Source: Mytilus edulis (Eukaryota). Taken from it: DNA of 64,000 bases. The position numbers and the translations under genes are program-made. Positions 1 through 64,000 of this stretch are shown here, in pieces. Every line of letters starts with the position of its first letter. The first letter of the stretch is position 1. The stretch is taken from contig NC_092354.1 in NCBI RefSeq assembly GCF_963676685.1, positions 28,768,001 through 28,832,000 on the forward strand, in the 5' to 3' direction. The notes beneath the pieces are model-generated. The model searched no databases and was not told the DNA's origin. It worked only from the letters and a program-made list of their open reading frames with translations.

Positions 1-1533
1 CTCTACTGGAGGACCAGAACCTTTTATTCACTTTTGATGGAATGATCTTGTCTTTGAATAAAGTTCGTGTCAAGATAAATTCCTAGGAGTAGTTGCATCA
101 CTATAGGACTAGTTATAATGTGATGCATTATCATCTTTTCAATGTACCCTGACAAGTCTTTATCAGTTGGCTGAATTAAATTTGCTTCCTGGAAATACAA
201 ATTTCTAATAATTAAGAGCTAAAACTTATCTTTAAACTGTAAACAAATAAATTATCGTCAGTTAATCTTTAAATCGGTTGACATTTCTTCTAAATCTTTT
301 ATTATAACCTAACGCTTTCTGTTGTTTTTAGTTGAGGCAACAAGGTAACCACATGCATTTCTGCATAGGTATTAAAATTGGCCTTGTTTTTTGTTTAACA
401 AATATACCAAAAATATTTCTTATACTGGTACTTTCAGAAGGTGAAAAAGTGAGGTCAAATTCAAATGTGTCATTTCATTTGGTGGTTCATTTTCAATTGT
501 ATAAGCAAACTTTATTTTTTATTTTTTATTTCTTAAACATCAGGGTAGTCTCCTATAACTTCTACTGCTGTTAAGTTATATATTTTGAAATTTGTATTGA
601 AAAAAATAATAATATTAGAATAAATTACTGCCTATGAAATGCATTGATTGATTAATTTAATGTTGGTTGCTTTACGCAGCATTAGCATAAAAAGGCTATA
701 TCGCGGCGAGAGCTTATTCGAATATTTTTACAATTTAAAGCACATTTTTAAAAATAAGACAAAAAGTCCTTCTATATACTAAAATTCTAGACTAAAGCAA
801 ATTGATTATTTACAAATAAAAATCAATTTGAGTAAAATAACGTGATAAAAATTAAAAACAACTTAAATATAATAACATTTTGATATTCTATAATAAATTC
901 CAATTTCTTTTAAAAATGCAACAATATTTGTAAATGGAACATTAATAAATAAATAAAGGTTTAATCACAATGTCTATAGGATAGTTTTAAGTTATGTGTC
1001 CACTCACAACATTTTAAATTATTTGTTCATATAAGTTTGATGTATCTACTGTTGTCCTCTGACGCCGCATCTATCTCTTCTATGTACATATCAGTGGTAT
1101 GTTTCTTGAGTAGTTTTTTAATCATTATACTTGTTCGTGTACCATATTTAAAAAAAATTCTCTGTAATAGTTACGGTCCACAATTACACCGCTTCTTTAT
1201 TAATATTGATATGTTTTAAATTTGCAAAGCTGTTTTTTCCTCACTATTAAACTATATAGACAAATATAAAACGGTACCATAAGGCATTTGATTGAAAAGT
1301 AAATGTCGTCAATTTTATTTGCAATTAAACGATACTGTCTGAGGAGAGATTTGTAAGGGATTTTAGAAAAGTATTTTCACATTGAATTGTCTTACTGTTG
1401 TTAGTTATTTGCCTCAACATTGTTTGGAGATTTGTGAACTATTCGTGAGGAACACAGCATAATCACTCCAAATGTATTTCAACAATCTACATTTCCTTAA
1501 AACCTATACATTTTGTATTTACTCAAAATATAG

Positions 1534-2625
1534 TGTAACGTTTGTGATTCACTTTATTTGGTTCATTTGTTTATTTCATTATTACTATTTTTTTAATTAT
1601 TTTCCCAGAAAGATTGCTCATTATTATTTTATTACTTTCCGATTTTTATTTCATTCATTAAATTTTAGTGACGTAACGAACCTCGCATTAGCATTAAAAA
1701 TGTTTTCCCTTCTCACCCAATCAGAGAGCTCGATTGAATTCCCGGGGAAAATTTAGCTCGTGCAGATATTGTCTGCTAGAAATCATTCTCAGCCCAGATT
1801 TCCAGGTGTATAGATGTAAGGTAAAACGGAGAATTTTTCAACCATGTGCGCGATATTTTTGGAAGTGGTCTCGGTAGGAATCACGCGCTATTTTTTTTTA
1901 TACTATAATTAGTGTATTGAAGAAAGGATGTTCTACAATAGTTTTAAGGTAAGAAGTCCCCCCTCCTATTTTTTTCATGTACATATTTTGAGTGACTAAA
2001 ACTGGCTTGTTTTTTTTTTTATCACGGTTTGCATTGGAGATTTAGCGGAAAACTTTGAATATTTACGTTATGAGGCGTAATTGATTTAGAAAGCGGTCCG
2101 CTGGTTTATTATGAGTTGAGTTTTTGAAAAGTTCTTTGAACTGAATAAAAGTTGTCAGTTGGGGAATAACGAGATTCGGTTAACTGTTCAGCTGTTCAGA
2201 TTGTTAATGTTAAAGTTATTTATAACTTGCGGGTTTAAGCAAGAACAAGTTCGGAGTCATTATTTGTTGACATTCATGTGAGTGACCCAAATCTATGACT
2301 TGAACTTAAGGACAGTAAAGTATTGTAGCGTTAAAAAGCGAAATCCATATGCAGGCCCTGATCAGAACGGCAGAGTGAGTCATTAAAGAAACTAGATACT
2401 GAAAGAAATTATTTTTGGTTTAAGAAATTTTGTTATAGACTGCAGAAATAGACCATTGACTCTCAAACTGTAACAAATTAAATGTGCAGCTGATTCATAT
2501 GCGTGCTGTTTAATAAAAGTTGTATCTTACTGAATTATTTTATTACAGAGAAACGCCTTGTCCCTGGCCTGAATTGACTCTTTGGTTAAAGCTCATCCTG
2601 ATTACTTCCCTTGGTAGTGGTAACA
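1534..2625. mobile_element. Possible solo LTR
   Basis: Begins TGTAAC and ends GGTAACA, with AATAAA near 2513 and a more CpG-rich interior. No matching TSD was found. Confidence 0.3.
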
Positions 2626-2814
2626 ACCTAGATTTTGACCTTCCCGTGAGTCTGAGTTTCATGATGACCTGATTACAGGTTATTTAAGTGAAAGCATAAT
2701 CAGGACAGAAAGAGTCTTATGTTGTTTTAGCTTCCCTATAGGTGTTCTTTTCTGATTCTTATTGCTGGTGTATTTGGTATATAAATCTTAATTCCTTGTT
2801 TGGAAACCCTGAAC

Positions 2815-3170
2815 TAGAAAACAAAATCGGGGTAACAAACTAAAACCGAGGGAAACGCATTAAATATAAGAGGAGAACAACGACATAACATTAAAATGTA
2901 ACACACACAGAAACGGACCGAGCATCAGACAAAATCCCACGAGAATAAAAAATATAACATCAAAACCAAATACATGAATTTGGGATAGACAAGTACCGTG
3001 ACACGTCTTATCGCAATGTGAGTTTAAACTAAAAAATAAGAGAAAACAAACGACATCACGTTAAAATGTTATACAAACAGAAACGAACTATATTATAACA
3101 ATGGCCATATTCCTGACTTGGTACAGTCATTTTTAAAGGAAAAAATGGTGGGTTGACCCTGGTGTTGTGG
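2815..3170. repeat. Dispersed repeat sharing a 3' motif with the 42030-42240 and 47993-48566 copies
   Basis: Motif catattcctgacttggtacag followed by a g(g/t)tgg(g/a)ttga(c/a)cctggt variant recurs near 3110, 42150 and 48110. Confidence 0.6.
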
Positions 3171-6100
3171 TTAGCACGGAGCTTGGGATTGCTGACTTGT
3201 GTATTTCAACTACAGCTTCTAAGGTTTGTTGAATCTTTTCTTGGGGAGCAATTGGCGTCACATGTGTGGTTAGTGGACGAACTGGACCAGAGTTGTTTGG
3301 AACACTTTCCACGCTAGTCAAAACCCATTTAAGAGGGTGTACATCATTTGTTGATTGGCCTTTGTTGTTCCTGTCAAATTCATCTGAAGGGCTTAACGCT
3401 TCTTAGGGAATGGCTAATGTATTTCAGTGGTTAATTCCTGTTGTATTAAACCCCGCTACTATGGTAACTCTTGTAAATGCCTTCTCATATGCCTGTTTAC
3501 TTAATGTAGGGGCTGATTCCTTGTTGACTGTTGGGGTCACATCACATGTACACAGGTATCAATACCTTCATTAGAGGACCAAACATTTTCGGTCAAGAGG
3601 ACACAAGAAATGTGTGGTATGGGGATGGAAATACAAGAACCTCTATTATGTTGGCAAGAGATGCTTCTAGCTGTCCCAATGTCTCGTATGAGTGATATGA
3701 TTTGCGATTCTCGCATCGGGAGTATTTAAACTCGGTATTTCCGTATAAGTATTCAACTCGTCAGAGAATTCAGTATTTTGGTGGATACTAGTGTACAGGT
3801 TTTTTATTGTTGAAGGCCAAATTATGTAAAATTACTTAAATCCATGATAACTGTTGAAGAGTTGTTTTATTGCAAATAATGGTCCTTCTTGAAAGACTAG
3901 ATAACATAATATGCTCTGTTCAATAGAAATAAACTTTATGCAACTGGATGTCTGTTATCCTATTTTGGCTTAAATCCAGGATCACTGAACACGATTATGA
4001 CCCGTGTATATAGCAAAATCCTAAATACAACGTTTGGTGGTGCGCCTGTCAAATGCGGAACGTACAGATAAGGTAATAGCTAACATGTGAATATACTTTT
4101 GGTATCGGTATCGGATTCGACCCGGAACTTGTTAATTATTGGCAATATTAATTATGTAGAAAACAAGGGTCTGGAGTGGTGTAATTTTTAATCTACACCA
4201 TTGTCCTATATTAGTTCTATATAGAGTTGAATTCTTTGATTTGTCGTTTTTACCCGATGACGGCTGACAAATTGGACCTCGTAATTTTAGTATTATAGAT
4301 ACAACTGTTAATAAATATTAGAAAATAATGGATCATACGACCGATTTAAGGTTACATAAAAAACATTCGCAGCTACATTAAGGCCGTTTTTACACTACTT
4401 GGGACAAGGGCAGATAACTCTTCACTATCTCATTAAATATTCATGCGTCGTTCTTGCTGCGCCGCCATGATCGACCTGAAAAATGTCCAGTTCACCAATA
4501 CTTGATGAAACGACGTTGCAACAACTAATTCGTTAGGGTGTAGAAAGGTTCAAATCAGGGTAATTAGCAAAAAAATGTACATTATAATGAATAATTATTG
4601 CGATTTACACGATTTTCTAACGAGTACTTAGTCCCGCCCTCAATCCGAAACTATCGGATTCTTTTAGAAGCTTGCATCCGGTTATTTCTCGAGCACCTGT
4701 CTGGCTACGTAAAACTAGAAAATATGGACAGTTGTACGGAAATTTTGTCATTTAAGCCAATAATTTGGTAAGAATTATCATCAGGTTATTTCAAAAACAT
4801 CATTTGACTGGTATTTATTTTGTTATTTGTCGAATTTTGTCATCCGCATGGCAGCATATGCCTCGGACATGGCCGGATTATAAAAAAAACTCGTGTAGAC
4901 ATTCATTTCGGTTAAAACAGAAGTTATACTTTCTCATTCGTCTCATTTTATCATTATTTAATTAATTTGATGTATGATGTTCAGTATGCACGGTAAATTT
5001 CCTTTACAAAGTGATAATAGTACAAAAAGGGGGGATGGGTGGGCTACAAGTTCATATAATAACTGCATATACATTGTCCCCACAGCTACACACAGGGAAA
5101 ATGATATCTGTAAGCAGCTATGTAGACAGGCTTGTTTGTGGCTCAGTCTGTCTTTGATCTTGTTTGCACCTAATATTTTTCACATATGGCCCAAAATTTA
5201 TTTGCTACTGCAGTGCAACCAATAAAACTGATAACTAGACATCACTTAAGCTCCTTTATATGTTCAATGACACCACAAGACAAAATATCTGACACAAGGA
5301 ATACGGTTGAGAAGTGATAGTTGTATGAGGTCAATAGTTCCAGTTATGCATCATCATTTAATATAAATTTGTAAAAAGCTTGTTGGATTGTTATGTATAC
5401 TAGTACATGTAAGCTTTAACCAAGGAAGGTTTTATGCAAGGAAAACATGCAAGACACTGACATATTCTGTATGTACCTGGTTACAAGTTATTTAATTCAG
5501 TGGTTGTTTGCTACTGTACAATATATTTTTTTGTTTGTTTACTATATTGATACTTTGAATCAGGAACATATGATGGGACTTGACACTACCTGATTGTAAT
5601 CGCTTATATTGTCGTGACGAGTTAATAAGGATGCTATACAGAAACACACGTGTTAAAAATGTACTCCCCATTATCCTAATAATTTTATATGATATCAATG
5701 AAGCGTCATTCAAGCTACTTTTACATGTATAGTGATGCCAGTGTGTGAAACTCTGTGTCTTCAAATTCATTAAAATTGCATTCAACTTATCACAAAATAT
5801 ATACATGAACATGAACAGAATGTAAAAAAGGTAATAAAAAAATGGCAGCGATTGCCGCGATGATTAAAAAATTCTAAAACCTTTATAAAACACTTCACTT
5901 GTAAAAAATCTATTTTATTTTGATCAGCAAATCAATAACAACAACATAAGTAGAGGTAAAACATTTTAACTGGTCAGTCTTCTAGTGAACCATACATCAT
6001 AAAAGGGAAAGATTGTACGTTCACCGATTTTATTGGTGAATACACTTCGCTTCCTTAAGCAAAGCGCCCCCTAGCGACTCAACACGAGGAAGTTTGGCAG

Positions 6101-7310
6101 TATTTGTTTCAAAGTAGCTTATTTCAGTTTAAACTTCATAACTTAACCTCGTATTGAATCATGAGCAGAACTCGCACAATACTACACAAATTTTATAAAA
6201 ACTCCCCAATTTCTTAAAAACTATTGATATAAACATTAAAGAATATATTTTCTTGAGTAATTGCAAATAAGTTAATTTAGATTGCTTAAATTACCCCCGG
6301 TAGAGATTATTATCTATATGTTATTGCAAGTTCTTTCCTTTTAGATTGCATTTGAAACATAAATGAACTGAAAAGTGTACTTGAATGAAAAAAGAAAGAT
6401 TTCTGAAATTTGTACATCTTTTTATTTTTCTTAAATTTATTATAAAAAGCATTTTCTTTTTTTGAGTTTATAAGTGCAATTTACATGTAAACAACTATTG
6501 ACCTAGTTCACTGTACAAGTTAAATTCAGATTTTTGTTTTATTCTACAGTTTAACATACATTTTTGCCCCCTCCCACAATTGGTATGATGATTAACCTTT
6601 AAGTTAAGAATATGTAAAGGATAGAAAAAAATGGTCATTAATGGCATCAATATGTAATATTGAAAAAGAGTTATGCTCCTGGCTTTTAATTAAAAAACTA
6701 AATAAAACCTAAACATTCCTAAAGCCAATTAAGGAATGAAAAGAAAACATAAATTCATGCAGGTAACATAAACAGACATTCATGTAATAACATCATTCCT
6801 CTTCAGTTAATCATAATAATAATATTAATCATTTTAAAGTACTGAAAGTTTATTTCTTTATTTTCTCATGCTGTTTGCTAAATATTCTTGTAATGAAATT
6901 TTGCCTGTCATTTACTTGTTATAAATCCTAAACTATAATCTTGTAAATTGTTATAGAAATGTTCTAAAAAAGTAGAATAAATTCTTATTTATTAATATAC
7001 ATGTATTCTCTTTGTTTAGTCACCAATTTAGAATGATCTCCCTTTTCCATAGGATTGTTTGGATATTTATGATAAATTGCATTTTAATGACATGATAAAT
7101 GTGATGTCTTTGTATAATCTGTGAAACAAATTAATAAAATAAAATAAAAAAGAAGTTGAACACCATGCAAAGAAATATATTACTCAACAGAATAATACAT
7201 ACATGCACATTTTTTGTAAATATACATGCAAATGAAAGTTTTGTTTTAGTTGCATATATTACATGTAATTGGTCTATCTTCCACATACAATATTTGTTAT
7301 GTATTTCTAA

Positions 7311-8396
7311 GGCCACACCAATTTAATTCCTAATTCGACGTACCCGCCCGCACCTATTTTTTTTTTAAACAGAATTTTTTTTATTTTTATTATATTCCCG
7401 CATCCGGAAATGTAATCATGTACATTTCCCGCACCGTTTTTTTGTAAAAATTATAAAAAGATCTCAACATTTGTTTTCAAAATCATAGTATAACCTTTAT
7501 ATAACGATTTTAAACCTATAAGCACCCCACAACACTGATAATATCTGTGAGAATATTTGTTTCAGCATGAAACCAATTTATTCCAAGCGGGAGTGCTCCG
7601 ATATAAATATATAGCAGCAGAAATACCTATACAGAACAAAACATTGGTTTCTTTCCCCCACACTTATATTCCCTATCAAAAAATGTTCGTTGTTAAAAAT
7701 AAAGTACAAAGAACTTCTGAAGGATTTACTGCAACTGCAATTATGATGTATGCTGACGGTCATACCCGCTGCAGGTTTGTGCACCTGTCTTGATTGATTC
7801 AGGGACCTGTCGTTCAGCAGTTATCGTTTGTTGATGTGGTTCATAATTCATTGGTAATTTCTCGTTTGGAAATATAAATTAGATCGTAGGTTTTCCTGTT
7901 TAATTGTGTACAATACTAAGTTGTGGTACCTTATGGCTTGCTGTTTGGTCTGGATCAAAGCTCTGTGTTAAAGGCCGTACTTTGACCTATGTTTGTTATT
8001 ATCAGGTTATCCCTCAGCATTAAAGGGGTCATTTTACCATGTTTACTGATGTAGAAAAGAAAATAGAAATACTAAGGATTGGTATAGTGCTAGCTACTAT
8101 ACAAAACCTTTGAAAACTTAATTTTTTTTACTCAAAAAGAGGAGAAATACATTATATTTTAAACAACTTTTCTAAAAGAGGGGTCCACTTATTTTGAACA
8201 ATATTAAACTATTAAAGTAAATGTGTTAACATGGTTAAAGTCCAGAAATATAACAAACATGACAAAATTCTTGGACATGTTTAAACCATCTCATACCATA
8301 TAGATATTATAGTTCTTTGGGAAAATATTAGCCCTTTTGTACTTAAAGAGTTTTTACAAAAAAATCCGTAGAACAAGAAATTAAATTGGTGTGGCC
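7311..8396. mobile_element. PIF/Harbinger-type MITE (non-autonomous)
   Basis: TIRs ggccacaccaatttaatt / aattaaattggtgtggcc, flanked by a 3-bp TAA duplication (7308-7310, 8397-8399). No coding capacity. Confidence 0.8.
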
Positions 8397-8782
8397 TAAT
8401 ATGTATATTTTTAAAAGTTTTAAATGCATCGATCTACATTATTTGAACTTTTCTGGAGTTTGTTTTATATTGGCTAAAGTGAGAAAATTGAAATTTAATT
8501 TAACATAATATATTAAAAATAATATTTCTGTTTTTGAAATAATTCTTGAGTCAGAAAATACTTATACATGTGCTTAGTATAGAGGTAAATATGAAATATT
8601 ACTTGCCATTAGATCTACCTATATGTATGATTGCTTGTTACTATAACTACATGTACATAGTAGTTCATATACATTTACAATGTACTTACCAATCAGAAAG
8701 AGCGAGTCCGTTTGAGTGACTACAGATACATGTTTATATCCTTTATTTAACTGTTCAAAGAGAAATGTAAAAATTGTTAATT

Positions 8783-9078
8783 AAAATTTATAGTTTCCAT
8801 TGTGCCAAGGCGACCAAGAAAATGATAACACTGTGGCTACTAAGGAAACGCCCATCCTAAAGATTCCATGTGAACCAAATTATTTAAATTTAAAGTTTCC
8901 TTGGTGTCAAGGCGACCAAAAATGCGATAACACCTTGACGCCCAAGGAAACACCCATCCGAAAGCTCCCATGTACACCAAATTATTGAAATTTAAAGTTC
9001 CCTTGGTGTCAAGGCGACCAAAAATACGATAACACCTTAACGCCCAAGGAAACACCCATCCGAAATCTCCCATATTCA
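8783..9078. repeat. Tandem repeat, 102-bp period, ~2.8 copies, each with an internal inverted repeat
   Basis: Units start near 8793, 8895 and 8997. Each has gtttccttggtgtcaagg...ccttgacgcccaaggaaac arms (most degenerate in unit 1). Confidence 0.85.
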
Positions 9079-9088
9079 AAACACATTA

Positions 9089-9372
9089 TTAAAAATGTTT
9101 AAAACCCCATTTTTGCATCAGCATTTCAGCCTTTGTTTTCTTTTCTTGTAAAGTTGGATCCTGCAGTTCCTCCAGCTGTTTTTTGGTGTTGTTATGGAAG
9201 CTTTTTATTGCCATTTGTAGTTTTGCCAGTGCAGTCTCATAGCTTTGAAGATAGTTTCTATTGGCAGGATAAAGACTGTTCAGGCGTTTAAGTTTCTTGC
9301 AGTTGTTTACGTCATCAGTCTTTCCAAGTATCTCCTCTGCTATTTCAGTATCCAATCTTTCCTTTTTGTTGT
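9089..9372 (-). CDS. Probable terminal exon of an unknown helical protein
   Basis: Open frame (DTEIAEEILGK...KAEMLMQKWGFKHF) preceded by a tatttag acceptor on the minus strand. Upstream exons not identified. Confidence 0.4.
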
Positions 9373-10400
9373 CTAAATATAGAACGAAATGTTGTTTTGT
9401 TAGATAAAAAATAGTCGTCCCTGTGTGAAATGATATTTATGATTGAAGTACAAACTATTTCTAAAAGTTAAATAGATGCAAAAAGGTGGAGTATGAGTGC
9501 AAATGAGACAACTATCCATCCAAGTCTCAATTTAAAAGTATACAGTAAATCATTTAATTTCAAAGTACGGCCTTTAATACAGACCCTTGGCTCACACCAA
9601 ACAGCAAGCTATAAAAGTCTAAATTTCTATAGAAAATTCTTTTAATTTGGAAAACCAATGTCTAATTTATTTAAAAAATAAGAGACAATAAAAAATGCAT
9701 TATAACATTGTATTATATATATCCTTACTTTTGAAAATTTATACATGAACGCTTATTAATTATAAAGTAACTTCTACTCTCAGGTAATGATCAAGTATTT
9801 GTGATAGCAGTTGAAATAAAGGTGACCATATACCAATGTTCAAAAAGGAAAGGTAGAGTAAAATATTTGGATCATTCTTACATGTAAGTAAGAATGAAGA
9901 ATTGTTTTTTTTTTATTTTTCCTACTGTATTTTGCATGTTTTATCAAGTTTATTGTTTATAGATGCAAACCGCTTACCAGTTACTAGTCGATATATATTT
10001 TCATTTCACACAGTGTGTACTGATTTTATATTGTATGATCAGTGCCGTGTGTGTATTGGTAATTATACGAACTATTTCAACTAAGATTGTTACAGATTTG
10101 TTAAATATTCAAATATGTGTCAACTTTTTAATTACAATCCAAATTCAGAGCTTTGCTAAACTTGAATGTTGTGTCCATTCATGCACAAATGTTCAGAGTT
10201 CGACCTCTGCACGTGAAAGGGTGAACAAGAACTCACTAACTGACAGATGGCCAATATTTCTACTTTGCCTGCAAATCATGGCACGGAGGATAAGTATTGC
10301 CATTTCACTGAAAGATACAACATATTTTTTGCAGCTGTTGAATTAAGACAAATGTGTTGGTTTAAATCAAGAAGGAAATACTTACTGCAGCTAGAGATCT

Positions 10401-11150
10401 TTGCAGAAAAGTTCTGGAAACGGACATTGTCGATGTGTCAAGATTGACCCACCTAGCTCCAAGAGATTCCTCTGGAGTGGAAGCAAGGACTCATTGGTGT
10501 TGGTGTTGCACTTTGTGGCTGAACATATTGAGTTGGAGATATCCTGTGAGTGTACTGCAAGTTGGACGGACCAGCCAGAGAAGACATAGACGGACCAACC
10601 GGAGAAGACCTTGATGGACCAGCCAGAGGAGATTGATTGATTGATTGTTTGTTGCTTAACGTCCAGTGGCAAATATTTCATGCATATTCAGGACGAGAAC
10701 AAGTTCACAATAAATACTATAGGAGTATATTGGATAGGAACAGAAATTTTGCCTTGCAACAGGCCACCTACGGACCCCTCAAAGAGTTGTTGCAAGGGTT
10801 CTTGACGTGCAAAGAGCGTGGCACTCTCTTTACACGAGGCATCGGATTTAACGTCCCCAGTCTGACCGGACGTGACGGCGAACTTGATACATCCCGCACA
10901 GCCAAACGGACGTCCCACTTTGGCTAGCGTTTTACTGCCGGTCGGAAGAAGACCAAGTGACCATATTTCTATACCCCAGTCACCCTTAGGGGTGCCAGAG
11001 GAGACATATTATGTGCAGGTGTTGATGTTAGCTGATTATTTCTTATTTGCTGAGTATGGACTTCAGGAGCAGATATTTGAGGATCTGGAAGTTCCATTGA
11101 ATCACTATCTGAACTTGAAGATGTCTCTAAAGTTGGTACAAATAGAATAA
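10401..11150 (+). pseudogene. Degraded ORF with TDQPEKT repeats, split by a SINE-like insertion
   Basis: Removing 10633-10993 plus one TSD joins ...MDQPEE to TYYVQVLMLADYFLFAEYG... An internal stop lies within the 24-bp repeats. Confidence 0.4.
10633..10993 (-). mobile_element. SINE-like retroposon (MetaSINE-like core, (CAAT)n tail)
   Basis: 11-bp TSD gccagaggaga (10622-10632, 10994-11004), simple-repeat tail and core gcacgt(t/c)aagaaccc. Related copies or fragments lie at 13725, 18640, 34840-35535, 44246-44520, 52627 and 58927. Confidence 0.75.
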
Positions 11151-11454
11151 AATATCTATAGAGTACAAAATTTTAATTCAGAGACAACTGGAGCTACTTT
11201 ACCTAGGCATCAACAATTTAAATTCCAAGGGAAGTAGGGTAGTCATGGTTTATGTCTCATGGAGACAGAATTTCTCTATACACTATAAGGTATGTAGACA
11301 ATCTGGATTCAGATTGGTTTTTTTTGTCATCTGCTCGACCAGCATATTTTTTTATGGAATTGGGGACGAGAATATTTAAATAAAATAAATAAAGGAAAGA
11401 TTTTAAATTGAAAATTATATGAAATACGACTGTATATACCACTTTTCTTTCTGC

Positions 11455-11775
11455 AATAGAGAAGAAATACTTAAATTGTACAATGATGTATCTATATCTT
11501 TTTAAAAATACGGGACAGATTCAAGATCAGTATATACTGCTATTATTACTGAATTATAAAATAATTATACAATGGTAGATAGTAAAATTCACAAATACGT
11601 GACAGAATCAAGATCAATATATACTACTTTTCTTTATGAAATAGAGAAGAAATACTTGAATTATACAATGATGTATCTATAACTTTTTAAAAATACGGGA
11701 CAGTTTCAAGATCAGTATATACTACTTTTTTAGATACGCGGCAGATTCAAGATCAGTATATAGTACTATTTTAGA
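11455..11775. repeat. Degenerate local tandem repeat
   Basis: cag(a/t)ttcaagatcagtatata(c/g)t-like motif occurs four times; a longer atagagaagaaatactt...aaaaatacgggacag block occurs twice. Confidence 0.65.
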
Positions 11776-11800
11776 TTTTAAAAATGATAACTAATAAATA

Positions 11801-13418
11801 TGTAACACTGAGAAACGTGTCCTTCCCCCCAAACGTGTCCGATTCCCCCAAACATGTCTAGTTGAAAACTGTGCCAAAGCGTGTCATTTGTATAAACGCC
11901 CAAACGTGTCCTTTTCTCAACTAATCCCCAAACGTGTCCAATCCCCAAAACGTGTCCATATCAAGCGTTATTTGGTTATTGCTATTTCATTAACGTATAC
12001 TAATTTTACCATTTCATTAAAAATATACATAGGACGTTAGTACTTTTTCAAAACGGAAGAATTAAATTGGCTTAAAGTGGGGGCGTCATTTCTGCTATTT
12101 CGTTTGTAAATTGTAAGCAAACATGTTGAGTTAAACAGTACAGTTAACGGGTCAAAGTGTCCCTTTCTCTGCGCGTTAAAACTTTAATGTTCTCTCTAAT
12201 TATGCATGAAATACTGACAACTGGACAATTCGCAATCAACAGCCTAAAGTTAATTTATTCAGTAGAACTGAAAAAAAAACCCATTAAAACTTGTATGTTT
12301 TCTCTAATTTGCATGAAATACTTGCAACTGGACAATATGCAACCAGCAGTCTAGAGTTTATCTTAACAAAAGAACAGTAAAAACATTAAAACATGTATGT
12401 TAAAATGTAAAAAAAAAAAAAAAAAAAAAAAAACAGGTAGCCTATGTTCTCTCTAAATGGAACTGCAAAAACATTAAAACTTGTATGTTCTCTCTAAATA
12501 TGCATGACATACTTGCAACTGGACAATACGCGATCATCAGTTTAAAGTTTAGTTTAAAGTTAATGTGTACAGTACAACTGTAAAAACATTAAAACTTGCG
12601 AAACTATTGTGCGCTCTAAATATGCATAAAGTACTTGCAACTGGACAATACGTAATCAACATTCTAAAGTTTATTTATACACTACAAAATAAATTTGCAT
12701 TTAAAACCGGCGTTGATCACATAACAGTAATGTGTATAAAAAAATAAAGAATCTATAAAACTTGTGCATGAAATATTTGGCACTGGACGTTATGTTTCTT
12801 ATCGTGTGTCTTTAGTGATGGTGGAAACCTAAAATTTATTAAAAACCCGGAAAATAAGTTTATAATTTGATGGGCTTTTGAAATACACACAAACTATTGA
12901 CAAAAGTAAAAAAAATACTGTTAAAACCCCGCCATGCAATATTCGGATAAATATAAAAGGCATCATCGGAGTTTATAAGTACAAAATAATTAACAAAGTT
13001 AACGATTAATTCAACTCCAGAACTATGTGTATGTTCGCTCTAAACGAATATGAAATACTTGCAACTGGACAATAAACAACTGCAGTCAAAGTTACTTAAT
13101 AATAACAGATTAATTTTGCAATTATTATAATCATTAAAAACCTACATCGAACTAACTAAATCGGATAAATGACATCTTCATCACGTGTGTCTCCCATCAT
13201 AGAATTGCCGTAAACGTTATCAGCGATTTTATTTAAAAAAAGCGCTAAAAGACATGTAACGTTTTGGCGTTAAATATTGGACACGTTTTGGCGAATAACA
13301 ATTATCGGACACGTTTGGGGGTTATAAATCGGACACGTTTGGGAAATATTGTACATTTCGGACACGTTTAGGGAGAAAAGACACGTTTGGGGGAAAGGAC
13401 ACGTTTGGGAGTGTTACA
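11801..13418. mobile_element. Non-autonomous TIR element with TGT...ACA ends (Ginger-like) and internal tandem repeats
   Basis: TIR tgtaacact...aaacgtgtcc / ggacacgttt...agtgttaca, subterminal arrays of aaacgtgtcc at both ends, and a 4-bp AATA TSD (11797-11800, 13419-13422). Internal ~110-bp repeats contain gcatgaaatacttgcaactggacaat. Confidence 0.8.
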
Positions 13419-14497
13419 AATATATTATAATACTTCAATAATCAACGATCTTAACTAAAGGGTTTTCTTTTGGGGAGACTATATATTAAAGGGGTACATG
13501 TATAGAAATTTTTTTTGGGAAAAAACAAAAAATAAATGTTTAAAAATAAAACTGGATAGTTTAAACTATACCTTGTTTGAAATGTAAATAAATTATTGAA
13601 TTGACTAATACATGTTGGTATTGTGTGGTCACAATGAAGAATTATAGGTGAACTGGAAATCAATTTATTTATTAGGCGAGGTTTATTCCGTAGATACCTT
13701 TAGATAGAATTTTAATCAAGAGTGATTGATTGATTGTTGGTTGGTTAACGTCCAGTGGCAAACGGGTTCAAACAGAAAGATGTTGAAAGCAGTCAGAGAA
13801 AACTGTGCATCTTATAATCGGCATGACTTTATCAGATGACAATACCAATACTAAAATAAGGCTTAATGCATAGTTATATTCTTTAATTCAGTCACACTCC
13901 CGCGATATCACGGGTGTGTTATAGTTTGTTATAAAATTTAAACAATGAAAATTAGTATTTTGTTCCAGTACAATTAATTTATAAAATAAAGTGTAATATG
14001 CAATAAATTGGAATACTATCAAAATGCTTATTATTTTTTTCTTATCTATTTACAGACAAACTTCAATATAAATGTTGGATCAAACAATGTAATTATATAC
14101 AAAGGTAATAACTATTATAAATTTCCAAAATGTCTTATTTATTATGTCTGAATGATGCTAGTACCAAATACATGTCCATTCAATTGTTAAAAAAGCCAAT
14201 ATTCTATTTTCTAACTAATAGATGAAAGTTAACATTATAACACAATTGAAAATAGATATGGGGAATGTCTCAAAGAAATAACAACCCGACCAAAGAGCAA
14301 ATAACAGTAGAAGGCCAACAATGGGTCTTCAATACAGTCAGAAAATTCCGTACTTGGAGAAATACTTAAGTAGGACCCTAAAAAACAACTTCAGTGATAA
14401 TGAACGTCATAATAACACCCAAATATACCATAAAATAAAGGTCTGAAGTCAACGAGTATGTTACACTCATGAAATATATATATATATATATATCAAA

Positions 14498-14947
14498 AAC
14501 AACAAGAGGCTGTCACAACGACAGCAAACCGGATTTATTAACATTTATTTGTATCCTGCCAATATCACAAGAACCATAACTCCTGAACGGTAAAAGTCAA
14601 AATCGTCATTATTGAACTTGACCTCCATTTTGTCATCAGTAACAACATATTAAAATTTGAGAAGCTTTGGTTGAACAGTTCATGAGTAAATGCACGGACA
14701 CGACTGGAAATGCCATTTTTCAATCTTTCAAGAAACGTAACTCCTGAACGGTAAATGTCAAAATCGTCATTATTGAACTTGACCTTCATTTTGTAGTCTG
14801 TAACAACATATTAAAATTTGAAAAGCTTTGGTTGAATGGTTCATGAGTAAATGCACGGACAACATTTGGTTGCCAAACCGCCCGCCCGCCCACCGTACAT
14901 CCCCAAATCAATAACCGACATTTTTGTCACAAAAATCCGGTTAAAAA
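14498..14947 (-). mobile_element. Helentron-associated non-autonomous element (HINE-like), ~2 internal units
   Basis: Subterminal IR aaccggattt/aaatccggtt, palindrome atttttgtcacaaaaat, (cgcc)n microsatellite and hairpin gctgtcacaacgacagc. Same family as 28301-29387. Confidence 0.75.
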
Positions 14948-16666
14948 CATAAATAGTGCTACAAAAGATAACTCTTCCTTTTAGCAGTAATTATCATAAA
15001 CACTTATGCGTTAATTATGAAATAGTGCTCTGACCTGTCTGTTTGTCTGTTGGTATAGTGAACTTTAAATATCACTCTTATGCAATCTAACCACCATAAT
15101 CTGGATTTATAATATTCATTTTATATGAAACTAAATATAAAATTGACAAACAATACATATTATAAAAACATAAAAATAGTCTTTGAGATATGCATAATAC
15201 AGTTATAATAAAAAAAAACATGTATTAACCAATTGTTTAAAAGTTACATACAATTGATATATCACACTGAACATCAATAACAAATTTAATTTGACACAAT
15301 TAAGATGATTCTTTATAAAACATATTATTTATTAAAAGATAATCTGTGTATAATGAAGAATTTGCATAGTGTCACTTTTCAAATCTTTGGTCTGGTGCAC
15401 ATATTTTGCTTCATTTGTATCATAAATATTATTCTCATACATGTTTTTCTTTTTCAATTTCAGAAAGTGACAAACAAAAAAAAAACCAATGGATTGACAA
15501 AGAAAAAAAATATATTTATATATTCACCATAGTTTTTATTTCATATAGCCTTCCAAAGTTTTAAACTTTTAAAAAGGTAATAGTTCAGTAAACATGTCAT
15601 CCATTACAATTTCCAAGTAAACGCCCTCCTACCGCTTCTATTGCAGCTATCAATACCAAATTTGAACCATCGATAGACCTCATCATGAAGTTTTACAAGA
15701 TGAACTTTTGTAGGATTTTATCATCCCCTTAAGAAGTTATCTCCCTTTTTAAAAGATATCATGACTTCATTTAGACAAAAGGTAGATATCATCATGATGT
15801 ATTACCATATGAGGCTGCATAGGATTTCATCATCCCCTATAAGAGTTATATTCCCTTGAAGAAATTTTCTTTTATTTGCATTTTTCTTAAAAAGTATTAG
15901 ACAAAATGTACAGGAACAGATAGCAATGTTAATGAACATATACAATCATTTGTTATTAACCCTTATAAGGAGTTATTTTTCTTGAAAAAGTATACACAAT
16001 GTTTGAGAATTGTATTTCGAGAACCGGAAGTCATAGGGACTTGGGATCAATAATCTTAAGTTCATGTGACCTTCAATTTGCACCCAAGGTAAAAGGTCAC
16101 CAAGTGCAAACAAAAATTACGCTGCAATTTCAAGCTTGCATATTAAGAAAACGATACGAGTTTGCTGCATACATACTGTGTATAAAAATGTCCTCTCGAC
16201 GAGCTCTACATTTTTTACATAAGCCCAAAAATGTCCGACCGTCTGTTCAAAAGTTACATTAACATTATTCTTAAAACTATAGTAACATATGTATATCTTG
16301 ACCTTCACAGTATACAATGTTGTCCCTTAACTGTAGATCATTTATCATTTAATAGATTTGAGATATCTATTGTCGTTTTAGAGATAATGCAGTTTGAAAT
16401 TTCTTTTAAGATAGGGTTGTTGTATATTAAATGAAAGGTCATGATGTTTACATTTGAAATATCAAATTCCCGACCTCCAAAAATTAGTTGGATAGGGTTA
16501 TTAAGTGCGAAAATCAAACTTTCCAGAACATGGCGTTGTCACATATCAAATGAAAGCTCATCTACCCTGTGTTACATATATCATACTTCCAATCTCAAAA
16601 ATGTAGGCGGATGAGGTGATTAAGTGTAAAAAGCGAAAAGTTTCAAAAGATATGCTTGTCGTTTAT

Positions 16667-16745
16667 TAGTCCGAGATTACTCTGACGTCCAACGGCTGTT
16701 TTGCCAGACAAGCTGGGGCCGTGGGACGTCAGAGCTCGTCCCATA
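16667..16745 (+). mobile_element. Possible 5' terminus of an Academ-type transposon
   Basis: TAG start followed by hairpin ctctgacgtcc...ggacgtcagag, ~450 bp upstream of a RecQ-like helicase. The partner TIR was not found in the window. Confidence 0.3.
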
Positions 16746-17120
16746 TCAAAGAGTGGATATTTGCCCACCCAAAATAGATGCGCTGCTTCGTCGCTTCTAA
16801 TGCCGACTTTTATAAACCGGACATCAATCTGTTCATTTTTCATTTATTTTTCCATTTATGTAACTTTCACCTACCTGCCAATCTTTATTTTTCCATATTT
16901 TAACAGTTTTCGCAGAGACCCATCGATTTCTGCATTTCGACTTTCATTTTCAAATGGACTTCAAGTTACGAGAGAGTTCGTGGCCTCGAGACTTCAGTAT
17001 GAAAATTTTTATGCTAATTTCGACCTTGACCCTACATAGCCAAACATGATAACAATCGGAACATACTCGGACATTTAGTTCATTCGCATCGTAAATGACC
17101 GAGGAGTTCTCATAAACAAT

Positions 17121-18978
17121 ATGAACAGATATACAGATGATGTAATGAAAGAACTCGGGAATTTGCAGCTGAAAGAGGAGCAGAAAACGGTCATTGAAAG
17201 TGTTCTCAAAAAGCAGGACATATTAGCAGTCTTGCCAACCGGATACGGGAAAAGCATGTGTTACATAGTCCCGCCGCTTGTTCTGAACAAAGTGAGTATT
17301 TTGAAAATTTATAAAATGTTGTTTTCAAAGACGACATCAAAAGATCGATGTAGGATAAAAAACTGAAATCAAATAGTTTGGGGATGGGGGGTCAACATTG
17401 CAAGTTTTGTTAATCTAAAATCGATTTTACATATATCCCTATTGGTCAATCAATTTTTCCCAAATTAAGTTAAGAAAACGGGGGGGGGGGGGGGGGGGGT
17501 CAGTGAAAATATGTGAATTAAGTTTTTTATCCTTTTTGTCCTTCATTGAACTTTTGATGTCGTCCCTTAGTATTAATAACAATCAATAACATACAGCTCT
17601 ATCATAAATGTCGTAGCCCCCCTTTTCTCCTATTGTTAAAACCAATTGTTTTTGTGCTTAAATCAGTTGCTCGACAGCGTTATATAAAAATATGGAATTC
17701 CCAAAATATGATAAAGAAAAAAATAGGAATTTTGAAAGCGTTTTTGTTTTCCTTTTTAGGATGACCCTTCTAAGATGCACACAAGTCTGGTCATTTCACC
17801 TTTAAAGGCATTAATGAAGGACCAAATTAAAACTTTACGAGAACAGAATATTCCAGCATATGGATTGTTGGAAGGTGCAGAGAAAGAGGATTTAGCAGGT
17901 ACATGTATTTTAATATATGATAAATAAAGTATGTTCATAGAATTAGGTTGGAAATGGGTAATGTCACACTGAAATAAATAGTCAACAAATCCAGGAAAAC
18001 AAACTAGAAGACGACCCATACATTGTACAGTGCCATATATTGGAGTTTACTCTTTCTTTCAAAATTCTAAACAGAGATTGTTTGTTTGTTTAGGCTGGTT
18101 TTGGGTAAATCTAAATTGCTCTGAAGTCCAACAGGTATTTTGACAGACACTAAGCTAAGGGGTCTATCATAACCAGTTAGGTTCCTTTTTTCAGCGCATA
18201 TACTTATGATATAACGTATCAAAAGATAAATAATCAACAAGATTTCAATTATCGTTCTTGATTTTATGTTAATTTTAATCTTTCTTTTTTTAGGTATTAA
18301 AGATGGACTTGCCAGAATATTATTTGCATCACCAGAAGCAATACTGGTGAAGTTCTGGCGTGATGTCATCACCGAGGCCTATAAGGATAGGATATGTGTA
18401 GTTGCGTATGATGAGGCGCAGTGTATCTCTGAATGGTAAGGGGCTGATTGTAAACTTTAAAGGGGTGGATGTTTTTTTCTCAGTAATACTGTTTCTTCGC
18501 AAAACATGATAAATTTTATTTATCTTTTGTACGCATCATGAAACTTATTCCTTTTTTGTTTTCGATTTAATGATAGGTTCAAATTGTCATCTCATTTCAC
18601 TTTCTTTTTCAAAACTCATGATCGTCCTGAACATTCATAAAATATTTGCCACTGGACGGTAAGCAACCAACAATTAATCAATCAAAAATCATGAAAAAAA
18701 TGGTATTAATTTTATTTAAAGATATAAATCATGGGGATAACTTATTGTCATATTACGAGACACAATAATCAAAGGGGAATTAATGGTTTCATTTCTTTTT
18801 TGTTTAGGGGATTAAACTTCAGACCAGAATATGGCAAAGTTGGTCTTCTTCAAAGTATCATCGAAGCTCCAGTACTGGTGTTATCTGCTACTATCACAAA
18901 TGACATCAGAAAGGATATTGACAGAGCTTTAGGTCTACAACAACACTCAACAAAAGTAGTTGCAACATTACCAGATAG
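17121..18978 (+). CDS. RecQ-family SF2 helicase, first RecA domain only (exons 17121-17291, 17760-17898, 18294-18435, 18808-18978); probably transposon-borne and truncated
   Basis: In-frame GT-AG splicing gives motif I LPTGYGKSMCY, Ia VISPLKALMKDQ, Ib FASPE, II DEAQCISEWG-NFRPEY and III LSAT. Motifs IV-VI not seen. Confidence 0.85.
17328..17566. mobile_element. Small MITE in RecQ intron 1
   Basis: Inverted ends gacgacatcaaaag / cttttgatgtcgtc. Confidence 0.6.
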
Positions 18979-19104
18979 GTAAATATACATGCATGATTTA
19001 ATAGCATTCTCAATTAAAAAAAAATAGATAATCACTGTTTGCATAAATATCTTTTAAAAGATAAACAAATTGGTTGTTTAATAGGTCAGACTGCCATTTG
19101 TAAA

Positions 19105-19870
19105 TATAAAAAAGAAGATGTGGTATGATTTTCTTTGACACAACTTTTCAGAAAAGACCAAATGACACAGAAATTTACAACCATAGGCCACTTTATCTAC
19201 AGCCATTAAAAATCACAAATTCCCATACTGTGTTGTAAAACAGGAAAACTTTTCATCATTTTCCATAAATTTTATGATGCCAAAAGCATAGTTGCATATG
19301 TTCGTCTTAACATGAATATTTCCATTTTTGTTTCACAATTCTACCAATGTTTAATCTCCTGATGAGGAAAATAAACATATCATTTTGATATTTCATGATT
19401 TCCTTGGTTTTAATCGTACTTGCCCATTTTTCAACAAATGCACATTTAACATCCACGTAAAAAAAGAAGATGTGGTATGATTGCCAATGAGACAACTCTC
19501 CACAAGAGACCAACATAGTATACGTAGATGTACATTGTATTGTCATATGACTGTACAAATGTATTAACAATGTACATGTACTATGGTTGTGTAAAATACA
19601 CATACATTTCACCTAGCTAACCCAGATGAAATCTACCTTACTGTTCCTCCTGGATACATTTGAAGCTCACTTGTAATTCAACTGGCTAACAAACCAAGTT
19701 CAACAATAATTACAATGTATGTTATGGAAATTCAACCGTGACAAACTGGAACCTGTATAGCTCACCTGTTACAATGGCTCAAACTGAATTTAAGTAATCA
19801 GAGATGTATAAGTCTTCAATTCAAATATAAAAAAAGAAGATGTGGTATGATTGCCAATGAGACAATGACA
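19105..19870 (+). repeat. Three fragments of an abundant SINE-like repeat
   Basis: aaaaagaagatgtggtatgattgccaatgagacaact motif near 19108, 19460 and 19830, and again near 27972, 38072 and 47512. Confidence 0.7.
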
Positions 19871-20094
19871 ATTTTCACCCGAAGACATTTTTGAGCGTTA
19901 TCAGACACACACTTTAGGATTTGTTGACTATGGGGTATTGGCTTTGATCATATGTCATACGGTTGTTATGGTCTTTTTCCATTATTCTTCTGTGAAGAGT
20001 TATCTCATTAGCAATTGCAATCATACCACATCTGTTTAATTGACTGTTTATTGTACAGTTTTCAATAAATTTGCCAAAGTTATCAAATTTCACT

Positions 20095-20442
20095 AGTTAC
20101 TGTGGCAAAAATTGAAACCAGAAAATAAGAGGTTGCATTTCAGAAATCCTTGTATTGTAGTTCCTGAGAAAAATGTGACGAACATTTTCAACTTGGTTAT
20201 CATGTGTAAAATAATACAAGTGTTCGGTAAACAGGAAGTTGTCGAGTGATGGATCTGAAAAGGCTTCAAACGGTGTAGTAGACTTATATAAACCCTGAAA
20301 CCAAATATCAGAAATCCGTATATTGTAGTTCCTCAGAAAAATGCGACGAAAAATATTCATGGGACGGACGGACTGACGGACTGACGGAAGGACAGACAGA
20401 GGTAAAACAGTATACCCCCTTTTTTTCAAAGCGGGGGTATAA
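20095..20442 (-). mobile_element. Partial HINE-like element
   Basis: (ggac/gact)n microsatellite, terminal palindrome tataccccc...gggggtata and two internal repeat units. Confidence 0.6.
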
Positions 20443-20475
20443 TTACTATTGAAATGATATATTCTTTACTTTCAG

Positions 20476-23251
20476 TATCATCATTAAAGAAAATACCTAA
20501 AACTTTACAAGATAGTTGGAATGGTCTGAAGAAGGAAAAATATTTTAAAGAAGACAAGAAAGCTATTAAAGTTGAAAATGTTTAATAAATCCAAATATGC
20601 AATTAAGTGGACTGTTATAAAAACAATTTTTTGATATACTGTAAAAAAAAAAAAGTGGATGAATAATAGAAACCTTATTAGCCCTTAGTTGACAAGAGTG
20701 AATACTTGCCAGTTAAGTTAAAGCTGTTATTATAATTACATGTGGTACAAGTGAGACAACTAAAAGACACAGATGTGAAGACTTGTATATGCAATTAACA
20801 TGTTACCTTATTTTTAGATCTTGAAGTTCAACAACACATTTTCAGAGGCCCATGTGATATGACTAGCATTGGTTGATAATTGTTTTGTTTATGAGGGTAA
20901 TTATTTTTACTGATACATTCTTTCAAAGCTATTACTCTGTCTTATATTACATTTTTCCAAACTGTTATGTTCTTTTGTCAATCTGAAGCAAGTGAATGTT
21001 ACTTGATAATGTTAAATTGAACAGACCACCATTTTACTTACTGTATTGCACATTATATAATGCTTAAAAGCTTAATGCTTTAAAGCTTAAAGAATTTAAG
21101 ATAAGTTATGTTCAGGTTTAAAAAAAGGAACTGATGTTGATAGACTTAACTATACTGATGGTAATTATTAACTAGTTTAATTTTTTGGTTGCTTCCTTTA
21201 AAATATTCCCGTGGGTATGTACCAATTTTTTGGGATTGAGGAAAAATCTATTTTTTGGGATTTTTGATTTTGTTGAGTTGCGCAATACAACTAATAGGTA
21301 ATTTATAATTCTTTTAATATTTAAGTGTGTGGTTCAGTTGTTCTTAGGAACTCCACAAGATTTGGTATCACACAAATAATTATGAATCCACAGTTTAGGT
21401 TGTTGAATTATTAATTAATACATTTTCGTTTGGTTTAAAGGTAGTGATTTGATGAAGGATGCGTTTTCAAGCTCGATGGAAGTTAAAGACAAATATAAGG
21501 AAGTGGTTACTTCACAGAATGTTTTCTTGCAACCACAAGGTAAACACCTTCAAATTCATACTATTACAATTTTTTTATAGTCATGATAGTAGCAGTGATT
21601 AAATCTGTTTTTGAAACGGTACACATGCATGACATGCTGTATTAAAGTTTGCTTCTCTTTATACCAACTTCATTCAATGAAGAAAAATTATACATTTTGT
21701 ACACTTTTCAACTTTCTATTAACTGATATGTATTTGTTAATTTTTTTTCATCTATCGTGGACAGATATTTGCCACATTTTTATTCAGAAAGTACTAAAAA
21801 CAATATCAGCTTTTTCGGATCTAGCATTTTTGTGTATCAGCTACTTTTAAATATAAACAAAGATTTATAATTCTAATTTTATTTTTAGATGTTAGAGGAG
21901 CAGTTTCAGACAGTGTAAGTAATGCCTTAACAAAGCACTGTTTTGACATGGCCATGGGAGAAATCAGAAATTTGATTGGGGCAGTTTGATGTCCACCAAA
22001 TAAAATGCAAGGTATCCTTAAAAACCATAGTTACTACAGAACAACCTGAAGACAATTTCTTCTTCATTAAACCTCTGAATTTTGTTTTCTTTTAATATTT
22101 GATATCCATGAAAAATGGTATTCCTGAAATAATAATGAATCAACAGTGGATTTTTAAGTTTGTGCCGTGATCTGTGTTTCTAAAACAAATATTCTTATAT
22201 GTGGAGAGTTGTCTCATTGGCAATCATACTAAATCTTTTTAATTATAAAATAAATAAGAATAGAAACATTTTAATTTTAAAAACAAAACAAAACAATTAT
22301 TTTACTGTATTGATCATGATGATGAAACATCCAAATGAATATGCATTGATTTCACATAATGTGTCATTGATTTTGATTTTCTCAAATTTTGGCATAACCA
22401 AGTAATGACATTAAAAAAATACCTTAACATATAATTGTAATACAAATGTAACAAACCAAAATGCGTAGCACGAAGTTAAACAATTACTTGTTTAATGTTT
22501 TTGTATGTATTTTTTAGGTACAGGAAGTATGAAAAATTTCTTTGACAATCCAGAAAATTGTCCACAGTGGTGGAAAGACACAAGTGTTCCTCTTCCATCA
22601 CTTAATCACCCTAAGAGTAAGTTATATTTGCAGTTCTTAATATCAACGGTACATTTTTCCATAAGTGGCTGCATCTAATCAAAAAGGACCTTTACATGAT
22701 AACATTTAAATGTAGGAAATCTAGATAAACTATTTCCACTATTGGCCAACGTGGTTAAGAGGCCTGTTATTAACCACTCCATTAAAGAAAAGCTTTTTTT
22801 TTTCATTTATGGAAAACATTTTCCCTTGCTTCTCTGATGTGCTTCTCTGATGTGCAGCATCCTCAGCCAATCCATGTTGTTTGGGTACCAAGCAAACCAA
22901 GCAGGTAAATAATGTTCAAATGTGCAGGAATTATCATGATACTGTACCAAAAGAGGGACATAATTTATGTTTGCTGTTTTAGGTAGCATTGCAGGATGGG
23001 AATGGGATTCTTTACCGATGGCATACAGATATTGTTCTCGGTTTAGTCTAGACCCGATTGTCAATGTGGTATCAGCAAACCTTAGCCATGTGCACATTCA
23101 TCCTGGCCTAACTAACGAAGATGGTGAAACGGGTGAAATAGATCATTTTCATGAGCAAGAAATAGATGCAGAGCCTGTTATGAGCCAACCTGTAAATGCT
23201 AACACCTATACTTTTGGAACGTACATTACCAGATGCACTCATTTAAATTAA
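20476..23251 (+). pseudogene. Multi-exon NRF1/EWG-like DNA-binding-domain pseudogene (exons ~20476-20580, 20818-20896, 21441-21539, 21889-22011, 22518-22616, 22983-23251)
   Basis: Phase-1 GT-AG junctions join the last five exons in frame. Motifs KKTRKLLKLK, FVYEG, DMAMGEIRNLI and CPQWWKD occur in the order of NRF1's TRLLRKL, FKVFG, MTQAQLRAFI and KPIWWP. Two in-frame TGA stops. Confidence 0.55.
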
Positions 23252-23714
23252 GACATACATAACTGACTCTGAGACATCATTTGAATAAATCGTAGTGGAC
23301 ATACATGCTTTGTACAGCAATACTTAAGAAATGCTACCACTGGAGGAAGGACTTTCTGTTAGAGGGGACTTGAGTCCAACATCTTTGAACCCCAAAAATG
23401 CAAAGAGGTTGACTATAGTGAGAATTCTCAAAAGAGCTGAAGACTATTGTGACAATATAGCGATGATTCAATGATTCATTTCAGATTGACGTCGTTTGCG
23501 ACTTAATCTAATTTTTGAATTAGAACAATTGTATGTTGCCTGCATATGTATTAGATCGCAAACTTCTTGAATCCAAGGATTCATTAATTTCTACTTCTTT
23601 CATTTCAACCCGATAACAAAGAGCTCATGATTATAAAATATTGTTGGTGTGATCTTTACAGTAGCAATTCCGTGACTATTTAGTATTTAGTAAACAACAA
23701 TTTGATTAATTTAA

Positions 23715-23948
23715 TTTTGTCTCCAAAACTAAAACCCGGTCAAAATACACAAAAAAGAACTTTTAATTTGATAAGAAATGCAGAACGACAGGCAAAAACT
23801 AGGGCAACCAACAGACTAAAAAAAGCGGTAGCGAAACTGAAAACTTTAACAGTAGAACCAGTGGAGGTCTTGGTTTTAATTCAAGAAAAGAAAACACAAA
23901 AATTCAAGTATATGGGATATGTCAGTATGTTAAATAAATTTGCACTGA
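23715..23948 (+). pseudogene. NRF1-N-terminus-like (helix + beta-hairpin) ORF fragment, cut by a DIRS-like insertion
   Basis: KPG...RQAKTRATNRLKKAVAKLKTLTVEPVEVLVLIQEKKTQKFKYMG, similar to the 46688-47030 ORF. Confidence 0.4.
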
Positions 23949-23951
23949 CGG

Positions 23952-24905
23952 ATGGCCGCAGACACAACAACCGACCACGTGCATGATGCCTTATTAGGAA
24001 GTGCGGCATCCCAAGATGCATCGGTAGAAACAAACAATAGAACCTTAATAAACATTGTTTCAAGACTGTCAACTACAGTGCAGTCCTTGCAACAAAATGT
24101 TACAACACTAACTGGCCAAGTTAATACCCTTATTACTCAGAGAACAATGGACGCGCGTGAACAGACAACAACAACAACGATAACCGGAAACACGTGGATC
24201 CCTACTTTCGGTTCAACCGGAAATCATGGAAGTGAAGTCAATGCCAATGGTCTTAACTTCAATTTGGAGACAGCATACTCCGCTCTGAAGAGTAATGCAT
24301 TGCCAACAGCTGCACGAGGCAGCGAGGAACAGCTCTTAGGAACAATCGTTATGTTCAAACACCAAGAGGCTATTCAGCTGAATCTTAGCCGTTCGTGGAA
24401 ACAGTAACACCCCCAATTAAGGAGAAACATCATTTCAGGTATGGACATAAACCTATCCTCACTTCTAATCCCGTATTACGTGGGAATGGGTACTACAGAC
24501 GGGGAAGATAAGAGTGAAACTTCTAGTTATCATACAAAACCTGACCCACGGTTAAATAGATCTTCGACTATTGGGGAGTTTATACAAGCGTTTGGGATTT
24601 ACAAGAACATAATGTGTTCAGCGTTCCCCCACCGTAGGAGTGAGCTCGACACATATGAGAGAGACATTGTAGACATGGCATCGCGATACCCTGGCAATGG
24701 GTTCTATGAGTACCATAGGAGATTTTTACCTCGATTCAGCTGCACATTTGCGATACAATAATATGGCAGTTGATTGGTCCATACGGAACAATACCTTATT
24801 TTGTAATATATTCACAAATATAAGGCCTAACACCTGTAATAATTGTGGAAGTACCTTTCACACTTCAGAATTTTGTTCTGCAACTCAAAGGTCATCAGGA
24901 AATAA
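23952..24905 (+). mobile_element. DIRS/tyrosine-recombinase retrotransposon gag-like ORF1 relic
   Basis: EFIQAFGIYKNIMCSAFPHRRSELDTYERDI...FYEYHRRF...DWS followed by a CNNCGSTFHTSEFC knuckle. Broken over three ORFs by frameshifts. Confidence 0.65.
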
Positions 24906-27900
24906 AATAAATGATTCACAGGTGATCATGATGATATTTTCATTTAATTCTTCTTTTTCAGCATATCTGGCCCTAGTTCATGTACCAGTAATCAAATTGA
25001 ACTGAATAAGAGGCAAGATAATTGCATTTTAGGCAACAATTATGCTGCATCAGTAGCAATCCTAGTTATAGATAGACATATAATAATTTTATGTTTTCTA
25101 CCGAACATGCTAAAGACTTGATATGTGGATCAATAATGTAAAATTTCTTCTTTATTGGTTGGAAAATGAATACTGCTTTAAGATATCCAGAAATGTAATT
25201 GTTGATCATGTGTCTGATGAAATTGTTCTTTTGTTTAACTAAACATACTAAAATTCATTATATTGGTGATCAGTGACGCCTTTTGTGAATTTAAATGGTG
25301 TTGAAACTGGAATAGGTAATCCAAAAATCACATGTTTAGTAATATCTACGACAGTTCAATTCGTATACGTACATATGTACTCAGGTCAAATTTAGGAGTT
25401 TTTATTCAGATATTTGGACTGCTTGTTATTTTCTTTTATCTATTATCCATTTTTAGGCAGTAAATAAGAATTTCAACATGTTCAATAGCCATGATAGCTC
25501 ATCAAAGATCATTTACTAAAACTGAAGCAGTTTCTATATTTCCTTTCCCAAGGAATACTGAAGCAAATATAATGTAAATGTCTGAGTCAGCCCTTTCTTT
25601 ATATTTTTTACGCAATCCAAGCAATTCTGACTTCAATTATCAATTTTCAATTTCTAATAGGTGAAATTGAATAAATCAAGAACTCAGTTGTTTAATTTCA
25701 TGTTAGATTCTTGATTTATTCAATTTCACCTAAGTACATCCTTAATCATGTTCACGCTAATTTCAATACTTCACCATTCACCAACCAAGTTTAAATTCAC
25801 GTGGTTTTGTTTACTTCCAACATATTCAATATTCTCAAAACTGGTAGTGTGAGTCTTTAGTATTTTTGTCCAGGTTGTAGAAAACGTCTTGAATTAAATT
25901 AATATAGTTGTGAATTTTTTTCTTGAGTGCAATGTTACAAAAGTTGCAATATCATTGTTATATTGTCAGAACAGTAAGGTACTTGTTTTTTGAAATGCTT
26001 GTTGATTTGTTAACTAATACTGTTGTTTGTTAGAAGTACAGTCCAAATAAATGTTATGCTGTTAAATAAAAGATGTGACTTTTATGTTTTCCTTGTAATG
26101 GTGCTTATGAACAATCAATACTCAAATAAATGTCTCAGGAGAGTTTTTTTATATCACTTATATTTTGATACTTTTTTGTAATATACAAACCATATATAAA
26201 CTATCAGAATTTTAAAATGTTGAAGTGTTGTTTCAATTGAAAGGAATAGGTGTGTTTTGCTTCACACAAATTAATGAACTGACTTTGAGGTAAATCATTG
26301 TTGAGACAGCAGAACGTCATATTTAAAAAAAAATAACTTTAAAGTATGGCAATGATGGTTAAAACCTAGTGATGACAATTTTTAATAATGTCCAGATAAA
26401 GTTATTATGGTACAAGTGTGGTAGGACACTTTGAACGATTGATATTTATATACAGCATGAAGATTAAAAGTTAGGACAAATGTCTCTGTTTTTCATATAT
26501 CGGTTATTTTGCTATTTTTTGTAATGTACATACTATATATATATACTATTAGAACTATGTTGTTTTGTTTGAAGGGCATTGAAGTGTTTGTTTTATTCAT
26601 TTCTGATGAACTTACTCTTTTGTCATGTTTGAGATACACATTTTTTAAAATACATCAAGAATTGCTTGAATTTATTTTGAAATTTCATTGCGTTCTGTTT
26701 ACTTTCAAGTGCTTGATCTTGTCAGTTATATTTTTTGGTTATATAATTTGAATAAATAAGATTTTTACAGTCTGCCTTGTTTTCAATAGATAGTGGCGAC
26801 ACATGAAATATGGTGATTATAATTCTTTAATCAGGCTTTGGACACTTCCACATTTTTTGGTGCAAGTTTAATATGACTGCATCAATCCACAAGAAGTAGG
26901 GCATACTGCAAAGGTGCAGTGCAATATTCAAGGTTTTCTAGTCATTCTCTGTAAGTTTCAGAAAAATACAATTTTTTTCTACAGAAATTGTATGTTCTGA
27001 AAAATGGCTAGACAGTGCTTATGAATATTTTTTTTTGTGATGTATATATTTTTAACCTTGTTATAGAATTTTAATGATTCAAATACTTGCATAACATGTA
27101 TAAACCTGTGATGGTCATGATCTCATGTTGCTGATAAGCATGATAAGGTAACTGATTGCAAGCTATGTGGCTAATGCATTCAGTTTTATTTTTGTTACTC
27201 TGAATGATTTTATATTTCCATTTTTAGTGGTTATCTGTATATATTTCTTTACATTGTTAGTTTTTATTAGTTTAGTTGTAAACTGTTTATATTTTACATT
27301 GTCAGTTTTTTTTGTTGAGTTGGTAAATAAAGGAAGTAGCCAAGTTTGTTTCCATCATTTTCCACTAATAATAATATTTTTTTTTTTGTACTTCTATAAG
27401 ATATCAGTTAGACTTTTATATTTCACAATATAGTTATTAAACGTTTTTTGTATAAAATATCTGAAAAGGTCGTCTCTCTTAATTTAGACACAAAAAATCT
27501 CCCTATTTATCCTTAACATAGAAATTGAAAATTATTTAACATCGTTTCTACAAATTTATAGTTTGGAGCTTTAAAATATAATATTATATTATTTCTCCTT
27601 ATTCTTTTAACTTTCTTTTATAGAATGTGTGTTCAATGTCTTTTAAATATGGATATCAATTTTATACAACAACGGACGCTTTATCATAATTATCGATTTC
27701 AAGACTACAGAAAAGAAGATGTTTTTTTTAGATATATTAAGTTTTGTATTCATTGCCAAAATTGGCTTTTAGTAATCAAACACAATCAGTAATAACCTTA
27801 TATAGTGTAAAATCTTCACACAAACAAGAACAAGTCTATTCTAGCAACTTCAAAACACCTTCCATGTAAAATAAAAGTCCTAGAAAAAGATATGTCCGTA

Positions 27901-28300
27901 ATCCAAAGATTAAGTTTTGAAAATTCTGTTGTTATGTTTAAGGGTGTATTGGCAAAAATGAAGTGAATACAAAAAAGATGTGGTATGATTGTCAATAAGC
28001 CAACTCTCCACAAGAGACCAAAATGACAGAAATTAACAATTATAAGGAGCCGTGCGGCCTTCAACAATGAGCAAAGCCATTTTTGGGGGGATTCTCTGCA
28101 AGATTATTCATTACCACTCGATAGAATTATAACATGTTTTGGATATTTCCTGCAGTCAGTCATCTGGAAATTGCACATTTCCCTATGGTCATTGAAATCA
28201 GCCATGAACATTCAAAAATATTTTTTAGGGAAATGAAGAAAACATTATAACAAACTAAGTTATTTTAATTAAAATATTACTAAACTAAGTGATATATATT

Positions 28301-29387
28301 AAACAAGAGGCTGTCACAACGACAGCAAACCGGATTTATTAATATTTATTTGTGTCCTGGCAATATCACAAGAACCATTACTGATGAATGGTGAAAGTGC
28401 AAATCGTCAATATCAAATTTGACCTCCATTTTGTCATCAGTATCAACATATTAAAATTTGAAAAGCTTAGATTGAATGGTTCATGAGTAAATGCAACAAC
28501 GTGAATGGAAACGCCATTTTACAATCTTTCAAGAACCATAACGCCTCAACGGTAAAAGTCAAAATCGTCATTATTGAACTTGACCTCCATTTTGTCATCA
28601 GTAACAACATATAAAAATTTCAAAAGCTTTGGTTGAATGGTTCATGAGAAAATGCACGGACATGACTGGAAACACCATTTTTCAATCTTTCAAGAACCAT
28701 AACTCCTGAACGGTAAAAGTCAAAATCGTCATTATTTAACTTGACCTCTATTTTGTCATCAGTTACAACATATTAAAATTTGGGAAGCTTTGGTAGAACA
28801 GTTCATGCGTAAATGCACAGACACAACTGGAAACTCCAGTTTTCAATCTTTCAAGAACCATAACTCCTGAACGGTAAAAGTCAAAATCGTCATTATTTAA
28901 CTTGACCTCCATTTTGTCACCAGTAACAACATATTAAAATTTGGGAAGTTTTGGTAGAACAGTTCATGCGTAAATGCACGGACACGACAGAAAACTCCAT
29001 TTTTCAATCTTTCAAGAACCATAACTCCTGAACGGTAAAAGTCAAAATCGTCATTATTGAACTTGACCTCCATTTTGTCACCAGTAACAACATATTAAAA
29101 TTTGGGAAGTTTTGGTAGAACAGTTCATGCGTAAATGCACGGACACGACAGAAAACTCCATTTTTCAATCTTTCAAGAACCATAACTCCTGAACGGTAAA
29201 AGTCAAAATCGCCATTATTGAACTTGACCTTCATTTAGTTGTCAGTAACAACATATTAAAATTTTAAAAGCTTTGGCTGAACGGTTCATGAGTTAATGCA
29301 CGGACAACATTTGATTGCCGCCCGCCCGACCGCCGTACATCCCCAAATCAATAACAGACATTTTTGTCACAAAAATCCGGTTAAAAA
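28301..29387 (-). mobile_element. HINE-like element with ~6 tandem ~161-bp satellite units
   Basis: Same ends as 14498-14947. Unit aagaaccataactcctgaacggtaaaagtcaaaatcg recurs every 161-162 bp. Confidence 0.85.
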
Positions 29388-29979
29388 TTACTTAAACGAG
29401 TGATTTCTATTAAAATATTACTCAAATAATTGATTTTCTAATTTTTAAAATGGTACTTAGATTAGTGATTTTTTTTTACTCAAAGGGAGGTAAATCTTGC
29501 TACTTTTCAGAATGGTACTTGTTTCAGTGATTAGATAAATCACTTGTTTAAGTAAGTCCCCTCACTGTTCGTATTCCCAATAGTTCTAGGTCTGGTGTGA
29601 TCTACTGGTAAAAAGCAGAGACCCAAATGGTGACGTGTATGGCCTGGTAGAGACTAGAGAACCCCGAATGGAGACATGACACAAGAGTCACGCTTGACCT
29701 AATACAGCCTTTTCTTGACCTGTAGTGATCTGCATCAAGATGCTTATCAAAAGACTAGAGACTATCCTTGTTAAGAAACCTTAACAGATATTTACACCTG
29801 GTATATACATAATCCATGGGGTATACGCAGTGCCCAGCTAGATAGGCCAGGTAACACTTTATGTACTACTGTATATTGGATATGTTATTTTGTGAAGATA
29901 TCAACTGATAAATGAAGTATAAACTGCAATTGATGTAGATTTTATTTATTTGTTAGAACCCATGATTCGATATTTGAAT

Positions 29980-30985
29980 GTTCTTCCAGATTTTATTAAA
30001 AATCTCAAGATCTTTTGTTAAAGCTTATAAAAAAAACTTTATATCTAATGAGAACTGTTCCAGCAAAACATACATGGGACAGGAGGGGGCTAATCAAATG
30101 AAAAGATACATGATATTAATTGTTGGTTAGTGGAACAGGCATCTATTGACCGTTTCTGGACTTCCAAACATTAGATTGAAAACATGGTAAATGTAATGAA
30201 AATCGACTATACTTTAACATACTTCTAAACAAAGATAAATAGCAATTAATAATAACAAATGGAAGTTTTTAACGACTTACGCTATATATAAACGAATGTA
30301 GGACAGAAAGTCACAGGACAATAAGTCACAATTCATTTTTTCGGACTATTTTCTTTGAATAAAAAACGCTTATTTTTACAAAAATATTTTTGCATTTCTC
30401 TTGAACTATTGTCTAAATTCTAACTTTGTAAACAAAATTTAACAATAAAAGGTCAAAGTAAATCACGTAATTGTTAAAAAAAACAAAATGTCAAAGTGGC
30501 TTTTTTGCATCCCTCCCACAGTCAGTTGCAATTAATTTCGAGATTGACACAGGCTGTATTGTAATGTTACTAAGAATGATTTTGTCGTTGTAGGTATCTA
30601 CCCTAACTTTTCTTTAGGAACCCGTATTTTCCGACACAACTTCAATAAATTCCTTTTTAATTACAGTTTAGTTCACTACATTCCACAAATTTGTGAGGTT
30701 TTCCCAACCATGTATTTATCGATATTGAGATAACGGAATCGCTTTAATTAATGTGACTTCGCACTAGTCACTTACCATCGAACGTTCATACACAAAGTGA
30801 CTACATTATTTTTATTTACCTGAAATTCAATACGTTGCAGGAAAAGGGAGAATCTGTACAAACTTCAAATATTATGATATCGTTTTTGCTGCAGATGCAT
30901 TAATTAATTGTCTTTTCATATGGTCAAATAGATGAAGTGAAGCGACGGATCAAAATTACAAATCAACTTCAATTATATGTATTTA
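29980..30985 (+). repeat. Diverged paralog of the sequence flanking the MULE tandem
   Basis: 29985-30205 aligns by eye to 47700-47935, and 30565-30985 aligns to 60995-61430. Confidence 0.75.
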
Positions 30986-31769
30986 TAGATTTAGTACCAG
31001 ATAGTTACAACGACAAAAATATTTTCAAGTTACCTGTGTGACAAATTAACATATGAATCGGATTTCCGACTAGAGTTGTCTTCACCACGAATACCATTGG
31101 GATAGAACAATTAGAGAATATTCGAGCAACCGTGTGTTTAATTTACTCAAATAATGTTGGAAACGTGTTCAGTAGTCCACCTAACTACATCTACACACTT
31201 TCTTAACTTCAATATGTTGAAGGTTACAAGAAGGCACATACTAGGGACATACTAGGGGAAACAAATTATAATCTCAAAATATATCCAATAATTTCCAAAA
31301 TCATTATTTTGATTTTTTTAGTATTATATAGATAACAACGTGATTTGATTGTGGTTTTGCACCATATATTTGTATATGATTGGGTTATGGTTATAGTTCG
31401 TAGTAGGGCAGACTAATTTTTATACTGACACAAAGATATACCATAATAGAAGTAATCTATATTTAACAATCGTAGAAATTTAACATTATACGAAAGAAAG
31501 ACCTTAGTTATTAAGTTTTATTTTTTTCCGGTCTAGAAATATTTGATACGGGACGCGAAGCAACCAAAATCAATCACGCGATTTTGTTAAATTAATCACA
31601 TGTGGTTTTCCTTTTGAATATTTCAACTTGTACTAATCTACAATATTAGTTAAACATAAACTTATCTATAAGCACTGCACCGTTTTGCAGATGTTCTCGT
31701 CAACTATGTTAATTAAACAATGTTCTTTCTATTTTCTGCGAGGAGAGTTCTAAGTAGTTACCGTAGATG

Positions 31770-31952
31770 TTATAAAAGAGGGGACGAAAGATACCAGAGG
31801 AACAGTAAAACTCATAAATCGACCATCAACTGACAACGCCATGGCTAAAAATGAAAAAGACACAAACAATAGTACACATGACACAACATCGAAAATTAAA
31901 GAATAACCAACACGAACCCCACCAAAACACTAGGGGTGATCTCAGGTGCTCT
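31770..31952 (+). repeat. Dispersed repeat (second copy 36476-36622, fragment near 46370)
   Basis: gagggacgaaagatacca...aaactcataaatc...aacacgaaccccacca...ggggtgatctcaggtgctc shared between copies. Confidence 0.7.
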
Positions 31953-32002
31953 GAAAGCGTTATATAACAATACGATGTTGACTATTCTTTCTTTTTCTCC
32001 AG

Positions 32003-32250
32003 TTATCCCAATCAAGGAATTTGTTGGTCCTAAAATATATAGTATTACCTATGATATGACTGAGAAATCAGAAAATGGTGATGAAAATGATTCCGAAAAA
32101 GAAAAGAAAGTAGCCAAAGGGATCGTCAAATGTGAAAAAGAAAAGATTTTGCGTCACACAATGTTTAAAACATGTTTTTTAGAGGAAAGTATAACCATGA
32201 ATTCAACAGGAAGTATTCGAAGTAAAAAACTAATTAAAACATATGTTTAA
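32003..32250 (+). pseudogene. Polinton/Maverick-type family B DNA polymerase C-terminal fragment
   Basis: IKEFVG-PKIYS...KKVAKGIVK...LRHTMFKTCFL...IRS matches the EFVGLRPKxYS / KxKG C-terminus of protein-primed PolB. Confidence 0.6.
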
Positions 32251-34454
32251 TAATTGAGATGGTCTCAAAGTTCGGACCTTCCTATGAAAACTCGGATTTA
32301 CCCAGATCGAAAAACGTTTGAACTATTTTGCCATTTAGGGCTCTTCATATCCACAAAGACTCGAATTCATCACACACGAAGTCAGATGACTTCAATTCTT
32401 GGACGCGTTTATCTTCCTTTTTTTGTTGCCTCCTTAACTTGGTAGGACGTGCCAAGCGGCCTTCTTGGTGCCTTTCATTATCTCGCACTATCCGACTACA
32501 TCCACAGTGAAGCCTTGCTGTGTCTTATATCAATAATGAATTGTAAAAATATGTGTACTCTAGAATCCTTTTAGAAATGAAAACAGAGCTGATACCACTT
32601 CCTCATAAAAATAACAACCAATTAATGACTGGAATGCCACCCAATTTGAATATATGGTGACCCACTGTAACAGCATAATTAATTGGAATTGTGTTTAATA
32701 CCATGATGGTTAAGTAGCATAAACGATCTCGCTCAAAGTTACAGGCTTTAAAAAAATGAGTATGGCGTCCCGATTTTAGGTCCAAATATGGCACCGGTGA
32801 CCCAATGTCAGTCACATGGTCAACCTCTAAAGTATGGCGTCCCATTTTTAGGGTCTTATATGGCGGTACTATCGGCCAACAGGAAAGTGGTAACACGACG
32901 TAAATTAAACACGTGTATACATTACAACTCCCTATCCATGCTTTCATCAAGCTTCAAACCGAATATAAATTCCCTATCATAAAAGTTTTAAAAAAAACGT
33001 TAACGAATACATTTTCGTGAACATAGAGCGCCTTTATAATTCATTTTGGTTTGGAAAAAGAAACTTTTTTTAAGATAACTTTTTAAATAAATAAATCGAC
33101 AAAATAAGAAAAACATTATATAAGATATACATGAAATTTTAAAGAGTTTTCATGTTTTTGGCTAATACAAAATATTTCTGTATAATTATAACTATATGTC
33201 ATGTCTGTAGTTCCCTTTTGGAATCATTATTTTATCACTATTTTCTAATTTAAGTTCACGGGTTCGAAATGATTATTAATGAACTGTGTGGATATAAAAA
33301 AACTTTACGGCATGCTCAAGCTTTTCTGGTTCCATTATTGAACGATGAAATTGTTTGCCTTTTCGTTCATAGTGCATGTAAAGGGGCATATTGCCTAGCC
33401 TCGTCAATCTTATACATTGTTAGTCCAGGTATCATATTTTGAAGTTTAGAATATTTTGGGCGTGAACAGTTATTTTCACGACAAAAATGTCACGTACAAA
33501 TAAAGGCAACAAAGCGTCAAAATACAGTCGTTCTTTTCTTTTCTTTTTTGTTAACGTTAATACTGCAAATATTGACATTTAAATGTCTAAAATGTTACTA
33601 ATAATTGCAAAGTGAGGGAATATACATCCTTCAGTTATACTGCAACGGATATTCTAGATAGTATCAACAGATTTGACTCACAACAATATTTGATTGAAAA
33701 GACTTTCTGACGTTTGTTGTTGACATCGAAATAAAGATTGTTTATGAGCACTAAAATACGTATCGTATGTTGTTTTTAGTTTAAGAAACACTTTTGAAAA
33801 TAAATACTTTCAATCTAGTTGTTGAGCTCGGTATATTAGATGGAACTGTCGTAAGAGATCTGTATCTGCAATCAACAGTCTTACCCGAGCAACTACATGA
33901 GGTAGGGCATCCATTGACGGTGATGCAGGATGGATATAAAAGTTAAAATGTCTAATTGTACTTGCATTTCTACCTAAATTTCCTTTATTTGTAAAATCAT
34001 TTTGATTTTTTTTCTCCCCATAATCTGACTTAGGTGTTAGGGGGAGAACATCAAGGGGGAGACCATTCACTACTATTTTTCCATATCTTACTTTCCTGTA
34101 TGGGAAAGATCGTTTTTTCCCACTGCTTTTGCTAAAAAAAAAAATATAACAAACTATTTACTAAAATACATTTAAAAATTATTTTTGTTGAGCCTTTGAG
34201 TGAATACAAAAAAGCGAGACATAGTGATCCTACATTCTGTTTCGTCAGCGTCCACAAATTCTGATTGAATTATCCAAACAATGGTAAAATTTGTTGAAAA
34301 AGTTGCAAATTTTCTATAAACGTAGTTGGTTTAATTTTACTTATAATACAATTGTCAATACGTATAAGAAAATTATCTTGTTCAAATGACCGATTTAAGG
34401 TAATATGAAATACAATTATTATAAAAGTTGTCAAATTTACAGTATAATGTGAAT

Positions 34455-35982
34455 AAACAGCTGCGCCATGAGCGCATGATACGCCCGACGTTTGTGTGGA
34501 AGTTTTATGCAATAATCATAAATAGTTTCTGAGAAAGTTTTAAGCAATTACCATTTATTGCTTTTGAGACACGGCGGGACATGTGAAACCCCCCCCCCCC
34601 CCCCCCCACCCTGTTTTTTTTTTTTTACAAATATCACTAAATCATAAATTGTTTTTGCGATACGGCGCGACATGTAAAAAAAAAATCTCCCCTTTTTTAC
34701 AAAATACTCAATAACTCAAAAATAAAATTGTGAGTCATCACCAAAAAGTATACAGATCTTAAGATTAATATAACAAAGAAGTGTGTAAAGTTTTAAGCAA
34801 TAATCATAAATCGTTTTTGAGATACGGCACGACATGTATCTTTTGCTCTTTGCACGTTAAGAACCCTTGCAACAACTCTTTGAGGGGTCCGTAGGTGGCC
34901 TGTTGCAAGGCAAAATTTTGGTCCCTATCCAATATATCCTCATTTTCTAGTGGCAGTCCAAATTTCCCCGACCATCATCCCAGATGGCCTTTATTGTATC
35001 AACCTACCTTCTGTATTTATTGTGAACTTGTTTTCGTCCTGAACATCCCCAAGGGTGACTGGGGTATAGAAGTATGGTCACTTGGTCTTCTCCCGACCGG
35101 CAGTAAAACGCTTGCCAAAGTGGGGCGTCCGTTTGGCTGTGCGGGATGTATCAAGTTCGCAGTCACGTCCGGTCAGAAGGGGGACGTTAAATCCGATGCC
35201 TCGTGTAAAGAGAGTGCCACGCTCTTTGCACGTTAAGAACCCTTGCAACAACTGTCCCTATATACCCTATTGCCACGCTCTTTGCACGTTAAGAACCCTT
35301 GCAACAACTGTCCCTATATACCCTCTTTTTCCGGTGGCAGTCCAAATTTCTCCGACCATCATCCCAAATGGCCTCTATTGTATCAACCTACCTATTGTAT
35401 TTATTGTGAACTTGTTCTCGTCCTGAATATGCATGAAATATTTGCCACTGGACGTTAAGCAACCAACAATCAATCGTCCTGAATATGCATGAAATATTTG
35501 CCACTGGACGTTAAGCAACCAACAATCAATCAATCAATAAATCATTTTTGAGATACGGCGCAACATGTAAAAAACCCTCCCCCTTTTTTACAAAATACTC
35601 AATAACTTAAAAATGAAATTTTGAATCATCACCAAAAAGTATACAGATATTAAGATTAATATAACTAAGAAGTGTTTACAGTTTTAAGCAATAATCAAGA
35701 ATCGTTTTTGAGATACGGTGCGACATGTGAAAAAAAAAATCACACCCCTGTTTTAGTGACAAAGTGCCGTAACTCAAAAAGTTTAAATCTTATTTTCACC
35801 AAAAAGTATACAGATCATTTGACCATCATAAAAAACAACTATATTAAGTTTCATGAAATTTAGATTAGTCGTTCTCAAGTTACGGTGCGACATGTTTACG
35901 CCGGACAGACAGACGGACGGACGGACACCGGACATTTGTATACCATAATACGTCCCGTCAAAATTTTGACGGGCGTATAAAA
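34455..35982 (-). mobile_element. HINE-like element with internal tandem units and a nested, rearranged SINE
   Basis: subTIR atacgcccg/cgggcgtat, palindrome cccgtcaaaattttgacggg, (gaca/gacg)n microsatellite and repeated ttttgagatacggcgcgacatgt units. Confidence 0.75.
34840..35535 (+). mobile_element. Compound MetaSINE-like insertion with internal duplications
   Basis: A partial copy is followed by a longer copy starting cccaagggtgactgggg. The gcacgttaagaacccttgc block and the 3' tail are duplicated. Confidence 0.7.
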
Positions 35983-36704
35983 ATTATTAATATACCGATG
36001 GTCGGTTTAAAACATATTCTGTACAATTATTCATAAAAAGTGGTCGATTTCGGTTTTATCTAATACAATTTTCCTAAAAATGGTTAAATTAACTGAAAAA
36101 TGTAAATTTTGAACGAAGCTGTGGTTTGATCTTGTTTATATCTGACACAAATGTTAGAACATAAAAGAAAATTATCTTAATCAAATGACCGATTAAAGGT
36201 AACATCAAATACAATTATAAAAAAAAGTTTTCAAATTTTCGGTAAAACATTTAAACTAGTACGGACCTACCATTTGTTTATCCTTATTATTATTTGTGGT
36301 AATTATTCAAGATAAGATTTTTTATCTTCCTTACCTGGCCAGATAAAATGTTTTTCTCAAAATTCAGAATCAAATATATTATTTCCGGAAAAAACATGCC
36401 TGTAAAATGGTCGGTCCGGGACACATGTTTTATTTGGATTATTTGTTACACTCTATTAGATTGTCAGTTTACATGAAAGAGGGACGAAAGATACCAAAGG
36501 GACAGTCAAACTCATAAATCTAAAACAAACAAACAACAGCACACATGACACAACATAGAAAACCAAAGAATAAACAACACGAACCCCACCACAAATCTAG
36601 GGGTGATCTCAGGTGCTCCGGAAAATGTATATATACATGGATATGCATTATTAACACAATGCTGTAAGTGACAATCTATATCTGTAGATAATTAGCCTTT
36701 CTTT

Positions 36705-37040
36705 TAGAAAGAGCTGCACACAGCTGTACAATTGATACCATTTCCCATCTAGGATGACGATACAAGGAACCGATCACTTTAAATGTTTGTAGCTCTTTGA
36801 TAACATGTTCTACATACAATCTTCTCTTTTGTGAAGAATGTTATATTCTCGTTTGCGCCTTCGTTCCATCTGTTGCAAACTTAGAAGTTCTACCGTTTAA
36901 TATGGCGCGTAACCAGAGGGTCGGTGTTTTGATAAATACTATCCGCAAGAAATTAACAATTGTCTGGAAAATCAAATTCCATGCCCGGTCCTATAGGTTT
37001 CATTTGCTGGTTGGTAAATGCGCCATTGTTGTGACCTAGA
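36705..37040 (-). pseudogene. PIF/Harbinger-ISL2EU (DDE_Tnp_4-type) transposase C-terminal relic
   Basis: Minus-strand translation across frameshifts gives FLADSIY...PLVT...YNILH...YVEHVIKELQTFKVIGSLYRH. Confidence 0.65.
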
Positions 37041-37207
37041 AATCCAGAATGTGTTTATCAGATATATTTTTTTCTGTTGTCTTTAATAATCTACAAATAC
37101 ATAGGGGGATATTTTAAAAATCATCATACTATTATTTTTGGTAAATTGTCGATTAGATAACTTTCATTTTACTTTTAAACTTTTCTAACGTATTTTTTCA
37201 GACATAT

Positions 37208-37529
37208 GGTACCTTTGATAACTATTTACACCACTGGGTCGATGCCACAATTGCCACTGCTGGTGGACGTTTCGTCCCCAAGGGCATTACTAGCCCGGTA
37301 GTCAACACTTCGGTGTTGACATGAATATCAATAATGTTGTCATTTTTATAAATTTCCTGTGCACAAAACTTTGAATTTTTCAAAAAATAAGAATGTTCTT
37401 ATCCCAGGCATAAATTACCTTAGATGTATTTGGCACAACTTTTTGGAATTTTGGATACTCAATGCTCTTCAAGATTGTACTTGTTTGGCTTTAAAAATAT
37501 TTTGATATGAGCGTCACTGATGAGTCTTA
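37208..37529 (+). mobile_element. Truncated hammerhead retrozyme-like repeat unit
   Basis: gcgtca-CTGATGA-gtc at 37511-37526 with the GAAA half missing. A degenerate opposite-strand core (ctagtaa...ggggacGAAAc) lies at 37269-37293. Confidence 0.55.
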
Positions 37530-38308
37530 ACTCCCAAAATCATATATTATATTTTACTTATATATTATAAACAAATTATACATAAACACATGACATGATA
37601 TAACTTATTAAATTTTCTTTTAAATGCAATTGCAAGGAAGGACAATAACAATTTACAGTCATTCACTGTTCAAAAAACTTTTGAGAATGAGTTATCTCCC
37701 TTAGTAAATGACCATTTTAGCAAAAATGGCAAGCCATTAACAGTACTATGGTTTGAAAACTGTAGACTATTAAATTAATCTATAAATTTAAAAATAAGAA
37801 TATGTGGTAAAATTACCAATGAGATATATTGCCATCCAATACCAAATGTCATATATCATCAATTATAGATCACAGTATTGGCCTTCAACCTGGAGTATGA
37901 CTCACATTGCAAGGTAAAATATAAAAGGACCCAGAATGACCAGTGTGAAATAATTCAAAAGATACAATCCAATTGCCAGATGTACATAAAAAATTAATAA
38001 GGAGACTGTTGTTCTGTATAATTGTGCCCCTAATAAGTGGTGAATATCCAAAATTGTAACCTTAAAATATAAAAAAGAAGATGTGGTGTAATTGCCAATG
38101 ACACGACTCTTCACAAGAGACAATATGACACAGAAATTAAAAACTATAGGTCGTTATACAGTCATTTCTTTTTTACTGTGCCCTCAGTAAAAAAACTTTG
38201 AAGGGTTAAACATTTGGAATATTTACTTTGCCTGAGCATGCTGAGGGTCATAATTGTATAATAATATTCATAACATAAAAATCACTAACTGAATTGGTTT
38301 CTCTTCAG

Positions 38309-40770
38309 GTATAGCTCCAGGTCAAAGTCAGGCACTTTTTAAGATGATTCAAGATAAAGACCCAGAATCTGCCAACTCATCTGAACTTCAAGAGATCATT
38401 GTAAAGATTCATCAGGAGAGTACAGACAGAAACACAAAACAGCAACTTTTGTCATTGATTGCCTTGTCACATACTAAGAAAGATCTTCAACAGCTTATAC
38501 CTGGGCTGACAGTGTATGCAATAAATGGTGCCAGGAAACATGCTAAAACTAATGGCCATGGTAATTTTAATATCCACATATTATATATTTACCATAACTT
38601 GAAGTTGAAAAATTATTGAGATTTTCAATTCATTAATAAAAAATAGAATAATATTTTTTGCACAAAAAGATTTACTTACTCTATTATAGAGCATTTCTTA
38701 AAGATTATGGTCACAGTTAAAAACAAAAACAGCTAAGTTAATTTCAGTCAGATACAGCTTTTTTCCCATAACTCAAAAACTGTATCTTGATCTTGACCAA
38801 AGGTCAGATGTTAAGAGTTAAGAGTTAAGGTCACAGTAAGAAAACTATAATAACAATTGTTTCTAGGCATTACTGCATTGTTTTATTCCAGAATTTGACC
38901 CCCAAAGGTCATATCATTTAGGTCAAAGTCACATTCAGAGAATGATTTTAATCATATTTAGTCCAAGTACTTACTCCTTTTGATTATTATCATCATTCTT
39001 TGTTTATTGATTCATTGATACAAATGTTATTATCATAAAAAAAAAGAAATTGCAAAATGTGGTAAGTAAGCATATGAATACCTTTTAGCAGAATAAATTG
39101 TTTTGAATGTGTTAACTAAACAGTAATATGCAAACTAAAATGTTATGAAAATAAAATGTCTTAAGTCTTTCCACTAGTGATTTATAAAAATATTTGCTTT
39201 TATTCAGGTGCTATAATACCTAAACAGCTCCCAGTCTTTCGACATAGGATGGATAAAGACAAGTTAGACCATGCCTTAGATTTTTTCTTCAGTCCATCAT
39301 TTCAGCAGGTAAAAAAATATTGATATTGATGAAACTGAATATTCTTACCGTACACAACCTGAGAATATGCATGAGGGAAATTAGTCTTGGTCCAATTATT
39401 TCAAGGGAGATAATTGAACTATTGAGTTTAATATTGCAATATGTAGTAACAGGTCTCGTAAGTGCAACTTCTTATTAACAGCTTGATCAATATTGATGAA
39501 ACTTTACACACTTGCAGTACATAATCCGAGAATGTGCATAAAGGGAAAAAAACCTGGTCAAAAATATTTCAAGAGAGATAATTGAAACTAATTTAGTTTA
39601 TTGAAGTTTATGGGTAGTTGGGATATCATTTTAGTGAGTTCTATGCAACTCTTAGAATGCCAGATATTATCCACACAGGTATGTGTCCATTTGTGTTCAA
39701 ATATACCCTAAAAAGCGGGGGTATATAGTGATAGGGAAGTCCATCAATCTGTTGTTCGTCCGTTCATTCGTCTGTCCATTCGTCTCAGATACTTTGTATC
39801 TGCAACTCCTTATTAACCACTTATCTGAAAGAAATGAAACTTTCTCAGATTCTTTATGATATAATGCCATGGTGCACCTCCTTTTTTGTTTTTGTTTAAA
39901 TTGATTTTTGGGGTTTCCAATACAATAACATGAACTTTGCAAGATGCAGGGGTATAATTTTGTGAAAATAGTGCTCTTACACTATGATTTTGTTAATCAA
40001 ACTTTGATTAAGATACTTTAGATATTTAAATGTTTTTTTTCTATGAGAAAATGGGCTCATAATATTCAGCTGCAACTGCAACTGTTGGTCAGTGAAACTT
40101 CTCTGAAACCATAAAACAGAATATCATGAAACTTTATAGATGATTAGGACTTTTTGTTAAGATTTGTATACACACACAGATTTTGATCAACTAACTTTTT
40201 GTATGAGTTATGAGTCTTTCAACTATTGAATCTGATAAGATTTGTTTGACTAGTGACAATTATTTGGGCATGGTAATGCGAGTTTTCTCTTTAAGGTTCT
40301 TGAATTATCTAATAATAGCTTAAACCTTTTTTGATTTCTAGGTCTCATCCTTTGGTGTAAAGGAAATGAAGTTGGACAATGGAAATACAGTAACAATACC
40401 TGAAGTAGTGAGAACTGCATGTCATGCCACTCTTATAAACGTGTATACAAAATTTTGTACAGAAACTGAATTCCTGCCTTTATCAAGATCCACTTTATTC
40501 AAAATTCTAAATGCATGTCCATCTTCAAGACGAACAAACCTGAAAGGCCTCGACAATTGTGCCGCTGATGGTGGTGCATCATATGAGACATTGTTAACAA
40601 CAGTCAAGGAAATGGGTAACTATGTTGTTGATGAGGAAGTGCAAGTAGAATTGCGTGACTGCAAGGACAGTTTAAATGCCAGTAAATTTTACTTGAAGAC
40701 AGACTTTAAAGCACACCTCAGGAAATGTGATAAATTCTGTTGTGAATTCTTGCACTTTTGCTATAAATGA
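38309..40770 (+). pseudogene. Spliced DNA-transposon protein fragment, tentatively Sola3-like (exons 38309-38560, 39208-39308, 40342-~40770)
   Basis: Three exons join in frame, giving SFGVKEMKLDNG...IPEVVRT...FLPLSRSTLFKILNACPSSRRTNLKGLDN...YLKTDFKAHL. The catalytic region is not seen, and the family label is from recollection. Confidence 0.55.
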
Positions 40771-40916
40771 TGCTTCTGATGACAGAAATCTATGATTTTA
40801 ATTATTTATTTCACAATCATCATGATCATCACAATCCTCAAAATTTGCTAGTTTGAAAATTTATTTTTCAGAAAGAAAAAAATTCTAGGGTCGATCGTGT
40901 ACTGGAAACACCTATT

Positions 40917-41365
40917 GTGACTGTAAAGATCTCGGTGCTTGTGATACATTATTTTTCGTCAAGATGAGTGACTAAAGATCTTAGTGCTTGTGATGCATTT
41001 TTGTTTCCCAAGATGAGTGACTAAAGATATTGGTACTTGTGGTACATTATTGTTTCCCCAAGATGAGTGACTAAAGATATTGGTACTTGTGGTACATTAT
41101 TGTTTCCCCAAGATGAGTGACTGTAAAGATCTCGGTGCTTGTGATACATTATTTTTCGTCAAGATGAGTGACTATAGATCTTAGTGCTTGTGATGCATTT
41201 TTGTTTCCCAAGATGAGCGACTAAAGATCTTTGCACTTGTGGTTCATTATTGTTTCCCCAAGATGAATGACTGTAAAGATCTCGGTGCTTGTGGTGCATT
41301 ATTGTTTCCCGAGATGGTTGTTGTGCATTATTGTTTTTCAAGATGAGTGACTCAAGGTCTTGGTG
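40917..41365. repeat. Minisatellite, ~50-bp unit, ~9 copies, with a ~200-bp higher-order repeat
   Basis: caagatgagtgactaaagat...cttgtg unit. The gtgactgtaaagatctcggtgcttgtgatacattatttttcgtc variant occurs at ~40917 and ~41118. Confidence 0.85.
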
Positions 41366-43391
41366 TTCAAGTATCATTAGTTTGTTAGTTTTCCAAACTA
41401 GGAGTTTCAGGATGAAATTTATTAATAAAGCCATCGATTGGGTTGGAATCTGTAGGATAAATTTCTACTGCTAAAATAAAAATAAAAATATGACTCTTGT
41501 GGGGTTTAACCGATAGAAAAAATTCGCAAATATGGTATCGTTGTAAAACTTATTTTATTATTTCATATAGAAGTAATGGTGAACATTTGGAGATAATGCA
41601 CTTCAAACTTCATTTCTTTCTTCTTTTTTTTTTGTTTATCTTTGTAGATGTCTTACCAGTAAACTGATGTCTGAAATGAACATAAAAGGGAAAATGACTA
41701 AACATGCCTTTGGTGACTAAAACCTGTTCGAAATTATAAGTGAGTCATACCAATGTTTTACAAAATGAAGAATGTGTTACAATTTGTCACCAAATCCTAC
41801 TCTGGCATTACATTATTTTTTACCCAAATCTTTTCACAAAATCCTTGCATTGAAAATTAATTAACACAATAACCCAAAGGTTGCCATCAGTAAATTATTT
41901 TAAATAATGATATCATTAAACAGAAATAAGTTGTTCACTTAAAATAGAATAGTACTTAATGTGAACTGCAAAAGAAAATTTACCAAATTATGATGGTGTA
42001 CTTATACAAAGGTTTTCCTATTGCAGATACTGTAGTAAAAAGTAAAAACACAAAATTACTGAACTCCGAGGAAAATTCAAAAAGAAAAGTCCCAAATCAA
42101 TTGGCAAAATCAAAAGTTTAAACACATCAAACGAATGGATAACAACTGTCATATTCCTGACTTGGTACAGGCATCTTATGCAGAAAATGTTGGATTGAAC
42201 CTGGTTTTAATGCTAGCTAAACATCTCACTTCTATGACCAGGTCAGGTCGAACTCGGAAAATCAGGTATACTCGGTTTTGCGAGTTTTCAATCCCATCAT
42301 GCAGTTTCGTCAATAAAGGGAGATAATTTTGTCGGAATTTTTAGTTTCATTTGGCGGGAATTTTTAAAATTAAAAAAATATATATATTTAAATCCTATAT
42401 ATATATTGAATTGGTAAAACAATAAAGTATTTTATTAAAGTAAAGTGTTGTGTTGTATATTCATTTGAATAATTGAGCAATTATTTTTTCACAATGTTGG
42501 TCTATCTATTTCGCTGTAAATACACTGGTGTTCAAATGTTAATTAATATGATCAGATTGGTTAATTATCATGTTTGATGTTTGATAATTAATTGATATGT
42601 AAAATAAATAACTCAGTTAATAAAATTGTTTTGTAACAGTCTTTGAAGTTTTATTCATTTTTGTTTTCATTGATAGCTGATCCCGGCTTGTGAAAGTTAT
42701 TATCTCAAGCCCAAGCTTTAATTTAATGTGAACAGCATTGCATTCACTCAAGTTAATTGAGAAATTTAAGACAATTAAGAATTTGTTTATATATACTGCA
42801 ATTGAATTTCATCAATTTCCATAAGCTATCTGATCTCATAACTTGTTATAACGTAGAAACATCATAATATTCCTTTATTTCCGTGTACAACAGTACATAT
42901 GCCAAAGACAAAGTAAGTATTTATACTTTTATTTTTTTGGATGTAGTACATTTGTGTCGTTTTTTTTTCTCGGTTTTTTTTTTTATTAATTAACAAATAC
43001 AGTGTAAAGCAACAAGTTACTGTTTTTCTCATACGAATATTAAGATAAATATATGAAACACATAGAATCTTCATCTTTTCTGACACTAGATCTGGAACGT
43101 GTGATTAATTTTAATTGTGTATTGCTCATAGTTTCAACATGACATATCAATGAAAGTAAACCTGACATCATTTAGTCCTGAATATGCATGTAATATTTTT
43201 CACTGGACATTTGACAAACAACATCAATCGTTTCTATATATTTCCAATTCATGAAATAATTGCCACTGAACGTTTACAGAATAAAGGTTTTATGCAGAGG
43301 AACAGTATTTATTATGTTTTATAATTAATTGTATTGTAAATGTATTGCAATCTCCAATATATTCTATAACATTTATCTCTCTTAATTTCAG

Positions 43392-44184
43392 CAAAAAGAA
43401 GGTAGTTACAGCTAGTTACCAAGAAGACAAGCATCTTCGTACCAACACCAAGAATCGCCGCAAGCAGACCTTGTTCATGAAGGCTCAAGAATTCAGCACT
43501 CTAACAGGCTGCTTTGTATTCATGAAGATTGTAGACAACGATCTACAAAAGTCTTTCGTTCTCAGCACAGATGACTTGTACTCTGCTTATCAGCTTGGTG
43601 GTCTCAAACCACATACTATTGAAGAAAGACTCACCTATACAGATGACAACCAACACCAGTTTGGACTAAACCCAGTGATGCCATCACCCATAAAGATTAC
43701 CAAAAGACAGCCAGCCAAACTGCATTTTACCTGGGGGACTTAAACAACTTCCGGTGTTTGTGGACAATACCGTAGTGACGCACCAAGAAGAGGAAACATC
43801 AATGCAATTATCACCACCACCTGTCACTGTTAATGCAACAACACCATCTGATGAACAAGATCCCATAGCCACCATGGACAACGACTTGGTTTTGAAAGTA
43901 CTTGATCTTATTGACGATCACCCGAGTTTGTCTGAAACAACCATAGACCTACTAGAGACCATGAGTACCAGTCATTGTTGAAGTTGAAGAAGTGACAGAA
44001 AGCAGTTCCCTAACAACCTGCAGATACTGCAAGACTTCTTATGAAAAAGACAATGCCAACGGTCGCCAGAAGAAATGGGTGCAGTGTGAGGGTAATTGCA
44101 ACCAGTGGATGCAGTGCATGTCTGCCCAAGAAACACCCTAGACCTTCAAAGAAGACCAACACTTGGAGTTGCCCTTGTTCTTAA
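43392..44184 (+). pseudogene. Divergent SRF-type MADS-box protein with C-terminal PHD finger, frameshifted
   Basis: After a tttcag acceptor: YQEDKHLRTNTKNRRKQTLFMKAQEFSTLTGCFV (cf. SRF FIDNKLRRYTTFSKRKTGIMKKAYELSTLTGTQV). An acidic S/T/P linker follows, then CRYC...WVQCEGNCNQWM...ACL...WSCPC. About three frameshifts. Confidence 0.7.
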
Positions 44185-44245
44185 GTTAAACAAAAGACAT
44201 AGTGATATTGACATTTGATATGTACAATTTATTATATACAACTAT

Positions 44246-44520
44246 GATTGATTGTTGGTTGCTTAACGTCCAGTGGCAAATATTTCATGCATATTCAGGA
44301 CGAGAACAAATTCACAATAAATACAATAGGTAGGTTGATACAATAGAGGCCTTCTGGGATGATGGTCTGGGAAATTTGGACTGCCACTGGAAAATGAGGG
44401 TATATTGGATAGGGACATCAATTTTGCCTTGCAACAGGCCACCTACGGACCCTCAAAAAGTTGTTGCAAGGGTTCTTAATGTGCAAAAAGCGTGGCACTC
44501 TCTTAACACGAGGCATCGGA
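44246..44520 (-). mobile_element. 5'-truncated MetaSINE-like copy
   Basis: Same family as 10633-10993. Confidence 0.7.
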
Positions 44521-46687
44521 ATTGAAGAGAGGAATAGCTAATTGAAACTCTCAGATGACAATACAAACATTCATTGTATACTTCAAAAGAATAAATGTTA
44601 TTTCCTTATAAATCGATCAATTTGGAATAAATGTTATTCAAATGTATAATTTTTACCAAGACTACACAATAATGGAAATAGAATCACAGACCATCGCTCA
44701 TTGTGATAACTTCCTATCATTGTTCATCACCTATATTGGGGCAGTATACACATTTAATTTGGTTTATCCCAAGAAAATTGAGAAAACTATGTAATTTTTT
44801 CAGAGTCATGATGGGATTAGTTGATGTAGATACCTGCTTAGACAGGAAACTTTTGAATGTATTGGCTGTGGTGAAAAATAAAAAAAAGAATTAATATGAT
44901 GGAATATATCAAGAACTTTTACCATGTAAAAATGATAGATCTTTTTATTTTGTAGATTAGTATATTTTTGTTCTTGTGTGGGTTTTGATATTGTACACAC
45001 ACCGAAAAATTTGAATGGTTCTTTTGCTGACCATCAGAACTAAAATTTCCCTATGACAATGTGTATACATACTGGTTACATTCCCAAGTTATTTCTCAAT
45101 AAGATGAAACCTAAAGATCATATCTAAGAACAAGTATTGTAAACAAAACTAAATATCTATGAATATTATTGTCTCCCCAAAAGAGGCATGGTTTGTGAAA
45201 CAGATGTATTACTTTTGGTGGATTGAAAAGTTTATACATTGTGCATGTTGTGTATATTCAGATAAAATGATTACTATAGATTACTTTTTTTCATGGGTAT
45301 CAATTTTTGTGGTTTTGGTTTGAGAAAACTTGCATATTCATGAATATTTTATTTTTTTTGGGGAAAAGTCTGCACTCATTCCTATAGAAAGTTTGTAATT
45401 TGTTGAACATTAAAATACATGGTGTTCCTGTACCCATGAAATTTGGTCTCCAACGAAAAGTAACATGATTAATGTAATAAATAAGCATGTCCTCCCCCCT
45501 TTTTTATATTTTTTTGTGTACTGTTTGAACTAATGAGCATACTATAAAAAATGCAAAATAAATGCATGACTGATACTATGCATGTTTCTTTTTTTAATAG
45601 CTAAGGCATGGATGAGATTGTCCTTCCAGCTCAAATGGTCATCTTCCCAATATTGGCAGTAGTATTGTCTGTAATCTTAACACTTATTGTCCGGCATATA
45701 ATTGTCAAGTTGAAATACGTTGACAGACTCAGAATACGGGTTTTAGACATTTCAATTAGGTATGTCTTCTGTAAAATATATAATGAATATATATATATTT
45801 GAAAAAAGGATTGCACCACTAAAACTTTTTTCAGTGTACATTTCTTTTTCCATACTTTGGAGTTTAATAAATAAAATGTTTTGGATTTTTTTTAAAATGG
45901 TAAATAATGTTACTTTGGTGTTTTTTTCTAAGATCCAAGGTTTTATAAATAATCAAATTCATAGAAATCCAAATTACATTTGATTTAAATAATGCAATTG
46001 GATATTTGTATTTATCAGACTTTAATTTAAAATGAGGTAGAATTACAAAAAAAGCCTTGCTTGTAAATTTATTAATATTCATTATCATTTAAGCATGTAA
46101 ATTTAACACAAGTGTTGCAGTTCTTTTCAGGATGTGCATTTTGTTTTATTACTTCTATTTCATTTTGGTTTTTTGGAATAAGTACTATACAGTTCTTTTA
46201 TTTTTGTAGCCTTTTCAAGAAGTGAATTTATATATACTAGCTCATTATTTTATACTTTTAGCATGTTTAAACGTCTTCAGAAACATGGGCAAATTCACAA
46301 AATTACAAAAAGGCGAGACATATCTCTGTTAACAGTTCATATACAATTAGAAGAGTACAGCAAATGCAAGAGAGAGGCGAGAGACATCAAAGGGACATCC
46401 AAACTCATAAGCAAAAAAATAAACTTACAATGCCATGGCAAAAAAATGAAAAGAAAAAAAAAGACAAACAACAGTATACAAAATACAACATAGACATGCA
46501 ACTTGAAACAGAAATGCACTGTTTGTCAAAATGATAATGTCTGTGTACAATGTTTTCATGATGTATAAAACATGTAAAATCCCTGAGGGTAGAAACATTT
46601 AAAATAATCATGCAAAAAATAGTAGGTAACAAAGTTATCATTAAAATAGTTTAGATGTTTGGGTAAATTTCAGGACACACAACAACA

Positions 46688-47030
46688 ATGATAGAAGGAG
46701 ACCGTAGAAATAGCTGCAGCTCTGGGAACGAGGCAGACATGTTTGGAGTACAGCTTATGAAGGACAAAGTAGAGGCTATGGCCTATAAAAAAAACCCAAA
46801 CCTGGGACTCTCAGCAAATACCAAACTGAGGACAGATTAATAAAAACAGAGAAAATGAAAAAGACTAGACTGATAAAAGAGCTCACAAGAATTGGTGGAA
46901 AGTTACAAACACATGATAAAGAACACGTGGAGTGTCTTTTTATTATTAAGAATAATGCTACAAACAGGTTTAAATATGAGGGCTTTGGAGATGTGTGTGA
47001 CAATTTTTAGAATGGCTTGCCATTAAAAAA
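46688..47030 (+). pseudogene. NRF1-N-terminus-like ORF, paralog of 23715-23948
   Basis: KPKPG...KMKKTRLIKELTRIGGKLQTHDKEHVECLFIIKNNATNRFKYEG. Frameshift in an A8 run and an in-frame TAG. Confidence 0.45.
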
Positions 47031-47992
47031 AAAAATCAAAGTGCCGGAAATATACTTTTCCAGAACAGGGTTCATTTTCTAAACACAAATGAAGTAGACA
47101 ACGAAATTGAACAGCTGACCCCAAATAAGTATTCATTTGGGTTTATTGCCGAACAAAATCAACCAACAACATCTAGCAGTAGCAACATGATTCTCTGTGA
47201 GTTGCAGAAGAAAAGAATCAATGCCATGGAAATAAAGGATTCGGAAACTGTAAACATTAAAAGGTGAGATCTTTCACAAGTATTGGATGTGTAAATTTGT
47301 ACTAAGTACATAATGATATGTAGCAGTCATATTCTTTTTTAAACGGAAGCTTAAATTTCATTAAGATTCTAGATATTTTTAACCAGTGTGTAAATGTTTG
47401 ATATTATCTTTCTTTGTATGAAGTGTGATATGCTAATGTTATTTTGTAATATTTACAGAAAGAGGGAACTGGGACCTCTTTATCATAAAGAAAATTGATA
47501 ATATTAATTATAAAAAAGAAGATGTGGTATGATTGCCAATGAGACAACTGTCCACTAGAGACAAAAATGACAGACATTAACAACTTTCGATCACTGTATA
47601 GTCTTCAACAATGAGCTAAGCCTATACCACATAGTCAAGCTTTAAAAGTCCGTGATATGACAATGTAAACAATTCAAACGAGAAAACTAAATTGAAAGTT
47701 GTTCCAGATTTTATTAATAATGTCAAGATCTTTTGTAAAAGCTTATTAAAACTTGAAACCTACTGAGGACTGTTCAAGCAAAACATACATGGGACACTGA
47801 CAGGGGAAGGTAAAATAAATGAAAAGGTACATACTATTAATTTGATCTTGGTCAAAGGATAAATACAGCTTCTGTACTTTAAAAACATAGCTTGTGTTTC
47901 GGTAAATTGAAAACATGGTATATGTAAAGAAACTCCACACGATTTATAAGAAAGTAATTATTTTCAAGATCACAGACTGAACTAATGACTTG

Positions 47993-48566
47993 TAAATAGT
48001 AAACACACAAAAATTCTGAATTACGAGGACATTTCAAAAAGGAAAGTCCCAAATCAAATGGCAAAATCAATAGTTCAAACACATCAAACGAATGGATAAC
48101 AACTGTCATATTCCTGACTTGGTACAGGCATTTTCTTGTGTAGAAATGGTGGATTGAACCTGGTTTTATAGCTAGCTAAACCTCTCACTTGTATGACAGT
48201 CGCATCAAATTCCATTACATTGTCAACGATGTGTGAACAAAACAAACAGACACAATAAGTAAAAATGTTGAAAACAGGGGTACATCAGTCAACATTGTGT
48301 TATCATCTTAATCACTATAAAAAAAAATGTAACGAAGAAGCACAAAAAAGGCAGACATCAAATTTAACATCCTCATTTTGCTTATATTATACGATTATAT
48401 TTATCTATGTAAAATCTACCCACGAAGAATGGAAGAATTTCAGTACTGGTGTAAATGAGCGCATTGGAAATTCGCACAGGTAGATATAAAATAATTTTGT
48501 CGTTCAAAGTATGACGCATACATAAATGCAGAGTCACGTAAAGCGTAAAGTAGATATAACAAAAAT
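47993..48566 (+). repeat. Dispersed repeat abutting the truncated end of MULE copy 1
   Basis: Matches 42030-42240 (aaaagtcccaaatcaa...cacatcaaacgaatggataacaactgtcatattcctgacttggtacaggc). Confidence 0.7.
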
Positions 48567-51500
48567 ACAGAACTAATTTTAACTCACATGTATGTGGAAA
48601 TTACTGGTAGGGTAGGATGCCTAACTTATAGAATAGAAAAATAGAAAATATTTTTTTTATTCACCAAATAAGGGCCCCTAGAAGGGCATATAGCATACAA
48701 ACAATAACATATGCAATACACAGACAATAGATATTTAATATGAGTAATAAAATAATACTACAGGAAACACTAAACAAAATAATAGCAATATACTAGTACT
48801 ATTATAATTCAATTAATACTAGTGTTGACATTGACTTATGTGCTGCAGGTTTATTAGTGTATTTTACCTATAAAAAGAAAAACAAGAAGTATAAGTAGGT
48901 AGTACTGAGAAATATTTACACATATAAATACATTAAATTACACACAGTTTGTTTTTTTAATAAATTTACTGCACGCGTTGCCGTTTTAGCGTAGTTGTCC
49001 TATCAGCCAGTTTCCTTTTCCTCTGACCTTTCTTCTTTCCTTTCGACCTAGCTTCATTGACCACTCGTCTGCCATCTGTTGACTTAACCAATTTGGTCTT
49101 CATACGGTATCGGCGGAACCTGGCAAAATATTTGTACCTTTCCATTAAAGTTTTGTTTGCCCAAACATGCCTGTCAATCTTAAAATGTTCGTGTGTGCTC
49201 GCAAGCGTATAAGGTCCTCTCCCGATCACTGCTCTCCGTAAATCTTTATAGTTTGCCTCTACCATGTCTGTCATCTTTATCACAAAGTCAACTAATGACT
49301 GAGGCTTCCAATCAACAGCTATCTTCAGAACATGATTGTACGATTCACTATTATTGTTAGTCCACTCTCTTTCAATTCTTCCCGCATTTTGTGGCTCATA
49401 TATTTTCCCTTTAAGGACTGGCTTCAAAACCGTTGAAAAGTAGCCTTTCAATGATGGAAATTTCTCCTTGCAGAATTCTTCGACTTCTTCACACTTTTCT
49501 TCAAAAACGGCACTATCGTCTGCATTAGATATGCCATTTCTTCCAAAAATGCGTTGCTCGATATCTAATCTCTCCTTTCTGTGCATCCCAACTCCATTTT
49601 TCATCTTTTCTGAAAGGTTTAGTTTCAAATGCCGTGTACATAATACATGAGTTGCTTCTGGAAAACTTTTGACAATGGCTTTAACTAAAGATCCTTCTTG
49701 ATCGGAACCAATGACCAATTCCGAGGTGTCCACATCCGCGAGTTTGGTCTTAAGATGCGAGAAAAATATACTATACGTATCAAAATGCGAACAGTCGTGT
49801 AAAAACATGGGTCCGACAAATAAAGGCGGTTCTCCTGTTTCAATCTTTGTGACAGAAAGTTGTTTGAAAACAGATGGTGTCACATGAATGTCACAAATGT
49901 TAAATGTTTTGTCGAAACCCAAAAGAGTTTGTCCACTGCAGCACAAGTTCACAACGTCCTTCATCATTTCTTCCGTATACAGGATAACGCACGGTGTTTT
50001 ACCTGGAGAATGAGCCACATGCTTAATTAAACTGTGTCCTTTCTGCATCATATTTTCTATAGTTTGTATGTTATCTGCCATATTTCCACGGTTTCCTGTT
50101 ACGCCAGTTATATTCCGAATTTCTTTCTTCTTATCGCGGTATTTTTTGTCACGAATCTGTCTTGGTGCCGAAGGCCCGGTTGCTTCATCACTACAGTTGA
50201 TTAACAATTTATTATATGCATTTTTTGGACGCATGGTTTTCACAAGTTCTCCCATTTCTTCAAATAACAGTGCTGGAGTTCGAACGAATTCACTTCCTTT
50301 CTTTGAATTGCCATGAGCAGAAAAACCGGGGTGTTTGCCTTTATATTCCACGACAGCCGCATTGAAGTTGATATCAAATGAAGGAGGTGCTTTTCCGACC
50401 CATGTTACTCTTTTCTTGTATGACTGTTGCTTAAGAGTGGAGTAGCTACGACTGATTTCCACGATTTTTTCATCGGCGGGCTGAGGATCCACTGGAATGA
50501 ATTCTTTCTTCTTGTTTATTTGCTTTTCAGTACAAAATATACCCTGTCTACATACAACAGCTTTTAGCTTACCATCATCTTGAACAACATATGTCTTAGG
50601 TGTTGACCCAGATGAACTAATCCAGACCCCACAGTCATCGGAAAATTCACTACGTAAGTTATTAACTCGTCTTGCAATGTTTCTGGAGTTGTCAATTGTA
50701 AAACATACGTTGTCTTTCTTTCCTTCTGGGATACCATGTCTAACATCTTTTGATTTCAGTTTATTTAAAAGTTCCTCTAAATTTAAAAACTCTCCGTATC
50801 TTAATTGTTCTTCTGGTTGAAACATACAAGAATTTGATACTTCATCGAGAGAATCGTCTTTTTCGGCGTCATCTGAACTGTCATTGTCTTCATTCTCCAG
50901 GTTTTCTTTTGCCTCATCTGACCCATTGCTCCTTTGGTTATGAAAGAAACTAAAATTGTCTGACAAAACTGATTGATCAAGGGAACTGTTGTGCGTATTG
51001 CTACTGCTTTCATCTGGATCACTTTCACCAAATATATCCGTAACAGTTCTTTCTGCAGATTCACCAGTTTCGTCTGCAGTCTTTGGTTTTATGCTGTAAA
51101 AAAAATACATGTCTTAATAGAATAAGAAAAGAATGAACCAACGCGCCATATGGTATCATAAAACACAGATGACACATCACGAACAAGTATACTACTAGTA
51201 TTTAAAATTGAACAATATATATTCACTTGATGAACAACTAAATAGCTAGAAATTGTATTTTATTATGGTGTAAAAGCGGCATCACCCTTAAACGGTAAAG
51301 GTAACGCCACATAAATCAAAGGCTGTTTTATGTGGTAATGAGTATTGAATACATAAATTTCATAACACGGACGTACAAACCGACAAGGGTAAAAAATAAT
51401 GGCCCTTTCGCTACGGGGAGCCATACAAACGAATCTTATAATTCTTTATTTTTTATAATGCAACCTTGAAATTACTAGTTATCACAAATTAAATCGTGTT

Positions 51501-54500
51501 ACTATGTGCATGCAGTGTGTGACGTTGTCGTGAGAAGCAAGATCATGTGATGTAATGAATGTTGAAATTTACTGAGTGATACCCTTTGATATTGCAATGT
51601 CATTTTTTACATTGAATAAGTATTTATATCATACCTTTCATTGTTGTATGTAGCATCAGTACTGTCGACAGTATCACTGTGTTTGTTGTGCTGTTGGCTG
51701 CTGTTGTCTCTGTTGTGGGGGTCTATGCTTGTCTCGTAGTCTTGGTTAGTGCCTTCTTTGTTGCATTTGTTGTTTTTTGCATTTCTTTGGTTGCTTGTAT
51801 GGTCCTGATCACTACTGTCGTCCAGATCCACGAACTGTGAAGTCGGTGTATGTAATCTCAAAAGAGGTACACAGTGGTTTGGATCAAACACTGCGAATGG
51901 TTGTGGTCTTACTTTCATAGTCCACATTATTGTTACTGCAGCCTCTTCACTTTCATTAACAGTTCTCCCAACTATTTTTCTGTGATATGGCTCTGTATGG
52001 TAGTTTGAAGATACCAAAGGTGGATAATATGATTGAAGTGGCTTGTTTATAACAGCACTCAACCCATACATATGTTGCATGTCGGAATATGCTCCTATGA
52101 CTATGGCATTCCTGACAAGCTGTTCATATGGACTGGTTACTACACGGTTATCCCTAATCCTGTCGGTGTACCCTTTAGATGAGGTATCGTATTGCTGTTT
52201 ATTGCTTATGATTTCCAATGCAGTCAGGAGTCTGAGGTGATGATGGTAAATTTGCGTTCCAAAAAGTCCAGTTGATACAGAGCGATAAAGACAGTTGCCG
52301 TCGCCTATAGTTTCTATTGGTGTTCTGGTTTCCAATACCGCTGGCGCAAAACCGCGTAAAATATTTGCAGAGACTTCATCGACATTTTCCAGACAAATTT
52401 GATTGGATTGTTCCGGTAGTTTGATATCGTACGTCTTCAATAAAAGTGATTCAGATGTAGCAGTATTGGTTATTTGTGAGGTGTTTCCATCTTTCAATGT
52501 AGATTCTAACCTGAAATATGCCCAAAAATTAACATCAGCACAAATTAGTATCAATTTTCTCGTCCTTTTTATATATACTTGAACTTGAAAAGTGAGATAA
52601 TTAACGGTCTCGAAATGCGGTAATATGATTGATTGTTGGTTGCTTAACGTCCAGTGGCAAATATTTTTTGCAAATTCAGGACATTTTATACTTGTTTTAT
52701 AATTTATACATATATAATTCATGTAGAACGAAATGCGGTAATATCATTCATTTTCTTCTTTTTTTTTTTTTTTATCAAAAAGACATACCTTCATCAGTGA
52801 CATATTATATGTTTCTGTTAAATGTACATGTATTACCTTATAATATAGCAAGATAAAATTTTCATTGTCGATATACAAGTGAATAAGAAATATTAATTTA
52901 TGACTGTCAAACAATTGTTCTACATGAATTAAATTTTATAAATTATAAAACATGCACTGTTTTGTTCAATCTCGGTCGCTAATTTAATTAGTTGGAACAT
53001 TTCAACAATTCCTTATAAAGTTTTTCGAATGAGTATATATATTATATGCATATCACGTAAAATAGAAAATATCATATAAAACATGAAGGAAATTTAACAG
53101 TAATTATTGAATAAATACTAATAAGTTTGAGTACTTTGTTCTATTTGTTTGCCTTTGTTTGTGTTGTGTGTGTGTGTGAGTGTGTTACATTTTAAATTAA
53201 TACACATTAATTATGACTTTGACACGTTAAACTTGTCTATGGTTTGAAATCGTAAAAAAAAGGTCCCGTTATCTTCATGAACAAGCTTATCTATAATAGA
53301 TACATGTAGCGCAGGCAAATATTTATCACCATCGGACATCGTTTCGCTAATCTACATATATAAGTGGTTTATTAGATAAAATAAATAGAAATCAACAGGC
53401 CATTAATTTTTTCACACCCTTTATCTATACGCTTATTATAAGGTAAACAATTATTAATTATACCGAGAGCGGGTGCGCTTTTCATTTATCTATATTTCCT
53501 ATGAAAGACGAAACGAACAGACTATAAAAAAAATAATAATTGGGACATCTATACTAATTTAGTATCATAATCCGATATAATAATGATGTCATTTCTTTTT
53601 ATTAAAAAATCTTCTTTTATTCCCATGTAGCCCTTTGTTTTTACGAATTAAGAAATTGAAACTAAACAAGAATCTCGTAAAGTTTGGCAAGTTTAACATG
53701 TAGCAGGACTTGAAATTTTCGTCCAATATTTTTATAATTCTATTTTCTAAATATTTACCTTAACAAGGACTGCTGGCAGTCAAAACTTTCCTGATCAAAA
53801 CAGCAAAATTTGCAGTAAAATTTCAGTCCTCTCGTTGCCCATTGTTTTGTTAATTCTGATGACATTCCTTTGCCGACACAGCCACTGTGCACCCATTTTC
53901 CACACCCAAAGCAGAGGACGGATTCTGTGCATTCACAATCCTTACTACAGATACAGCAAGGGTACTGTTTTCGATATCGAGATTTACAACTACGTGCTCT
54001 CACCATTTTTTGTAATTTTGAAAAAAAGTGAGGAAACAAGCCTTTTTATTTTTTTTAAAGTGACGATTATCGTGTTTAAATCACGTGCAACAAATATTTT
54101 TGACATCTAACATCCGAGAGGAAATGGTGATGCTGACATGTATATTTTTTATATTACCATACCCAATGCCACCGGGCAATATGTTGACATCTTAATAATA
54201 AACAAACGAAATATTTTTTATTAAATGTAAGGATAAACATTTATAGTAAGATAATATTTGCTTTTCATTTATTTTTACTGCGTATTAGTATAAACATTTA
54301 AAATGCTGTCCTAATTTATGAACCTGATGTTCAGTGCATTGTTGTCGTTGATGTGATTAAAATCCTTGATGAAAAAATAAATAATTAAGCATACATGTAT
54401 TAAACAAAATTTAACTAGAAAAACATGTTAAATTGTTTCTTCTTTGTAAATTCACATATTCTTATAAATGCACAATCTAAATTTTTAATTATGCATTTAA

Positions 54501-54688
54501 TTTTATTATTACGAAGAATTGTTAACAATATAAAAAAAATATAATACATTGTTTTAACTTTATTCAATAAATATATATGTATCCTCTTTTCGGTTCTTTT
54601 CGGTCCTTTTCGGTTCTTTTTGGTCCTTTTCGGTTCTTTTCGGTTCTTTTCTGTAATTCGTCGCTCTTTTCTGTAAATCGTTGGACCG
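48567..54688 (-). mobile_element. Mutator-like (MULE) DNA transposon, copy 1, lacking its left TIR
   Basis: Near-identical to 54866-60986. Right TIR 54580-54688 is present; the first 172 bp of the element are absent. Confidence 0.9.
48966..54006 (-). CDS. PHD-OTU-MULE transposase fusion, 1083 aa (exons 54006-53759, 52510-51635, 51093-48966)
   Basis: Both GT-AG introns are phase 2 and in frame (248+876+2128=3252 nt). C4HC3 PHD; OTU GDGNCLYRS...PNHCVPL; MULE FDKTFN, GSDQE, CTRH and TNNNSESYN. Confidence 0.88.
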
Positions 54689-54800
54689 AAATAGGGTTCG
54701 ACGACTTACAGAAAAGAGCGACGATTTACAGAAAAGAACCGAAAAGGACCGAAAAGGACCAAAAAGAACCGAAAAGGACCGAAAAGAACCGAAAAGGATA
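54580..54800. repeat. Abutting terminal inverted repeats (~107 bp each) built of 10-bp subrepeats
   Basis: (cggt(t/c)ctttt)n...ctgtaaatcgttggaccg AAATA gggttcgacgacttacag...(aaaag(a/g)accg)n. Confidence 0.9.
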
Positions 54801-57800
54801 TCGATTTTTTTGTTATAGAAGGAAATAAGGAAATTGCATTTAATCATTGAAAACCTTATACTGTGACAGAACTAATTTTAACTCACATGTATGTGGAAAT
54901 TACTGGTAGGGTAGGATGCCTAACTTATAGAATAGAAAAATAGAAAATATTTTTTTTATTCACCAAATAAGGGCCCCTAGAAGGGCATATAGCATACAAA
55001 CAATAACATATGCAATACACAGACAATAGATATTTAATATGAGTAATAAAATAATACTACAGGAAACACTAAACAAAATAATAGCAATATACTAGTACTA
55101 TTATAATTCAATTAATACTAGTGTTGACATTGACTTATGTGCTGCAGGTTTATTAGTGTATTTTACCTATAAAAAGAAAAACAAGAAGTATAAGTAGGTA
55201 GTACTGAGAAATATTTACACATATAAATACATTAAATTACACACAGTTTGTTTTTTTAATAAATTTACTGCACGCGTTGCCGTTTTAGCGTAGTTGTCCT
55301 ATCAGCCAGTTTCCTTTTCCTCTGACCTTTCTTCTTTCCTTTCGACCTAGCTTCATTGACCACTCGTCTGCCATCTGTTGACTTAACCAATTTGGTCTTC
55401 ATACGGTATCGGCGGAACCTGGCAAAATATTTGTACCTTTCCATTAAAGTTTTGTTTGCCCAAACATGCCTGTCAATCTTAAAATGTTCGTGTGTGCTCG
55501 CAAGCGTATAAGGTCCTCTCCCGATCACTGCTCTCCGTAAATCTTTATAGTTTGCCTCTACCATGTCTGTCATCTTTATCACAAAGTCAACTAATGACTG
55601 AGGCTTCCAATCAACAGCTATCTTCAGAACATGATTGTACGATTCACTATTATTGTTAGTCCACTCTCTTTCAATTCTTCCCGCATTTTGTGGCTCATAT
55701 ATTTTCCCTTTAAGGACTGGCTTCAAAACCGTTGAAAAGTAGCCTTTCAATGATGGAAATTTCTCCTTGCAGAATTCTTCGACTTCTTCACACTTTTCTT
55801 CAAAAACGGCACTATCGTCTGCATTAGATATGCCATTTCTTCCAAAAATGCGTTGCTCGATATCTAATCTCTCCTTTCTGTGCATCCCAACTCCATTTTT
55901 CATCTTTTCTGAAAGGTTTAGTTTCAAATGCCGTGTACATAATACATGAGTTGCTTCTGGAAAACTTTTGACAATGGCTTTAACTAAAGATCCTTCTTGA
56001 TCGGAACCAATGACCAATTCCGAGGTGTCCACATCCGCGAGTTTGGTCTTAAGATGCGAGAAAAATATACTATACGTATCAAAATGCGAACAGTCGTGTA
56101 AAAACATGGGTCCGACAAATAAAGGCGGTTCTCCTGTTTCAATCTTTGTGACAGAAAGTTGTTTGAAAACAGATGGTGTCACATGAATGTCACAAATGTT
56201 AAATGTTTTGTCGAAACCCAAAAGAGTTTGTCCACTGCAGCACAAGTTCACAACGTCCTTCATCATTTCTTCCGTATACAGGATAACGCACGGTGTTTTA
56301 CCTGGAGAATGAGCCACATGCTTAATTAAACTGTGTCCTTTCTGCATCATATTTTCTATAGTTTGTATGTTATCTGCCATATTTCCACGGTTTCCTGTTA
56401 CGCCAGTTATATTCCGAATTTCTTTCTTCTTATCGCGGTATTTTTTGTCACGAATCTGTCTTGGTGCCGAAGGCCCGGTTGCTTCATCACTACAGTTGAT
56501 TAACAATTTATTATATGCATTTTTTGGACGCATGGTTTTCACAAGTTCTCCCATTTCTTCAAATAACAGTGCTGGAGTTCGAACGAATTCACTTCCTTTC
56601 TTTGAATTGCCATGAGCAGAAAAACCGGGGTGTTTGCCTTTATATTCCACGACAGCCGCATTGAAGTTGATATCAAATGAAGGAGGTGCTTTTCCGACCC
56701 ATGTTACTCTTTTCTTGTATGACTGTTGCTTAAGAGTGGAGTAGCTACGACTGATTTCCACGATTTTTTCATCGGCGGGCTGAGGATCCACTGGAATGAA
56801 TTCTTTCTTCTTGTTTATTTGCTTTTCAGTACAAAATATACCCTGTCTACATACAACAGCTTTTAGCTTACCATCATCTTGAACAACATATGTCTTAGGT
56901 GTTGACCCAGATGAACTAATCCAGACCCCACAGTCATCGGAAAATTCACTACGTAAGTTATTAACTCGTCTTGCAATGTTTCTGGAGTTGTCAATTGTAA
57001 AACATACGTTGTCTTTCTTTCCTTCTGGGATACCATGTCTAACATCTTTTGATTTCAGTTTATTTAAAAGTTCCTCTAAATTTAAAAACTCTCCGTATCT
57101 TAATTGTTCTTCTGGTTGAAACATACAAGAATTTGATACTTCATCGAGAGAATCGTCTTTTTCGGCGTCATCTGAACTGTCATTGTCTTCATTCTCCAGG
57201 TTTTCTTTTGCCTCATCTGACCCATTGCTCCTTTGGTTATGAAAGAAACTAAAATTGTCTGACAAAACTGATTGATCAAGGGAACTGTTGTGCGTATTGC
57301 TACTGCTTTCATCTGGATCACTTTCACCAAATATATCCGTAACAGTTCTTTCTGCAGATTCACCAGTTTCGTCTGCAGTCTTTGGTTTTATGCTGTAAAA
57401 AAAATACATGTCTTAATAGAATAAGAAAAGAATGAACCAACGCGCCATATGGTATCATAAAACACAGATGACACATCACGAACAAGTATACTACTAGTAT
57501 TTAAAATTGAACAATATATATTCACTTGATGAACAACTAAATAGCTAGAAATTGTATTTTATTATGGTGTAAAAGCGGCATCACCCTTAAACGGTAAAGG
57601 TAACGCCACATAAATCAAAGGCTGTTTTATGTGGTAATGAGTATTGAATACATAAATTTCATAACACGGACGTACAAACCGACAAGGGTAAAAAATTAAT
57701 GGCCCTTTCGCTACGGGGAGCCATACAAACGAATCTTATAATTCTTTATTTTTTATAATGCAACCTTGAAATTACTAGTTATCACAAATTAAATCGTGTT

Positions 57801-60800
57801 ACTATGTGCATGCAGTGTGTGACGTTGTCGTGAGAAGCAAGATCATGTGATGTAATGAATGTTGAAATTTACTGAGTGATACCCTTTGATATTGCAATGT
57901 CATTTTTTACATTGAATAAGTATTTATATCATACCTTTCATTGTTGTATGTAGCATCAGTACTGTCGACAGTATCACTGTGTTTGTTGTGCTGTTGGCTG
58001 CTGTTGTCTCTGTTGTGGGGGTCTATGCTTGTCTCGTAGTCTTGGTTAGTGCCTTCTTTGTTGCATTTGTTGTTTTTTGCATTTCTTTGGTTGCTTGTAT
58101 GGTCCTGATCACTACTGTCGTCCAGATCCACGAACTGTGAAGTCGGTGTATGTAATCTCAAAAGAGGTACACAGTGGTTTGGATCAAACACTGCGAATGG
58201 TTGTGGTCTTACTTTCATAGTCCACATTATTGTTACTGCAGCCTCTTCACTTTCATTAACAGTTCTCCCAACTATTTTTCTGTGATATGGCTCTGTATGG
58301 TAGTTTGAAGATACCAAAGGTGGATAATATGATTGAAGTGGCTTGTTTATAACAGCACTCAACCCATACATATGTTGCATGTCGGAATATGCTCCTATGA
58401 CTATGGCATTCCTGACAAGCTGTTCATATGGACTGGTTACTACACGGTTATCCCTAATCCTGTCGGTGTACCCTTTAGATGAGGTATCGTATTGCTGTTT
58501 ATTGCTTATGATTTCCAATGCAGTCAGGAGTCTGAGGTGATGATGGTAAATTTGCGTTCCAAAAAGTCCAGTTGATACAGAGCGATAAAGACAGTTGCCG
58601 TCGCCTATAGTTTCTATTGGTGTTCTGGTTTCCAATACCGCTGGCGCAAAACCGCGTAAAATATTTGCAGAGACTTCATCGACATTTTCCAGACAAATTT
58701 GATTGGATTGTTCCGGTAGTTTGATATCGTACGTCTTCAATAAAAGTGATTCAGATGTAGCAGTATTGGTTATTTGTGAGGTGTTTCCATCTTTCAATGT
58801 AGATTCTAACCTGAAATATGCCCAAAAATTAACATCAGCACAAATTAGTATCAATTTTCTCGTCCTTTTTATATATACTTGAACTTGAAAAGTGAGATAA
58901 TTAACGGTCTCGAAATGCGGTAATATGATTGATTGTTGGTTGCTTAACGTCCAGTGGCAAATATTTTTTGCAAATTCAGGACATTTTATACTTGTTTTAT
59001 AATTTATACATATATAATTCATGTAGAACGAAATGCGGTAATATCATTCATTTTCTTCTTTTTTTTTTTTTTTATCAAAAAGACATACCTTCATCAGTGA
59101 CATATTATATGTTTCTGTTAAATGTACATGTATTACCTTATAATATAGCAAGATAAAATTTTCATTGTCGATATACAAGTGAATAAGAAATATTAATTTA
59201 TGACTGTCAAACAATTGTTCTACATGAATTAAATTTTATAAATTATAAAACATGCACTGTTTTGTTCAATCTCGGTCGCTAATTTAATTAGTTGGAACAT
59301 TTCAACAATTCCTTATAAAGTTTTTCGAATGAGTATATATATTATATGCATATCACGTAAAATAGAAAATATCATATAAAACATGAAGGAAATTTAACAG
59401 TAATTATTGAATAAATACTAATAAGTTTGAGTACTTTGTTCTATTTGTTTGCCTTTGTTTGTGTTGTGTGTGTGTGAGTGTGTTACATTTTAAATTAATA
59501 CACATTAATTATGACTTTGACACGTTAAACTTGTCTATGGTTTGAAATCGTAAAAAAAAGGTCCCGTTATCTTCATGAACAAGCTTATCTATAATAGATA
59601 CATGTAGCGCAGGCAAATATTTATCACCATCGGACATCGTTTCGCTAATCTACATATATAAGTGGTTTATTAGATAAAATAAATAGAAATCAACAGGCCA
59701 TTAATTTTTTCACACCCTTTATCTATACGCTTATTATAAGGTAAACAATTATTAATTATACCGAGAGCGGGTGCGCTTTTCATTTATCTATATTTCCTAT
59801 GAAAGACGAAACGAACAGACTATAAAAAAAATAATAATTGGGACATCTATACTAATTTAGTATCATAATCCGATATAATAATGATGTCATTTCTTTTTAT
59901 TAAAAAATCTTCTTTTATTCCCATGTAGCCCTTTGTTTTTACGAATTAAGAAATTGAAACTAAACAAGAATCTCGTAAAGTTTGGCAAGTTTAACATGTA
60001 GCAGGACTTGAAATTTTCGTCCAATATTTTTATAATTCTATTTTCTAAATATTTACCTTAACAAGGACTGCTGGCAGTCAAAACTTTCCTGATCAAAACA
60101 GCAAAATTTGCAGTAAAATTTCAGTCCTCTCGTTGCCCATTGTTTTGTTAATTCTGATGACATTCCTTTGCCGACACAGCCACTGTGCACCCATTTTCCA
60201 CACCCAAAGCAGAGGACGGATTCTGTGCATTCACAATCCTTACTACAGATACAGCAAGGGTACTGTTTTCGATATCGAGATTTACAACTACGTGCTCTCA
60301 CCATTTTTTGTAATTTTGAAAAAAAGTGAGGAAACAAGCCTTTTTATTTTTTTTAAAGTGACGATTATCGTGTTTAAATCACGTGCAACAAATATTTTTG
60401 ACATCTAACATCCGAGAGGAAATGGTGATGCTGACATGTATATTTTTTATATTACCATACCCAATGCCACCGGGCAATATGTTGACATCTTAATAATAAA
60501 CAAACGAAATATTTTTTATTAAATGTAAGGATAAACATTTATAGTAAGATAATATTTGCTTTTCATTTATTTTTACTGCGTATTAGTATAAACATTTAAA
60601 ATGCTGTCCTAATTTATGAACCTGATGTTCAGTGCATTGTTGTCGTTGATGTGATTAAAATCCTTGATGAAAAAATAAATAATTAAGCATACATGTATTA
60701 AACAAAATTTAACTAGAAAAACATGTTAAATTGTTTCTTCTTTGTAAATTCACATATTCTTATAAATGCACAATCTAAATTTTTAATTATGCATTTAATT

Positions 60801-60986
60801 TTATTATTACGAAGAATTGTTAACAATATAAAAAAAATATAATACATTGTTTTAACTTTATTCAATAAATATATATGTATCCTCTTTTCGGTTCTTTTCG
60901 GTCCTTTTCGGTTCTTTTTGGTCCTTTTCGGTTCTTTTCGGTTCTTTTCTGTAATTCGTCGCTCTTTTCTGTAAATCGTTGGACCG
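54694..60986 (-). mobile_element. Mutator-like (MULE) DNA transposon, copy 2, full length (6293 bp), putatively autonomous
   Basis: Both TIRs present (54694-54800, 60878-60986), flanked by AAATA on each side, with an intact spliced transposase gene. Confidence 0.92.
55265..60304 (-). CDS. PHD-OTU-MULE transposase fusion, 1083 aa (exons 60304-60057, 58810-57935, 57392-55265)
   Basis: Same ORF translations and splice sites as copy 1. Confidence 0.88.
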
Positions 60987-61442
60987 AAATAAAGTCACTA
61001 AAAATGATTTTGTCGTTAAATGTATCTAACCTATCTTATCTTGAAGGAACCGTATCTTCCCACACAAATTAAATTCCTTTAAGTTACAGTTTAGTTCACT
61101 ATATTTCAGAAATTTGTGAGGTTTTTCCCAACCAGGCATTTATCGATATTGAGATAACGGAATCGTTAAAATTTAATGTCTCCTATTCGCTCTAGTCACA
61201 TACCATCTAACGTTCATACGCAAAGTGACTAAATTATTTTTATTTATCTGAAATACAATACGTTCACGGTCGCAGGAAAAGGGAGAATATGTATAAACTT
61301 TTAATATTTTAAATACTTTGATAGCGATTGTTGCTGCCGATGAACTGTTTAGTCTTCTTTCTATATGGTCAACTATTTGAAGTGAAGCGACGGCAGAAAA
61401 TTACAATTCAACTTCAATTATGTATTTATTTATAAGCATTAA

Positions 61443-62783
61443 TGTGGTGTTCGTCTTGGGGAAAGACTATTTCCCTTGAAAGGACCCGACCTGGACTTTA
61501 TGCATATAAGAAGGACTTAGGCTTAAGTACTGTGTAATTACCTATTACTCAGGCGTTGCAAACTGTATCTTCGTATGCGTCTAGCTTGTAGTTGACCATT
61601 AGCTGAAGAGGGCGCTGCAGGCGTGCGCAGGCTCTGACATCCGCTGTATCCAACCAGAGGCCCATTGGTGTCCATCGTCTACTCCTGGCAGGGAGAATGG
61701 TATCAGTTGTCTACTCCTAATAGGGAGAACCCGGGGCTTAGGGTAAAGATACAACACCCCCCTCCTTCCTAAAAAGGAGGAACTATAAGTTCCGACAAAG
61801 GCCTGACAACTGAAGACGCCCCTTATGCCTTAAATTCAAAATACTAAGTTAATTACCTAACCACGAATGGGTTATTTCTAAAATCTATCTTTCACTAAAA
61901 ACATGACATTTAAAAAATACATCTATTTGCCTGAGACAATAAAAAAAAAAATTTCATGTCCGTTACTCGGAACTACAATTCAGAATTGTCCTAATTCTGA
62001 ATCACATATCTCTAAAATACACAGAAACTAAATCTACTACAAATAATCAAAAATTTACAAAGATCTCTATTTCTGTCAGTTCATTAAGCTCCCCTTGAAT
62101 TTCCAATTAATCTAAACTACCTGCTATTCTACTAAATCCCCCTAAAATATTAAGCACCAGTTCCAGCCATGATACAAAATCAGAAGCAGTAACATCCTCT
62201 CTCCCCGTCAACCATCTGGCAATGAGAATGACCATCTGGCCTCTAAAATGTTGGAACTCTCTGTCCTGCAAGATCTGTTGGGAGAACTTACTACGGAACA
62301 TCCCTGACAAGTGGTCAGCTAGGGCATGCTCTCTCAAGTGCCGGGTTATCACCGGACAGTCTGGGACAGGGCACGCGACATCCCTGTCACTAAGTCTCCA
62401 GGTTCTTTCCTTGAACCCACTGTATGGTCCTGTCCATACGGGTGCTCCTTCCCCTTCCAAGCATCTGGAATGACCTTCTTGAAAGCCATAGGGTCGACTT
62501 CCTTGACTGCTTCCTCTTGAGCGGCTGCAGGCTCCTTTGGAGTAGGAAGTGACTCTTCTCCAGGTTTCTGTACAGGTTCCTCCTGTTCCTTTAAATCACT
62601 TACTTGTGGTATTGCTGGTACCTCCGGCAATACTGTGGGATCCTCCACAGGTCCTTCCTGGCCAGGTACTTCCCTCCTGACCCTTCTCCTGTGGGTCGCT
62701 TGATCCAAGATTGAGGTGTCGAATGGCTGAATGCCCACTCCCGGCTGGGAGTTACAACTACTAGGCGTGACCCGGTCAACCAA
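61443..62783 (-). mobile_element. 3' end of an LTR retrotransposon: LTR 61443-61756, polypurine tract 61757-61770, truncated internal region
   Basis: On the minus strand AGGAAGGAGGGGGG is directly followed by TGTTGTATC...CACCACA (TG..CA with imperfect terminal IR). The interior is GC-richer. Confidence 0.7.
62107..62783 (-). pseudogene. Accessory ORF of the LTR element with a C2H2-like motif, frameshifted
   Basis: A Pro/Glu-rich ORF (62349-62783) overlaps an ORF containing CPVPDCPVITRHLREHALADH (62107-62460). Confidence 0.4.
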
Positions 62784-63832
62784 CCAAAATGGCCGCCACG
62801 GCTACAAATAGAACATAGGGGTAAAATGCAGTTGTTGGCTTATAACTCAAAAACCAAAGCATTTAGAGGAAATCTGATGTGGGGTAAAAATGTTCATCAG
62901 GTCAAGATCTATCTGCCCTGAAATTTTCAGATGAATCGGTCAACCTGTTGTTGGGTTGCTGACCCTGAATTGGTAATTTTGAGGAAATTTTGCCATTTTT
63001 GGTTATTATCTTGAATATTATTATAGATAGAGATAAACTGTAAACAGCAATAATGTTCAGCAAAGTAAGATTTACAAATAAGTCAACATGACCGAAATGG
63101 TCAGTTGACCCCTTTAGGAGTTATTGCCTTTTATAGTCAATTTTTAACCATTTTTCGTAAATCTTAGTTATCTTTTACAAAAATCTTCTCCTCTGAAACT
63201 ACTGGGCCAAATTAATTCAAACTTAACCACAATCATCTTTGAGGTACCTTGTTTGAAAAATGTGTCCGATGACCTGGCCATCCAACCAAGATGGCCACCA
63301 TGGCTAAAAATAGAACAGGGGTAAAATGTAGATTTTTGCTTATAACTCTGAAACCAAATCATTTAGAGGAAATCTGACAAGGAGTTAAATTGTTAATCAA
63401 GTCAATATATATCTGCCCTGAAATATTCAAATGAATTGGACAACCGGTTGTTGGGTTGCTGCCCTCCAATTTTTAAAGAAATTTTGCTGTTTTTGGTTAT
63501 TATCTTGAATACTATTATAGATAGCGATAAACTGTAAACAGCGATAATGTTCATCAAAGTAAGATCTACAAATAAGTCCACATGACCTAAATGGTCAATT
63601 GACCCCTTAAGGAGTTATTGCCCTTTATAGTCAATTTTTTTTTCTCTGTTACTAATGGGCAAAGTTCATTATAGATATAATTGTAAGAAGCAAGAATGTT
63701 CAGTAAAGTAAGAACTTCAAACACATCACCATCACCAAAATACAATTTTGTCATGAATCCATTTGTGTCCTTTGTTTAATATGCACATAGATCAAGGTGA
63801 GCGACACAGGCTCTTTAGAGCCTTTAGTTTCC
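62784..63832 (+). mobile_element. HINE-like element with ~500-bp internal duplication
   Basis: aa(a/g)atggcc(g/a)cca(c/t)ggct...aatagaaca at ~62786 and ~63288. 3' end ggtgagcga followed by hairpin aggctctttagagcct and a T-rich end. Confidence 0.65.
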
Positions 63833-64000
63833 TTTTTTCTTTATAGAAATTTTTAATTTATAAGTTGAAGAATATCTAAAAACAGAAAGAGAGTTCCAAT
63901 AATTGTCTAAAAAAATACATATAATTTGTAAAGTAGTTATAAAAGATGTCCTACAGTCATATAACAAATTATCCCTCCGTGGGGCCCCTTAAATTTTGCC

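What the first reader, a model, noticed from the sequence alone, without database searches (positions are those of the whole stretch)
43392..44184. Non-canonical animal MADS-box gene fused to a PHD finger
Seen: an ungapped match to the SRF MADS core (K..R..T..RRK..L..KA.E.STLTG..V), followed across about three frameshifts by a recognisable PHD finger ending WSCPCS*. Established: animals canonically have only SRF and MEF2 MADS genes, and neither has a PHD. Inference: this is a relic of an undescribed, probably transposon-carried MADS-PHD family.
Basis: partly seen in the sequence, partly recalled or inferred. Interest (0 to 1): 0.8.

Follow-up and report, generated by a model that had tools for sequence, protein, structure and literature searches.

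The report
Dead mussel MADS-PHD gene copy
This stretch is a broken copy of a small mussel gene that joins a MADS DNA-binding domain to a PHD histone-reading finger, a pairing I could not find described for animals.

Summary
Window 43393-43740 (+) passes Pfam's SRF-TF cut-off (30.1 bits against 26). Behind it, across exactly three frameshifts (+1, -2, -2), lie a linker and a PHD finger.

- **Intact relatives:** They carry both domains in one reading frame: Mytilus coruscus P0003, and P0009 from an unnamed organism. A family profile finds SRF, MCM1 and MEF2, and KDM5 PHD3, among solved structures.
- **State of the window copy:** It is a pseudogene. Its likely start codon reads ATA, it has three frameshifts, and a 3-bp loss damages the last zinc-ligand pair.
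- **Copies in this genome:** There are eight places, all on one chromosome, and every copy read is broken or partial.
- **Past selection:** The copies differ mostly at silent sites (dN/dS 0.14-0.38), so they coded for protein until recently.
- **Transposon carriage:** Not supported. I found no terminal repeats, no transposase and few copies.
- **Second family:** Another mussel MADS plus PHD-like family exists.
- **Literature:** Six searches found no description.

Verdict: a dead member of an apparently undescribed animal MADS-PHD family.

The parts
42407..42591 (+). Upstream non-coding stretch shared with three other copies (52.48, 52.47 and 52.09 Mb of the same chromosome). Similarity with them begins at 42407.
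   Evidence: blastn and MAFFT
42592..42909 (+). 318 bp present only in the window copy; three other copies join 42591 directly to 42910. It holds the ATG (42899) of a two-exon model that I rejected.
   Evidence: no spliced reads
43175..43229 (-). Fragment of a very common SINE-like repeat, upstream of the gene.
   Evidence: 36 of 49 rows of the own-genome DNA search hit only this part
43357..43359 (+). Likely ancestral start codon, 12 codons upstream of and in frame with the MADS piece. It reads ATA here. It reads ATG in copies c2, c3 and c4, corresponds to a Met in P0003, and has G at 43359 in the X2 contig and in 3 of 4 X21 RNA reads.
43393..43740 (+). First reading-frame piece (116 aa). It holds the MADS domain (SRF-TF match at 43423-43521), a following helix and a conserved PSPIK motif. 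It runs into a stop because of frameshift 1.
43700..43705 (+). Frameshift 1: one extra base in an A run (four A here, three in copy c2; the X2 contig lacks one base here).
43721..43978 (+). Second reading-frame piece (86 aa): a family-wide LPG..LK.LPVF motif followed by an acidic, Ser/Thr/Pro-rich linker. No Pfam family matched.
43973..43974 (+). Frameshift 2: 2 bp missing between these bases relative to c2, c3 and the X2 contig.
43965..44138 (+). Third reading-frame piece (58 aa): the first half of the PHD finger (C-x2-C, then C-x3-C, and both conserved Trp).
44111..44112 (+). Frameshift 3: 2 bp missing between these bases. It cuts the finger just before the zinc-binding His.
44113..44184 (+). 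Fourth piece, back in the first frame: the second half of the PHD finger and the stop codon.
44179..44180 (+). In-frame 3-bp loss between these bases. It removes one Cys codon, so the last ligand pair is C-x-C instead of the C-x2-C kept by c3, the 79.40 Mb fragment (c79) and the X2 contig.
44245..44525 (+). SINE-like high-copy repeat inserted just after the gene. Similarity with the other copies stops here; c3 and c79 share 87 more bp.

Best explanation
Window 43357-44184 (+) is a recently inactivated copy of a small, probably intronless, lineage-restricted gene of mussels.

What the intact protein looks like (about 275 aa):
- an N-terminal MADS domain for DNA binding and dimerisation. It is very divergent and mixes SRF-like and MEF2-like signatures;
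- a conserved PSPIK...ILPG.LK.LPVF motif;
- an acidic linker;
- a C-terminal PHD finger of the class that reads trimethylated lysine 4 of histone H3, closest to KDM5 PHD3, with both cage tryptophans kept.

Inferred mechanism of intact members: a dimeric, sequence-specific transcription factor whose binding or action is tied to active-promoter chromatin through its own histone reader.

Shown: both domains, their order in one reading frame, and past purifying selection.
Inferred: DNA binding, histone binding, and the gene's role.

The window copy cannot make this protein. Its start codon reads ATA, three frameshifts break the frame, and the last zinc-ligand pair is damaged.

The family sits at eight places on one chromosome of this genome, and every copy read is broken or partial. 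I read this as a birth-and-death host gene family, not transposon cargo.
For: MADS domain:
- Pfam SRF-TF 30.1 bits against a cut-off of 26.
- The family profile against PDB finds SRF at E 6.2e-6, MCM1 at 6.8e-6 and MEF2D at 2.4e-5.
- The model has the MADS topology, and the listed Foldseek rows up to rank 19 are all MADS.

PHD finger:
- The family profile finds KDM5B PHD3 at E 1.2e-5 and KDM5A PHD3 at 7e-4, with both Trp aligned in the printed KDM5B alignment.
- Passages of PMC9172573 name W1625 and W1635 as the H3K4me3 cleft of KDM5A PHD3.
- A model of P0009 matches only H3K4me3-reading PHD fingers (TAF3, ING, KDM5B; rmsd 2.3-3.5 A) and MADS cores among the listed rows.

One gene:
- P0003 (M. 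coruscus) scores SRF-TF 27.6 and PHD 21.5 bits; P0009 scores 32.1 and 21.6 bits. Each has both in one frame.

Broken here:
-.

Recent coding constraint:
- dN/dS is 0.14 for window against c2 (18 silent and 10 replacement changes, Fisher p 7.8e-7), 0.38 for window against c3 and 0.31 for c2 against c3.

Few copies, one chromosome:
- 5 of 5 protein matches and all 13 gene-specific DNA rows lie on C11.

Rarity:
- Only 11 proteins at E <= 0.001 among 1.84 billion representatives.

Probably expressed elsewhere:
- In organism B an unbroken version stands at depth 29 in a run of only 65 million letters.
Against: - No intact copy was found in this genome, so function rests on relatives that are gene predictions (P0003 has an implausible N-terminal extension) or unnamed Logan and ENA contigs.
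- Run X2 is only guessed to be RNA.
- Pfam PHD is below its cut-off in 3 of the 4 relatives where it is seen.
- Each Foldseek E-value is weak (0.027 at best).
- Purifying selection between copies can also arise among copies of an active mobile element.
- The scattered partial copies with different 5' ends have no demonstrated mechanism.
Confidence: 0.8

Rival explanations
1. The MADS-PHD gene is cargo or an accessory gene of a transposon, and the copies were spread by transposition.
For: - Several scattered partial copies have different 5' ends.
- The region is rich in mobile elements: a SINE lies at 44245-44525 and two Mutator copies at about 48.5-61 kb.
- PHD-like fingers are common in transposon proteins (recalled, not tested).
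- A second MADS plus PHD-like family has copies on three chromosomes that share non-coding flanks.
Against: - There are eight places only, all on one chromosome.
- The ends of the shared unit give only two 7-bp matches at E 0.52, so there is no terminal inverted repeat.
- The roughly 1.9-kb unit holds no transposase or other reading frame.
- There is no significant similarity to the neighbouring Mutator element's sequence; the best stray match has E 0.23.
- 15 of the 27 matching stretches of the second family also lie on C11, which is 6% of the genome. That points to local duplication.
Confidence: 0.12
2. The gene is alive in this species. The frameshifts are assembly errors, or one null allele of a presence/absence-variable gene.
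For: - One of the three frameshifts lies in a homopolymer run.
- 3 of 4 X21 RNA reads carry G at 43359, which restores ATG.
- Low unspliced RNA cover runs from about 42836 to 44242, matching the gene's extent.
- The low dN/dS means any inactivation is recent.
Against: - Two of the frameshifts are 2-bp losses outside homopolymers.
- The few X21 reads over the indel sites (depth 0-2) show none of the compensating indels.
- The other copies read each carry independent damage: a nonsense codon plus a SINE insertion in c2, deletions in c3, truncation in c4, and multiple stops in c5.
Confidence: 0.06
3. The resemblance to MADS and PHD is chance in AT-rich non-coding DNA.
For: Single-sequence matches to solved MADS proteins are weak (E 0.14), and the window's PHD halves give no Pfam hit.
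Against: - The Pfam hit is over its curated cut-off.
- Conserved relatives at 37-90% identity keep both domains.
- Profile matches reach E 1e-5 to 1e-6.
- The structure models agree.
- The copies show purifying selection.
Confidence: 0.01

Closest known systems
SRF / MCM1 (SRF-type MADS-box factors)
   Same: - The N-terminal domain has the same helix, two strands, helix layout.
- It shares the basic R/K-R-K stretch and the STLTG turn with SRF.
- These are the best profile matches among solved structures (E 6.2e-6 and 6.8e-6).
- The window piece aligns to SRF without gaps over 39 residues.
   Different: - Only 14 of 39 residues are identical to human SRF.
- BLASTP against this genome's own SRF exons gives nothing better than E 0.66.
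- The hairpin is one residue longer.
- The domain sits at the very N-terminus of a roughly 275-aa protein that ends in a PHD finger, which SRF lacks.
MEF2 (MEF2-type MADS-box factors)
   Same: - The stretch after the strands (YA-S/T-D-D, then a helix) resembles the start of the MEF2 domain.
- Family member P0005 matches MEF2A (E 0.0013) as well as it matches SRF (0.0014).
- The Foldseek alignments are longest to MEF2.
   Different: - It lacks MEF2's SVLCDCE turn.
- Only 11 of 28 residues are identical to this genome's MEF2.
- The architecture differs. Whether the family is SRF-type, MEF2-type or neither is unresolved.
KDM5A/KDM5B third PHD finger and other H3K4me3-reading PHD fingers (TAF3, ING)
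   Same: - It has the Cys4-His-Cys3 pattern.
- In the printed KDM5B PHD3 alignment both conserved Trp are aligned and lie 10 residues apart. That they equal KDM5A W1625 and W1635 is inferred from that spacing; passages of PMC9172573 name those two residues as the H3K4me3 cleft.
- The fold match of P0009's finger has rmsd 2.3-3.5 A.
   Different: - It is a single C-terminal finger on a DNA-binding protein, not part of a demethylase or of TFIID.
- Histone binding is untested.
- In the window the finger is split by a frameshift and has lost one Cys.
Second mussel MADS plus PHD-like family (P0033 M. coruscus 'NFXL1', P0034 M. galloprovincialis 'MADS-box domain-containing protein')
   Same: - Same order of parts: an N-terminal MADS-like domain (25.3 and 28.0 bits), an SP-K-containing linker, and a C-terminal PHD-like finger.
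- The finger is related to this family's finger (hhalign probability 89%, E 2.2e-6).
- It is also concentrated on chromosome C11.
   Different: - It has two exons and about 195 aa.
- The finger is of the extended, HC5HC2H-like kind.
- The MADS parts did not align in hhalign.

Membership tests
MADS-box (Pfam SRF-TF, PF00319) | Sequence match to the family model at or above the curated cut-off | tested here: met
   Window piece scores 30.1 bits against 26. Among relatives, 4 of 8 are over the cut-off: P0003 27.6, P0004 32.4, P0005 35.2, P0009 32.1.
MADS-box (Pfam SRF-TF, PF00319) | Fold: a long N-terminal helix, a two-stranded antiparallel hairpin, then a second helix | tested here: met
   The model has H4-38, E43-48, E53-58 and H59-69 at moderate confidence (mean pLDDT 60.6). 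The listed Foldseek rows up to rank 19 are all MADS, with probabilities 0.54-0.98 but E no better than 0.027.
MADS-box (Pfam SRF-TF, PF00319) | Dimerisation and binding to A/T-rich CArG or MEF2-type DNA sites | not testable with these tools
   Alignment only shows that the basic residues of the first helix are largely kept.
SRF-type as against MEF2-type MADS | Clear grouping with one of the two ancient clades | tested here: inconclusive
   Profile scores are 29.4 for SRF, 29.3 for MCM1 and 27.5 for MEF2D. P0005 matches MEF2A at 0.0013 and SRF at 0.0014. Motifs are mixed. No tree was built.
PHD finger (PF00628) | Cys4-His-Cys3 zinc-ligand pattern in one frame | tested here: not met
   In the window the pattern is split by the 2-bp loss at 44111/44112, and the last pair is C-x-C. 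It is complete in P0008, P0009 and P0032. P0003 keeps all but the last Cys and ends in C-P-C.
PHD finger (PF00628) | Sequence match to the family model at or above the curated cut-off | tested here: inconclusive
   No hit for either of the two window pieces. A paralog piece scored 14.8 bits. Relatives: 26.0 bits (over 24) in 1 of 8, and 21.5-21.7 in 3 of 8. The family profile against PDB finds KDM5B PHD3 at E 1.2e-5.
H3K4me3-reading PHD subclass | Aromatic cage residues, and binding of the methylated H3 tail | tested here: inconclusive
   Both Trp are aligned to the two Trp of KDM5B PHD3. Cage residues of KDM5A PHD3 come from passages of PMC9172573. Best fold matches are H3K4me3-bound fingers. 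Binding itself is not testable here.
Transposon-carried gene | Terminal inverted repeats or target-site duplications at the ends of the shared unit | tested here: not met
   Only two 7-bp matches at E 0.52 between the 5' and 3' ends of copy c3. No duplication is visible at the boundaries.
Transposon-carried gene | A transposase or other element gene in the same unit, and many copies spread over chromosomes | tested here: not met
   The unit is about 1.9 kb with one reading frame. It lies at eight places, all on C11.

The most novel reading that the evidence does not exclude
Mussels, and at least four further unnamed lineages, possess a third kind of animal MADS-box transcription factor besides SRF and MEF2. 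These are small proteins that fuse the MADS DNA-binding domain directly to an H3K4me3-type PHD reader.

In Mytilus they form at least two related families that expanded and are now decaying on one chromosome. They may be presence/absence-variable genes.

If the intact members are functional, they would be a natural one-polypeptide coupling of sequence-specific DNA binding with reading of an active-chromatin mark, in a domain family thought to be nearly invariant in animals.
Probability: 0.5. Interest if true: 0.72.

Novelty: new variant of a known kind. Interest (0 to 1): 0.6.

Why it matters
Animal genomes are usually described as holding just two kinds of MADS-box gene, SRF and MEF2. Passages of PMC10484287 treat animal MADS genes this way. 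This genome has them too: one SRF locus and two MEF2 loci.

A further, very divergent MADS lineage with its own histone-reading finger shows that the domain was redeployed in a new architecture in at least one animal group. It gives a testable case of a transcription factor that carries its own chromatin reader.

It also shows fast gene birth and death in mussels. The copies were under coding constraint until recently, and none of the copies found in this assembly is intact.

The window copy itself has no function. The value lies in the family it reveals.

Tried and rejected
**Two-exon model.** My first reading had an ATG at 42899, a donor at 42913 and an acceptor at 43390-43391. I dropped it for these reasons:
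- No read or contig skips 42913-43391.
- The X2 contig runs straight through that stretch.
- Copies c2 and c4 lack the upstream part.
- Three copies lack 42592-42909.
- An in-frame ATG 12 codons before the MADS piece is kept in the other copies.

**Naming the organisms behind P0004-P0011.** The protein atlas gave no usable hit. The cluster look-up shows only Logan or ENA sources without names.

**Word-indexed profile search with alignment A2.** It returned only 2 proteins, both already known, so it added nothing.

**Pairwise BLASTP against this genome's own SRF and MEF2 exons.** No alignment to SRF exon 2, E 0.66 to SRF exon 1, and E 0.003 to MEF2. This is too weak to type the domain.

**Relation to the neighbouring Mutator element's PHD.** No significant match.

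It is unrelated: hhalign probability 0.6% and no SRF-TF hit.

**Retrocopy origin.** I considered it because of the 5'-truncated copies. There is no poly-A at the shared 3' end, and upstream non-coding DNA is shared between copies.

**Not built or searched.** I made no tree of the MADS domain. I did not build or search the frameshift-bridged or spliced protein; the pieces were searched apart.

**Supplementary files.** Those of the papers were closed. Supplements of PMC10484287 list the MADS genes surveyed per species and might hold animal outliers that I could not see.

Full report
**1. What is in the sequence.**

Between 43393 and 44184 on the + strand the three forward frames each hold part of one protein:
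- Frame 1 (43393-43740) holds a MADS-like stretch.
- Frame 2 (43721-43978) holds a linker.
- Frame 3 (43965-44138) holds C-x2-C ... C-x3-C with two Trp.
- Frame 1 again (44113-44184) holds the rest of a zinc finger and a stop.

I scanned the four pieces apart. One of the four hit Pfam: SRF-TF at 30.1 bits, cut-off 26, E 3.2e-7. The two zinc-finger halves gave no PHD hit.

**2. The frameshifts are real and number exactly three.**

The genome (1.37 Gb; the window is C11:28,768,001-28,832,000) holds four further protein-level matches to the MADS piece, all on C11. They lie at 7.98 Mb (93%), 52.48 Mb (85%), 57.30 Mb (86%) and 47.14 Mb (40%, with stops).

A DNA search adds a 3' fragment at 79.40 Mb and two 5' fragments at 52.47 and 52.09 Mb:
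- 13 of the 49 rows are gene-specific, and all 13 lie on C11.
- The other 36 rows hit only a SINE fragment.

The MAFFT alignment of the copies shows these changes in the window:
- one extra A at 43702-43705;
- 2 bp missing at 43973/43974;
- 2 bp missing at 44111/44112;
- an in-frame 3-bp loss at 44179/44180 that removes one Cys.

A contig of public run X2 (organism B; 1334 letters over 42960-44247; 71 other letters and 18 gaps) differs from the window by the compensating indels at these same places. tblastn of the M. coruscus protein P0003 gives four colinear pieces in three frames at 87-95% identity.

**3. Every other copy read is also broken or partial.**
- c2 (7.98 Mb) has a TAG codon, a SINE inside the coding region and a truncated end.
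- c3 (52.48 Mb) has several deletions.
- c4 (57.30 Mb) ends after the MADS part.
- c5 (47.14 Mb) is old and full of stops.

Searches of the genome with four distant relatives found only these same copies, at 34-50% identity, plus two PHD-only matches at 32-37% on other chromosomes.

**4. MADS and PHD belong to one gene.**

An exhaustive HMMER search of 1.84 billion representative proteins, using the 177-aa open piece of c2, found only 11 proteins at E <= 0.001.
- P0003 (M. coruscus, auto-named KDM5, 90% identical) runs from the MADS part to the finger in one frame.
- P0009 (317 aa, on an ENA contig of 68 kb, organism not named) does the same.
- P0008 and P0032 keep part of the MADS domain and the whole finger.

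Pfam results on 8 relatives:

| Result | Relatives |
|---|---|
| SRF-TF over its cut-off (4 of 8) | P0003, P0004, P0005, P0009 |
| PHD over its cut-off (1 of 8) | P0011, 26.0 bits |
| PHD just under, 21.5-21.7 bits (3 of 8) | P0003, P0008, P0009 |
| SRF-TF sub-threshold, 14 bits | P0006 |
| No family matched | P0010 |

The family profile against PDB sequences finds two groups:
- MADS: SRF (E 6.2e-6), MCM1 (6.8e-6) and MEF2D (2.4e-5).
- PHD: KDM5B PHD3 (1.2e-5) and KDM5A PHD3 (7e-4).

Models agree:
- For the window's MADS piece, the listed Foldseek rows up to rank 19 are all MADS structures.
- For P0009, the listed rows are only H3K4me3-bound PHD fingers and MADS cores.

All Foldseek E-values are weak (0.027 or worse). 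I count them as agreement, not as proof.

**5. Which kind of MADS.**

The signatures are mixed:
- The turn reads like SRF and MCM1.
- The stretch after the strands reads like the start of the MEF2 domain.

Scores do not separate the two. BLASTP against this genome's own SRF and MEF2 exons is weak or blank. The family is therefore not a recent copy of either, and its clade is unresolved.

**6. Which kind of PHD.**

The two conserved Trp lie 10 residues apart. In the printed KDM5B PHD3 alignment they are aligned to the two Trp of that finger. Passages of PMC9172573 state that W1625 and W1635 form the H3K4me3 cleft of KDM5A PHD3. That the family's Trp equal those two residues is inferred from the spacing.

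**7. Gene structure.**

I first took 43390-43391 as a splice acceptor, with a short first exon at 42899-42912. The evidence favours a single exon instead:
- No joint was seen in two RNA read sets or two contig sets.
- The X2 contig runs straight through the stretch.
- c2 and c4 lack the upstream part.
- Three copies lack 42592-42909.
- An ATG 12 codons upstream and in frame is present in c2, c3 and c4, corresponds to a Met in P0003, and is supported by G at 43359 in the X2 contig and in 3 of 4 X21 reads. The window reads ATA.

RNA cover in X21 is very low (depth 0-4) and unspliced, running from about 42836 to 44242.

**8. Host gene or transposon cargo.**

The unit shared between copies runs from 42407 to at least 44247, plus 87 bp more in c3 and c79. 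Several points speak against cargo:
- The unit has one reading frame and no terminal inverted repeat.
- All copies lie on one chromosome.
- The copies differ mainly at silent sites:

| Pair | dN/dS | Fisher p |
|---|---|---|
| window vs c2 | 0.14 | 7.8e-7 |
| window vs c3 | 0.38 | 0.0026 |
| c2 vs c3 | 0.31 | 3.8e-5 |

I set aside the c4 values because only its first 72 codons are truly alignable. So the copies coded for protein for most of the time since they split. This fits a duplicated host gene family that died recently. It does not strictly exclude an element with active master copies.

**9. A wider picture.**

A Pfam SRF-TF scan of the genome gave 9 rows:
- 2 MEF2 rows on C4;
- 2 rows that are the two exons of SRF on C3;
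- 3 rows of this family on C11;
- 2 rows of a second family, on C11 and C2.

That second family corresponds to P0033 (M. coruscus) and P0034 (M. galloprovincialis), which also have a MADS-like start and a PHD-like end.
- Its finger is related to this family's finger (hhalign 89%, E 2.2e-6).
- It gives 27 matching stretches in the genome, 15 of them on C11.
- The two copies I read carry stop codons. A third, L065, was not read; one TGA was flagged in each of its matching stretches.

**10. Literature.**

Six full-text searches gave no paper on an animal MADS-PHD protein or on the accessions. For most hits I saw only listings and abstract starts. I read passages of PMC10484287, which treat animal MADS genes as SRF and MEF2, and passages of PMC9172573. 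Supplements were closed.

**11. Limits.**
- The joined protein was never built or searched.
- The taxa of the non-Mytilus relatives are unknown.
- Run X2 is only guessed to be RNA.
- Counts from the own-genome searches are lower bounds.

Noticed in passing
L064 (G000 C11:22876729-22879806), L065 (C2:56456397-56459495), L068 (C1:39236400-39237950): A second mussel family with a MADS-like start and a PHD-like (HC5HC2H-type) end, in two exons. It matches P0033 and P0034 and gives 27 matching stretches in the genome, 15 of them on C11. L064 has two nonsense codons and L068 a Trp-to-stop change. L064 and L065 share 91% identity from 620 bp upstream of the ATG to the end of the locus.
   Followed up: partly
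L067 (G000 C10:80958650-80959550), ORF 277-744: An open 155-aa frame without stops that ends in a PHD-like finger of the same style. It is about 30% identical to P0034 and may be a third, still intact group. A twin lies at C6:4888981.
   Followed up: partly
window 44245-44525, and a fragment at 43175-43229: A very common SINE-like repeat, at depth in the thousands in RNA runs. The same element sits inside the coding region of copy c2, and it bounds the similarity between the copies.
   Followed up: partly
window 42592-42909: 318 bp present in the window copy but absent at the same junction in three other copies (52.48, 52.47 and 52.09 Mb). Whether it is an insertion here or one shared deletion there was not resolved.
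   Followed up: partly
working copy c4, positions 3227-6556 (within L008, G000 C11:57285318-57295317): The M. edulis gene model P0001 is a chimera. Its first 116 residues map at 92-100% to a unit duplicated in tandem a few kb upstream of the MADS relic, and the MADS part is joined onto it.
   Followed up: no
G000 C4:29654578-29654697 (+) and C4:29692695-29692814 (-): Two MEF2-type MADS exons lie 38 kb apart in opposite orientation, with slightly different following residues. They may be two MEF2 genes or an inverted duplication.
   Followed up: no
L066 (G000 C11:68049200-68050300), ORF 233-874: A 213-aa open frame ending in a long Gly-Arg repeat, noted by another reader as MADS-like. It shows no SRF-TF hit and no relation to this family.
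   Followed up: yes

What the first reader, a model, noticed from the sequence alone, without database searches (positions are those of the whole stretch)
48966..60304. Intact Mutator-like transposase fused to a PHD reader and an OTU/vertnin-like protease
Seen: three separate ORFs in the track (94, 371 and 714 aa) join through two canonical phase-2 introns into one uninterrupted 1083-aa frame. It has a C4HC3 PHD finger, an OTU-like module with the Cys (GDGNCLY) and His (PNHCVPL) motifs intact, and a complete MULE D-D-CxxH-E core. Established: PHD fingers often read histone H3 tails, OTU domains are deubiquitinase-fold proteases, and some MULEs carry Ulp1 proteases. Inference: this is a transposase with built-in chromatin reading and ubiquitin editing, which could serve target selection or counter-silencing. 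It may resemble the mobile source of vertnin-like genes.
Basis: partly seen in the sequence, partly recalled or inferred. Interest (0 to 1): 0.9.

Follow-up and report, generated by a model that had tools for sequence, protein, structure and literature searches.

The report
Intact mussel Mutator transposon with PHD-OTU
This is an intact, probably still mobile Mutator-like DNA transposon of the blue mussel. Its transposase carries a histone-reader finger and a deubiquitinase-type protease at its front end, a layout shared by related elements in several marine invertebrate phyla, so it is a good specimen of a partly known kind, not a new kind of system.

Summary
On the minus strand, three ORFs join through two GT-AG, phase-2 introns into an open 1083-codon frame. 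It encodes a C4HC3 PHD finger, an OTU protease (Pfam above threshold; the AF2 model matches only OTU deubiquitinases) and a MULE transposase (D394, D464, C485/H488, E583; best fold match the IS256-family ISCth4 transposase).

- The span holds two copies with identical coding sequence: a full 6.3-kb element (54694-60986) with 102-bp TIRs, and a partial copy lacking one TIR.
- The genome holds many deleted derivatives with the same termini and 9-bp (sometimes 8-bp) target-site duplications.
- A GCM/WRKY-like DNA-binding domain precedes the catalytic core.

PHD-OTU-MULE in this order recurs in continuous proteins of Lingula, Branchiostoma and Ciona and in sister families of this genome (Mytilus edulis). 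The OTU Cys and His are kept in about 98% of roughly 150-175 homologues. It is therefore an old, selected architecture, not a one-off capture.

No RNA junction read was found, so splicing rests on homology. What the PHD and OTU do is untested.

OTU-bearing MuDR (MuDR-6_HM, Medicago) and PHD-bearing MULE/Rehavkus/Ginger elements are already published, so novelty is modest. The vertnin link could not be tested.

The parts
54694..60986 (-). Full-length element (copy 2, 'E2'), about 6.29 kb, with both terminal inverted repeats
   Evidence: Inverted repeat 54695-54796 / 60884-60985, 102 nt, 95% complementary. More than 20 deleted copies elsewhere in the genome start and end at exactly these termini.
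48567..54688 (-). Partial element (copy 1, 'E1'). It lacks the 172 bp that carry the TIR on the 3' side of the gene, but its gene is complete.
   Evidence: 99.95% identical to 54866-60991, with 0 substitutions and 2 intronic indels. CDS identical to copy 2. The truncated end abuts the end of a high-copy repeat.
60884..60986 (.). TIR of E2 on the 5' side of the gene, with 6.7 copies of a 10-bp subterminal repeat (CCGAAAAGRA). Inferred transposase-binding sites.
   Evidence: (13 exact motifs in the window, all inside the three TIRs; 0.23 expected by chance).
54694..54796 (.). TIR of E2 on the 3' side of the gene
54586..54688 (.). TIR of E1 on the 5' side of the gene. Only AAATA (54689-54693) separates it from the E2 terminus.
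53759..54006 (-). Exon 1 of copy 1, from the ATG at 54006. PHD finger C4HC3 at 53803-53958. Copy 2 equivalent: 60057-60304.
   Evidence: Pfam PHD E 4.3e-5, 23.9 bits against a cut-off of 24. C4HC3 pattern and residues verified. Nearest solved sequences are PHD fingers of ARID4, Pygopus, DIDO1 and CFP1.
52511..53758 (-). Intron 1 (1248 nt, GT..AG, phase 2). It holds a fragment of a high-copy repeat at 52624-52682.
51635..52510 (-). Exon 2 of copy 1. OTU protease domain at about 51835-52509 (Asp70 52300-52302, Cys73 52291-52293, His212 51874-51876), followed by a disordered tail. Copy 2 equivalent: 57935-58810.
   Evidence: Pfam OTU 27 bits, above the 23.3 cut-off. OTUD1 is the best PDB sequence hit. 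AF2 model pLDDT 84.8, and all top Foldseek hits are OTU deubiquitinases. Catalytic residues conserved.
51094..51634 (-). Intron 2 (541 nt, GT..AG, phase 2). It lies in the disordered linker and is absent from sister families.
   Evidence: The M. coruscus gene model P0014 joins exon 2 to exon 3 at exactly this point. The sister ORF L034:1420-3618 is continuous across this position.
48966..51093 (-). Exon 3 of copy 1, including the stop codon: acidic disordered linker, DNA-binding domain, DDE catalytic domain, basic C-terminal tail. Copy 2 equivalent: 55265-57392.
50283..50795 (-). GCM/WRKY-like beta-rich domain (exon-3 residues about 100-270; H260 nearly invariant). Inferred DNA-binding domain for the TIR.
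   Evidence: VIA-align hit to the GCM domain 1odh_A, Z 7.0, 101 residues, model range 101-315. The nearest Atlas clusters carry GCM, FLYWCH or ALS2CR8. Conservation.
49098..50045 (-). MULE DDE catalytic domain (exon-3 residues about 350-665): D394 49911-49913, D464 49701-49703, C485 49638-49640, H488 49629-49631, E583 49344-49346
   Evidence: Pfam MULE 27.2 bits against 27.6, and Transposase_mut. Foldseek and VIA best hit is the ISCth4 (IS256-family) transposase, E 1.3e-5, Z 12.5. Catalytic residues kept in 65/66 to 75/75 homologues.
48969..49055 (-). Basic C-terminal tail (KGKKKGQRKRK...KRQR). Inferred nuclear localisation signal.
   Evidence: Read directly from the translation. The GKKxGQxKRKR motif is conserved in the family consensus.

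Best explanation
The feature is an autonomous Mutator-like (MULE/MuDR superfamily) cut-and-paste DNA transposon of Mytilus edulis. It is present as a full 6.3-kb element (E2) next to a partial copy (E1) with the same gene.

Its three-exon gene encodes one 1083-aa protein with these parts, in order:
- an N-terminal PHD finger;
- an OTU cysteine protease;
- an acidic disordered linker;
- a GCM/WRKY-type DNA-binding domain;
- an IS256/Mutator-type DDE catalytic domain with the CxxH motif;
- a basic tail.

Shown here:
- the element boundaries, the 102-bp TIRs with 10-bp subterminal repeats, and 9-bp (sometimes 8-bp) target-site duplications in derivative copies;
- intact catalytic residues in both enzymes;
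- conservation of the PHD-OTU-MULE order in diverged relatives from molluscs, a brachiopod, amphioxus and Ciona.

Inferred mechanism:
- The DNA-binding domain recognises the subterminal repeats.
- The DDE domain excises and reinserts the element.
- The PHD finger tethers the transposase to chromatin through a histone H3 tail, possibly a methyl-lysine state.
- The OTU domain is an active isopeptidase.

I rank the possible OTU roles roughly as follows:
- about 40%: it removes ubiquitin or a ubiquitin-like modifier from host chromatin or repair factors at the donor or target site;
- about 25%: it protects the transposase itself from ubiquitin-dependent degradation;
- about 20%: it cleaves the protein in the linker.
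None of these was tested.
For: Structure of the element:
- TIRs.
- Termini shared by more than 20 internally deleted copies, and 9-bp (some 8-bp) TSDs in 13 copies where both ends were read.
- The 10-bp motif occurs only in the TIRs.

Domains:
- Pfam PHD, OTU and MULE.
- OTU fold and IS256/hAT-like transposase fold.
- GCM-like DNA-binding domain.

One protein:
- Open spliced frame.
- Homology to relatives starts at the first residue of exon 2, and gene model P0014 uses the exon 2-exon 3 junction.
- 12 fetched proteins carry PHD+OTU+MULE and 61 carry OTU+MULE, always in this order.
- They include Lingula XP_013388573.1, Branchiostoma XP_035685260.1 and Ciona XP_078489297.1.
- A sister ORF on C7 has OTU and MULE in one 733-aa frame.
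- PHD exons lie 2.6-7 kb upstream of OTU-MULE ORFs in three sister families.

Selection on the residues:
- OTU: Asp 175/176, Cys 172/176, His 151/154.
- MULE: D 74/74, D 74/75, C and H 75/75, E 65/66.

Recent activity:
- The two copies have identical CDS.
- A 100%-identical copy is fused to CHID1 in gene models from another M. edulis assembly, whereas CHID1 lies on another chromosome here.
- Contigs about 99.9% identical occur in other individuals' runs.
Against: - No spliced read or contig was found. The two RNA-seq runs gave only a handful of reads on exons 2 and 3. The contigs that cross the splice sites are unspliced and are probably DNA.
- Pfam scores for PHD (23.9 against 24) and MULE (27.2 against 27.6) fall just under the curated cut-offs.
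- Every other copy of this particular family found in the genome is deleted or carries stops and is 5-12% diverged. Transposition of this master copy is therefore not shown within this genome.
- E2 has no matching 9-bp duplication of its own (ACCGAAATA on one side, AAATAAAGT on the other), so the tandem pair did not arise by a simple insertion.
- Gene model P0017 skips exon 2, so an isoform without the OTU domain is possible.
Confidence: 0.85

Rival explanations
1. The three ORFs are not one protein. The transposase is translated on its own from ATG 51110 (the 714-aa ORF), and the PHD and OTU ORFs are separate products, or are joined differently, for example PHD spliced directly to the transposase with exon 2 skipped.
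For: No junction reads were found. The 714-aa ORF has its own ATG 17 nt upstream of the acceptor. Both introns are phase 2, so skipping exon 2 keeps the frame, and the M. edulis gene model P0017 does exactly that.
Against: Homologues carry PHD, OTU and MULE in one continuous chain. The ORF sequence upstream of each acceptor has no homology, whereas homology starts at exon-2 residue 1. P0014 uses the exon 2-exon 3 junction. An alternative isoform may coexist with the full-length one.
Confidence: 0.1
2. The PHD and OTU parts are passively captured host gene fragments, as in Pack-MULEs, with no role for the element.
For: MULEs are known for capturing host fragments (PMC6431247). PHD and OTU are ordinary host domains.
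Against: The same order of domains is kept down to 25-45% identity across phyla. The OTU catalytic residues are kept in about 98% of homologues and the eight zinc ligands of the PHD are kept. Captured fragments decay.
Confidence: 0.03
3. It is a domesticated host gene derived from a transposase, no longer a mobile element.
For: The ORF is intact and the CDS is identical in the two copies. Related proteins are annotated as ordinary 'uncharacterized protein LOC...' genes.
Against: The gene sits between 102-bp TIRs. Many deleted derivatives share those termini and carry TSDs. All DDE residues are intact. The location differs between assemblies.
Confidence: 0.02
4. The second copy is an assembly artefact (a falsely duplicated 6.3-kb block), so only one element exists at this locus.
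For: There are zero substitutions between the copies, and the only differences are two small indels of a kind that long-read errors produce.
Against: The junction is specific: TIR, then AAATA, then the inverted TIR plus 172 bp that are present only once. Both states of the 53165 indel occur in another sample. A sister family on C8 shows the same full-plus-partial direct arrangement.
Confidence: 0.12

Closest known systems
MuDR-6_HM (Hydra magnipapillata MULE, group 14 of Dupeyron et al. 2019, PMC6446971) and the neighbouring mollusc groups MULE-Cg and MULE-Mollusca
   Same: It is a MULE transposase listed with an 'Ovarian Tumour Gene' (OTU) motif in a marine or freshwater invertebrate. The mollusc MULE groups lie next to it in that phylogeny.
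   Different: The paper gives no domain order and no PHD finger, and TSDs are 'not indicated'. I could not obtain the Repbase sequence, so I do not know whether it is the same clade or the same architecture.
Medicago MULE transposases with an OTU-superfamily protease, and Ciona/C. elegans MULEs with a PHD finger (Babu et al. 2006, PMC1702500)
   Same: A MULE core with a WRKY-GCM1-type DNA-binding domain, plus an OTU or a PHD accessory domain.
   Different: In those proteins the OTU or the PHD is C-terminal and they occur singly. Here both are N-terminal and together, in the order PHD, OTU, DNA-binding domain, DDE.
Rehavkus elements (Repbase; PMC6446971)
   Same: [quoted passage not shown]
   Different: Rehavkus is described with a minisatellite before the 3' TIR, and no OTU is listed for it. 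This element has no such minisatellite, and its PHD is N-terminal next to an OTU domain. A 43%-identical sister family on C8 does carry an 88-bp minisatellite.
Ginger1 transposons and animal Helitrons/Helentrons with OTU, and Ulp1-bearing MULEs (Bao et al. 2010, PMC2836005; PMC6431247)
   Same: DNA transposons whose main protein carries an OTU or Ulp1 cysteine protease, sometimes with a PHD finger. The same open question applies: what the protease does for transposition.
   Different: Those have a different transposase superfamily (integrase-like, or Rep/helicase) or a different protease (Ulp1), and the protease is C-terminal in Ginger1.
Vertnin (VRTN), a vertebrate inactive OTU-like protein (PMC10318531)
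   Same: It contains an OTU-like papain-fold domain. Relatives of this element exist in non-vertebrate chordates.
   Different: Vertnin is reported to lack the catalytic residues, while this OTU has them.

Membership tests
MULE / MuDR (Mutator) superfamily of DNA transposons | DDE catalytic triad with a C/DxxH motif between the second D and the E | tested here: met
   D394, D464, C485xxH488 and E583 are present. They are kept in 65/66 to 75/75 homologues. Pfam MULE 27.2 bits (cut-off 27.6) and Transposase_mut E 4.8e-4.
MULE / MuDR (Mutator) superfamily of DNA transposons | Fold of the IS256/Mutator-type transposase (RNase H-like core with an all-alpha insertion) | tested here: met
   AF2 model pLDDT 82. 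Best Foldseek hit is ISCth4, E 1.3e-5. Best VIA hit is ISCth4, Z 12.5 over residues 348-635.
MULE / MuDR (Mutator) superfamily of DNA transposons | Target-site duplication of about 9 bp (8-11) | tested here: met
   13 deleted copies with both ends read: most have 9-bp TSDs and some 8-bp, next to the termini G|GGTTCGACGA...TCGTTGGACC|G. The window's own E2 has no matching TSD.
MULE / MuDR (Mutator) superfamily of DNA transposons | Long terminal inverted repeats | tested here: met
   102-nt arms, 95% complementary.
MULE / MuDR (Mutator) superfamily of DNA transposons | N-terminal WRKY-GCM1/FLYWCH-type DNA-binding domain | tested here: inconclusive
   GCM domain 1odh_A, Z 7.0 (a middling score), covering model residues 101-315. 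Atlas feature neighbours carry GCM, FLYWCH or ALS2CR8. No Pfam hit. The domain was not folded on its own.
OTU cysteine proteases (Pfam PF02338; deubiquitinase fold) | Profile match above the curated threshold | tested here: met
   27.0 bits against a cut-off of 23.3. The best PDB sequence hit is OTUD1, E 0.0035, across the catalytic Cys loop.
OTU cysteine proteases (Pfam PF02338; deubiquitinase fold) | OTU fold | tested here: met
   Model pLDDT 84.8, above 90 for residues 1-225. The top 50 Foldseek hits are all OTU domains: OTUD3, VCPIP1, DUBA, OTUD1, Cezanne, A20, OTUB1 and viral OTUs. Probability 1.00, TM up to 0.75 on the target.
OTU cysteine proteases (Pfam PF02338; deubiquitinase fold) | Catalytic Asp/Cys/His present | tested here: met
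   D70, C73 and H212. Kept in 175/176, 172/176 and 151/154 homologues.
OTU cysteine proteases (Pfam PF02338; deubiquitinase fold) | Isopeptidase activity on ubiquitin or a ubiquitin-like modifier | not testable with these tools
   Needs an enzyme assay.
PHD finger | C4HC3 zinc-ligand pattern and profile match | tested here: inconclusive
   The full C4HC3 pattern is present. The four ligand positions I checked, C17, C20, C65 and C68, are kept in all covering homologues, and eleven homologues match the whole C4HC3 pattern. The Pfam score is 23.9 bits, 0.1 bit under the cut-off.
PHD finger | Binding of a histone H3 tail | not testable with these tools
   There is only weak sequence similarity to solved PHD fingers (ARID4, Pygopus, DIDO1, CFP1; E 0.003-0.5). 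From my own knowledge, most of these read methylated H3K4.
Rehavkus | Minisatellite before the 3' TIR; PHD finger in the transposase; no OTU described | tested here: not met
   No minisatellite apart from the 10-bp repeats inside the TIRs. The PHD is N-terminal and is followed by an OTU domain.
Pack-MULE (non-autonomous MULE with captured host fragments) | No transposase; decaying host fragments between the TIRs | tested here: not met
   An intact transposase is present, and the accessory domains are conserved across phyla.
Vertnin family | Sequence or profile similarity to VRTN | not testable with these tools
   No VRTN sequence or profile was reachable. Pfam, PDB, Atlas and protein searches returned no vertnin, but these blanks carry no weight.

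The most novel reading that the evidence does not exclude
The element is a currently active master copy of an undescribed, bilaterian-wide MULE clade in which an N-terminal PHD-OTU module is required for transposition. On this reading the PHD steers the transposase to a particular histone mark, and the OTU removes ubiquitin from chromatin or repair factors there. The vertebrate inactive OTU-like gene vertnin would descend from such an element in an early chordate.
Probability: 0.12. Interest if true: 0.7.

Novelty: new variant of a known kind. Interest (0 to 1): 0.4.

Why it matters
What the OTU and Ulp1 proteases carried by several DNA-transposon superfamilies do has been an open question since at least 2006-2010 (PMC1702500, PMC2836005). 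This locus offers a complete, apparently undamaged element for bench tests:
- defined TIRs;
- short natural non-autonomous partners of about 660 bp;
- both enzymes with their catalytic residues intact.

It also shows that PHD-OTU-MULE is a conserved architecture in molluscs, brachiopods, amphioxus and tunicates, not an accident of one genome. For mussel genomics, it flags a likely source of insertion polymorphism and of mis-annotated fusion gene models such as 'CHID1'.

Tried and rejected
- **RNA support.** One search for runs and one laying of reads gave no joints. The two runs guessed to be RNA look like DNA, because their contigs run through the splice sites. The two true RNA runs gave only scattered reads. 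The result is inconclusive.
- **Vertnin.** Literature gives only 'inactive OTU-like' (PMC10318531) and an IS3-like HTH motif (PMC3024977). No vertnin appeared in any search, and length filters and missing references make that blank meaningless.
- **PF27108.** This family is precomputed for the Lingula homologue but is not in the local Pfam copy, so its identity is unknown.
- **Bacterial promoter and terminator scan.** Irrelevant for a eukaryote.
- **Simple insertion model for the tandem pair.** Rejected, because the 9-mers flanking E2 do not match. I found no model that explains the pair.
- **Earlier findings by place.** Nothing was returned.
- **Joined protein.** The joined 1083-aa protein was never sent to a search or folding tool. 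All searches and folds were done exon by exon, by reference. The join was made only inside scripts, to count stop codons and to compare the two copies.

Full report
**Observation**

The window is G000:C11:28768001-28832000 of a 1.37-Gb, AT-rich animal genome. Protein hits at 93-100% identity name it Mytilus edulis.

On the minus strand, intron 1 runs 53758-52511 and intron 2 runs 51634-51094. Both are GT..AG with pyrimidine-rich 3' ends, and both are phase 2. The joined frame is open for 1083 codons from ATG 54006 to the stop at 48966-48968. Exons are 39-43% GC and introns 27-32%. Only one other ORF of 150 aa or more exists in the first 48.5 kb of the window. All named motifs are present at the stated places.

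Every search used the exons by reference: window:53761-54006:-, window:51637-52509:- and window:48969-51092:-. The join was made only inside scripts, to count stops and to compare the copies.

They are 99.95% identical, with no substitutions. They differ by two indels, both intronic, and have identical CDS.

Copy 2 sits between 102-nt inverted repeats (54695-54796 and 60884-60985, 95% complementary). Each repeat holds 6.6-6.7 tandem copies of a 10-bp unit. The motif CCGAAAAGRA occurs 13 times in the window, always inside a TIR, against 0.23 expected by chance.

A genome-wide DNA search found 175 matching pieces. Many belong to internally deleted derivatives that begin at base 1 and end at base 6291 of the element, for example about 660-bp copies made of bases 1-490 plus 6126-6291. 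These derivatives are 80-95% identical to the window element.

Reading the flanks of 13 copies with both ends shows target-site duplications next to the termini G|GGTTCGACGA...TCGTTGGACC|G. Most are 9 bp and some are 8 bp. That sets the full element at 54694-60986.

Copy 1 lacks the 172 bp that carry the other TIR. Its truncated end abuts the end of an unrelated high-copy repeat. Only AAATA separates the copy 1 terminus from the copy 2 terminus.

**Domains**

- **PHD finger (exon 1).** Pfam PHD, E 4.3e-5, 23.9 bits against a cut-off of 24. The full C4HC3 pattern is present. The nearest solved sequences are PHD fingers of ARID4, Pygopus, DIDO1 and CFP1, with weak E-values of 0.003-0.5.
- **OTU protease (exon 2).** Pfam OTU, 27 bits, above the 23.3 cut-off. 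OTUD1 is the best PDB sequence hit, aligned across the catalytic Cys loop. An AF2 model built on 51 homologues has pLDDT 84.8, above 90 for residues 1-225. Its top Foldseek matches are all OTU deubiquitinases: OTUD3, VCPIP1, DUBA, OTUD1, Cezanne, A20, OTUB1 and viral OTUs.
- **Transposase (exon 3).** Pfam MULE, 27.2 bits against 27.6, and Transposase_mut. The AF2 model has pLDDT 82. Its best match is the IS256-family ISCth4 transposase (Foldseek E 1.3e-5, VIA Z 12.5), followed by Hermes, P element and RAG1. IS256 is the bacterial kin of Mutator.
- **Linker and DNA-binding domain.** Residues 1-90 of exon 3 and the last 65 or so residues of exon 2 are predicted disordered, so intron 2 lies in a linker. 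Residues about 100-270 of exon 3 form a beta-rich domain that aligns to the GCM DNA-binding domain (1odh_A, Z 7.0). Its feature neighbours in the Atlas carry GCM, FLYWCH or ALS2CR8. This fits the WRKY-GCM1 DNA-binding domains described for MULEs (PMC1702500), but the score is middling and the domain was not folded alone.

**Is it one protein?**

No RNA junction was found. The two runs guessed to be RNA gave contigs that run straight through the splice sites, so they are probably DNA. The two real RNA-seq runs gave only a few reads on exons 2 and 3. The large peak at 52627-52813 covers a high-copy repeat fragment (52624-52682) inside intron 1.

The case for one protein therefore rests on comparison:
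- Homology of relatives begins at residue 1 of exon 2, and none exists in the ORF sequence upstream of the acceptor.
- An M. coruscus gene model (P0014) joins exon 2 to exon 3 exactly as proposed.
- Among the proteins fetched, 12 carry PHD+OTU+MULE and 61 carry OTU+MULE. The order is always the same. Spacing between PHD and OTU is similar in the three-domain proteins.
- A 43%-identical sister family in this genome has OTU and MULE in a single 733-aa ORF without stops (L034:1420-3618). Intron 2 is therefore specific to this lineage.
- PHD exons lie 2.6-7 kb upstream of the OTU-MULE ORFs of three sister families.

One gene model from another M. edulis assembly (P0017) skips exon 2. Because both introns are phase 2, a PHD-transposase isoform without the OTU is possible.

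**Distribution and selection**

- At least 12 diverged loci in this genome (25-46% identity) have an OTU directly upstream of a MULE.
- HMMER against 1.84 billion cluster representatives gave 1358 hits to the OTU exon at E up to 0.001, of which 113 were at E up to 1e-30.
- Of the nine longest hits checked, seven score for the MULE domain (four also for OTU) and two others for OTU only. The local phmmer finds OTU before MULE in all but one.
- Named members include Lingula anatina XP_013388573.1 (PHD 12-60, OTU 138-227, MULE 630-731), Branchiostoma floridae XP_035685260.1 and XP_035659254.1, a Branchiostoma hybrid XP_078674699.1, and Ciona intestinalis XP_078489297.1. There are also Mytilus, Pinctada and Plakobranchus proteins. 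All are annotated as uncharacterised.
- Across the fetched homologues, the OTU Asp, Cys and His are kept in 175/176, 172/176 and 151/154. The MULE D, D, C, H and E are kept in 74/74, 74/75, 75/75, 75/75 and 65/66.

This is what selection on both enzymatic activities would produce. It excludes a passive capture of host fragments.

**Age and activity**

Within this genome, only the two window copies carry the OTU exon of this family. All other family members are deleted or stop-ridden and are 5-12% diverged.

Signs of recent life:
- The two copies have identical CDS.
- Contigs about 99.9% identical occur in runs from other samples. They carry an in-frame ATA insertion at 50588.
- Gene models from another M. 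edulis assembly fuse CHID1 exons to exons 1 and 3 of this element at 99.7-100% identity. In this genome CHID1 lies on C4, not C11, and no full element lies downstream of it. This suggests an insertion polymorphism, but it rests on a gene model and was not verified at the DNA level.

**The tandem pair is unexplained**

The 9-mers flanking copy 2 do not match (ACCGAAATA against AAATAAAGT), so a plain insertion next to copy 1 does not fit.

A sister family on C8 shows the same pattern. There, a full element with 273-bp TIRs is followed by a direct partial second copy at 99.7% identity. This argues for a recurrent by-product of transposition or gap repair and against an assembly error.

**Mechanism**

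Shown: the element's ends, its TSDs, its non-autonomous derivatives, and intact and conserved catalytic residues.

Inferred:
- The GCM-like domain binds the 10-bp subterminal repeats.
- The DDE domain cuts and pastes the element.
- The basic tail imports the protein into the nucleus.
- The PHD tethers it to an H3 tail.
- The OTU is an active isopeptidase.

My ranking for the OTU role is:
- about 40%: action on host ubiquitin or ubiquitin-like conjugates at chromatin or repair sites;
- about 25%: self-protection from degradation;
- about 20%: cleavage in the linker, the idea raised for Medicago MULEs in PMC1702500;
- the remainder: other.

None of these is tested.

**Comparison with what is known**

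- DNA transposons with OTU or Ulp1 proteases and PHD fingers are on record. Ginger1 carries OTU, Ulp1 or PHD; animal Helitrons carry OTU; and Mutator elements carry Ulp1 (PMC2836005, PMC6431247).
- MULEs with a C-terminal OTU occur in Medicago, and MULEs with a C-terminal PHD occur in Ciona and C. elegans (PMC1702500).
- Rehavkus has a PHD finger, and the Hydra family MuDR-6_HM is listed with an 'Ovarian Tumour Gene' motif beside two mollusc MULE groups (PMC6446971).
- Bivalve MULEs have been catalogued without domain detail (PMC10294476).
- I found no paper describing the N-terminal PHD-OTU pair on a MULE or its spread across phyla. Repbase and Dfam could not be consulted.

I therefore rate it a new variant of a known kind, at modest interest.

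The vertnin link is untested. Vertnin is reported as an inactive OTU-like protein (PMC10318531), and relatives of this element occur in non-vertebrate chordates. That is all that can be said.

**Limits**

- PF27108, precomputed for the Lingula homologue, is not in the local Pfam copy.

Noticed in passing
window 52624-52682 (and 58924-58982 in copy 2): A fragment of about 59 bp of a very high-copy repeat sits inside intron 1. It also matches window 44243-44301, 35472-35532 and 10638-10694. It collects almost all RNA-seq reads laid on the region (depth about 128 in X21), with loose ends on both sides. That is expression of other copies, not of this gene.
   Followed up: partly
window 48200-48566: A high-copy repeat (3532 first-look candidates, 87-91% identity genome-wide) ends exactly where the truncated copy 1 begins.
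   Followed up: partly
window 60990-61434 and 30562-30987: The right flank of the element belongs to a repeat family found almost only on chromosome C11: 22 of 24 matches outside the window locus, 72-98% identity, mostly between 22 and 34 Mb. One copy lies 30 kb away in the same window.
   Followed up: no
G000:C8:84221000-84240900 (L055+L056): A 43%-identical sister MULE family shows a full element (273-bp TIRs, PHD exon, partial OTU, intact 737-aa transposase ORF, 88-bp minisatellite) directly followed by a partial second copy at 99.7% identity. This is the same full-plus-partial tandem pattern as in the window.
   Followed up: partly
protein P0025 (Mytilus galloprovincialis LOC143071537, 865 aa): It contains three tandem copies of the region homologous to the GCM-like domain of exon 3 (34-40% identity) and no transposase core. 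It also has a weak Pfam CG-1 hit. It may be a host protein built from the transposon's DNA-binding domain.
   Followed up: no
proteins P0017 and P0002 ('CHID1 [Mytilus edulis]', another assembly); G000:C4:66264839-66274020: Public gene models fuse chitinase-domain CHID1 exons to exons of this transposon, which is a mis-annotation. CHID1 lies on C4 in this genome, so the other individual seems to carry a full copy at a different locus.
   Followed up: partly
window 50588: Contigs from two other samples (X1, X2) carry an in-frame ATA insertion after this base in exon 3. Both states of the 53165 TG indel also occur, so near-identical variants of the element circulate in the population.
   Followed up: no
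protein P0210 (858 aa, 35% identity, labelled 'MAG: hypothetical protein [Sedimenticola sp.]'): An OTU-MULE protein of this animal family is filed under a bacterial metagenome-assembled genome. Most likely this is invertebrate host DNA binned with a symbiont or an environmental bacterium.
   Followed up: no

What the first reader, a model, noticed from the sequence alone, without database searches (positions are those of the whole stretch)
54580..54800. Head-to-tail transposon dimer with a 5-bp AAATA spacer forming a ~220-bp near-palindrome
Seen: the right TIR of copy 1 and the left TIR of copy 2 are separated only by AAATA, and AAATA also follows copy 2 (60987-60991). Established: MULE TSDs are usually about 8-11 bp. 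Inference: this is either an atypical 5-bp TSD (or GAAATAG/GAAATAA if the termini are one base shorter), targeted insertion next to its own end, or a dimer formed by recombination or circle re-integration. The junction could extrude as a cruciform.
Basis: partly seen in the sequence, partly recalled or inferred. Interest (0 to 1): 0.7.

Follow-up and report, generated by a model that had tools for sequence, protein, structure and literature searches.

The report
Head-to-tail mussel Mutator transposon dimer
A young 6.3-kb Mutator-type transposon in a mussel genome sits twice in a row, its two ends 5 bases apart; those 5 bases are likely what is left of the family's normal 8-9-base target duplication after the element was likely cut and re-joined to its own sister copy, which is a known kind of by-product rather than a new system.

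Summary
The 211-bp near-palindrome is real: right TIR of copy 1, AAATA, left TIR of copy 2. The element is a 6.3-kb Mytilus MULE with one PHD-OTU-DDE gene. Two corrections. Copy 1 has no left TIR (first 172-173 bp missing), and a third AAATA precedes it. The family's TSD is 8-9 bp (48 of 62 paired copies exact; none a true 5), so an atypical 5-bp TSD is refuted: AAATA is the first five bases of the inferred target AAATAAAGT. The copies differ by no substitution in 6.1 kb. The genome holds three more head-to-tail junctions in this and a sister family; none keeps a full TSD (0/-4, 0/-8, -8 by microhomology), and two pairs share private deletions, so such dimers arise by local self-duplication. 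Best reading (0.5): transposase cut the left tip exactly and it was joined 5 nt outside the sister copy's right end. Rivals: full-TSD dimer later trimmed (0.3); IS256-like circle pathway (0.12); assembly error (0.06). The geometry matches an IS256 circle junction, but only at 1 of 4 junctions. The junction is not verified in reads. Known kind; modest interest.

The parts
48563..48567 (+). AAATA, remnant of the left target-site copy; the last A is a 1-bp overlap with copy 1
   Evidence: a paralogous empty site aligns host left flank to host right flank across this point
48567..54688 (+). copy 1 of the MULE, lacking its first 172-173 bp (left TIR lost)
   Evidence: 0 substitutions and 2 short-run indels against copy 2
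48966..54006 (-). transposase gene of copy 1 (exons 54006-53759, 52510-51635, 51093-48966, placed by offset from copy 2)
54586..54688 (+). right TIR of copy 1 (103 bp, 10-bp subterminal repeats), tip intact
54689..54693 (+). AAATA spacer, equal to the first 5 bases of the right host flank (inferred TSD remnant)
54694..54796 (+). left TIR of copy 2 (103 bp), tip intact
54694..60986 (+). copy 2, complete 6,293-bp element with open reading frames
55265..60304 (-). three-exon gene: PHD finger (60304-60057), OTU-like protease (58810-57935), MULE DDE transposase (57392-55265); about 1,083 aa
   Evidence: Pfam PF00628, PF02338, PF10551; exons from tblastn of P0032 and GT-AG sites; conserved D, D, CxxH, E
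60884..60986 (+). right TIR of copy 2
60987..60995 (+). AAATAAAGT, inferred original 9-bp target (8 bp also possible)
   Evidence: sequence; length inferred from the family's TSDs

Best explanation
This is a head-to-tail dimer of a young Mytilus Mutator-like transposon whose family makes 8-9-bp target duplications; it likely arose in place when the transposase cut the left end of one replicated copy exactly at its tip and that end was joined 5 bases outside the right end of the sister copy, so AAATA is likely leftover flank and not a short TSD. Shown: element anatomy, family TSD length, identity of the two copies, spacer equal to the flank, loss of copy 1's left TIR, three comparable junctions elsewhere. 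Inferred: the original target AAATAAAGT; the sister-chromatid partner; the join itself, either a single-end strand transfer or break repair that kept or copied five flank bases. Loss of the left TIR of copy 1 is likely a further end-joining event of a kind also seen in single copies; it may instead be the end point of re-replication in the same event. The element's regular mode is likely cut-and-paste with gap repair, and the dimer a by-product.
For: TSD 8-9 bp in 48 of 62 paired copies, none a true 5. The spacer is the start of this locus's own flank, and the paralogous empty site shows that almost no host DNA was lost. Copies differ by 0 substitutions in 6,127 bp, while other copies held here reach at most 96% over 500 bp or more. 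Of four head-to-tail junctions found (window; C2:49700376; C8:84230416; C12:33069586) none keeps a full TSD, not even this youngest one, and three break exactly at one tip without microhomology. The C8 pair and the C12 pair each share a deletion junction found in no other sister-family locus held, so those are local self-duplications. Single copies also lose the left end from the tip with the TSD kept or nearly kept (L152, L164). Sister-family copies nearly all carry their own internal deletions, as abortive gap repair after excision gives. Muta1 cuts both strands at the end and makes single-end joins in vitro (PMC5499845).
Against: The left flank also stops at AAAT(A), like the junction; here that is a coincidence (my rough estimate is 1 in 5). 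Near-identical copies exist in other Mytilus assemblies (P0032 99.7%), so identity alone does not prove a local source for this pair. The C2 left fragment matches another copy (L065, 100%) better than its neighbour (97.8%), so that junction may have another origin. Junction deletions are common in ordinary double-insertion dimers (hobo 24 of 36; 10.1101/158386). One locus cannot separate strand transfer from repair.
Confidence: 0.5

Rival explanations
1. A dimer with the full TSD between the copies formed first (second insertion into the same site, or exchange across the TSD or its remnant), and the junction then lost AAGT through a re-cut at the left tip or instability of the palindrome.
For: Established for P and hobo: most intact P dimers hold the 8-nt TSD, and 24 of 36 hobo dimers have junction deletions (10.1101/158386). 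Both TSD copies that precede a left end stop at the same AAATA, as processing of the same cut flank, or duplication through a shared 5-mer, would give. The C12 dimer is complete and lies within one TSD pair.
Against: 0 of 4 junctions keep a full TSD, although this pair has no substitution. Targets are diverse (45 distinct of 48, 74% AT), so exact re-use of a site needs local hopping. No microhomology explains the loss of AAGT.
Confidence: 0.3
2. The clade transposes like IS256 by copy-out/paste-in: the left end attacks 5 nt outside the right end, a circle with an AAATA junction forms and recombines back into the donor copy.
For: Both tips intact and a spacer taken from one flank, shorter than the TSD, as for ISCth4 (spacers 6-8 bp, TSD 8; PMC7780238) and prokaryotic Mutator-like elements (6-10 bp; PMC3942029). 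The nearest solved fold is ISCth4 (Foldseek E 1.4e-6; VIA Z 11.7, rmsd 5.5, 232 aligned). Circles are reported for maize Mu and yeast alpha3 (as cited in PMC3942029). The family alignment has no conserved W about 18 residues before the catalytic E, where Muta1 has W401.
Against: Only 1 of 4 junctions has this form; the others have no spacer and lose 4-8 tip bases. 1 of 73 exact right ends is in such a junction. Many private internal deletions and tip deletions point to double-strand breaks at donor sites. The eukaryotic MULE tested biochemically, Muta1, cuts and pastes (PMC5499845). No eukaryotic MULE appears among the fold-search rows, so the ISCth4 match is expected for any MULE.
Confidence: 0.12
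3. The dimer is an assembly error, such as two alleles joined in tandem.
For: The copies differ only by two indels in short runs. The junction could not be checked in reads of the source animal.
Against: The join is base-exact at an element tip, no host flank is duplicated, both outer junctions fit one empty site, and comparable dimers with 3 substitutions in 1.7 kb and 7 in 3.3 kb, nested insertions and a TSD pair exist elsewhere in the genome.
Confidence: 0.06
4. The element makes a 5-bp TSD.
For: AAATA occurs three times, at both outer edges and in the middle.
Against: 0 of 62 paired copies have a 5-bp TSD; the one exact 5-nt match is a 9-mer with one mismatch. The sister family has 9-10 bp exact in 14 of 17 pairs.
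Confidence: 0.02

Closest known systems
Head-to-tail DNA-transposon dimers of Drosophila (P, hobo, Bari1; McGurk and Barbash, 10.1101/158386; passages and section 10 read)
   Same: Head-to-tail orientation, abutted TIRs, junction sequence from the target, small deletions at the junction, a partial element at one edge (Bari1).
   Different: Intact P dimers carry the full 8-nt TSD and are put down to target preference; here 5 of 8-9 bases remain, none of 4 junctions is full, targets are diverse, and two pairs are shown to be self-copies.
Muta1 of Aedes aegypti (PMC5499845; parts 2-4 of 5 read)
   Same: MULE DDE transposase, 8- or 9-bp TSD, long TIR with short subterminal repeats behind a terminal motif, non-autonomous derivatives.
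   Different: PHD and OTU domains instead of FLYWCH, about 1,083 aa against 504; W401 has no evident counterpart at the same distance from E (not aligned directly); chemistry untested here.
IS256 family circle and tandem-dimer junctions (ISCth4, PMC7780238; p-MULT, PMC3942029; passages read)
   Same: Related fold; two intact ends separated by a few bases of one flank, fewer than the TSD.
   Different: Bacterial, short TIRs, circle is the regular intermediate; here one chromosomal junction of this form among four, and no circle was observed.
Alternative transposition and re-replication by Ac/Ds (PMC4270019; passages read)
   Same: Transposase acting on replicated ends gives tandem copies, with an aborted copy end-joined by short homology, as at C8 (4-bp overlap).
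   Different: Described for reversed ends of two hAT elements with large flanking duplications; here one element and no host duplication.
Rehavkus and MuDR-6_HM (Table 1 of PMC6446971; passages and supplement rows read)
   Same: PHD finger and 9-bp TSD (Rehavkus); an 'Ovarian Tumour Gene' is listed for MuDR-6_HM of Hydra.
   Different: No minisatellite in this family (the sister family has an 88-bp one); PHD lies N-terminal; no sequence comparison was made.

Membership tests
MULE (Mutator) superfamily | DDE RNase H-like catalytic domain with helical insertion | tested here: met
   PF10551 E 5.6e-6 and PF00872 (just under the curated cut-offs; homolog P0005 passes); D300, D370, E489 conserved in A1; model pLDDT 85 matches ISCth4 best
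MULE (Mutator) superfamily | C/DxxH motif after the second D | tested here: met
   C391 and H394 invariant in 24 sequences
MULE (Mutator) superfamily | Terminal inverted repeats | tested here: met
   103-bp TIRs, 97 of 103; 69 exact left and 73 exact right 23-mers in the genome
MULE (Mutator) superfamily | TSD of about 8-11 bp | tested here: met
   48 of 62 paired copies exact 8 or 9 bp, 7 more decayed
Muta1-type cut-and-paste MULE | Double-strand break with hairpin on the flank | not testable with these tools
   Indirect only: private internal deletions and tip deletions; W401 counterpart unclear
Double-insertion tandem dimer | Full TSD between the two copies | tested here: not met
   5 of the expected 8-9 bases here; none at C2, C8, C12; later trimming is not excluded
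Double-insertion tandem dimer | Same TSD at both outer edges | tested here: inconclusive
   Right flank AAATAAAGT; left flank stops at AAAT(A) where copy 1 is truncated
IS256-like copy-out/paste-in | Intact ends separated by a few bases of one flank | tested here: met
   At this locus only
IS256-like copy-out/paste-in | Such junctions recur across copies | tested here: not met
   1 of 73 right ends; the other 3 junctions are spacer-less and trimmed
IS256-like copy-out/paste-in | Free circular intermediate; donor left unbroken | not testable with these tools
   Needs circle-enriched sequencing or biochemistry
Rehavkus | PHD finger and 9-bp TSD | tested here: met
   features as listed in PMC6446971
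Rehavkus | Minisatellite before the 3' TIR | tested here: not met
   Only the TIR repeats and short chance arrays; the sister family has an 88-bp array
Rehavkus | Phylogenetic placement with Rehavkus transposases | not tested
   No reference sequences were available to the tools

The most novel reading that the evidence does not exclude
A marine-invertebrate PHD-OTU-DDE clade of MULEs keeps the IS256-type asymmetric reaction, in which one end attacks a few bases outside the other, and this dimer is a chromosomal fossil of that circle junction in an animal, from an element with open reading frames that could be tested directly.
Probability: 0.12. Interest if true: 0.75.

Novelty: new member of a known kind. 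Interest (0 to 1): 0.3.

Why it matters
As it stands: a very young, open-frame MULE of mussels and four end-to-end junctions, two of them shown to be self-duplications, none with a full TSD. That is a useful addition to the double-insertion account of tandem transposons and a seed for satellites or palindrome instability, but not a new system. If the copy-out reading held, it would show that the Mutator superfamily uses both cut-and-paste and the bacterial circle pathway in eukaryotes, bearing on the old question of how Mu-type elements gain copies and what their circles are.

Tried and rejected
5-bp TSD and shifted termini: rejected by flank tables. Two-ended insertion into its own tip: predicts an extra ACCG after copy 2, absent. 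Displaced left TIR of copy 1: not in the window, 20 kb upstream or 10 kb downstream. My interim idea that all four dimers have a truncated outer copy: wrong, the C12 copy is only interrupted by a 7.4-kb nested element and is complete; 3 of 4 remain, and one-end loss is also frequent in single copies, so re-replication is possible but not required. My interim idea that the C2 fragment is a self-copy: doubtful. Public runs: 7 of the 24 listed runs were laid. In (one raw run, about 3% read, 365 reads laid, and three contig sets; four contig sets, 302 records laid) no listed read or contig bridges the right and left ends, and no joint is reported there. Lists are cut, contigs drop rare forms, and none is known to be the source animal, so this neither confirms nor refutes the junction. 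Sequence searches of solved structures found no transposase. Fold searches do not separate mechanisms. Earlier scan findings: none. Barsoum 2010 and Prudhomme 2002 are not held and are known here only through citing papers.

Full report
Observation. The sequence at 54586-54796 is a 211-bp near-palindrome: two 103-bp arms, 97 of 103 complementary, around AAATA at 54689-54693. It folds as one hairpin, -117 kcal/mol as DNA, z -25.7. A self-comparison of the window shows 48567-54693 repeated at 54866-60991, with no substitution and two indels in short runs. So the repeated unit includes AAATA, and copy 1 begins 172-173 bases into the element: it has no left TIR, and none lies in the window or in the 20 kb upstream and 10 kb downstream.

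The element. Copy 2 (54694-60986, 6,293 bp) carries on the minus strand a three-exon gene for a PHD finger, an OTU-like protease and a MULE DDE domain. Homologs with source names are from Mytilus, Mercenaria and Styela; a 1,084-aa Mytilus edulis protein from another assembly is 98-100% identical exon by exon, so the family is very young. An alignment of 24 sequences keeps D, D, CxxH and E. The model (pLDDT 85) is nearest to the IS256-family transposase ISCth4 (E 1.4e-6, Hermes 5e-4; Z 11.7 against 9.2), which is expected for a MULE and says nothing on mechanism.

Termini and TSD. The genome holds 69 exact left-end and 73 exact right-end 23-mers. Of 62 copies with both ends read, 33 have an exact 9-bp TSD, 15 an exact 8-bp TSD, 7 an 8/9-mer with one or two mismatches, 1 has 7 bp and 6 have none (from; the set includes one duplicate contig and copies nested in another repeat, 45 distinct TSDs of 48). 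None has a true 5-bp TSD. The termini are GGGTTC and GGACCG.

The site. The right flank belongs to a repeat family almost confined to this chromosome (23 of 25 matches). Its closest paralog gives the empty site and joins the window's left host flank to its right host flank with a 2-base difference. The locus therefore reads: host-AAATA, copy 1 from base 174, AAATA, copy 2, AAATAAAGT-host. With a 9-bp target AAATAAAGT (inferred), both TSD copies in front of a left end lack AAGT; at the outer edge one base is ambiguous.

Other junctions. A tight pattern finds only this intact end-to-end junction in the family. Reading the outer flank of all 73 right ends shows one more: at C2:49700376 an intact right end is fused to a left end lacking 4 bases. 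A protein search showed tandem hits in a sister family, 45% identical. It has 273-bp TIRs and 9-10-bp exact TSDs in 14 of 17 pairs, and 51 TIR matches with two abutted pairs. At C8 one end is intact, the partner lacks 8 bases, and the outer end of copy 2 is cut off and joined to the same host site through a 4-base overlap, shown by paralogous empty sites. At C12 the junction lost 8 tip bases through a 4-base microhomology, and the dimer is complete inside one TSD pair, with a 7.4-kb element nested in copy 2. Each pair shares a deletion junction found in no other sister-family locus held: these two are local self-duplications. The C2 fragment is closer to a copy on C1 than to its neighbour, so it may differ in origin. 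Net: four junctions (+5; 0/-4; 0/-8; -8), none with a full TSD, three breaking exactly at one tip.

The missing TIR. Single copies show the same lesion: L152 lacks about the first 127 bases with its 9-bp TSD intact, L164 about the first 164 with the TSD nearly intact, and several sister-family copies lack one end within the stretch fetched. Truncation of copy 1 needs no special mechanism.

Mechanism. Shown steps are above; what follows is inference. Breaks exactly at a tip without microhomology point to transposase cleavage. Self-copy pairs point to the sister chromatid. The simplest path is that a left end freed on one sister was joined near the right end of the other: inside or at the tip in the trimmed junctions, five bases outside it here, by single-end strand transfer or by repair that kept five flank bases. 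Muta1 cuts both strands, leaves a hairpin on the flank and makes single-end joins in vitro (PMC5499845, parts 2-4 read). The many private internal deletions fit gap repair after excision. I give this 0.5. A full-TSD dimer trimmed later (0.3) has precedent, since 24 of 36 hobo dimers have junction deletions (10.1101/158386, passages and section 10), and it explains the triple AAATA more easily; against it, no junction here keeps a full TSD. Re-replication of the Ac/Ds kind (PMC4270019, passages) could unite duplication and truncation in one event but is not required.

The bold reading. Two intact ends with five bases of one flank is the geometry of IS256-family circle junctions (ISCth4 spacers 6-8 bp, TSD 8, PMC7780238, passages; 6-10 bp in prokaryotic Mutator-like elements, with circles of maize Mu and yeast alpha3 cited, PMC3942029, passages). 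The family also shows no conserved W at the distance from E that Muta1's W401 has, though no direct alignment was made. But three of four junctions do not have this form, and the donor-break signatures argue for cut-and-paste. Probability 0.12. Two searches for such junctions in eukaryotic MULEs and one for Mytilus MULE tandems (PMC10294476, passages) returned no description of this element or its dimers; the library lacks most subscription journals and Repbase, and the two primary papers on alpha3 circles and IS256 dimers were not held. Supplements of the bioRxiv preprint were not seen and may hold junction-level detail for hobo. PMC10462705 and PMC12312487 (passages) show circles and alternative transposition for plant VANDAL21; PMC3887531 (passages) shows P elements landing in tandem beside a resident P; PMC13359780 (passages) added nothing.

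Not verified. No read of the source animal was available; the public runs laid neither confirm nor refute the junction (details under Tried and rejected). An assembly error is unlikely (0.06) given base-exact joins and the older dimers elsewhere. Cruciform extrusion is untested.

Verdict. Real feature, MULE membership met, 5-bp TSD refuted, dimer of a known kind with a small mechanistic question attached. Interest 0.3.

Noticed in passing
G000:C8:84224089-84236532 (L170-L171): Sister-family head-to-tail dimer: no spacer, partner lacks 8 bp, a 1.27-kb repeat inserted 150 bp into the second TIR, outer end cut off and joined to the same host site by a 4-bp overlap.
   Followed up: yes
G000:C12:33066586-33079520 (L173, L174, L206): Complete sister-family dimer within one TSD pair; microhomology junction; a deletion of about 690 bp starts 110 bp from the junction and shortens the palindrome; a 7.4-kb unclassified element, 99% identical to a copy on C7 and with at least 8 related ends, is nested in copy 2.
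   Followed up: partly
G000:C2:49700270-49702161 (L112): Right-end fragment fused to a 1.8-kb non-autonomous copy lacking 4 tip bases; the fragment matches a copy on C1 better than its neighbour.
   Followed up: partly
window 55265-60304: PHD + OTU + MULE DDE in one three-exon gene, OTU Cys motif present; the same three Pfam domains in a Styela protein and OTU + MULE in unnamed homologs. A public Mytilus protein named CHID1 is this transposase fused to host exons.
   Followed up: partly
window 43285-43740 (+): Open frame with an SRF-type (MADS) domain, PF00319 E 4.5e-7, about 5 kb upstream of the dimer; the dimer's right flank belongs to a repeat with 23 of 25 matches on C11, possibly an expanded gene family.
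   Followed up: no
L152 (C12:51963751) and L164 (C2:29994924): Single copies that lost about 127 and 164 bp from the left tip while keeping the TSD, with short imperfect homology between TSD and element interior.
   Followed up: partly
G000:C11:22711294-22712321 (L115): A 91%-identical left-end fragment of the same family lies 18 kb from the paralogous empty site.
   Followed up: no
window 28369-29306, 14501-14947 and 40917-41316: Tandem arrays of about 161 bp (two places) and about 50 bp.
   Followed up: no
G000:C7:921637-928270, C6:56786426-56794332, C12:46453543-46460522, C6:20694581-20701254: Further related MULE copies with long open frames, TIRs of about 100-270 bp and G/C tips; one family has an 88-bp minisatellite beside a TIR.
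   Followed up: partly
host of the C8 dimer (L190-L196): A multi-copy coding repeat (92-98% identical copies on six chromosomes) that resembles a tyrosine-recombinase transposon; this label is recalled and was not tested. A separate 93-bp palindrome lies at C8:84223415-84223507.
   Followed up: no
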